Virus genome (UHGV): UHGV-0208736
Reading direction: 5' to 3' (one strand)
From: a virus
DNA: 31,562 nt
Position numbers and translations under genes: made by a program. Shown here piece by piece: positions 1 to 31,562 of the stretch; positions within the stretch are counted from its first letter, which is position 1, and each line of letters opens with the position of its first letter. The notes under the pieces are model-generated. The model saw only the letters and a list, made by a program, of their open reading frames with translations, had not been told where the DNA came from and searched no databases.

Positions 1-2238
1 ATGTCAAGCGGATGTGGTGACGTTTTAAGCCTGGCGGATTTACAAACCGCCAAGAAGCACCAGATTTTCGAAGCCGAGGTTATCACCGGTAAATCCGGGG
101 GGGTCGCAGGCGGGGCTAATATCGATTATGCGACTAATCAGGCTACTGGACAGACACAGAAGACACTCCCTGCGGTGTTGCGGGACGCCGGGTTTACCCC
201 ATCATCATGGGATTTTTCAACCGGCGGTACGTTGACAACCGACGACCGTAATAAAGTAGTATACGACTCGGTAAGTATGACATGGTATTCGTACGCCGGT
301 GGGCTTCCGGTTACCGTTCCGGCAGGATTTGATCCAACGGGTGATGCTAACTGGAAGCCCGAGGCGGGGGTTACCGTAAAAGACTGGGCTAATTCTGTAT
401 TCCGAAAAATCCAGCTGATAAAAGCTGGTGGAAGCTTTCAGACGGGGGGAACCGCCACCGCCGGGGTATCCGCGTTACTTAATACGGCGGATGGATACTA
501 CTATACGCCGAGGTCTGGCGCGGTAACCGTCCCTGCTGGTAGCTCCCCCGATGAAGGATGGGAATGCGTTGGGTTAATGGCTGGGTTTGAAATTGATGAT
601 TTACGGAATTGGGGTGAGGTTGTACCAGGCCAGGATATCATGCCTCTTCTGAAAACCGCATACGGATTAACCCCTAATAAAATAACCATTCCGCCGGGGG
701 AGCATAGAATTATCCTCACAGATACTCTGGACCCTGTCAGGAATGAAACATATCCTATGGGGCTGAGAATGACCCGTCAAAATATAGACATCGAATTTTC
801 TGCCGGTGCGTCTTTAAAAATGGATGCGGTAGATTCTGAGCGATACGTAATCATAGATGCGTATTACGCCCATAACTCAAAAATAAGTAAACCGGTTATT
901 ATAGGTGATGTTGAGACCCACCCCGGAAGCACTGGTGAGTGGGGCTGTGGCATCCGCAACTTCAACAGTAGCAATCTTGTGATTGATTCGCCAAACATCA
1001 GTTATTGTTGGGGTGACGGTATCCTTTGGTTCATTACCGACGACCAACAGTACGGGGGTGCAATCACAGGTACTGGGGTATACACCCGCTGCCGTAGGCA
1101 GGGTATAAGTGTTATCTCATGTCGTGGTTTATATATTGAGGATAGTGTAGGGGTTAATATTCAAGGGGCTTCGGCGGGTCCGTGGGCTACTATTGACGTG
1201 GAGCCCGACGTATCTTCTGAGTTTATCATTGACTTAGTAATAGGCTCTGTACGTGGTGTTAATAACGCGGGACCCGCACTCCTGTTTGCGGTACACCAGC
1301 TTACCGGTGCGTCACAGCCCGTGAACATTACCGTAGGGTCCGTATCATCTATTGGATGCCAACGCTGTATAGAAATCCGTGGCGACGGAGGCGTGTCCGG
1401 AACCATTACTGTTGACTCTGTATTCGGTCGCAATAGTAAAGCTCAGGAATTACAGACTGTTAAGTGGCGAGATGACTGTAAGTTCCATATTCGTAATATG
1501 ACTAGTTTGAACTGTAATCAGAATGGCGATACTTCATCTCCGTACGGTGTTGCTGTAGGTATTTACAATAACTATGCTGGTGGCACCGCCGGCGGTATTA
1601 CGATTGAGAACCTGAACATAATTAATCGCACGACGACGCTAACACACCCTATCGCCATTACCAACACTATAGCAGGTAATGTGGGTAGCTATACCTTCAA
1701 TAACATTACATATGACCGCAGCAAGTTTACCTATCCTGAGGTTCATAACCCAGCCGCCGCGGGTATCCGTACAAACTCAAAAATTTATCAGGAGTTCACT
1801 TCTTCCGGAACTGTTACTAACTCGCGCTGGTGTAATGAGGTGCGTAACACTAACGCTACATCGGCTATAGCAGTTACTATACAATCTGGGTATGGTACAG
1901 ATGAAATGCAATTTACCTGCTACAACACATCAGGTAATCAGATGAATTTCATCTTTGCGGATATGTTGGAGGCGCGCACTACCGAAGTTCGTAGCACTGC
2001 CGCCGGGAAGATGATTTGCAAGAAGCTATTAAATACTTGGAGTATCGATACCGTGCGAGGCGAGTTCTTTAGCGCAAACGGCACCGGACGCTTCAGTTAC
2101 GGGCTAAACGAAGGCGGCACTACTGCTAACCGGCCTAGCCAGCCTTACGCATGGCAGAAGTATTTCGATACTACTCTCGGCTATGAAGTTATCTACCGTG
2201 GTGATACCTTTGCTTGGGTTAAGGCTTCTGGCGCTTAA
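1..2238 (+). CDS. tailspike / tail fibre protein with predicted right-handed beta-helix (pectin-lyase-like) receptor-degrading domain; N-terminus may continue upstream of the window
   Basis: 745-aa ORF beginning at window position 1; Gly/Asn/Ser/Thr-rich repetitive rungs typical of beta-helix (NLVIDSPNISYCWGDGILWF, GISVISCRGLYIEDSVGVNIQGAS, ITIENLNIINRT); stop TAA 2236-2238 followed by hairpin terminator. Confidence 0.55.
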   Translation: MSSGCGDVLSLADLQTAKKHQIFEAEVITGKSGGVAGGANIDYATNQATGQTQKTLPAVLRDAGFTPSSWDFSTGGTLTTDDRNKVVYDSVSMTWYSYAGGLPVTVPAGFDPTGDANWKPEAGVTVKDWANSVFRKIQLIKAGGSFQTGGTATAGVSALLNTADGYYYTPRSGAVTVPAGSSPDEGWECVGLMAGFEIDDLRNWGEVVPGQDIMPLLKTAYGLTPNKITIPPGEHRIILTDTLDPVRNETYPMGLRMTRQNIDIEFSAGASLKMDAVDSERYVIIDAYYAHNSKISKPVIIGDVETHPGSTGEWGCGIRNFNSSNLVIDSPNISYCWGDGILWFITDDQQYGGAITGTGVYTRCRRQGISVISCRGLYIEDSVGVNIQGASAGPWATIDVEPDVSSEFIIDLVIGSVRGVNNAGPALLFAVHQLTGASQPVNITVGSVSSIGCQRCIEIRGDGGVSGTITVDSVFGRNSKAQELQTVKWRDDCKFHIRNMTSLNCNQNGDTSSPYGVAVGIYNNYAGGTAGGITIENLNIINRTTTLTHPIAITNTIAGNVGSYTFNNITYDRSKFTYPEVHNPAAAGIRTNSKIYQEFTSSGTVTNSRWCNEVRNTNATSAIAVTIQSGYGTDEMQFTCYNTSGNQMNFIFADMLEARTTEVRSTAAGKMICKKLLNTWSIDTVRGEFFSANGTGRFSYGLNEGGTTANRPSQPYAWQKYFDTTLGYEVIYRGDTFAWVKASGA

Positions 2239-2244
2239 AACTAA

Positions 2245-2268
2245 GGCCCCAAACGGGGCCCTTTCTCT
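2245..2268. terminator. bidirectional rho-independent terminator between convergent tailspike and minus-strand replication operon
   Basis: GGCCCC-AAAC-GGGGCC hairpin (2245-2260) followed by CTTTCTCT on plus strand; on the minus strand the same hairpin follows the TAG stop of the small ORF ending at 2267. Confidence 0.6.
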
Positions 2269-2404
2269 ACTCTTCTGATAACTTCTCCAGTACAAACGCC
2301 AGTTGCGCATTAGCCGCGTCTCTTCGCTGGCGTAGTCGTAGAACCTCTTCTTCGAGTTCCTTGATACGTTTTTGCAATGCCGGAATCGGGGCTATGATGT
2401 TCAT
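2267..2404 (-). CDS. unannotated 45-aa coiled-coil / leucine-zipper-like peptide (MNIIAPIPALQKRIKELEEEVLRLRQRRDAANAQLAFVLEKLSEE)
   Basis: ATG 2404-2402 overlaps the TGA stop of the upstream TOPRIM gene (ATGA); GAGGA-type SD about 10 nt upstream; heptad-like hydrophobic spacing; ends at TAG abutting the terminator; below the 60-aa cutoff of the ORF track. Confidence 0.35.
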   Translation of the reverse strand: MNIIAPIPALQKRIKELEEEVLRLRQRRDAANAQLAFVLEKLSEE

Positions 2405-2916
2405 CTGGTAAATTTCCTCGCAAGATACGTTATTTCTTCTTCACAAAGTTCATCAAGGTCGTTAGATACAAATCCTCTGGTGAATGTTTTGCTGAACTTT
2501 AATCCGGCTTTATCATTGTCACCAGCGCACACCCATTCATACGGCAAAAGTGACATTTGCTGCCGTAAATCGGCGGGTATATTCGACCCAAGTGCGCTTA
2601 CAGCATTGAACCCGCAATTCATCAAAGCAACAGCTTTAAATATGCTTTCGGTAACAAATACGGTCCCGCTTTCCGGAAGGTATTCCAACCCCCATAAACA
2701 AGGTCTTGTTGTTCTGGTGAAGTACCGCGCGTCTTTAGGGTTTTTACAGTTCTTTTCAGCATGTGGCTTGTAATGCTGGTATCCGCGTAGCCTACCGTCA
2801 AAGCCCCACAAGTAGAATGTAGCAACGCCAGGGGCTAAGACTACCCGGAGACGGTCGGCGTCAAACCCACGCGCCAGCAGATGAGCTTTAAGTAGAAACT
2901 CTTCGAAATCCATCAT
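2401..2916 (-). CDS. TOPRIM-domain protein (DnaG-like primase catalytic core fragment)
   Basis: 171 aa; conserved Glu in VFVTESIFKA and DxD in WVCAGDNDKAG match the TOPRIM signature; start ATGATG overlaps helicase stop (ATGA). Confidence 0.5.
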   Translation of the reverse strand: MMDFEEFLLKAHLLARGFDADRLRVVLAPGVATFYLWGFDGRLRGYQHYKPHAEKNCKNPKDARYFTRTTRPCLWGLEYLPESGTVFVTESIFKAVALMNCGFNAVSALGSNIPADLRQQMSLLPYEWVCAGDNDKAGLKFSKTFTRGFVSNDLDELCEEEITYLARKFTR

Positions 2917-4337
2917 TTCTTACCTCGTCTCTTCATGTAATTAAGCAATTCTTCCTGTACCGATTTCTTCTCGTCTGTACGCGCGGCAACAACCTCGTCC
3001 AGCGTGTCTTTAGCAACGATGTGATAGAGGAATACCGGGCGTTCGTGGCCTGCCTGCTTCTGGCGGACCGGGCCTATACGCTCGACAACCTGCAAATAGT
3101 GCTCAAGGTTCCAGCCTTGCGAAATAAACGCCAGATGGTGACCGCCGTCCTGTAAATTCAAACCATGCCCGGCTGACGCAGGATGCACGCATAAGATTTC
3201 GATTTCGCCTCGGTTCCACGCCTCCATCTGCTTATTACCCTTCGCACCTTTAGAAAATGCCTGTGCCTGAGGGAATCGCTTAAGGATGCGTTCCAGTTCG
3301 TGCTTAAACTGATAGGCCACCAGTAACGGCGCACCCTGTAACTCCTCGACAATGGATTCCAGCGCATCCAGTTTCGTGTCATGAACTTTCTCCCAGTCTT
3401 TTGTTGCTTCGCCGTCCGGCCCTGATATGTACACTGCGCCGGATGCAATCTGCAAGCACTTCGACGTCTTCGCCGCTGCGTTAGCTGCTTCAACTTCTCC
3501 GCTTTCCAGCTCCGCGAATAGCTTCTCTTCCATGTCGATGTACGCCTGACGTGCTTTTTTCGGCAGGTCAATTTCAACCGGCACGATAATCGGCGCTTCA
3601 CACCCAAACCACTCGGCGGCGTCAATCGTGAGGCTGATGTCTTTCATCTTCTGGTGAATTTCGTTATCGGCGCCCGGGCGTGCGTGATACTCGCGGGCCA
3701 TCGCCGACTTACCTTTCTGTACAGAGTTAAACCATCGGTCGGTGAATGCCGTGTACGAAGAGCCGAGGCGCTCGCCTGCATCGATAAACCAGTTCTGACC
3801 CCACAAGTCCTTGAGGCCGTTTGGTGATGGCGTACCCGTCAGGTTAATGAAGCGCTTAACCTTTCCGAACGCCACTTTGCTAAGCGCCTTTGCCCTCTTG
3901 CTACCACCAGAACGGCTACGGAACGATTTCAGCTTCGTGCTTTCATCGGCAACGATAACAGTAAAAGGCCAGTCGTCTTTGCCGTAGTAGTCAATCAGCC
4001 ACTCGATAACTTCGTAGTTTGTACACACCACGTTAGCGTCTGACTCCAGCGCCGCGATACGGCGCTTCTCTGAACCTGTCGCATCGACGACGCTCAGACA
4101 TGGGAATTGCCATTTCTCTTGTTCCGCGGGCCATGTACCCGATGCAACGCGCAACGGGGCGAGGATTAACACCCGGTCCTCTTCCGTAAGCTGCCCGTTG
4201 CGGAACAGGCGGTTTAGAACCCACATTGTCGACGAGGTCTTGCCGCCGCCCATACCGCACCATATATTGCAACGTGGGTGCTGTAACATAAACGACGTCA
4301 TTATTTTCTGATATTCCCTGCGCCTAAACTTACTCAT
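2913..4337 (-). CDS. ATP-dependent DNA helicase, superfamily 2 (SNF2/DEAD-like)
   Basis: 474 aa; Walker A GMGGGKTS, DExx-like box IVADESTKL; start ATG overlaps stop of upstream HNH gene (ATGA); SD GGGGAG upstream. Confidence 0.7.
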   Translation of the reverse strand: MSKFRRREYQKIMTSFMLQHPRCNIWCGMGGGKTSSTMWVLNRLFRNGQLTEEDRVLILAPLRVASGTWPAEQEKWQFPCLSVVDATGSEKRRIAALESDANVVCTNYEVIEWLIDYYGKDDWPFTVIVADESTKLKSFRSRSGGSKRAKALSKVAFGKVKRFINLTGTPSPNGLKDLWGQNWFIDAGERLGSSYTAFTDRWFNSVQKGKSAMAREYHARPGADNEIHQKMKDISLTIDAAEWFGCEAPIIVPVEIDLPKKARQAYIDMEEKLFAELESGEVEAANAAAKTSKCLQIASGAVYISGPDGEATKDWEKVHDTKLDALESIVEELQGAPLLVAYQFKHELERILKRFPQAQAFSKGAKGNKQMEAWNRGEIEILCVHPASAGHGLNLQDGGHHLAFISQGWNLEHYLQVVERIGPVRQKQAGHERPVFLYHIVAKDTLDEVVAARTDEKKSVQEELLNYMKRRGKK

Positions 4338-4831
4338 GCCTTGAACTCCCCGAAGTATATTTCCGCGGCTCTTTGGTATACGCGCGACGCTTCTTCTATA
4401 GTGTCAAAATAGCCAAGGTGGATGTATTTGTTATTGACGCCTATTCTGGCGCGCCACCTGCCAGAGGGTATTTGGTAGACCCCTATCGCACCGCTAGTGT
4501 TATGTGGTGAGCAGTCTCGGTTCTGAATCTGCTGGCTCCTGGTTGCTGGCCTTATATTATTTATGGCGTTATTAGCCCTGTTACGGTCTTTATGGTCAAG
4601 CTCACCATTATGATATTCTCCGTAGACGAAAGCCCATGCCAGATGGTGGGCTTTTATTCTTACACCGGAGACCGTAATAACTATGTATCCTTTGTCGTTT
4701 GGTCCCCCGGCTACCTCCCCCGCATTTCTACCTTTTATGCTTACTTTCCGTGTAAATATGCCTGTTTCGGGGTCATAGTTAAGAAGACGTTTCGCCTCCT
4801 CAATATCAGGCCTTCTAGTTAATTTACTCAT
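4334..4831 (-). CDS. HNH homing endonuclease with AP2-type DNA-binding domain
   Basis: 165 aa; HNH core HHLAWAFVYGEYHNGELDHKDRNRANNAINNIRPAT; AP2-like GVYQIPSGRWRARIGVNNKYIHLGYFDTIEEASRVY; ATGA overlaps on both sides. Confidence 0.8.
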   Translation of the reverse strand: MSKLTRRPDIEEAKRLLNYDPETGIFTRKVSIKGRNAGEVAGGPNDKGYIVITVSGVRIKAHHLAWAFVYGEYHNGELDHKDRNRANNAINNIRPATRSQQIQNRDCSPHNTSGAIGVYQIPSGRWRARIGVNNKYIHLGYFDTIEEASRVYQRAAEIYFGEFKA

Positions 4832-5019
4832 TTCAACACCAGTACCAGCTCTTTACGTCCAAACGCCGTAACGTTACCTGTTACATCTTCGATAACCAGT
4901 TTACCGTTCGACTCTACGAACACCGTATCAACAGCAACAGGCTGGCGGGTTTTAACATTGAAAATCATGTCGCCAGGTACGATGTCACGTGCTGGTTTGC
5001 GGTCATATTCATGTTTCAT
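4828..5019 (-). CDS. hypothetical protein (63 aa), first gene downstream of promoter P1
   Basis: ORF with AAGGAA SD 7 nt upstream of ATG at 5019; stop overlaps HNH start. Confidence 0.5.
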   Translation of the reverse strand: MKHEYDRKPARDIVPGDMIFNVKTRQPVAVDTVFVESNGKLVIEDVTGNVTAFGRKELVLVLK

Positions 5020-5049
5020 TTCTCAATTCCTTATATTGTTGGTGTAGGA

Positions 5050-5334
5050 TTAACTATAATAGTTAGCTATTAGGTCGTCAACCTGTTTAAACGAACCAAC
5101 GACAAAAACATTTGCGCCACGTTTACGCATACGCTCGTGTTCTCGTAACTGGTGCGGGTCAGGTTTCGTGTTTTCGTCTTTCTTCACCTCTACGAACCAG
5201 ACGGTGCCGCCGGGGAGAATTACCAGCAGGTCGGGGGCGCCGGAACGCCCCTCGTACGAAAGTTTACGAACGAGGCCGCCCAGGGCCTCGAATCGCTCTT
5301 TTGCGTATTTCTGTACGCGTCCCTCTTTAGTCAT
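5050..5334 (-). CDS. VRR-NUC domain nuclease (PD-(D/E)xK superfamily)
   Basis: 94 aa; PDLLVI...VWFVEVKK...PHQLREHERMRKRGANVFVV matches VRR-NUC D...E-x-K pattern. Confidence 0.7.
   Translation of the reverse strand: MTKEGRVQKYAKERFEALGGLVRKLSYEGRSGAPDLLVILPGGTVWFVEVKKDENTKPDPHQLREHERMRKRGANVFVVGSFKQVDDLIANYYS
5053..5081 (-). promoter_or_regulatory. sigma70-type promoter P1 (minus strand): -35 TTGACG, 17-nt spacer, -10 TATAGT; contains 20-bp conserved core AACTATAATAGTTAGCTATT (plus 5052-5071)
   Basis: Reverse complement reads TTGACG-N17-TATAGT; the 20-bp core is identical to 11861-11880 and near-identical to 9362-9381; lies at the 3' end of the VRR-NUC gene immediately upstream of gene 4828..5019. 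Confidence 0.5.
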
Positions 5335-5483
5335 GGCCGCAGAATCCAGGTAATGAAAGCCCCGCCCAGAAGGGCAACACCGACAAACTTAAAGAACAGG
5401 CTATAACAGAACACCGCGGCTATTCCTGCACCGAGTAGCAGTGCCAGCATGGTTACTGTCGTCCAAAATACAAACATTGTCAT
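5331..5483 (-). CDS. unannotated 50-aa hydrophobic (membrane) peptide
   Basis: MTMFVFWTTVTMLALLLGAGIAAVFCYSLFFKFVGVALLGGAFITWILRP; ATGA overlap with upstream ORF stop and with VRR-NUC start; GGAG 10 nt upstream; below track cutoff. Confidence 0.4.
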   Translation of the reverse strand: MTMFVFWTTVTMLALLLGAGIAAVFCYSLFFKFVGVALLGGAFITWILRP

Positions 5484-5674
5484 AATAAAGGCTCCGCGTC
5501 CGGGTTACGCAGGAAGTACGCTTGGTAGATGTCGTGCTCCGTGTAGTAAACACCTTTGTGCGTACACCCGGCGCACGCATCGCTAAAGAACCCATCACCC
5601 ATTACCATGATAAATTCCCATTCCGGCATATCCACCAACGCAGCCAGTTTCTTACTAAATTGTTTGTTACTCAT
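5480..5674 (-). CDS. hypothetical protein (64 aa from ATG 5674; the track start at 5683 is GTG)
   Basis: MSNKQFSKKLAALVDMPEWEF...; GAGGGG SD upstream; ATGA overlaps at both ends. Confidence 0.45.
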   Translation of the reverse strand: MSNKQFSKKLAALVDMPEWEFIMVMGDGFFSDACAGCTHKGVYYTEHDIYQAYFLRNPDAEPLL

Positions 5675-5760
5675 AATACGCACCCCTCGCGTTTCGTATG
5701 TTCAATCCCGCAGCGCGGACAGATTCGGCAGTCTTCTTCATAGAACCAGTAAATTTTCAT
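5671..5760 (-). CDS. unannotated 29-aa Cys-rich peptide, possible zinc ribbon (MKIYWFYEEDCRICPRCGIEHTKREGCVL)
   Basis: CxxCxxC...C spacing; ATG overlaps upstream stop (ATGA) and its TGA overlaps the next ATG; weak SD so translation would rely on coupling. Confidence 0.3.
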   Translation of the reverse strand: MKIYWFYEEDCRICPRCGIEHTKREGCVL

Positions 5761-5888
5761 TCCAGCACCCACAGATAAATTGCGATAAACATGCCAAATA
5801 CGGCAACCATCATGCCGTATTGACCCTCGTGACAGTAGACACCGGCGGCGAATCCAGCCAGTACTGCGATAATCAGTTTACTTAGCAT
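5757..5888 (-). CDS. unannotated 43-aa hydrophobic (membrane) peptide
   Basis: MLSKLIIAVLAGFAAGVYCHEGQYGMMVAVFGMFIAIYLWVLE; ATG at 5888 lies 8 nt inside the 3' end of the DNA polymerase gene with AGAGGT SD 7 nt upstream. Confidence 0.35.
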   Translation of the reverse strand: MLSKLIIAVLAGFAAGVYCHEGQYGMMVAVFGMFIAIYLWVLE

Positions 5889-8148
5889 AACGGTACACCT
5901 CTTCCCCGGCCCATGTTAGTGGGAACCCTTTGGCCCATTCAGGTAATGAGCATAACAGGTCGCCCATCTCTTTAACCGTGTACTCCGGTGTGTCTGGTGT
6001 TTCGGCGACACACTCATCGTGTACGTGAAGTACAATTGGGTAGCCCGCTGCCTCGACCGTCAGGAGTCCGTTGACCAGTAAATCACGGCACAACGCTTGA
6101 ATGATGTTTTCACACAATTTTCCGCCGTGTGTGTACAAAGTCGTCCACTGGCGGGTGGTCTGATTTTCGCCCTGGTATTTAATGCGAACGTTAGTTGTTA
6201 CGCGCCCATCCTCGTCGGTCTCTTTAGTGACGCTTAAACCTATACCAGGGTAGGACATGATGCGCCCAGACGGCAGTTCCACACACAACCACCAACCCGG
6301 CACAAAGTTACCCTGTCTGTCTTTCTCTTTAGTACGCCAGATGCGAATAGCCCTGTCGCCGTTAAGGCGTACTCTGGCCCCCGCCCAAAACTCTCGTCCC
6401 GGATTTCTGATTGCAGCAATCACCGAATCCTTAAGGTCGTTCCAGAATCTCACTGTTTCCGGATGGGCCTCGCGCCACATGCGCTTGATAGCGTCGCAAG
6501 TGCGCCAGACTTCCTTAGGCAACACGTAAGAGGCCCGTTCGTCCTTTTTACCAGGTTTTGGCGGCCGCTTAGCCTCCTGAATCCGCGCCCATTCATAGCC
6601 TCGGGCAGTGGCGGCCCATATATGGTCAGGGAATGTCCCCCGCATTGTCTCCGTCATTTTAAAGAGGTCCAGCCCATAAGTTTTAGCCATAGTCATGAAG
6701 GCCCCTACACCTCCCTCGTAGCCGAGGCCCAGCTCGCAACATTTCCCGACCTGTCGTAGGTCTTTACGGGTGGCTTTCAGCTCTATAGGATCCATGCCAA
6801 ACATCTTGCCCGCAGTGGCGCAATAAATATCAATCCCCGCGCGGAACGTCTCAAGGGCAGATGTCTCCCCCGCCGTCCAGGCTAACCCACGGCCTTCCAC
6901 GTTCGAGTAGTCGGCAACGAGTAACTTATTACCTTTTTCCGGGATGATGCAGCTGCGGACAGTCGAGGCCGTTAGCTTAGATACATCAAAACGGCGATGC
7001 GCCCGGCCCTTTAAAAGCAAATTGATGCCGAAGGATAGCGGGTTAAGCCTGCGGTTCCAGTCTTCGTCGGACTCCCACGGCTGGCGTACGAGTTTCTTTT
7101 CCTCGTTAGTCGGGTCGTCGTGGTAGTACCCACGCGACAGGTTCTGCGGCTGGAACCCTTTGCCCGCAAATCGTAAAGTGCGCTTTGCCCCACCGTACTG
7201 GATGCAACCACGGCGTCGTCCGTCTTTGGACCGTCCTAGCAGGAGCGGTTTATATTTTGTTGACGCCGTGGAGGCCGCGCCGAGGCGCATCTCAATGATT
7301 GTGCGCGCATCGTTAGGTAAGTCGTCGTCCTCTAGCAAACCTTCGAGCGTTGCTTTCTGCGCATTATAAATATTGTAGGCCGGTGCCAGTTCCCGAAGGA
7401 TTGGCAGGAAGTCTTTGCCCGTTAGCTTCCCGCCAAATTTCGCGCGGGCCTCGTTTTTTAGCTCTTGCTTGTGACGTTCAACTGCCGCGACCGCCGCCTC
7501 AGCAAGAGCCGTATCGACAAAGAAGCCTCGGTCGTTGATTAGCTGGTCCAGTTCCAGTACACGGTCTTCGAACTCAGAGTTACCCCAACGCGGCAGCTTA
7601 TGGAAGACCTCACGCATTGCAGTGATGTCGCTTACGGCGTACTTGATGAACAGCGCCCACTCGTCCGGGTGTGTTTCCGCGGTGTAGCGACGGATTTTGT
7701 AGTTCTTCGGCGTCGGTTTAGAGAAACGCTGAATCAGCGCCTTGCCCCGCTTATCTTTCGCGTTGTCCGCAGATACTCCCAGCACTTCGCATAATGCATC
7801 GAGTGAACCCGGCAGCGCGTGGCGAAACGCCCAAATCATCGTATCAATGGTGTTGCTTACCGGAATATCAAAACCCCAGCAGTGCTTCATGATGAGCCTA
7901 TCGAACATTAAAAAGTTATGGCCCACGATTTTCATACGTCCGCGCATAACATTACGGAGCGCCATGCGTAGGCTTATTGGCATTACTGGTTCGGAAGTGC
8001 AATCCCATACTTCTACTGGACCATCATCAACGGCATACGTACAAATTATAACCTCTGTCGTTGGGTGCTCCGCATACGCATACGACCCGACTTTCTTTAA
8101 GTCTGCTTCGGAGAATGTCTCGGTATCCAGGTATAATAAACTAGTCAT
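5878..8148 (-). CDS. DNA polymerase, family A, with N-terminal 3'-5' exonuclease domain
   Basis: 756 aa; Exo I motif YLDTETFS; polymerase motif A LLVADYSNVEGR; motif C VLHVHDECV; AAGGAA SD upstream of ATG 8148. Confidence 0.85.
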   Translation of the reverse strand: MTSLLYLDTETFSEADLKKVGSYAYAEHPTTEVIICTYAVDDGPVEVWDCTSEPVMPISLRMALRNVMRGRMKIVGHNFLMFDRLIMKHCWGFDIPVSNTIDTMIWAFRHALPGSLDALCEVLGVSADNAKDKRGKALIQRFSKPTPKNYKIRRYTAETHPDEWALFIKYAVSDITAMREVFHKLPRWGNSEFEDRVLELDQLINDRGFFVDTALAEAAVAAVERHKQELKNEARAKFGGKLTGKDFLPILRELAPAYNIYNAQKATLEGLLEDDDLPNDARTIIEMRLGAASTASTKYKPLLLGRSKDGRRRGCIQYGGAKRTLRFAGKGFQPQNLSRGYYHDDPTNEEKKLVRQPWESDEDWNRRLNPLSFGINLLLKGRAHRRFDVSKLTASTVRSCIIPEKGNKLLVADYSNVEGRGLAWTAGETSALETFRAGIDIYCATAGKMFGMDPIELKATRKDLRQVGKCCELGLGYEGGVGAFMTMAKTYGLDLFKMTETMRGTFPDHIWAATARGYEWARIQEAKRPPKPGKKDERASYVLPKEVWRTCDAIKRMWREAHPETVRFWNDLKDSVIAAIRNPGREFWAGARVRLNGDRAIRIWRTKEKDRQGNFVPGWWLCVELPSGRIMSYPGIGLSVTKETDEDGRVTTNVRIKYQGENQTTRQWTTLYTHGGKLCENIIQALCRDLLVNGLLTVEAAGYPIVLHVHDECVAETPDTPEYTVKEMGDLLCSLPEWAKGFPLTWAGEEVYRYAK

Positions 8149-8614
8149 GGCAATAAAATTCCTTATGCAGTTTTTCTCTTAATTTCTTTACCGCGCTTTC
8201 TGCTTCTTCAAGAGTTCCGTAGCTACCAGCATTGTAACTTTTGTAGTTAAAGTGTACCCGCCCATAAAATCGGTTGCCGTTTTTAACTACTCCCTTAACT
8301 CCCGTTCTAGCTCCCTTATTTTTAGCGTTTCGCACATTATCTGCGGTGGTTGCTTTCCTTAGGTTAGAAATCCTATTGTCTAACCTGTCTCGGTTTATGT
8401 GGTCAAGAGGTCCCTCGGGCCATTCACCGTACTCGAAAAACCAAGCAAGCCTGTGGGCCATGTAATATCTGCCCATATAAGGTATTCGCCAGTATCCACT
8501 ACTATTGATGCATCCTGCGATGTCTCCAGGTTTTCCTCGTCTGTACGTAGGTTGTATCCATGTGAATATCCCGGTTTCTCGGTTATAGCTAAGAAAATCT
8601 TTTATATGTTCCAT
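8141..8614 (-). CDS. HNH homing endonuclease with AP2-type domain (start taken at ATG 8614; the track start at 8638 is TTG)
   Basis: HNH core MAHRLAWFFEYGEWPEGPLDHINRDRLDNRISNLR; AP2-like GVKGVVKNGNRFYGRVHFNYKSYNAGSYGTLEEAESA; AT-rich relative to neighbours; stop overlaps polymerase start by 8 nt. Confidence 0.75.
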   Translation of the reverse strand: MEHIKDFLSYNRETGIFTWIQPTYRRGKPGDIAGCINSSGYWRIPYMGRYYMAHRLAWFFEYGEWPEGPLDHINRDRLDNRISNLRKATTADNVRNAKNKGARTGVKGVVKNGNRFYGRVHFNYKSYNAGSYGTLEEAESAVKKLREKLHKEFYCHD

Positions 8615-8626
8615 TCTGACTCCGGT

Positions 8627-8649
8627 AAAAAGGCCCAATGAAGGGCCTT
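8627..8649 (-). terminator. rho-independent terminator on minus strand after the SSB-like gene
   Basis: Minus-strand RNA: AAGGCCC-UUCAUU-GGGCCUU followed by UUUACC; 20 nt downstream of the TAA at 8669-8671. Confidence 0.45.
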
Positions 8650-8668
8650 AGTTAAATTGATTCATATA

Positions 8669-9307
8669 TTAGCGGCGGCGACGTTCGCGACGCGGTGCAG
8701 GTTCATCATCCTCAAGGTCGTTAAGGTCTACGGTAGCTCCGGCACCGCCGAATGCTTCGCCATCATCCTTAAAGCGAACACCGAGGAGTTCTACGCCGAG
8801 GTTTTTATAAGTTGAGTACCAATACACATCAACTACGATATTAGCGTAACAACCAGAATAAACTTCCTTACCTTCTACATCGTCACCTGCTTCGGTAAGG
8901 CCCTTGACTACACGCCCGCCGCGTTGGCACTGCACCTCACCCTCAGAAGTCGCGATCATAGGTTGCTTACGGCTCTTAGCCATGAAATACAAACCTTCCT
9001 CAAGCCCTTCAATCGGTGAATCACGCTGTGCGAGGTCGCGGAACGCACATTTATCTGCATGGTTTCCGAAGCCGAAGTTTTTTGACATCCACTTTTCGGC
9101 GGCAGAAGCACTACCTAACGCTTCAGTCATAACTTCAGTTACAGCGTCTTCAATTTTCTCAATTTGCGGGTCGTCTTTATCCAGATACGCTGTAAGCTGG
9201 TATTGGCCTTCTACTTGTTGCCCCTGACTATTTACACGGTCCGCTGCTTTCTTATAAACGTCTACCCATCCGATACGCACGTTGCTCAGTTTAACTTTGA
9301 TACCCAT
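8669..9307 (-). CDS. possible ssDNA-binding protein (T7 gp2.5-like / DUF2815-like), acidic C-terminal region
   Basis: 212 aa; N-terminus MGIKVKLSNVRIGWVDVYKK...GQYQLTAYLDKDD resembles the gp2.5-like SSB family pattern (from memory); C-terminus DLNDLEDDEP; GAGGAA SD upstream; first gene after promoter P2. Confidence 0.4.
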   Translation of the reverse strand: MGIKVKLSNVRIGWVDVYKKAADRVNSQGQQVEGQYQLTAYLDKDDPQIEKIEDAVTEVMTEALGSASAAEKWMSKNFGFGNHADKCAFRDLAQRDSPIEGLEEGLYFMAKSRKQPMIATSEGEVQCQRGGRVVKGLTEAGDDVEGKEVYSGCYANIVVDVYWYSTYKNLGVELLGVRFKDDGEAFGGAGATVDLNDLEDDEPAPRRERRRR

Positions 9308-9362
9308 ATCTCGATTCCTCAGTTTTCAGTTTACTCCGGGAACTGCCCGGCCAGTGATTAGA

Positions 9363-9392
9363 ACTATAATAGCTAACTATTCGGGTTGTCAA
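9363..9392 (-). promoter_or_regulatory. sigma70-type promoter P2 (minus strand): -35 TTGACA, 18-nt spacer, -10 TATAGT; core AACTATAATAGCTAACTATT (plus 9362-9381)
   Basis: Reverse complement reads TTGACA-N18-TATAGT; the core differs from P1/P3 only by inversion of the central 4 bp; located in the 89-bp intergenic gap upstream of the SSB-like gene. Confidence 0.5.
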
Positions 9393-9396
9393 CACT

Positions 9397-9570
9397 TTAT
9401 TTAAGTTTCTTCGGAACTACCTTATAAATATAGGGCTGCACCGCCTCATGCTTTGAGTTCTTCTCTTCTGCAATTTTGTCGGCGTCGGCGCGTTTAGCGT
9501 GAACAGAGACAATATCAAGTTCTTGAATAGAGTATCGGCGGTGATATCGCGTGAGAATATAAACCATCAT
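9397..9570 (-). CDS. hypothetical protein (57 aa from ATG 9570)
   Basis: MMVYILTRYHRRYSIQELDIVSVH...; strong SD GAGGAGGA 6-7 nt upstream; ATG overlaps stop of the exonuclease gene (ATGA). Confidence 0.45.
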   Translation of the reverse strand: MMVYILTRYHRRYSIQELDIVSVHAKRADADKIAEEKNSKHEAVQPYIYKVVPKKLK

Positions 9571-10808
9571 TCTAAATCCTCCTCTGTTACCTGATTCCAC
9601 TCAGGCCGTTTGTCGTCTGTCGTTGCGACACATGGTGCGCCAGGCTTACGGGTAATGAAGTCTTTCAGTTCTTCTTCCGGTATGACTTTAACCGCTTCGG
9701 TCGGCGTCATGAGCACTTCTTTAGTCAGCTTGTAACCGTATTTCTCGTATACCGCCTCTGCATCTTTCCATGCACGATTACCTGGGCGACCCTCAACCAG
9801 TTTGTACCCAGGCACTTTCTTACCGGAATGCAACGCGGCGGCCATAGCTTTTTCAACCTTGTCGATGTGCTGGCGCAGGAACGGCAACTTCTCATACTCA
9901 GCGACGAGTTGCTCTGGTGTCAGTTCCAGCACAAAGTTGTCCCCCAGTTCTTCCGCCAGTACAGAATTAACCGTCTTTGTACGCGCGGCGCACTGTTCTG
10001 AGAACCGGCACCACTGGCAGCCATCGACAGACGGCTTGAAGTCCGACGCTTTCAGGTTCTTCTTGCCACGGAAATAGGCGTCAAGCGCTAACAGCGCCCG
10101 TTTCTGTGCGAACTTAGCAAACAGTTCCAGACCTTCAACCGAGATGTCCCACTCCGAAGCGCCACCAGCGTACGGCTGGAAGATGACCAGACGAACGATT
10201 GTTATGTTATAACGTCTCTTGAGTCGGCGATAAACACCGAGAGCGTAAAGCATAAGCTGCTTGTTTTCTTTCGCTTCGACACGATGCCGTCCTGTTTTAA
10301 GGTCTCCGATGATGAGCATATGCCCGTCGGTGTTCGCCAGTTCCTGTACGGCAACAAGGTCAGCGGTTCCGAACGTCTCAACGCCTTCGTAGCCCGGATG
10401 CAATACCTCAGTAAGATTGACCCGCATTTCCAGCTTGGCGTAAGTCGCTACGTCGATAATCAGTTTGCAGTAGTCGGTGTACTTGCGCACCTGCTCAATC
10501 ATGTCCGCCGTAATCAGTACCGCGCCTTTCATCGGACTGATTAGCGCCTCAATCGGCCCTTTACCTTCATCCAGAACATAAGCACCAACTTCACGCTCTA
10601 ACGGCAGCGCAGTTCCGCGGATATAGGCGTTGAGATGTACCTCAGCTATGGTGTGCATAGCTGTGCCTAATACCGCAGCTTTACCGGACGTGTTAGGGAT
10701 ATCTTTTTCACAGGCCAGTGATGCTGGGCAGGTTAACCACTTTTTAGCACCGGATGGCGACAGTAAGGCGTGCACATCATTATTGCCGCCGCGTTCTTTT
10801 AAAATCAT
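9567..10808 (-). CDS. Cas4/RecB-like PD-(D/E)xK exonuclease with putative Fe-S cysteine cluster and C-terminal extension (start at ATG 10808; the track start at 10823 is GTG)
   Basis: N-terminal Cys (WLTCPASLAC) plus C-terminal C-x2-C-x5-C (CQWCRFSEQC); nuclease-like core IIGDLKTGRH...QLMLYALGVY; GGAG SD upstream; ATG overlaps stop of upstream gene. Confidence 0.6.
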   Translation of the reverse strand: MILKERGGNNDVHALLSPSGAKKWLTCPASLACEKDIPNTSGKAAVLGTAMHTIAEVHLNAYIRGTALPLEREVGAYVLDEGKGPIEALISPMKGAVLITADMIEQVRKYTDYCKLIIDVATYAKLEMRVNLTEVLHPGYEGVETFGTADLVAVQELANTDGHMLIIGDLKTGRHRVEAKENKQLMLYALGVYRRLKRRYNITIVRLVIFQPYAGGASEWDISVEGLELFAKFAQKRALLALDAYFRGKKNLKASDFKPSVDGCQWCRFSEQCAARTKTVNSVLAEELGDNFVLELTPEQLVAEYEKLPFLRQHIDKVEKAMAAALHSGKKVPGYKLVEGRPGNRAWKDAEAVYEKYGYKLTKEVLMTPTEAVKVIPEEELKDFITRKPGAPCVATTDDKRPEWNQVTEEDLE

Positions 10809-11077
10809 GCCCTGTTCTCCCACTGGTCTATTAAATGTCGTGTCTTATGGTCGCAATGTAAGGCCCAGCCATACATCGACTCGAAGACATAAAGGTCAGG
10901 CCTGGCGAAAGTCGTGCGCTTAATCTGCGACACGTGACGGCCTATATCTTTAGGTCGCGGCGCTTTGCCTAAGTACGCCATCTCTTCCATCTGGTGCGCA
11001 CCGGACGGCGCACGCAACAGCCATAGCGCCTCTGTGTTATCCCGACTGTCAACGGCGCGGTAGAGTTGGTAAATCAT
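10805..11077 (-). CDS. hypothetical early protein (90 aa)
   Basis: ORF preceded by conserved initiation cassette ACTGAGGGTCGGAATT-ATG. Confidence 0.45.
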   Translation of the reverse strand: MIYQLYRAVDSRDNTEALWLLRAPSGAHQMEEMAYLGKAPRPKDIGRHVSQIKRTTFARPDLYVFESMYGWALHCDHKTRHLIDQWENRA

Positions 11078-11088
11078 AATTCCGACCC

Positions 11089-11304
11089 TCAGTAGTACGG
11101 TGCGAATTCACCCTTAACGGCGGTACGTACGGACATAAGATTATGTTTTCTGTCCGGGTAATTATCCGCCCACACCAGATTATTATCGTAATCTAGAACG
11201 CCGTACCAACATCCGTTTAATACGAAAAATCGTTGTTCACCCGTGGTTGCCGCGCTTATTTCCACAACGATTTGCTCATTTATCACTTTATATACGTTAC
11301 ACAT
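11089..11304 (-). CDS. hypothetical early protein (71 aa)
   Basis: ORF preceded by conserved initiation cassette ACTGAGGGCCGGAATT-ATG. Confidence 0.45.
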   Translation of the reverse strand: MCNVYKVINEQIVVEISAATTGEQRFFVLNGCWYGVLDYDNNLVWADNYPDRKHNLMSVRTAVKGEFAPYY

Positions 11305-11322
11305 AATTCCGGCCCTCAGTTT

Positions 11323-11346
11323 GTTGCCCTCACGTATGAGGGCAAC
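11323..11346 (-). other. stable intergenic RNA stem-loop (10-bp stem, 4-nt loop) without U-tract
   Basis: GTTGCCCTCA-CGTA-TGAGGGCAAC perfect inverted repeat between the acidic early gene and the next gene; followed by AAACUGAGGG rather than a U-run on the minus-strand RNA. Confidence 0.45.
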
Positions 11347-11359
11347 ATAAGTTAAGTAG

Positions 11360-11830
11360 TTATTCTTCTTCGAAATACTTGTTCTTGATTGCCGTCAGGC
11401 GTTCAAGATATTCTGCAAGGTCTTCATCTTTAATCGCGGCAATCTTCATCTTCTTACCGGTGAACTCTTCCAGCAGTTCATCAGAATCATCGCACGCAGC
11501 ATCGCTTGGGCCCTCGTTAATCGCATCGTCGATAGCCTGAATCTGGTCACGCAGAGACTGGTAATCGACTTCTTCCTTCTCTTCTTCCGGCTCTGGCGCT
11601 GGCTCCTCTACTTTAGCTTTACGAGGCTTGCGTTTCGGCTTCTCTTCTTCTGCGGGTTTAGTGTCGACGATGTCTTCACCTTCGACTGGGATTTCTTTTG
11701 TTGCTTCTTTTGCAACAGTAGGCTCGATTGTTGCAGTTTCCGCAACGACAACCTGTTTTGCACTGTTCGCCGCAATCAGTTCGTGGGCAACTACGAAACG
11801 TTCCAGTAATTTTAAGAATTGGTCTAACAT
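11360..11830 (-). CDS. highly acidic early protein (156 aa), first gene of the early operon; candidate DNA-mimic / anti-restriction or host-takeover factor
   Basis: Very Glu/Asp-rich (EEEKPKRKPRKAKVEEPAPEPEEEKEEVDYQ...DDSDELLEEF...KDEDLAEYLER); strong SD GAGGAGAG; directly downstream of promoter P3. Confidence 0.5.
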   Translation of the reverse strand: MLDQFLKLLERFVVAHELIAANSAKQVVVAETATIEPTVAKEATKEIPVEGEDIVDTKPAEEEKPKRKPRKAKVEEPAPEPEEEKEEVDYQSLRDQIQAIDDAINEGPSDAACDDSDELLEEFTGKKMKIAAIKDEDLAEYLERLTAIKNKYFEEE

Positions 11831-11861
11831 TTGTTTCTCTCCTCTCGTTTGGTATGGGCTA

Positions 11862-11890
11862 ACTATAATAGTTAGCTATTCACATGTCAA
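11862..11890 (-). promoter_or_regulatory. sigma70-type promoter P3 (minus strand): -35 TTGACA, 17-nt spacer, -10 TATAGT; core AACTATAATAGTTAGCTATT (plus 11861-11880)
   Basis: Reverse complement reads TTGACA-N17-TATAGT; 20-bp core identical to P1; about 30 nt upstream of the early operon start codon. Confidence 0.55.
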
Positions 11891-11934
11891 TGGGCTTTTC
11901 TAAAATAATTAATATGGTACTATTCACATATCAA
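11876..11934 (+). promoter_or_regulatory. candidate plus-strand promoter (TTCACA-N16-TAAAAT) with two 15-bp direct repeats CTATTCACAT(G/A)TCAA as putative operator sites
   Basis: Repeats at 11876-11890 and 11920-11934 (14/15 identical, 44 bp apart); repeat 1 overlaps the -35 of both divergent promoters; repeat 2 lies between the predicted TSS and the SD of the HTH gene. Confidence 0.35.
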
Positions 11935-11954
11935 CTGACTAAGGAGTAATTGAC

Positions 11955-12170
11955 ATGCAACCATCTGAACTAGGCATCCGTGTAGAACAACGCCGTAAAG
12001 AACTCGGCCTCTCCCAGCGCCGTCTGGCTGTCCTGGCTGGCGTTTCCCAGGGCGCGATTAACCAGCTGGCACTCGGTGTAACCCAGGACGTCCGCCCGGC
12101 AACGCTGTTTAAACTGGCGGAAGTGCTGGAAGTAGATGCCAAGTGGCTGGCGTTCGGTGAAGGGGCTTAA
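11955..12170 (+). CDS. Cro/C1-type (XRE family) helix-turn-helix transcriptional regulator
   Basis: 71 aa; RKELGLSQRRLAVLAGVSQGAINQLALG is a canonical XRE HTH; SD AAGGAG 8 nt upstream; only plus-strand gene inside the minus-strand module. Confidence 0.75.
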   Translation: MQPSELGIRVEQRRKELGLSQRRLAVLAGVSQGAINQLALGVTQDVRPATLFKLAEVLEVDAKWLAFGEGA

Positions 12171-12186
12171 CGCCCCCTTTCTTTTT
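12162..12186 (+). terminator. rho-independent terminator after the HTH regulator gene
   Basis: GGGGC-TTAAC-GCCCC hairpin (stop codon within loop) followed by CTTTCTTTTT. Confidence 0.5.
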
Positions 12187-12188
12187 AC

Positions 12189-14450
12189 CTATTCCAAATC
12201 TTCCTCGGTTACTATCAGCATCTCATTCGGTTCGTATATTGTCTTCGGAATCTTGTTATCGTTTATGCCCCACGGCAACCGGTATTGCTTAGGTATAGGC
12301 CTGTTGTTGTTATCCAGACCTGAGACGATAATCCCGGCCTCGTGCATCTCCTCCAGTTTCTTTCGAAGGTCGTTATTAGCATTAATTGGTACGCCGTAAC
12401 TATCTTCTTTCGCCGCTTTGACGATAGCTGACATAGAGAACCCTCGTTTATCGTCACCCTGCTCCTGCAATTTACCCAATGCGTAAATAACCGTAGCCTC
12501 TTTGGTGTCCAGTTTCTCGAACTGGCCTACCTTTTCTTTAACGGCTTCCTTCTGTTCGTCGGTCAGACCTTCTACTTTCTTCACGAAGACAGAGAATGCG
12601 TTGAAGTTAACAAAGACATCAATATGCGGATTTCCTGCGTCAAAATCGCGTACATCATCACTACTATACCCTTCCGGAAGACCCATGAAGTTGTGAGTTG
12701 GTTCTTTCTTTTCTGGCGGCTCCGCTATCTGAATCTTCTGTATTACGAACCCTCTGGCTTTTTGCCGTTCTCCGTTTCGGTTCTTTATGTGGTACAGGTT
12801 TATCTCTAAGTTATTGTCGTTGTCCGGCTTATGCAGGAACATCCCGTTGTCGATGGAGTTGTGGAAATCACTACCACCCTTCGGCATCATGCCGTTCTCG
12901 GATGGTACTGTTTCGTCGATGTTTTTAGTCGGGTGCACCATAGCGCCTACCGCGGCGTTAAGCGTCGACGCTATTTCGTTAAGCGCCTGCGCCGCCTCTT
13001 TCATCGACCTGTTGTCGTTCTCGTCAAAACCAGGTATGCAAGTTTGCAGGGTATCAAACGTAACCTTTACAATTTTCTCTTCACCGGCAACACGACGCAT
13101 CATTCTCACCGCCTGGCGGCGCCACACCTCATCGAGTAAGTTACACCCTTCCGCGACACAATCGATGATGTGCAAGCGGTCAAGGCTATCGCCGAGGGCA
13201 ATCTGTAAAGATTTTTTATGCCTCTCGAACGACTGCGCACCTTCTCCAGCGAAAATGAACGCATGCCCTTCAGCAACCTCTGCCCCGCCGAACGCATATC
13301 TTTTTTCGGCAGCAATAGCGGCGTCAATCGCCATACTAAATGTTGACTTACCAGTGTGGGACTTTGCACAAATGTAGAATGATTCGTTAGTCTGCATAAG
13401 ACCGTCCACTACGGAGTAAGCAGGTTCTTTTTCTACTTCCGGCTCGTCTTCAAGGTCTTCAAGCGTGCAAGTTACAGGCTCCTCGTTCTCTGTGCGGTGC
13501 AGTTCTTCAATATCTTCATCCGGTAAATCAGGCAGAGCCGCACGGATGCTATTAATACTGATAGGTTGCTTGTCTACGTTAAGCTCGTCCGGAAGACCGC
13601 ACATACGCAGGGCCAAATGCTGCCGACGGTTTAGCTCAGTGCAAGCGCCATTGTTTGTATGCTGGCAGACAAAGCGCACTTCTTTACCGTCAAGCATGAT
13701 GCTTGTGGAGCCTTTGCCGGTATGCAGATGTTCGTTAGGGCATGGAACTTCGTACCCGCGCCCGGAAGATAAAGCGTCAAGGCCAAGCTCCGCTTCGCAG
13801 AAATGCGCTATATCAGCGTTAAGCCCATGCTCATCGGCAGCAAGTGTCTTAGCTTCACGTTTACGCAGCCCCATCTCTTCGGCTTTCTTGATGTACCGCT
13901 CCGCACGGATAACGCGCCCTTCAGTAACAGTTATCTTTGACTCTTTATGAGGCAGGTAGATAAGGCGGTTGCCGTCTTCGGTGCAGTGGTCGCGCAACGC
14001 TTCGTCTATTTCTAACTCCGCACAAATAGCACGTTGCACCATCCATGCATCGTTAGAGTTAAATGGAGTGCGGGCAGGTACGAGAACGCGGAAAGCGTAG
14101 TCACCGTTTTTACACGCGTGCTGGTGCGACGCCGTTGTGTGCAGAATATTGAAGAACGTCGCGTTCTTGAATTTGCGGGTAAGGTCGCGGTACTGAGTAC
14201 GGTTGAGATGGTCAAAGTCGAACTTAACCACACTATCTTCCAGAATCGCGTTCTTACGGCGACCCCCAACAGGTGCAATTGCTTTCTGCTTAATCTTGGC
14301 AGCGTCGTACTCTTCCTTAGACCACGACGGATCCACGGATAAACGCTTGGATGTATCGCAGACATACTCTACGAACTGCTCCAGCGGCATTTCACGAGCT
14401 ACAGGGTTTTTATCGAATGTGTTGCGCAGTGTCGCAAAAACAATATTCAT
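12189..14450 (-). CDS. DNA primase-helicase-like replication protein: archaeo-eukaryotic primase (AEP)-type N-terminal domain plus P-loop NTPase domain
   Basis: 753 aa; AEP-like motifs KFDFDH (DxD) and TTASHQH (sxH); Walker A AKSHTGKST; Walker-B-like LHIID. Confidence 0.6.
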   Translation of the reverse strand: MNIVFATLRNTFDKNPVAREMPLEQFVEYVCDTSKRLSVDPSWSKEEYDAAKIKQKAIAPVGGRRKNAILEDSVVKFDFDHLNRTQYRDLTRKFKNATFFNILHTTASHQHACKNGDYAFRVLVPARTPFNSNDAWMVQRAICAELEIDEALRDHCTEDGNRLIYLPHKESKITVTEGRVIRAERYIKKAEEMGLRKREAKTLAADEHGLNADIAHFCEAELGLDALSSGRGYEVPCPNEHLHTGKGSTSIMLDGKEVRFVCQHTNNGACTELNRRQHLALRMCGLPDELNVDKQPISINSIRAALPDLPDEDIEELHRTENEEPVTCTLEDLEDEPEVEKEPAYSVVDGLMQTNESFYICAKSHTGKSTFSMAIDAAIAAEKRYAFGGAEVAEGHAFIFAGEGAQSFERHKKSLQIALGDSLDRLHIIDCVAEGCNLLDEVWRRQAVRMMRRVAGEEKIVKVTFDTLQTCIPGFDENDNRSMKEAAQALNEIASTLNAAVGAMVHPTKNIDETVPSENGMMPKGGSDFHNSIDNGMFLHKPDNDNNLEINLYHIKNRNGERQKARGFVIQKIQIAEPPEKKEPTHNFMGLPEGYSSDDVRDFDAGNPHIDVFVNFNAFSVFVKKVEGLTDEQKEAVKEKVGQFEKLDTKEATVIYALGKLQEQGDDKRGFSMSAIVKAAKEDSYGVPINANNDLRKKLEEMHEAGIIVSGLDNNNRPIPKQYRLPWGINDNKIPKTIYEPNEMLIVTEEDLE

Positions 14451-14575
14451 TTCTTTTTCTCCGCACGTTCTAAGGCTTCCTGCATACGACGCATTGCGCG
14501 GTTCATCTTTACCGGTGCGAAGAAATCAGCGCCGTGTTTCTGGCGGCGTAGCTGTGGAACTATTAACTTCGTCAT
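14447..14575 (-). CDS. unannotated 42-aa basic peptide (MTKLIVPQLRRQKHGADFFAPVKMNRAMRRMQEALERAEKKK)
   Basis: AAGGA SD upstream of ATG 14575; TGA overlaps primase ATG (ATGA); below track cutoff. Confidence 0.35.
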   Translation of the reverse strand: MTKLIVPQLRRQKHGADFFAPVKMNRAMRRMQEALERAEKKK

Positions 14576-14625
14576 TGTATAATCCTTGTGCTTACTTTGA
14601 TGATTTGTACTTTAACCCCGACGTT

Positions 14626-14859
14626 CTAGCGTTGGGGTTTCTTTTGCCTACGTGCAGCATTAATCCACTCTCCTTCGCTCTGGTAGAAACTGCAATCAAG
14701 AATATCCTCTATAGAAAATTTAACTATTTTAGTGGGTCCACAAAAGTTATAAGGGAAAAGTTCTACATAACACCCATCGTCAGTTATATTTGACGCAATC
14801 TTGAAATAATATTTAACGCTGCCGTCTTCACGGAAGCTACAACCCATACGCCCAATCAT
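14626..14859 (-). CDS. hypothetical protein (77 aa), AT-rich gene
   Basis: ORF with ATG overlapping stop of the upstream HTH gene; markedly lower GC than flanking genes. Confidence 0.45.
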   Translation of the reverse strand: MIGRMGCSFREDGSVKYYFKIASNITDDGCYVELFPYNFCGPTKIVKFSIEDILDCSFYQSEGEWINAARRQKKPQR

Positions 14860-15026
14860 TTCACGTTCTCCTTAATCCACGCTTCAACTTTATTACGGTC
14901 AAATGTTCCCGGCATCCGGCGGCCCATTACTTTAACGCTGCAATCAGGAAACTTTCCACTCTTAATCCAGTTATTAATTGTCTGACGCGTCACCCCGATA
15001 CGTTCTGCAACTTCATTGATAGTCAT
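14856..15026 (-). CDS. unannotated AlpA/excisionase-type helix-turn-helix regulator (56 aa), first gene of the primase operon
   Basis: MTINEVAERIGVTRQTINNWIKSGKFPDCSVKVMGRRMPGTFDRNKVEAWIKENVK; HTH plus conserved W matching the AlpA/Xis-like HTH_17 pattern; SD AGGAGA 5 nt upstream; below track cutoff. Confidence 0.6.
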   Translation of the reverse strand: MTINEVAERIGVTRQTINNWIKSGKFPDCSVKVMGRRMPGTFDRNKVEAWIKENVK

Positions 15027-15131
15027 TTAACGTTCTCCTATGTAAGATGTACCGAAGTATAAGGCGGTAACTTTGTAAAAGCAACCAAAACACCACACAA
15101 AGTTACTAAGATACAAAAGATGCTACTGGTA

Positions 15132-15160
15132 TTGACTTTTACTAAGAAATATGGTAAGCT
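15132..15160 (+). promoter_or_regulatory. candidate late promoter: -35 TTGACT, 17-nt spacer, extended -10 TGgTAAGCT
   Basis: Seen directly in sequence; lies in the 360-bp gap between the divergent early and late modules. Confidence 0.45.
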
Positions 15161-15340
15161 CAGCCTGAGCTTGTGAAGTATGAACAAGCGACCGCGGCGC
15201 GGGCAGGTAACGGAGCGGGACGTAAGTCCTGAGTGTAGTTACGCTGACGCGTTCGGAAGGGCCATACTCTATTGCTTGTGTAAAAAGTAACTGGTTTACT
15301 GAGATTACGCCGTTTCTATGTTTAAATGATAAGGACTAGC

Positions 15341-15368
15341 GCCCCGCTTTAAGGCGGGGCTTTACTTA
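15341..15368 (+). terminator. intrinsic terminator at the end of a ~200-nt leader, 18 nt upstream of the first late gene
   Basis: GCCCCGC-TTTAAG-GCGGGGC hairpin followed by TTTACTTATC; located between the promoter at 15132-15160 and the SD of the i-spanin gene. Confidence 0.55.
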
Positions 15369-15385
15369 TCGAGAAAGGGGGAAAC

Positions 15386-15772
15386 ATGAATCTTAAAGCA
15401 ACTGTCGTAGCAGGAGCATGTTTCATCATCCTGGCTTACGCACACGGCATCTACCAGTATCGCAGCGGCTGGAACGAAGGCCGGGCGAATCTCGTTTCGC
15501 AGCAACAGCAGAAAGCACAGGCCGAGTTAGCGAAGAAAACACAACGGCAGCAGCAGAACGAATCGAAGGCTGCAGCCGCTGACATCGAAGGCAAGACGAA
15601 ATCAGAGGTGATTACCCGTGAAGTCGTTAAGTACATTAAAACGCCTGGTCGCAGCGTGTGCACTTTCGATGATGCTCGCGTCCTGCTCAAGTCCCGCGCC
15701 GTCGCAAACGCCAATTCCATCCCCGGATACGACGATGATGCAGCCGCCGTGCAAACTGGCCGCGCCAAGTAG
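15386..15772 (+). CDS. i-spanin (Rz-like inner-membrane spanin subunit)
   Basis: 128 aa; N-terminal TM segment ATVVAGACFIILAYAHGIY followed by Gln/Lys/Ala-rich coiled-coil periplasmic domain; strong SD GAGAAAGGGGG; contains embedded o-spanin gene in another frame. Confidence 0.6.
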   Translation: MNLKATVVAGACFIILAYAHGIYQYRSGWNEGRANLVSQQQQKAQAELAKKTQRQQQNESKAAAADIEGKTKSEVITREVVKYIKTPGRSVCTFDDARVLLKSRAVANANSIPGYDDDAAAVQTGRAK

Positions 15773-15881
15773 CGACGCGGACGAGGATTTGGCTATCGAC
15801 GTTCAGAATGCCGAATGTGTACGGCAGCTAAGACTGAAAGTGTTCATGTTGCAGGATTACGTGCGGAATATTCTGGAATAG
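15618..15881 (+). CDS. o-spanin (Rz1-like outer-membrane lipoprotein), overlapping the i-spanin gene in the +1 frame and extending 109 nt beyond it
   Basis: GTG start with SD AGAGGTG; lipoprotein signal MKSLSTLKRLVAACALSMMLAS|C with lipobox LASC; Pro-rich mature region SSPAPSQTPIPSPDTT. Confidence 0.6.
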   Translation: MKSLSTLKRLVAACALSMMLASCSSPAPSQTPIPSPDTTMMQPPCKLAAPSSDADEDLAIDVQNAECVRQLRLKVFMLQDYVRNILE

Positions 15882-15963
15882 TTGCCTTGCATGTTGGAAT
15901 AATTTATTCTTGACATGTAAATCCGGGTGGCCCGGATTCCAACGTCCAGGGGACATACTGACT

Positions 15964-16665
15964 ATGAATCGTTTTTTACGTTATCCGTTCCAGGAAGAAG
16001 CTGGGGCAGAAGATAAATCTGGTGGCGGTGATGCGCCGAAAATGTTCACCGCTGAAGAAGTTCAGGCGCTGATTGAGAAAGAAGTCGCCGGGCTTAAGGC
16101 TAATCAGGAAGCATTGCTGGCGGAGAAGAAAGAAGCCGCTCGTAAAGCAAAAGAGGCCGAAGAAGAACGGCAGCGCGCACACCAGGAGGCGTTAAAAGCC
16201 GCTGGTAAGATGGACGAGTTCGAAAAGACGATTCGTAGCCAGTATGACCCGGTGTTAGCCGAGAAAGATGGTCGCATCTCCAGAATGGCAGAGCGCATCC
16301 TCGGCAGCGAACGTAAAGCGGTGTTAGGCTCTTTCGCGGGTGACTTTATTACCCCGGAAGCAGTAGACATTCTTGCACCGTTCGTTAAGACTGAGTTTGA
16401 AGGTGATGATGTGGTTACTAAGTTTGTCGGTGCAGATGGCAACGTAATCACGACTGACCCGGAACAGTTCCGCAAATACCTGCGCGAACATAAAGCGTTT
16501 TCGCATTTGATTAAAGCAAATGCAGCTTCCGGCGGCGGGGCTTCCGGCAGCAAAGGCGGCGGGGCCGCACCAGCGTTTAAAGACATGAGTGAAGCAGAGC
16601 GTTTAGCTCTGTATAAATCGAACCCTGCCGAATTTGAACGGCAACTTAAAGCCCTGAGGAAATAA
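15964..16665 (+). CDS. capsid scaffolding protein (233 aa from ATG 15964; the track start at 15910 is TTG)
   Basis: Charged coiled-coil-rich protein (EEVQALIEKEVAGLKANQEALLAEKKEAARKAKEAEEERQ) immediately upstream of the major capsid gene. Confidence 0.55.
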   Translation: MNRFLRYPFQEEAGAEDKSGGGDAPKMFTAEEVQALIEKEVAGLKANQEALLAEKKEAARKAKEAEEERQRAHQEALKAAGKMDEFEKTIRSQYDPVLAEKDGRISRMAERILGSERKAVLGSFAGDFITPEAVDILAPFVKTEFEGDDVVTKFVGADGNVITTDPEQFRKYLREHKAFSHLIKANAASGGGASGSKGGGAAPAFKDMSEAERLALYKSNPAEFERQLKALRK

Positions 16666-16667
16666 TA

Positions 16668-17717
16668 ATGGCAATTACCACTATCGGCGATATCGTAACT
16701 GGCAACATCCCGGTCCTTGCGTCTTATATGACAGAGGACCCGGTAGAAAAAACCGCGTTCTTCCAGTCCGGTATTCTCACCCCTACCCCGTACGCTGCCG
16801 AGATTGCTCGCGGTCCGTCCAACATCGCTAATATCCCTTTCTGGAAAGCGATTGATACATCTATCGAACCGAACTACTCGAACGACGTATACCAGGACAT
16901 CGCAACCCCGCGTAATGTCCAGACCGGTGAGATGATGGCTCGCGTAGCGTACCTGAACGAAGGTTTCGGTCAGGCGGACCTGACGGTAGAACTGACCAGT
17001 CAGAACCCGCTGCAATCCGTAGCGTCCCGTCTGGATAACTTCTGGCAGCGCCAGGCACAACGTCGTCTGATTGCTACCGCGCTCGGCCTGTACAACGACA
17101 ACGTAGCTGCGACCGATGCGTACCACGAGCAGAATGACATGGTTATCGACGTGTCTGCTACTATGGGCTTCGACTCTGGCGCGTTCATCGACGCTACTCA
17201 GACTATGGGTGATGCGCTGATGGGTAACGGTGGTGAAGTGCTGGGTGCTATCGCGATGCACAGCTTCGTTTATGCGCAGGCCCGTAAGCAGCAGCTTATC
17301 GACTTCATCCGCGATGCGGACAACAACACCATGTTCGCCACCTACCAGGGCTATCGTGTGATTGTTGATGACAGCATGACCGTAGTCGGTACTGGCGGCA
17401 GCCGTAAGTTCATCTCCATTATCTTCGGCAACGGCGCTATCGGTTACGGCGAAGGTAACCCGGTCAAACCGCTGCACTACGAGTACGAAGCGTCCCGTGG
17501 TAACGGTGGTGGTGTCGAAACCCTGTGGACCCGTAAGACCTGGTTACTGCATCCGTTCGGCTACAGCTTCACCAGCGCAGTAATCACCGGCAACGGCACC
17601 GAGACCGTCGCACGCTCCGCTTCCTGGCAGGACCTGGCGAACGCCTCCAACTGGAACCGTGTGGTTGAGCGTAAGCACGTGCCGATTGCCTTCCTGGTAA
17701 CTGGTGTAGGCGCTTAA
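16668..17717 (+). CDS. major capsid protein
   Basis: 349 aa; follows scaffold with SD GAGGAA; strongly biased codon usage; followed by strong UUCG-loop terminator. Confidence 0.65.
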   Translation: MAITTIGDIVTGNIPVLASYMTEDPVEKTAFFQSGILTPTPYAAEIARGPSNIANIPFWKAIDTSIEPNYSNDVYQDIATPRNVQTGEMMARVAYLNEGFGQADLTVELTSQNPLQSVASRLDNFWQRQAQRRLIATALGLYNDNVAATDAYHEQNDMVIDVSATMGFDSGAFIDATQTMGDALMGNGGEVLGAIAMHSFVYAQARKQQLIDFIRDADNNTMFATYQGYRVIVDDSMTVVGTGGSRKFISIIFGNGAIGYGEGNPVKPLHYEYEASRGNGGGVETLWTRKTWLLHPFGYSFTSAVITGNGTETVARSASWQDLANASNWNRVVERKHVPIAFLVTGVGA

Positions 17718-17732
17718 GGTTAAGCTATAATC

Positions 17733-17760
17733 GAGAGGGACTTCGGTCCCTCTTTTCATT
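17733..17760 (+). terminator. rho-independent terminator after major capsid gene
   Basis: AGAGGGAC-TTCG-GTCCCTCT hairpin followed by TTTCATTT. Confidence 0.6.
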
Positions 17761-17776
17761 TACTAAGAGGTAAAGT

Positions 17777-18076
17777 ATGGCTAAGACCGGAAAAGGCTTA
17801 CCGCGCAGCCTTCAGAACGTTGACTTCGGCGACTTTGATATCCCCGTCGCACCGGCTACTACCAGCGCAGTTGGTGGGGTTAAAAAGTCAGCTACTGTAG
17901 CTGCGCCAGCAGCCATTACCGCTGCCGCCGGGGTGCAGTCCGCTGCGGACCCGACTAAGGCAGAGTTCGATGCGCTTGTAGCGGAGTACAACAAACTCCG
18001 AACCGATGTTACTGCGCTACGCACTACCGTAGCAAATTTGTTGACTGCGCTTAAAAACGCAGGAACTGTAAGCTAA
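17777..18076 (+). CDS. hypothetical virion protein (99 aa), possible head decoration protein
   Basis: Ala/Thr-rich ORF with SD AAGAGG; position between capsid and Ig-like protein genes. Confidence 0.4.
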   Translation: MAKTGKGLPRSLQNVDFGDFDIPVAPATTSAVGGVKKSATVAAPAAITAAAGVQSAADPTKAEFDALVAEYNKLRTDVTALRTTVANLLTALKNAGTVS

Positions 18077-18088
18077 AGGAGCTTAAAA

Positions 18089-18436
18089 ATGGTTGATGTA
18101 ATCAAACGTCGCATTGTTGGCGTCTCTGATGAAGACTCCGACGGTCAGGTTGAAATTGACATGGAGAATATTTCTCCTGCATCTTTCTCTACCGCACTCG
18201 CGGCTACCACCGAAGTTACAGCGGGGCAGACAATGACCCTCACCGTAGCAGTAACCGGCGGGTCTGAACCGTATTCGTACCAGTGGTTCAAGGATAACAA
18301 CGCTATCCCAGGCGCTACCGCGGCTACCTATGTTAAAGCGTCAACCACTACAGCCGATTCTGGCACGTATAAAGTGGTTGCGCAGGATGATTATGGTAAT
18401 ATTATCTCCAGTAGCACTGTAGCAACTGTGTCTTAA
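18089..18436 (+). CDS. Ig-like domain protein (probable capsid/virion decoration)
   Basis: 115 aa; SYQWFKDNNAIPGATAATYVKASTTTADSGTYKVVAQDDYGN resembles I-set/Big-type Ig repeat; SD AAGGAG; followed by UUCG-loop hairpin 18442-18457. Confidence 0.5.
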   Translation: MVDVIKRRIVGVSDEDSDGQVEIDMENISPASFSTALAATTEVTAGQTMTLTVAVTGGSEPYSYQWFKDNNAIPGATAATYVKASTTTADSGTYKVVAQDDYGNIISSSTVATVS

Positions 18437-18472
18437 TACAACGGCCCTTCGGGGCCGTAATAAGGAAAGGTC

Positions 18473-18652
18473 ATGGCAGATAATTATGTAATCCGCGAAA
18501 AGTACACCCACGTTGATGTTGTTAACGGTCAGGTGATGCCTGTTCGCGGGGTTGTAGGAGCGGATGAACTGGTTGCTACCCAACCGGACAACGAAGAAGC
18601 GCACAACAACGGCGGTGGTACTAAGCGTCGTCGCCGTAAATCAGAGGAATAA
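18473..18652 (+). CDS. unannotated 59-aa protein with basic C-terminus (…GGGTKRRRRKSEE)
   Basis: ATG with SD AAGGAAAGG; fills the gap between Ig-like gene and connector gene; one residue below track cutoff. Confidence 0.4.
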   Translation: MADNYVIREKYTHVDVVNGQVMPVRGVVGADELVATQPDNEEAHNNGGGTKRRRRKSEE

Positions 18653-18655
18653 TTC

Positions 18656-19168
18656 ATGCCGCTAATCGTGGAAGATGGGTCCATAGTACCTGGCGCTGAC
18701 AGTTACATTAGTCTGGCTGACGCCCGCGCGTTAGCGGCTAACTATGGTCTGGAGTTACCCGCCGACGATACCGCGGCGGAAGTAGCTCTGCGAAATGGGA
18801 CAACTTACGTAGGCCTGTCTGAGCCGCAGATGTGCGGTCGCTGCGTGTCGGCGGAGCAGTCACTGGCATATCCTCGCACTGGTGTTACGCTAAACGGGTT
18901 CCCAGTAGCTAACAACACCATTCCAAAACAGGTGATTCTTGCGCAGGTAATCGCTGCGGCTACATATGGCGCAGGTACTGAGGTACGGGCTAACTCAGAC
19001 GGTCGTTCCGTGCAGACTGAGCGTGTCGAGGGTGCGGTAACGGTGACATACTTCAACAACGGCAACAGTGGCGCTACAACCGCGATTACCGCTGCGGACG
19101 ATGCCTTACGCCCGTTACTGTGTGGCGGTCTTAACAATGGCTTCTCATTTAACGTGTATCGGGGATAA
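18656..19168 (+). CDS. head-tail connector/adaptor protein (gp6-like, DnaT-like domain pattern)
   Basis: 170 aa; N-terminus MPLIVEDGSIVPGADSYISLADARALAANYGL resembles adaptor-protein N-termini (from memory). Confidence 0.45.
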   Translation: MPLIVEDGSIVPGADSYISLADARALAANYGLELPADDTAAEVALRNGTTYVGLSEPQMCGRCVSAEQSLAYPRTGVTLNGFPVANNTIPKQVILAQVIAAATYGAGTEVRANSDGRSVQTERVEGAVTVTYFNNGNSGATTAITAADDALRPLLCGGLNNGFSFNVYRG

Positions 19169-19170
19169 AA

Positions 19171-19785
19171 ATGGCGAAGACCAAAACAGAGATGTTTACC
19201 CTTATCGGTGCGAACCTACCCGATAACATCACCGGACTTATTACCCCGGCAGCATTGCGCGAGGTAATGACGCAGATGGCCGACTCGCCTATTTACGCCA
19301 CTCCGGGGGTTAAAGAGGTTGAAGTTCTCCGTGCTGCATCGACCGTAACACAAGCGCCGACCGCAGTAGATACGGCATTGCAGTTAACTTTCGGCTCCGC
19401 TCAGGGTGGCGCATCTGACCCCGTGATGATTAACGCGGCAGGTCTGGTTACATTCAACACCGCGGGTAACTACGCCGTTCGCATCAAGTTACAGGCAGGA
19501 CGCACGGGGGCTAGTGGTACATCTATCCTGCTATCGCGCCTCCTTGTCAATGGCACTCAGTACGGCTCGCCCGCCGCCACGAAACTGGTTAGCGCCGACG
19601 TAACGATTCCGATTGAATCTCGCGTCGTTATTAACCCAACCGCAGGCCAGACGTTTGCCGTTCAGATTATGCGAGATAGCGCCGGTAGTAACTTCGGCGG
19701 CGTATACCCGCAAGCGGCTACCGTAACCGCATGGGGTACAGCACCGTCCGCGCTACTGGTTATCTCGAGACTGGAGGCCGCGTAA
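19171..19785 (+). CDS. hypothetical virion structural protein (204 aa)
   Basis: ORF within head-tail joining gene block; function not assignable from sequence. Confidence 0.4.
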   Translation: MAKTKTEMFTLIGANLPDNITGLITPAALREVMTQMADSPIYATPGVKEVEVLRAASTVTQAPTAVDTALQLTFGSAQGGASDPVMINAAGLVTFNTAGNYAVRIKLQAGRTGASGTSILLSRLLVNGTQYGSPAATKLVSADVTIPIESRVVINPTAGQTFAVQIMRDSAGSNFGGVYPQAATVTAWGTAPSALLVISRLEAA

Positions 19786-19916
19786 TGCGTAAAATAATTA
19801 ATATGTGGATTAACTCTGATTTTTTGTGGAAGTACGAATTTTTGGTATCAGTGTTTGCGCTGGTATCAACAACAGCTCTAATTATATTTTTAGCGGTTTG
19901 CGGGGAGTCAATATGA
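19785..19916 (+). CDS. unannotated 43-aa membrane peptide in an AT-rich insert (MRKIINMWINSDFLWKYEFLVSVFALVSTTALIIFLAVCGESI)
   Basis: TAATG overlap with upstream stop and ATGA overlap with downstream start; local GC far below neighbours. Confidence 0.35.
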   Translation: MRKIINMWINSDFLWKYEFLVSVFALVSTTALIIFLAVCGESI

Positions 19917-20272
19917 GCACCGCTTTCAGTAAACGTATGCAAGGCGTTGGTACACGACTACTAACCAAATTCGGTAGCACGGTATCGCTGGTTCGCGCTG
20001 GCTTGAAAGTGTGGGATGAAGCCCTCGGCGAGTACGTATGGTCTGCGGATGAAGTGCTGCCGTTGAGGGCCGTTCCGGTTCCGGTAAACGCGGGACTGGT
20101 AAACGGTACGACGATTCAGGCTGGCGACATGATTGTCAAAGCGGATTGCAGTGTCGTTCCGAAGATGGAAGACAAGGTGCAATTCGGCGGAGAGCAATGG
20201 TCTGTCGTAGCTATCGAGAAGAAGATGGTTAATGATGATGTCGTGGCGTATTTTATTCAGGTGAGAAAATGA
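19913..20272 (+). CDS. hypothetical head-tail joining protein (119 aa from ATG 19913)
   Basis: SD GGGGAG 8 nt upstream; the longer track ORF starting 19826 runs through the AT-rich insert in another frame and lacks an SD. Confidence 0.45.
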   Translation: MSTAFSKRMQGVGTRLLTKFGSTVSLVRAGLKVWDEALGEYVWSADEVLPLRAVPVPVNAGLVNGTTIQAGDMIVKADCSVVPKMEDKVQFGGEQWSVVAIEKKMVNDDVVAYFIQVRK

Positions 20273-20664
20273 GTTTCGCGCTTGATGTCTCTAAGTTCGT
20301 GGAAAAGGCGAAGAAGAACCCCGAGAAGGTGATGCGTCAGGTGTCTATCAAGCTGTTTTCCGCTATCATAAAGGCGAGTCCGGTAGATACGGGCCGCTTT
20401 CGTATGAACTGGATGGCATCTGGCGGTATTCCTGCTTCCGGGATTACGGACGCTACGGATAAATCAGGAAACATAGCTATCGGAAACGCTACGAGTTTCG
20501 TTCTGAAAGCTACAGACTGGCACGAGTTCACGCTGACAAATAATCTGCCGTATGCACAACGTCTGGAGTATGGTTGGTCGCAACAGGCCCCTGCCGGGAT
20601 GGTCCGGACTAACGTGTCCCGCTTCCAGCAACTCATTAACGAAGAAGCCAACAAGGTGAAATGA
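20269..20664 (+). CDS. HK97 gp10-like tail-component / head-tail joining protein
   Basis: 131 aa; ASPVDTGRFRMNW matches the PVDTGxLRxSW signature of the HK97 gp10 family (from memory). Confidence 0.5.
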   Translation: MSFALDVSKFVEKAKKNPEKVMRQVSIKLFSAIIKASPVDTGRFRMNWMASGGIPASGITDATDKSGNIAIGNATSFVLKATDWHEFTLTNNLPYAQRLEYGWSQQAPAGMVRTNVSRFQQLINEEANKVK

Positions 20665-21077
20665 TGGGATACTTTGAGGACTTAACAAAAGCGTTTGATG
20701 TGCCGCTGGTAGCCTTCGGAACCACCAACGGCATCAGGGTTGCGCTTGAAAACATCGACGCGCCGACGTCGACCGATACCCCGTATCTGGCAAGTTACAT
20801 GCTACTTGCGGATACGGAACAGGCTGACTTGTTCTTCACGGAACAACGTGCAGGTGTCTATCAGGTCGACATTAACTACGCATCGGTGAAAGGTAGCGCG
20901 CCGATCAATAAAATGGCAGACTTACTTAACACGGCGTTTAAAGCGGGTAAGTCATTTTCACGTAATGACATCTGTGCCGAGGTTCAATCGGTTAGCCTGG
21001 GGCCGCTGATTGTAGAAAACGGATGGGCCAAAAGACCATTGTCAATTAACTTTATTGCATTCACCAAGAGGCTGTGA
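20661..21077 (+). CDS. probable tail terminator / tail completion protein
   Basis: 138 aa; position immediately upstream of major tail gene; overlapping start/stop. Confidence 0.35.
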   Translation: MMGYFEDLTKAFDVPLVAFGTTNGIRVALENIDAPTSTDTPYLASYMLLADTEQADLFFTEQRAGVYQVDINYASVKGSAPINKMADLLNTAFKAGKSFSRNDICAEVQSVSLGPLIVENGWAKRPLSINFIAFTKRL

Positions 21078-21079
21078 AT

Positions 21080-22246
21080 ATGGCTACAACTCCTTTTAAG
21101 GGCGCGAATACCGCGCAATTCTATGTGGCGGAAACTACCCCGGGCGTAGCACCGGCTAACCCGGTATGGTCGCCGTTGCGTAACACTGGCGGTGTTCCTG
21201 CGGTAACCCGCGATGCGCTAACTTCCAACGAACTGGACGGCAGCCGTGAAACTACATCCATCCGAACCGGTAACAAGCAGGTTAGCGGGGAGTATGCCAT
21301 CGAGCTTAGCTCACGTAGCCAGGATGATTTCCTCGCGGGCGCGATGACTTCTACGTGGCAGGCTGGGGTAGAGATTACGGGTGCTGAAATTACGGTTGCC
21401 CCAGCAGGTAAAACATTTACCCGCGCTGCCGGTAGCTTCATTACTGACGGTGTAGAAGTTGGCGACCTGATTGCGTTCACCGACTTAACTGGCGACAACG
21501 CAAAACCGTTTATCGTGACCGAGGTTTCTGCTCTTGTAGTTACGGGTGCTGGCATTCAGCACACGCTGACAGCAGAGACTGTAACCACCGACGCTAAAAC
21601 CGGTGACAAACTGGAAACCGGTAACGCATGTAAGACGTTCTCCATCCTGACGTGGTTCAAAGGTCAGTGCGGCAACCCGGACGCGTACATGCTGACCAAA
21701 GGTGTCGAAATCTCTGGCTTCACCATAGAGCAAGCGGTCAACGCGATGGTTACGGGTAGCTTCCCGTTCATCGGCTTGAGCCAGGAGATTCTTTCTGCAC
21801 CGCCAGCGGGTTCTGACTTCTCGCAAGTAACCTTCACCGATGAGCCGTTCTCGTCTGTAGATGTGTCTGTGTTCGACGGTTCTACGCCGTTACGTTGCGA
21901 CACGCTTACCATCACCAACGACAACGGCGCATCCGCGCAGTTTGAACTCGGCAACAGTAGCGTGGCGTTCGTGGAACGTGGTCGCGCGGCTAACACCTTC
22001 TCCATCTCAGGCAAGCTGTACGACATGGCGATGATTCAGAAGTTTATCAACGAGCAGCAGGTAGAGATTAACTCTATTCTGGCGGGGGTAAACGGTGCTA
22101 TGTCTTTCAGTTTGAAACGTGCGGAGCTCACGGCGGTTACGCCAGAGATTGGCGGACCGGAGTCAATCACTCAAAGCATAGAAGGACAGTCCACAGGTAA
22201 CCAGTACCAGTCGTCTATTGTTATTCAGCGCATCACCTACGCATAA
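21080..22246 (+). CDS. major tail (tube) protein
   Basis: 388 aa from ATG 21080 (SD AAGAGG 8 nt upstream); followed by strong terminator; precedes chaperone and tape-measure genes. Confidence 0.5.
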   Translation: MATTPFKGANTAQFYVAETTPGVAPANPVWSPLRNTGGVPAVTRDALTSNELDGSRETTSIRTGNKQVSGEYAIELSSRSQDDFLAGAMTSTWQAGVEITGAEITVAPAGKTFTRAAGSFITDGVEVGDLIAFTDLTGDNAKPFIVTEVSALVVTGAGIQHTLTAETVTTDAKTGDKLETGNACKTFSILTWFKGQCGNPDAYMLTKGVEISGFTIEQAVNAMVTGSFPFIGLSQEILSAPPAGSDFSQVTFTDEPFSSVDVSVFDGSTPLRCDTLTITNDNGASAQFELGNSSVAFVERGRAANTFSISGKLYDMAMIQKFINEQQVEINSILAGVNGAMSFSLKRAELTAVTPEIGGPESITQSIEGQSTGNQYQSSIVIQRITYA

Positions 22247-22252
22247 AACTAA

Positions 22253-22276
22253 GGCCCCTTTCGGGGCCTTTTTCTT
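22253..22276. terminator. bidirectional rho-independent terminator between major tail gene and the minus-strand accessory island
   Basis: GGCCCC-TTTC-GGGGCC followed by TTTTTCTT (plus); on minus strand the same hairpin is followed by UUAGUUUUAU. Confidence 0.6.
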
Positions 22277-22505
22277 ACTCATCAATATTACTCCTGTACT
22301 CCCGTAACTTCTCCAGACTTTCAATTGCTTCTGCTAAGTCGGTTCCGGTGTCCTTGTGTCCCCGCAAGCCCATGCACAATAGCTTCTTTAATGCGTGCTG
22401 TAATGCTGGGTCTCGGATATCGAAGGCACGGAGCACATCATAAACGTCTACAGTCATGGTGCTGCCGTGAGTATTTGTCATTGTGCGGTTGTATTTTGAA
22501 GTCAT
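22275..22505 (-). CDS. hypothetical protein (76 aa), last gene of accessory island
   Basis: ORF; start codon choice uncertain (Met1, Met9 or Met17), none with a strong SD. Confidence 0.4.
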   Translation of the reverse strand: MTSKYNRTMTNTHGSTMTVDVYDVLRAFDIRDPALQHALKKLLCMGLRGHKDTGTDLAEAIESLEKLREYRSNIDE

Positions 22506-22514
22506 CTCTAAGCC

Positions 22515-23015
22515 CTATTTATAACCGTTGTTGAATGTTGTCAGCCCGTGGTTTATGTGGAATTTATTGGCTACGGACATGTAAATTCTTTCCGCAAAAG
22601 CGTCCTCTATTCTGTCAAATGTTTTACTAATCTGCTTGCCATTGACAACGGCATACGCTCTCCACTTAGTTTTTCCTTTCCGCGCCACGCCAGTAACTCC
22701 AGAGGTATTATCTTTGCGCCTTTTCACGTTAACCATGTTGTCCCTTCTTGATTTGCAGGACAGGTTTTCAATTCTGTCATCACATGTATCATGGTTAGTG
22801 TGGTCTATGACAAATCCTTTCGGAATCTTACCTGAGAACATCTCATACACCACCCTCGACCTTTTAAACTTACGGTTGCCAAACATGACGTACCAATAGC
22901 CGTTTTTACACAAACTCCCAGCCACATCACCTACATTCACATCGTTACGGCGACACGATTTTACTTTCCAGTATAGGACGCCGTTTTTGTAGCTAAAAAC
23001 TTCGCTCCAGTCCAT
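22515..23015 (-). CDS. HNH homing endonuclease with AP2-type domain (third copy)
   Basis: HNH core GFVIDHTNHDTCDDRIENLSCKSRRDN; AP2-like GVTGVARKGKTKWRAYAVVNGKQISKTFDRIEDAFAERIY. Confidence 0.75.
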   Translation of the reverse strand: MDWSEVFSYKNGVLYWKVKSCRRNDVNVGDVAGSLCKNGYWYVMFGNRKFKRSRVVYEMFSGKIPKGFVIDHTNHDTCDDRIENLSCKSRRDNMVNVKRRKDNTSGVTGVARKGKTKWRAYAVVNGKQISKTFDRIEDAFAERIYMSVANKFHINHGLTTFNNGYK

Positions 23016-23030
23016 CCTTTCACCTGTATT

Positions 23031-24185
23031 TTAGTATGTTGATTTGGGGTTCATATCTCGCAGCATTTCAACAGGTATACTTATACGGGACACCTCGCCG
23101 TATCGTTTATGGTATGTAATCACATTTGCGCTCCTGCCGGAATAATAGCCGCCTTTACTAGAATACTCATCTTTAGCCGCTAATGTCTGGTGTTGCTCAA
23201 CAATTAGAAGATTAGTCTCTTTAACCGCCCTGTGATGAAGGTGGCCCGTATGGACATATGTGAACTTACACTGCCCGTACATCTCACGATACTTACCAAT
23301 TATAGACTGCTCTACCCTAGTAAAGTTAGAGCAATGCCCGTGGTGCGCCGAAATCATACAATCCCCGAACTTGTACGCATAATACGGCGATACCTCCCGG
23401 TTAACCTCAACACGAGGCTCGTTTGTGTACACCTCATAGAACATCTCTCTGAGCCACAGAGAAGAACTAAGGTCGTGGTTTCCCTCGCAAATAAGAAGTT
23501 TAACCTTCTTGTGTTTTCGCAGGCACAGCGAGACCGCCAGCTTGATAACCTTAACGGCTGTACGTATCATTTTAAACAGGCGACTATCCGCTGAAAGAAT
23601 ATGGCCGCTCATAGGGGTCATTGCCTTCATGCCATCGTAGTGCATCTGGTCCCCTAAGAAGTTAATGATACACTCCCCGCTCTGCGGACTCATACAAACC
23701 GCACTGTTGAACCAGTCAACTGCGAGAGATTCCGCAATTGTGGTGTCGTAATCATCTCCGCCTTCTTCTTGACACGCCAGCATACCGATGTGATGGTCCG
23801 TTATTGTGTAAAGATTTAATAAGTCGTCATCTGTGTCATTTTTAAGCAAAGTGGCCGGTTTATACTTAGGTAAATCTTTTTTCATCTCGTCCACAACGGC
23901 TTTCATCAATTCGACCTGACGTTCAGCGTCGGTGTCAGTCTTAACCCATTGCAGCTTAGTGTTGCCGAACTCGTCCACAAGTGACGACGTCCCTTTAATC
24001 TTGTATCCATCTGGCACAAGGTGACTAACGTCTCGCCCGTGACCTACGCCTTTCTTTGCCAGCTTCGCCTTACGGATACGAATAACGCGGTCTGAGATGC
24101 CGTATTTACGGGCTATATCGATATTCTTCATCCCGGCATTCAATTCTTCCTGTAACTGCTCATCGGTTATTTTCTTCTGGGCCAT
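23031..24185 (-). CDS. HTH-fused calcineurin-like metallophosphoesterase (Mre11/SbcD- or class III phosphodiesterase-like motif set)
   Basis: 384 aa; N-terminal HTH IDIARKYGISDRVIRIRKAKL; complete phosphoesterase motif series TDHH (DxH), FLGDQMHYDG (GD), ICEGNHD (GNHD), SAHHGH, HTGHLHH (GHxH); SD GAGGA. Confidence 0.65.
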   Translation of the reverse strand: MAQKKITDEQLQEELNAGMKNIDIARKYGISDRVIRIRKAKLAKKGVGHGRDVSHLVPDGYKIKGTSSLVDEFGNTKLQWVKTDTDAERQVELMKAVVDEMKKDLPKYKPATLLKNDTDDDLLNLYTITDHHIGMLACQEEGGDDYDTTIAESLAVDWFNSAVCMSPQSGECIINFLGDQMHYDGMKAMTPMSGHILSADSRLFKMIRTAVKVIKLAVSLCLRKHKKVKLLICEGNHDLSSSLWLREMFYEVYTNEPRVEVNREVSPYYAYKFGDCMISAHHGHCSNFTRVEQSIIGKYREMYGQCKFTYVHTGHLHHRAVKETNLLIVEQHQTLAAKDEYSSKGGYYSGRSANVITYHKRYGEVSRISIPVEMLRDMNPKSTY

Positions 24186-24223
24186 GCTTGCGTCCTCGTG
24201 TTTAGGATTTGTCCTATACTAGC

Positions 24224-24415
24224 TCACTTCTCTTTAACGTTCGAGTTGCAAGCCCAGATTAAAATAAATACCCACGGCAGCAGAACCCAGCCAAGAAACA
24301 GATTAGCAGTGAATATCGCTAATTTCGCTTTATGGTCACGGAAGTATGCAACCAGGAAAGGCGCGAAATAAGCGAGCAGTGCAAACAGAATTAAGGAAAC
24401 TGGTAAACTGGACAT
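24224..24415 (-). CDS. superinfection-immunity-like small membrane protein (63 aa from ATG 24415)
   Basis: MSSLPVSLILFALLAYFAPFLVAYFRDHKAKLAIFTANLFLGWVLLPWVFILIWAC; two TM segments around a basic loop and an NLFLGW motif resembling the Imm/superinfection-immunity family (from memory); SD AAGGGG upstream of Met29 of the track ORF. Confidence 0.55.
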   Translation of the reverse strand: MSSLPVSLILFALLAYFAPFLVAYFRDHKAKLAIFTANLFLGWVLLPWVFILIWACNSNVKEK

Positions 24416-24432
24416 TTTAAACCCCTTCATTG

Positions 24433-24489
24433 TTGGTGTAAGTGAATAGTACCCTATTATATTGGGGTGCGCAAGTAATGTGATAGAAT
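24433..24489. promoter_or_regulatory. divergent promoter region: plus-strand TTGGTG-N16-TATTAT and TTGGGG-N16-TAGAAT; minus-strand TATAAT (plus 24456-24461) for the accessory island
   Basis: Seen directly; located in the 167-bp gap between the island and the tail chaperone gene; the minus -35 (ATCACA) is weak. Confidence 0.35.
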
Positions 24490-24582
24490 AATTTTGCACC
24501 TAGTGTCGCACACGAAAAGCGGGTGGTTCCCGTCTGGTGCATTTACCGTTAACCTGTAACCTCTTAACCAAAGGATTAAAGA

Positions 24583-24999
24583 ATGAAACTTTCAGATTTT
24601 TATTTCGAAGAGAAAGCACTGGTAGGCAAGAAGATGCCGATTCTGCTTCCAAACGGCGAAGACTCAGGGGAGTGGCTTAACGTTGTAAACCCTGATGCGG
24701 ATGTCGCCGTTAAAGCGGGGCGCGCTTTCATTATTGCGTACCGTCGCGGACTGGCGCGTTTCGAAGAACTGGAAAAAGCCGCCAAAGATTCCGGCGACTA
24801 TACTGAATATAACCTGGCGGTCAACGAACTGGCGGAAGACCTCAACCGGCAACTTGCAGCAGAAGTCGTAAACGGCTGGAGCTTTGATGAGCCTTTCTCT
24901 AAGGAAGCGTTTAACAAATTGCTGGACCAGTTCAAGGCCTTAGGCACACAGGTAGCAGCGTTCCATAACGCCGAGCGCAAAGCATTACAGGAAAAGTAG
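24583..24999 (+). CDS. tail assembly chaperone (gpG-like)
   Basis: 138 aa acidic protein directly upstream of tape measure gene; SD AAGGA; ends at slippery GGAAAAG-TAG. Confidence 0.55.
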   Translation: MKLSDFYFEEKALVGKKMPILLPNGEDSGEWLNVVNPDADVAVKAGRAFIIAYRRGLARFEELEKAAKDSGDYTEYNLAVNELAEDLNRQLAAEVVNGWSFDEPFSKEAFNKLLDQFKALGTQVAAFHNAERKALQEK

Positions 25000-25364
25000 A
25001 CGCGCTGTACAGGTTCGCCACCTACGAGTTTGTGGATAAGCATAAAATCAGAGAGTTTGATTCTATAGCTGACGGGCACGAACAGGCGCTTATCGCGATG
25101 GGTGTAATCGATAAGAAAAAACGTGCAGCGCGACGGGGTGGGCCAGAATGCCCGCCCCTTTTTATATCCACCTTTGAAACGTACTGTGACATTAAGTTTA
25201 CGCGACACGTGCGCGAGGACGCTGTAGTATTGTTTGCAAGAGAATCCGTTACGTGGCAAGACCTGAAAGCCTATCTCGATGTTACGCAAAAACAGCTTAG
25301 CCTGTTCGAGATAGACATTATCATGGGCTTAGAAGCAATCTTTGAAGGTAGAAATCATGGCTGA
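24969..25364 (+). CDS. tail assembly chaperone frameshift extension (gpT-like portion of a G-T fusion), -1 frame
   Basis: The -1 frame is open from 24969 to 25364, overlapping the last 10 codons of the G gene; no good in-frame ATG/SD of its own (the track start is GTG at 25032). Confidence 0.45.
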   Translation, partial: RRAQSITGKVDALYRFATYEFVDKHKIREFDSIADGHEQALIAMGVIDKKKRAARRGGPECPPLFISTFETYCDIKFTRHVREDAVVLFARESVTWQDLKAYLDVTQKQLSLFEIDIIMGLEAIFEGRNHG

Positions 25365-27630
25365 TACCGCTAGCTTGATAGTACGAGTATCATCGACCGG
25401 CGTCGATAAAACCACATCACAACTGAACGGGCTTACCAAAGCCGCTGGCGCTGCCGCTGCTGCCGTTGTCAGTCTGGAAACCGCTAAGCAGGTGTTCAGC
25501 GCGCTGGTGGACTCCCAGCGCAACTTCGATAAGCTGAACTCCGGCCTCATCACGATGACCGGGAGCGCAGAGAACGCGGCTAAAGCTTTCAGCGTCCTGC
25601 AACAGTTCGCAAAAGAAACACCATACGGACTTAATCAGGCGGTGGAAGGCTTTACTAAGCTGGTGGCTCTTGGTCTGAACCCCAGCAAAGAGGCATTAAT
25701 CTCCTACGGCAACACCGCGGCCGCCATGGGTAAAGACCTTAATCAGATGATTGAGGCAGTTGCCGACGCCAGTACCTTTGAGTTTGAGCGACTAAAAGAG
25801 TTTGGCATCAAGTCGTCGCAACAGGCGGATACAGTGTCGTTCACGTTCCGCGGCGTTACCACCACGGTTAAAAAGAACTCCGAAGAGATTCAGAAATACC
25901 TCCTGAACATCGGTAACACTGATTTCGCCGGGGCGATGGAGACGCGCTCGAAGACATTAGACGGTCAGTTATCCAGCCTCGCCGACTCCTTCGATGGCCT
26001 TGTTCTCGCCGTAGCGCAGTCTGGTTTTGGTGACGCCGTAGGTGAGCAAGCGGCCACAGCGGAAGACGCTATCACGGCGCTTACCGACGCCATCGCGTCT
26101 AATGAGATAGCCGCCACGCTCCAGGATTGGGTAACGTTGTTCAATGAGTCATTCAAGTTTATTTCCGACGCCTTGAATGACCTGGCATTCGATACCGAGG
26201 ACAAATCCGTTGATATGTCTGACTCGCTGGGGACTATACCGGATGCCATCCGTGAGTGGCTGCCGGACATCCAGCAGACATTTCACGAGGTTATTGCGTG
26301 GTTCCAGCGCATTGACGATTACGCCGTAGCGCTTGGCCAGACCCTCGCCGATGTGTTTGACCCGAGCAAAACGGCAGCGCTCACATTTAAAAAACTGACT
26401 GCAGAGGCTGATGCCGCATACGACGCCAGCATAAAACGCGCAGAGGCAGAATCACAGGCCATTACCAACAGGTCTAAGCAGCGTAAGAAAGAAATTGAGG
26501 AACAGCGCAAGCAGTATGACGAGCGCAAGAAGCAAGAAATTGACTTAGCCAGCCTTGTTAATAAAAAGGGCGGAACTGGTGGGGCGGGGACAACCGACGA
26601 TAAAGCAGCAAAAGCCGCCGCCAAGAAAGCAGAGCAATTGCGTAATCAGGCGCAAGACTACCTCGACACTTTGGCCCGTCAGAACAACGACGAGTTAAAG
26701 GCTATTGACGCGCAGGAACAGCAGAAACTGGCTAAAGCAAAAGAGTTCTACAGCCAGGGCGCGCTGTCGCTGAAAGAATACGAGCAAGCAAAAACGGCTA
26801 TCGTCCTTGAAGCTGGACAAAAACGACAAGATGAACTGGATAAACGCCAGAAAGAAGCTCAGGAAAAGCAGCAGAAAGGCGACGACTTCATGGCTCAGAT
26901 TATGGGCCAGAACGCCACTGAGCTTGAGCTTCTCGACATCCAGGAACAGCAGAAACTGGCGGTCGCCGATAAATACCGCGAACAGGGGCTGATTAACGAG
27001 GAACAGTATCAGGCGGCACTTAACGCTATCAACGAGCAATACGCAACCAAGCGTGCCGACGCAACGGCAACCGCCTTTGGTAATATGGCCTCAAACATCG
27101 GGTCCGCGTTGGGTGAGGCTTCTGGTGCGTATAAGGCATTCGCTATTGTGCAAGCCACTATCGCCACGTACACCGCAGCTATTGAAGCATATAAGTCAAC
27201 GGCCGCTATCCCTGTAGTTGGCCCGTTCCTGGCCCCCGTAGCCGCTGCCGCTGCCGTTGGGGCTGGGATGGCGCAGATTTCCGCTATCAGGTCTGCGCGT
27301 GAACAGGGCGGCCAGCTATCAGCGGGGCAGGCTTCCACCATCGCTGAACGTGGTAAACCAGAAGTTATCATGCCCGCTAGCGCATCACGTGTACGCACAG
27401 CACAGCAAATGAAAGAAATTATGGGGCAAAACGGGTCTTCTTCCGGACCGTCTAATGTTACCATCGTAAACAACACGAGTTCTCAAATCGGCAACGTATC
27501 CACTGAGCAAGACGATGAGGGGCGTCTTCGTATCATCATCGAAGAGCAAGTTGCCGCATCTTTGCAGAACAGCAACAGTAAGATTAGCAAGGCCCGCAAG
27601 GCCACAAGAAACGCGCCGGGGTTCAAGTAA
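25357..27630 (+). CDS. tail tape measure protein
   Basis: 757 aa from ATG 25357; long Ala/Gln/Lys/Glu-rich coiled-coil; hydrophobic Gly/Ala-rich segment (AIPVVGPFLAPVAAAAAVGAGMAQ); internal in-frame repeats; follows G/GT. Confidence 0.8.
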   Translation: MADTASLIVRVSSTGVDKTTSQLNGLTKAAGAAAAAVVSLETAKQVFSALVDSQRNFDKLNSGLITMTGSAENAAKAFSVLQQFAKETPYGLNQAVEGFTKLVALGLNPSKEALISYGNTAAAMGKDLNQMIEAVADASTFEFERLKEFGIKSSQQADTVSFTFRGVTTTVKKNSEEIQKYLLNIGNTDFAGAMETRSKTLDGQLSSLADSFDGLVLAVAQSGFGDAVGEQAATAEDAITALTDAIASNEIAATLQDWVTLFNESFKFISDALNDLAFDTEDKSVDMSDSLGTIPDAIREWLPDIQQTFHEVIAWFQRIDDYAVALGQTLADVFDPSKTAALTFKKLTAEADAAYDASIKRAEAESQAITNRSKQRKKEIEEQRKQYDERKKQEIDLASLVNKKGGTGGAGTTDDKAAKAAAKKAEQLRNQAQDYLDTLARQNNDELKAIDAQEQQKLAKAKEFYSQGALSLKEYEQAKTAIVLEAGQKRQDELDKRQKEAQEKQQKGDDFMAQIMGQNATELELLDIQEQQKLAVADKYREQGLINEEQYQAALNAINEQYATKRADATATAFGNMASNIGSALGEASGAYKAFAIVQATIATYTAAIEAYKSTAAIPVVGPFLAPVAAAAAVGAGMAQISAIRSAREQGGQLSAGQASTIAERGKPEVIMPASASRVRTAQQMKEIMGQNGSSSGPSNVTIVNNTSSQIGNVSTEQDDEGRLRIIIEEQVAASLQNSNSKISKARKATRNAPGFK

Positions 27631-28130
27631 TGAGCGACTTATTTTTTCCACGTAGCCTTAAGCCTATCGTATCGAAAGGCTACTCGATGACCAGACGTAA
27701 CAACGTCTGGAGTGTCGATTTAGCCGGTGGCGGTGTGCGTCAGGGTCGTGACACGTATTACGACGTGTTCCCGATAAGCGTAACTCTGGTTACATCAGCG
27801 TTAGGGCGGCAGGCGTTTCTGTCGTTCCTTGAGAAAGTAGACGGCGGTGCGTCAAGTTTCTGGATGGCGCACGACTTCGGCATGGGTATCGAAGATTACC
27901 AGGTAACAATCACGTCCACCATCGCGGAATCCACCGAAGACGGCATTAATTGGACGATTTCTTTCACAGCAACCGCGGAGAAATCACCGTTTCAGGATGA
28001 AGATAACCATTGCCTTGTTAACAATCTGCCGGATTTGTATGGTTGCTATGGTGACGGGCTGGGATGCTTCCTTAAAGCCTACGGAACCGCGCAATCAACG
28101 TTTCCACGAATTTGGGACCCGATGCAATGA
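27630..28130 (+). CDS. minor tail protein, gpM-like
   Basis: 166 aa; ISVTLVTSALGRQAFLSFLEKVDGGASSFWM parallels the lambda gpM pattern (SVTLSV...FLEEHGGWKSFLW, from memory); first gene after tape measure. Confidence 0.5.
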   Translation: MSDLFFPRSLKPIVSKGYSMTRRNNVWSVDLAGGGVRQGRDTYYDVFPISVTLVTSALGRQAFLSFLEKVDGGASSFWMAHDFGMGIEDYQVTITSTIAESTEDGINWTISFTATAEKSPFQDEDNHCLVNNLPDLYGCYGDGLGCFLKAYGTAQSTFPRIWDPMQ

Positions 28131-28642
28131 GCCAGGAATCAGTAGAAGCAGCCTATCGCCGTAAGCTGGCCTCGAACCCCGACGGCGAGATGGACTACAT
28201 CACGTTGCAAATCAGCCACCCGTTACTATCGAAGACGTACTATCTTGTGCGCGGGTTGCAAGAACTTACGGCAACGCTAGAGACGGGCGAAACCATCACA
28301 TTCGAACCTACCCCGATGGAAGCGTCGGGGGCCGCTAACAACAGTGATATGGACCAGACGACGACGTTTACTTTACCGGATATCCTCAATCAACTTGATG
28401 ATGAGATGGGCAAAATCCCGATGAGTAATACTGAGCTGCCGAAGTTCGTCTTCCGCCGTTATGTCAGCACCGACCTGTCTTATCCCGCTGACGGTCCTGT
28501 CGTGTACGAGTTGCAGGCCATCAACCAGGAGAAGGGAGAGTTCTCCGCGGATGTTGGTACACCTATGCTGAACCAACGAAGCACTGGTATACTGATGACA
28601 CCTAAAGAGATACCGTTATTACGCGGCCTGTTGACCACATGA
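28127..28642 (+). CDS. minor tail protein, gpL-like
   Basis: 171 aa from ATG 28127 (ATGA overlap with upstream stop); position between gpM-like and gpK-like genes. Confidence 0.45.
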   Translation: MSQESVEAAYRRKLASNPDGEMDYITLQISHPLLSKTYYLVRGLQELTATLETGETITFEPTPMEASGAANNSDMDQTTTFTLPDILNQLDDEMGKIPMSNTELPKFVFRRYVSTDLSYPADGPVVYELQAINQEKGEFSADVGTPMLNQRSTGILMTPKEIPLLRGLLTT

Positions 28643-29004
28643 ATATTAACGACTACACGGGCATACCTTACGACTTTCGCAAACGCAATTGCTGGCATCA
28701 CGTGCGCATTGTTCGCGCAGATGCAGGATTAGAAACCCCGGCGTTCGACGTTACAAGCCCAACGGCGATTAACGAAGCGTTTGATGAAGGGCATCGCAAC
28801 ACGAAGGGGCTTACAAAGATTGATAATCCTGAAAACTTATGTGCGGTGCTTATGGGGTATCGCCGCGGTGGTCGTATCGTGTGGCATGCAGGAGTTTACT
28901 TCGACGGGATGGTGAGTCATTGTGAGCTTGCCTCCCGTCAGGTACGGCTTGACAGGCTGGCGGACCTAAGAGACACGTACACGGAGATTGAATTTTGGCG
29001 ATAA
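28639..29004 (+). CDS. tail assembly protein with NlpC/P60-type peptidase motifs (gpK-like)
   Basis: 121 aa; candidate Cys/His catalytic residues in NCWHHV, WHAGVYF and SHCE. Confidence 0.5.
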   Translation: MNINDYTGIPYDFRKRNCWHHVRIVRADAGLETPAFDVTSPTAINEAFDEGHRNTKGLTKIDNPENLCAVLMGYRRGGRIVWHAGVYFDGMVSHCELASRQVRLDRLADLRDTYTEIEFWR

Positions 29005-31550
29005 TCCTGCACTACACGCGAAACGCTGATGGCGCTTTCGACCGTACAAAACACGTCGGGATGCCGATGGAATTTGTCGTTAACCGTATCCCGGACGGCG
29101 TGCCTGTGCGCGTCTACCTCGGCGAAATTGGTGACGATACAGATGTAACTGACGATTTCTACGCGCTTAAAGATGAAGACGCCGTGTACCACGTTATTGA
29201 GGGCGCAGGTAGCGGGGCGCTTGGTGCCGTTAGTAAGGTGTTCGGTTTTATCCTTAAACCAATTGCTAAGTTGTTTGGGCTTAGCCAGACGTCTAACGCC
29301 AACTACACGGCGACAAATAATCAGACAACATCGCCTAATAACAGTCTCACAGACCGCTCAAACAAGCCGCGTCCTTACGAGCGCTCTTATGACATTTGCG
29401 GAACTGTGCAGACAATCCCCAACGACCTGATGCAGACGTATAAGGCGTTCAACTCCACGGGTGCTTTGCTGGAGTATTCGTACTACGACGCGGGGCGCGG
29501 GCATCTGCATATTGAGGCTGACGGCGTCACGGAAGGCGACACCCTGATAAGCGACATCACAGGTTCCTCTGTTGCCGTGTATGCCCCGTACACGTCACCT
29601 AACAATACCACATCCCCGCAACTACAAATCGGCGACGTCATTGACCAGAAACTCTATGTAACATACTCCAACGACGACGTTGACGGTATTGTGTTGAAAG
29701 CGCCAAACGATATCGGAGCTAATCCAAGCGCCGGCGGCACCGCCAAACGTATTTCAACCACCGGCTACCTATACGACCCGTCTGGTGACTCTGCTTTTTC
29801 TGAGTTTCTTAGTGTTGGTGATGTCGCAGTGCTGAGCAATTTTGACGTTAAGGACGTCACTAACCTGAACGGCTCATTTGAGGTTTTATATGTCGACGAC
29901 TTCGAGGTTCGGTTGTACGTCGGGAATATAGGAAATTGGGGAAACCTTAATAGCGGAGAGACTTACGCGCTTACAGAGCGTTCAGATGCGTTCATTGGCC
30001 CGAGCAACACCTATGACGTATCCCTTACTGACTGGTATTACATGGTTCGCGGAGAGGTCGACCGTGTGCTTGCTAACGTTGCGGGGCAAAACGGCCTCTA
30101 CAAATACGACGGCGGCTATAACCGCACCAGCGTAACCGTAGAACTCCAGTACCAGATGATTGACTCCCAACGCAACCCTTTGAGCGACATTTACACGGTA
30201 CGGGCTACAATTACGGGCAATAATACCGATTACGTCGGTACGTCTATCTACGGGCAGTTGCCTACGGCATCGCGTTTCCGCGCCCGTATGCGCCGTATAA
30301 CGAATTTCGATAAAGACTACGACGGAACGGTAAGCGACGAGATAACGTTCATCAACCTGTACGGGCAGTCTCTGGACACAACCCCGCATTACGGCAACCG
30401 AACTACCGTACATTGCGCCCGTAAACAGACGCCACGTGCCGCAAGTATCGACAACCCGGAACTGCGCATGATTGCAACCGAGATGTGCTTCAAATACTTA
30501 GGCAATGGGGTATTCGATACAGTAATGACCCCGAACACGCAGGCCGTGCAGTCCCTAATTCGACTGGCGCGCGACCCCGCGGTGGGTAATCTGGAACTGA
30601 CAACGGCAAACATGGATAAGTTGCTTGCCGTGCAGGAAGAGATTGAGTCCTATTTCGGAAGTGAGTTAGCTGGTCAGTTCTGCTACACGTTCGACGACTA
30701 CGACACAACCATGCAAGACATCGTTCAGACCGTAGCGGAAGCTGTGTTCTGTACTGCGTACCGTAAAGGTGCGGATATTATGCTGCGATTCGACCGTCCG
30801 GTTGCTGGGCCAGAGATGGTGTTCACCCACCGCAGTAAGACGACCGGAACGGAGAAATGGACACGCACGTTCAATGATTCTACTACCTACGATAGTCTGT
30901 CTTTCTCGTACATCGACCCGGATACGAACGTACAGGAAACTATTTATATCCCGGAAGAACTCGGTACCAACACCGAGGAATACGAATCAAAGGGTGTACG
31001 TAACTATCAGCAGGCATATTGGCTGGCGTGGCGTCGCTACCAGCGCAATACATTAAGTAAAGTTGTTGTAGAGTTCGAAGCTACGGAAGAAGGCGCTCTT
31101 GCCACCCCCGGAGGGGTAATCAGCGTGGTTAAAGGTTCACGTATTGCACCCCAAGACGGCTATGTTGTTGCCGTTAATGGGCTTACACTTACGCTATCCC
31201 AACCTGTTACGTTTACCCCCGGAGACGACCACTCCATCATTCTTAAGAAGCGCGACGGCTCAGTACAGAGTATCTCCGTTATCAAAGGAAGTCACGACCG
31301 CGAAGTGATTATGCTCTCCGCGCCGGAGGAGGCAATCTACACGGGGAATAGCGCGCTAAAAACTGAGTTTTCATTCGGCAACGAAGCAAGGCATAATGCT
31401 CAGAAGATAGTTGTTTCTTCAATCGACCCGGGCGACGACCGCACGGTCAAGATTACAGGCTACAACTATGACGACGGATTCTATAAATACGACGGCGTCG
31501 CGCCATACGGCAGCGGTTTCTCCGACGGATTCAGCAATGGCTTTAATTAA
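28995..31550 (+). CDS. central tail fibre / host-specificity protein (gpJ-like) with gpI-like N-terminal segment; start codon uncertain (TTG 28995 with GGAG SD, or ATG 29061)
   Basis: 851 aa; N-terminal DEDAVYHVIEGAGSGALGAVSKVFGFIL parallels the lambda gpI motif (DGAVIHIVPRVAGAKSGGVFQIVLG, from memory); remaining ~700 aa large tip protein; ends at TAA 31548-31550. Confidence 0.6.
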   Translation: MAIILHYTRNADGAFDRTKHVGMPMEFVVNRIPDGVPVRVYLGEIGDDTDVTDDFYALKDEDAVYHVIEGAGSGALGAVSKVFGFILKPIAKLFGLSQTSNANYTATNNQTTSPNNSLTDRSNKPRPYERSYDICGTVQTIPNDLMQTYKAFNSTGALLEYSYYDAGRGHLHIEADGVTEGDTLISDITGSSVAVYAPYTSPNNTTSPQLQIGDVIDQKLYVTYSNDDVDGIVLKAPNDIGANPSAGGTAKRISTTGYLYDPSGDSAFSEFLSVGDVAVLSNFDVKDVTNLNGSFEVLYVDDFEVRLYVGNIGNWGNLNSGETYALTERSDAFIGPSNTYDVSLTDWYYMVRGEVDRVLANVAGQNGLYKYDGGYNRTSVTVELQYQMIDSQRNPLSDIYTVRATITGNNTDYVGTSIYGQLPTASRFRARMRRITNFDKDYDGTVSDEITFINLYGQSLDTTPHYGNRTTVHCARKQTPRAASIDNPELRMIATEMCFKYLGNGVFDTVMTPNTQAVQSLIRLARDPAVGNLELTTANMDKLLAVQEEIESYFGSELAGQFCYTFDDYDTTMQDIVQTVAEAVFCTAYRKGADIMLRFDRPVAGPEMVFTHRSKTTGTEKWTRTFNDSTTYDSLSFSYIDPDTNVQETIYIPEELGTNTEEYESKGVRNYQQAYWLAWRRYQRNTLSKVVVEFEATEEGALATPGGVISVVKGSRIAPQDGYVVAVNGLTLTLSQPVTFTPGDDHSIILKKRDGSVQSISVIKGSHDREVIMLSAPEEAIYTGNSALKTEFSFGNEARHNAQKIVVSSIDPGDDRTVKITGYNYDDGFYKYDGVAPYGSGFSDGFSNGFN

Positions 31551-31562
31551 AGAGGACTCTAT

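Follow-up and report, generated by a model that had tools for sequence, protein, structure and literature searches.

The 851-aa open reading frame (ORF) of the window (the whole 31,562-nt stretch of phage DNA that was analysed) probably encodes one polypeptide, translated from a TTG codon at position 28995, which unites on a single chain the counterparts of two lambda proteins, gpI and the first two-thirds of gpJ. In the layout we propose, translation from TTG 28995 would be coupled to the upstream K-like gene, and the chain would run from a beta-grasp domain (residues 1-70) through a hinge and helix (70-96), a linker (97-112), and a strand segment (113-155) to the hub domains (156-840). The genes and signals on which this reading draws are as follows.

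27630-28130, + strand: protein at the distal-tail-protein position, immediately following the tape measure gene (PHROG 384, E = 7.9e-38)
28112-28642, + strand: gpL-position hub protein 1 (BH1P type), DUF1833 (Pfam E = 6e-16; PHROG 396, E = 1.3e-50)
28639-29004, + strand: gpK-like protein, 121 aa, with a predicted NlpC/P60-type domain only and no JAB/MPN domain (PHROG 329)
28983-28986, + strand: Shine-Dalgarno (SD) sequence GGAG, 8 nt (attgaatt) before the TTG, read from the sequence
28995-28997, + strand: TTG start codon of the 851-aa ORF, within the final 10 nt of the upstream gene, with translational coupling (sequence context and conservation)
28995-31550, + strand: whole ORF, 851 aa, TipJ-family BH2P-type tail-tip hub with an N-terminal gpI-like module (profile, sequence, and fold matches)
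1-2238, + strand: tailspike gene (PHROG 29731, E = 6.3e-45; Pfam Tail_spike_N)

The hub gene, the last large tail gene, belongs to a K1G-like coliphage, whose tail module contains a programmed frameshift at another place, in the chaperone pair. The genes around the distal-tail-position protein are arranged as in K1G, Sf11, and Carvaje. With a separate DUF1833 BH1P upstream of the BH2P homologue, the locus encodes a two-protein hub of the Sf11/Chi type. The K-like protein aligns over its whole length with the NlpC/P60 part of PHROG 329 (positions 541-655, E = 3.4e-12), the same region to which residues 68-178 of lambda gpK align (E = 7.3e-10), and its relatives are annotated as peptidoglycan endopeptidases. 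Neither it nor six orthologues match Pfam NLPC_P60, and direct BLASTP gives E = 0.2; its putative catalytic Cys lies in NCWHH. It does not match Prok-JAB, which lambda gpK does match. A PDB sequence search found no homologue of the K-like protein or of the DUF1833 protein.

Start codon and continuity of the frame

The 851-aa hub ORF starts at TTG 28995. The stop codon (TAA) of the upstream 121-aa ORF lies at 29002-29004, giving a 10-nt overlap between the two genes. Because an in-frame TGA is located one codon 5' of the TTG, no earlier start codon is listed for the frame, and a start farther upstream is ruled out. The context GGAG-ATTGAATT-TTG-GCG is found again in K1G, while Schulenburg and f18SE have GGAG with one or two spacer substitutions, and Serratia phage Eta has a GAGG box, one base downstream, instead of GGAG. 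The TTG is thus kept in four related phages (Kagunavirus, Jerseyvirus, and Eta), and ATG occupies the homologous position in Sf11, Carvaje, two Vibrio phages, and an Acinetobacter phage. The RefSeq annotation of K1G already uses the TTG. The original prediction of a TTG start overlapping the gpK-like stop therefore stands, based on the GGAG at 8 nt, the conserved TTG, the 10-nt overlap read in the sequence, and the conservation of the first 22 residues described next.

The alternative is that translation begins at ATG 29061 (Met-23) or ATG 29067 (Met-25) and that the preceding 22-24 codons are untranslated. ATG is the commoner start codon, and many public automatic gene calls give proteins of 824-829 aa versus 848-851 aa, consistent with a downstream start near Met-23/25. 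We nevertheless regard such a start as very improbable. Residues 1-22 (MA[IL].xHYTRN...) are conserved in an alignment of homologues that are 42-63% identical, and synonymous differences occur across these codons at the DNA level; conservation as protein argues that ATG 29061 is not the start. In addition, the GGAG box is spaced correctly for the TTG, distant relatives place an ATG where the TTG stands, and residues 1-22 make strands 1 and 2 of a confidently predicted beta-grasp domain. Many automatic gene calls are 22-27 residues short of the full-length form, and a start at Met-23/25 would remove two strands of a folded domain.

Recoding by frameshift, readthrough, or internal initiation could in principle yield separate I-like and J-like proteins, and a boundary or recoding event hidden from ORF calling had been suggested. 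None was found in the window. By tblastn, 651 of 969 phage records, those that hold most of the protein, have an uninterrupted frame, and each listed row covering at least 84% of the protein is a single piece. Residues 75-130 contain no in-frame Met, no other start with an SD sequence, and no slippery-site candidate; an internal start in the linker is ruled out by the lack of a start codon with an SD sequence, and a frameshift is ruled out by the continuous frame in relatives. The linker (residues 97-112) is also predicted to be disordered. In favor of recoding are an in-frame stop in the linker of one relative, Ro145c2YLVW, and the genuine programmed frameshift in the chaperone pair, but given the open frame here and in relatives we consider recoding extremely improbable. 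The fused form is instead the rule.

The 851-aa ORF belongs to PHROG 469 (E = 1.4e-251), a full-length family of 903 positions. The family of its N-terminus has at least 800 representatives at E ≤ 1e-3 (clusters at 50% identity). Among the top 150 representatives, about three-quarters are 750-1526 aa long and the rest are 153-600 aa (probably contig-truncated fragments); with one exception, the match falls in the first ~250 residues. The fused form is the norm in at least 800 clusters. Lambda gpI itself matches the J family PHROG 31 at positions 132-276, which shows that this family likewise contains I-J fusions. Fusions of TAPI to TAPJ have been reported in some prophages, where they occur with NlpC/P60-only K proteins (Iyer, Burroughs and Aravind 2006, PMC1779556). 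The fused I-J arrangement is already described and widespread in phages, and thus ordinary; with I-J fusions and single-chain hubs already documented, it leaves knowledge of the tail tip unchanged.

Domain layout of the 851-aa protein

The features within the ORF, with the basis for each, are as follows.

28995-29204, + strand: predicted beta-grasp (ubiquitin-like) domain, residues 1-70, beta-beta-alpha-beta-(short helix)-beta (AF2 models)
29202-29225, + strand: Gly-rich hinge GAGSGALG, residues 70-77, straight after the last beta-strand (alignment, AF2)
29226-29282, + strand: amphipathic helix, residues 78-96 (AF2, family N-termini)
29283-29330, + strand: polar, low-complexity, disordered linker, residues 97-112 (pLDDT < 50)
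29331-29459, + strand: most conserved segment, residues 113-155 (SPNNSLTDRsNKPRPYERsYDICG...), with short strands (alignment)
29460-31514, + strand: gpJ-like hub body, residues 156-840, with hub domains and an FNIII-like domain (NF040662, Foldseek)
31506-31550, + strand: disordered C-terminal tail, residues 838-851 (YGSGFSDGFSNGFN), and stop (pLDDT < 50 at 840-851)

Structure prediction, which had been proposed as a check, bore out the overall arrangement: residues 1-70 are modelled as a beta-grasp and a gpJ-type hub fold follows. In the AF2 models, the first 70 residues have block-mean pLDDT values of 74-89 and a beta-beta-alpha-beta-beta layout, so the N-terminus of the hub protein is predicted to adopt the ThiS/MoaD-like beta-grasp fold that is a criterion for TAPI. 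DSSP coil starts at residue 70, and pLDDT drops below 50 from residue 72-73. The hinge is AGGG in most close relatives and is not kept in the wider family, which has YP.(D/E)P at the equivalent place. For residues 80-93, the AF2 models show a low-confidence helix. At this place, most family members have a strongly hydrophobic, TM-like helix, while the hub ORF has an amphipathic helix with three lysines; the helix at 78-96 would be the counterpart of this TM-like helix and of gpI helices H1/H2. The linker probably forms a natural module boundary, and in Ro145c2YLVW, a related Kagunavirus phage, the in-frame stop is accompanied by a short duplication exactly at the linker. Beyond it, the segment 113-155 has invariant columns at S113, L118, N123, R126, and G136, and its place matches that of the C-terminal strand region in gpI.

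No Pfam or NCBIfam label covers the N-terminal ~110 residues, although the module occurs in hundreds of hub-protein clusters. Homologue searches with N-terminal fragments or the alignment returned almost only short, contig-truncated proteins that bore no Pfam labels and served as alignment input only.

The hub body is readily recognized. NCBIfam NF040662 (attach_TipJ_rel) matches residues 354-831 (E = 1.7e-112, 376 bits versus a cut-off of 140), and there are weak Pfam matches to FNIII-A_GpJ and Phage-tail_3. By Foldseek, the hub AF2 model (mean pLDDT 84.7) matches Sf11 gp14 (E = 1.5e-50, TM 0.61/0.70), lambda gpJ (8xcg_J; E = 4.9e-29, TM 0.68 on target), and the tail-tip chains of T1 (9l9p_S; E = 2e-23) and T5 (7zhj_b; E = 5.6e-10), the latter being the baseplate hub protein pb3 (PMC10721106). 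T5 pb3 carries its plug as an insertion within the hub and has a fused gpL-like domain as well, whereas here hub protein 1 is separate and the plug-like segment is N-terminal. By phmmer, Sf11 gp14 (9occ_E) matches at E = 2.9e-26, including residues 32-245 on gp14 34-221.

Residue 851, the last of the protein, lies about 10 residues past the last folded hub element of the AF2 model. K1G lacks the tail at 838-851, having TAA there versus TAC here. The long C-terminal central fibre and receptor-binding domain of lambda gpJ (1132 aa) are absent from the 851-aa protein, and a tailspike gene comes next. The protein is thus a compact tail-tip hub of the TipJ family (BH2P type), not a long fibre, and "central tail fibre," as it had been called, is a misnomer.

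Relationship of the N-terminal module to lambda gpI

Is the N-terminal module a gpI? The likeness to gpI had been proposed from the motif AVYHVIEGAGSGALGAV (residues 63-79, nt 29181-29231), and this evidence does not hold: in a BLASTP comparison with gpI, residues 1-282 reach E = 2.3, which is at chance level, with the motif on gpI 84-102 as the best HSP. The gpI family profile, PF06805, found no match in 60 scanned sequences (the hub protein, five relatives, and 54 diverse family N-termini), even at E ≤ 1-10; as a control, lambda gpI matches at E = 1.1e-28 and the profile spans gpI residues 14-97. A profile of the 54 N-termini searched against the PDB did not retrieve gpI chains. When the module was compared to viral models (BFVD) by Foldseek, family members alone were significant, with Ubl proteins at E ~0.2 and a gpI-type tail assembly protein at E = 0.76.

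Profile-profile alignment gives a collinear but non-significant result. We ran hhalign in local mode, as the global-mode alignment was meaningless, with a gpI profile of nine sequences from annotated phages; another 80 lambda-gpI loci, 99-100% identical to lambda, were unused. Family positions 1-154 align collinearly with gpI 14-210, at a probability of ≤7.3%. Segment 113-155 falls on gpI 170-197 with identical N-to-G spacing (E = 0.005-0.03, probability ≤7.3%), and the Ubl parts of module and gpI align at E = 0.37. gpJ residues 20-110 align to family positions 156-230, downstream of the conserved segment, again without significance.

The original prediction of an I/J fusion is therefore upheld in part. 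Alignment places the ORF with gpJ (NF040662; Foldseek E = 4.9e-29), and the single ORF has an N-terminal module in the place of gene I; membership of the gpI family is not supported, with no PF06805 match. The module is encoded between the K (peptidase) and J functions, with its start in the final 10 nt of the K-like gene; it is, with partial support, at least a positional and structural counterpart of gpI and may also share its ancestry.

Comparison with lambda shows what is kept and what differs. The order K, I, J is retained, with I and J on one chain here versus two polypeptides in lambda, and the order beta-grasp, Gly-rich or hydrophobic helix, strand segment, and hub domains is predicted to be common to both. 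In lambda gpI, the N-domain is unresolved and is followed by the hydrophobic helices H1/H2, a plug at 159-175, and then strands (PMC11101478). Its two helices are long, Gly-rich, and hydrophobic, whereas the hub here has a single amphipathic helix. Lambda gpK also has the JAB domain that the K partner here lacks. The TAPI-TAPJ fusions (PMC1779556) have the architecture and neighbourhood predicted here, namely a Ubl fused to J and a K protein that is NlpC/P60 without JAB; however, they are recognised by sequence as TAPI, whereas the divergence of this module is too great for Pfam or hhalign. From its sequences, the module may represent a separate and much larger branch than recognised TAPI, or an analogue.

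A different explanation is that the module is unrelated to gpI, being a lineage-specific beta-grasp decoration with a membrane-active helix on a TipJ-type hub, so that the likeness is coincidental or convergent. The failure of BLASTP, PF06805, and the PDB profile search, together with an hhalign probability of 7.3% or lower, fits this explanation, as do the confinement of the Gly-rich "GG" hinge to the Kaguna/Jersey clade and the fact that the beta-grasp is a very common fold. We consider it unlikely. The module lies between the K-like gene and the J body, as gene I does in lambda; the four elements occur in the same order and are collinear in alignments; and in a second J family (PHROG 31; PMC1779556) bona fide gpI is joined to J. 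The N-terminal part of hub gp23 from Aeromonas phage Avs-1 has also been reported as structurally equivalent to the gpI tripod, lying in the lumen under the tape measure C-terminus (PMC13612043). Avs-1 gp23 is, by its description, a compact single-chain gpJ-like hub (cryo-EM) like the one here.

Tail-tip assembly and possible cleavage

In lambda, gpI is a lumenal trimeric plug under the tape measure C-terminus (PMC10721106, PMC11101478). By analogy with other phages, the module may have a lumenal-plug role, and the gpI equivalence would point to the residues expected to plug the tail lumen. The closest structure is that of the Sf11 baseplate hub 2 protein, gp14, in which residues 81-827 of 828 were modelled by cryo-EM (PDB 9OCC chain E; PMC12724387). 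It is a direct homologue, a single 828-aa chain with the same N-terminal module, though only about 19-26% identical. Sf11 also has a DUF1833-type hub-1 partner and a downstream tailspike; it differs in having no K-like gene adjoining and a much larger distal tail protein (457 aa) that carries the tailspike adaptor. The first modelled residue of gp14 falls inside the helix equivalent to residues 78-96, and the counterpart of the N-domain is unseen in both the lambda gpI and Sf11 gp14 maps. The beta-grasp domain is probably a flexible or assembly-stage module.

The missing density could also reflect two products from one ORF, with the Ubl acting as a pro-domain that is released by cleavage behind the Gly-rich hinge (~70-77) as the tail tip assembles, possibly through the adjacent K-like protein; the suggested separate boundary would then be post-translational. 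Processing of TAPI by the gpK peptidase domains was proposed by Iyer et al. (PMC1779556), and the beta-grasp domain of close relatives ends in E-[GS]-AGGG. The structural models begin at residue 81 of Sf11 gp14 and at 101 or 134-135 of lambda gpI (PMC12724387, PMC11101478, PMC10721106), gpI residue 101 being the second Gly of an SGG motif (residues 99-101), and the linker withstands a genetic split in a related phage. However, cleavage is hypothetical for every member, and flexibility explains the unseen density equally well. The GG-like hinge is not kept in the wider family, Sf11 lacks a K-like gene between gp16 and gp14, and the K-like protein here lacks the JAB domain on which the original proposal relied. 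We therefore judge cleavage quite unlikely. Less likely still is the specific scheme in which the papain-fold NlpC/P60 K-like protein removes the Ubl pro-domain at its Gly-rich C-terminus (E-G-A-G-G/S-G) and the freed helix plugs the lumen. If true, it would represent JAB-independent Ubl/"DUB"-type maturation in a very large siphophage hub family (at least 800 clusters, 50% identity).

We propose, based on the Sf11, Avs-1, and lambda structures, that three hub copies, the DUF1833 hub-1 trimer, and the distal tail protein ring would form a closed cone at the tail end. Treating the N-terminal module as the positional counterpart of gpI helps to interpret tail-tip modules in Guernseyvirinae and in Sf11-like phages, among them therapeutic K1 and Salmonella phages. 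The tailspike would take over receptor binding: with the window ends joined, its gene comes directly downstream of the hub gene, and both ends are contiguous in K1G.

Tail module and start of the hub ORF

The window is from a K1G-like coliphage (Kagunavirus, Guernseyvirinae), and positions 27600-31562 share 90-91.5% identity over their full length with K1G, K1H, phiWAO78-1, and many others. The tail genes are arranged as follows.

Tail genes of the window
24583-24999 and 25032-25364: tail-assembly chaperone pair
25342-27630: tape measure protein
27630-28130: distal-tail-position protein
28112-28642: DUF1833 protein (gpL-position, "hub 1")
28639-29004: gpK-like protein, 121 aa
28995-31550, + strand: hub ORF, 851 aa
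1-2238: tailspike gene (PHROG 29731, Pfam Tail_spike_N)

One ORF encodes the whole hub protein. Its TTG start is coupled to the upstream gene, and its product has a TipJ hub body preceded by a predicted beta-grasp domain. The TTG at 28995-28997, the GGAG (28983-28986) with its 8-nt spacer, and the overlap with the stop of the gpK-like gene (29002-29004; 10 nt) are all present in the sequence, as originally predicted. An in-frame TGA lies one codon 5' of the TTG and rules out any earlier opening of the frame. The context GGAG-ATTGAATT-TTG-GCG also occurs, allowing 1-2 changes in the spacer or SD sequence, in K1G, Schulenburg, Jerseyvirus f18SE, and Serratia phage Eta, while five much more distant relatives (Sf11, Carvaje, Vibrio PS17B.1, Vibrio 1.027.O, and Acinetobacter R3177) have ATG at the homologous position. 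Residues 1-22, which precede the next candidate start at Met-23 (ATG 29061), are conserved at the protein level (MA[IL].xHYTRN.) among homologues of 42-63% identity and, in structure models, make up strands 1 and 2 of a folded domain. Altogether, the TTG start is well supported. The RefSeq annotation of K1G already uses it; many automatic calls in public assemblies yield products of 824-829 aa, lengths that fit a start at Met-23/25.

Hub body and continuity of the reading frame

Residues 354-831 match the TipJ-related family NF040662 (NCBIfam; E 1.7e-112). The full-length AF2 model (mean pLDDT 84.7) matches the folds of Sf11 gp14 (E 1.5e-50) and lambda gpJ (E 4.9e-29), and further those of T1, T5 pb3, Chi BH2P, and the GTA hub. 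Because the chain ends about ten residues past the last hub element, the protein is a compact hub and not a long fibre, in contrast to the central tail fibre originally proposed. Where K1G has a TAA stop (L001 8512-8514), the window has TAC (in 31506-31550); as a result, the window protein, like most homologues in databases, carries 14 extra C-terminal residues, YGSGFSDGFSNGFN, predicted to be disordered.

The original prediction left open whether a separate boundary or recoding event divides this ORF. The tail module does contain a real recoding site: the two chaperone ORFs correspond to the two halves of PHROG 15027 (positions 1-138 and 152-259 of 259), are annotated in K1G as a joined CDS, and represent the usual G/GT-type programmed frameshift. 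The hub reading frame itself is continuous, and neither the linker (residues 97-112) nor its surroundings contain an SD-preceded start codon. Most of the hub protein is present in 651 phage records by tblastn, and among the matches listed, those covering at least 84% of it are single pieces. An exhaustive search with a profile of the N-terminal region returned 800 cluster representatives (E<=1e-3). Of the 150 best, about three-quarters have lengths of 750-1526 aa, the shorter entries probably being truncated, and all but one of the 150 match within their first ~250 residues. Fusion is therefore the usual condition in this very large family; recoding need not be invoked, and we reject it here. 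In Kagunavirus vB_EcoS-Ro145c2YLVW (L100 1201-1600), an in-frame TAA follows residue 108, with a flanking duplication of part of the linker (~20 aa, KLISPSQ.TPKTS.ANQ). The beta-grasp-plus-helix module is annotated there as its own 108-aa CDS, and another CDS covers the hub body. The gene may have split naturally at the linker, or the assembly may be wrong; in the former case, the linker tolerates a break.

The longest tape measure ORF begins with TTG 25342, still within the last part of the chaperone frameshift ORF and ~15 nt upstream of the start annotated in K1G (relative to ORF ends; 8-nt overlap in K1G). Either TTG 25342 or a K1G-type start ~15 nt downstream may be the true one.

The N-terminal module and lambda gpI

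By sequence, the N-terminal module (residues 1-155) is not demonstrably gpI. The motif that had suggested the likeness (residues 63-79) is real and gives the top BLASTP HSP, against gpI 84-102, but the match of residues 1-282 to lambda gpI is at chance level (E 2.3). Pfam PF06805 matched neither the window protein, five relatives, nor 54 diverse family N-termini, while gpI itself scores E 1.1e-28. A profile from these 54 N-termini finds Sf11 gp14 in the PDB and misses the gpI chains there, and Foldseek against viral models significantly matched only the family itself. When a 146-sequence family alignment was compared with nine diverse gpI proteins by hhalign, family residues 1-154 aligned fully collinearly with gpI 14-210 (E 0.034, probability 1.5%), and the conserved motif with gpI 170-197 (E 0.005).

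The proposed gpI segment fused to J holds for architecture and position but not for membership in PF06805, and five lines of evidence make "gpI-like" a fair description. The module sits precisely where the K-like gene ends and the J-like body begins, with its parts in the order beta-grasp domain, Gly-rich hinge and helix (plainly hydrophobic and TM-like in the wider family), linker ending in P-x-x-P, and conserved strand motif. In that motif, SPNNSL..R.N..R....R..DI.G, the invariant N-to-G spacing equals that in gpI N.....G..P..YG. The gpJ N-terminus aligns, weakly, at family residues ~156-230, C-terminal to the module, so the chain reads gpI then gpJ. Lambda gpI (L002 4774-5445) matches positions 132-276 of 1565 in the J-family PHROG 31 (E 3.5e-8), which shows that there are enough bona fide gpI-J fusions for them to have entered that profile. 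The arrangement is already known from 2006 comparative genomics and 2025-2026 cryo-EM: TAPI-TAPJ fusions were described beside NlpC/P60-only K proteins [Iyer et al. 2006; PMC1779556], the same K-without-JAB situation as in the window, and Sf11 gp14, a whole-length homologue of the hub protein (residues 34-221 included), has a single-chain model spanning residues 81-827 (PMC12724387). The N-domain of lambda gpI is unresolved; the protein further comprises two hydrophobic helices, a plug, and strands augmenting gpJ sheets (PMC11101478, PMC10721106).

By analogy with related structures, three hub copies, a DUF1833 trimer, and the distal tail ring would close the tail end, with residues ~78-155 in the lumen holding the tape measure C-terminus until cone opening frees them. 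The beta-grasp domain may be flexible or an assembly aid; its cleavage at the Gly-rich hinge seems unlikely.

Neighbouring genes and window ends

Within PHROG 329, the 121-aa gpK-like protein aligns to the region also matched by lambda gpK residues 68-178, that of the gpK NlpC/P60 domain. The 121-aa protein has no Pfam NLPC_P60 match and neither a match to nor room for a JAB domain. Its Cys-His pattern (NCWHH ... WHAG ... SHCE) would suit a papain-fold peptidase. Sf11 (L003 2060-2902) has no K-like gene between hub-1 (gp16) and hub-2 (gp14), where the sole ORF is one of 58 aa on the other strand; therefore, the fused hub does not always come with a K-like peptidase.

The window ends are contiguous in K1G, where "...taattaaagaggactctat" is followed by "atgtcaagcgg..." (window 31551-31562, then 1), so the tailspike ATG stands exactly at position 1. 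The window resembles a circular sequence that has been rotated, and with its ends joined, the tailspike gene directly follows the hub gene, 12 nt downstream.
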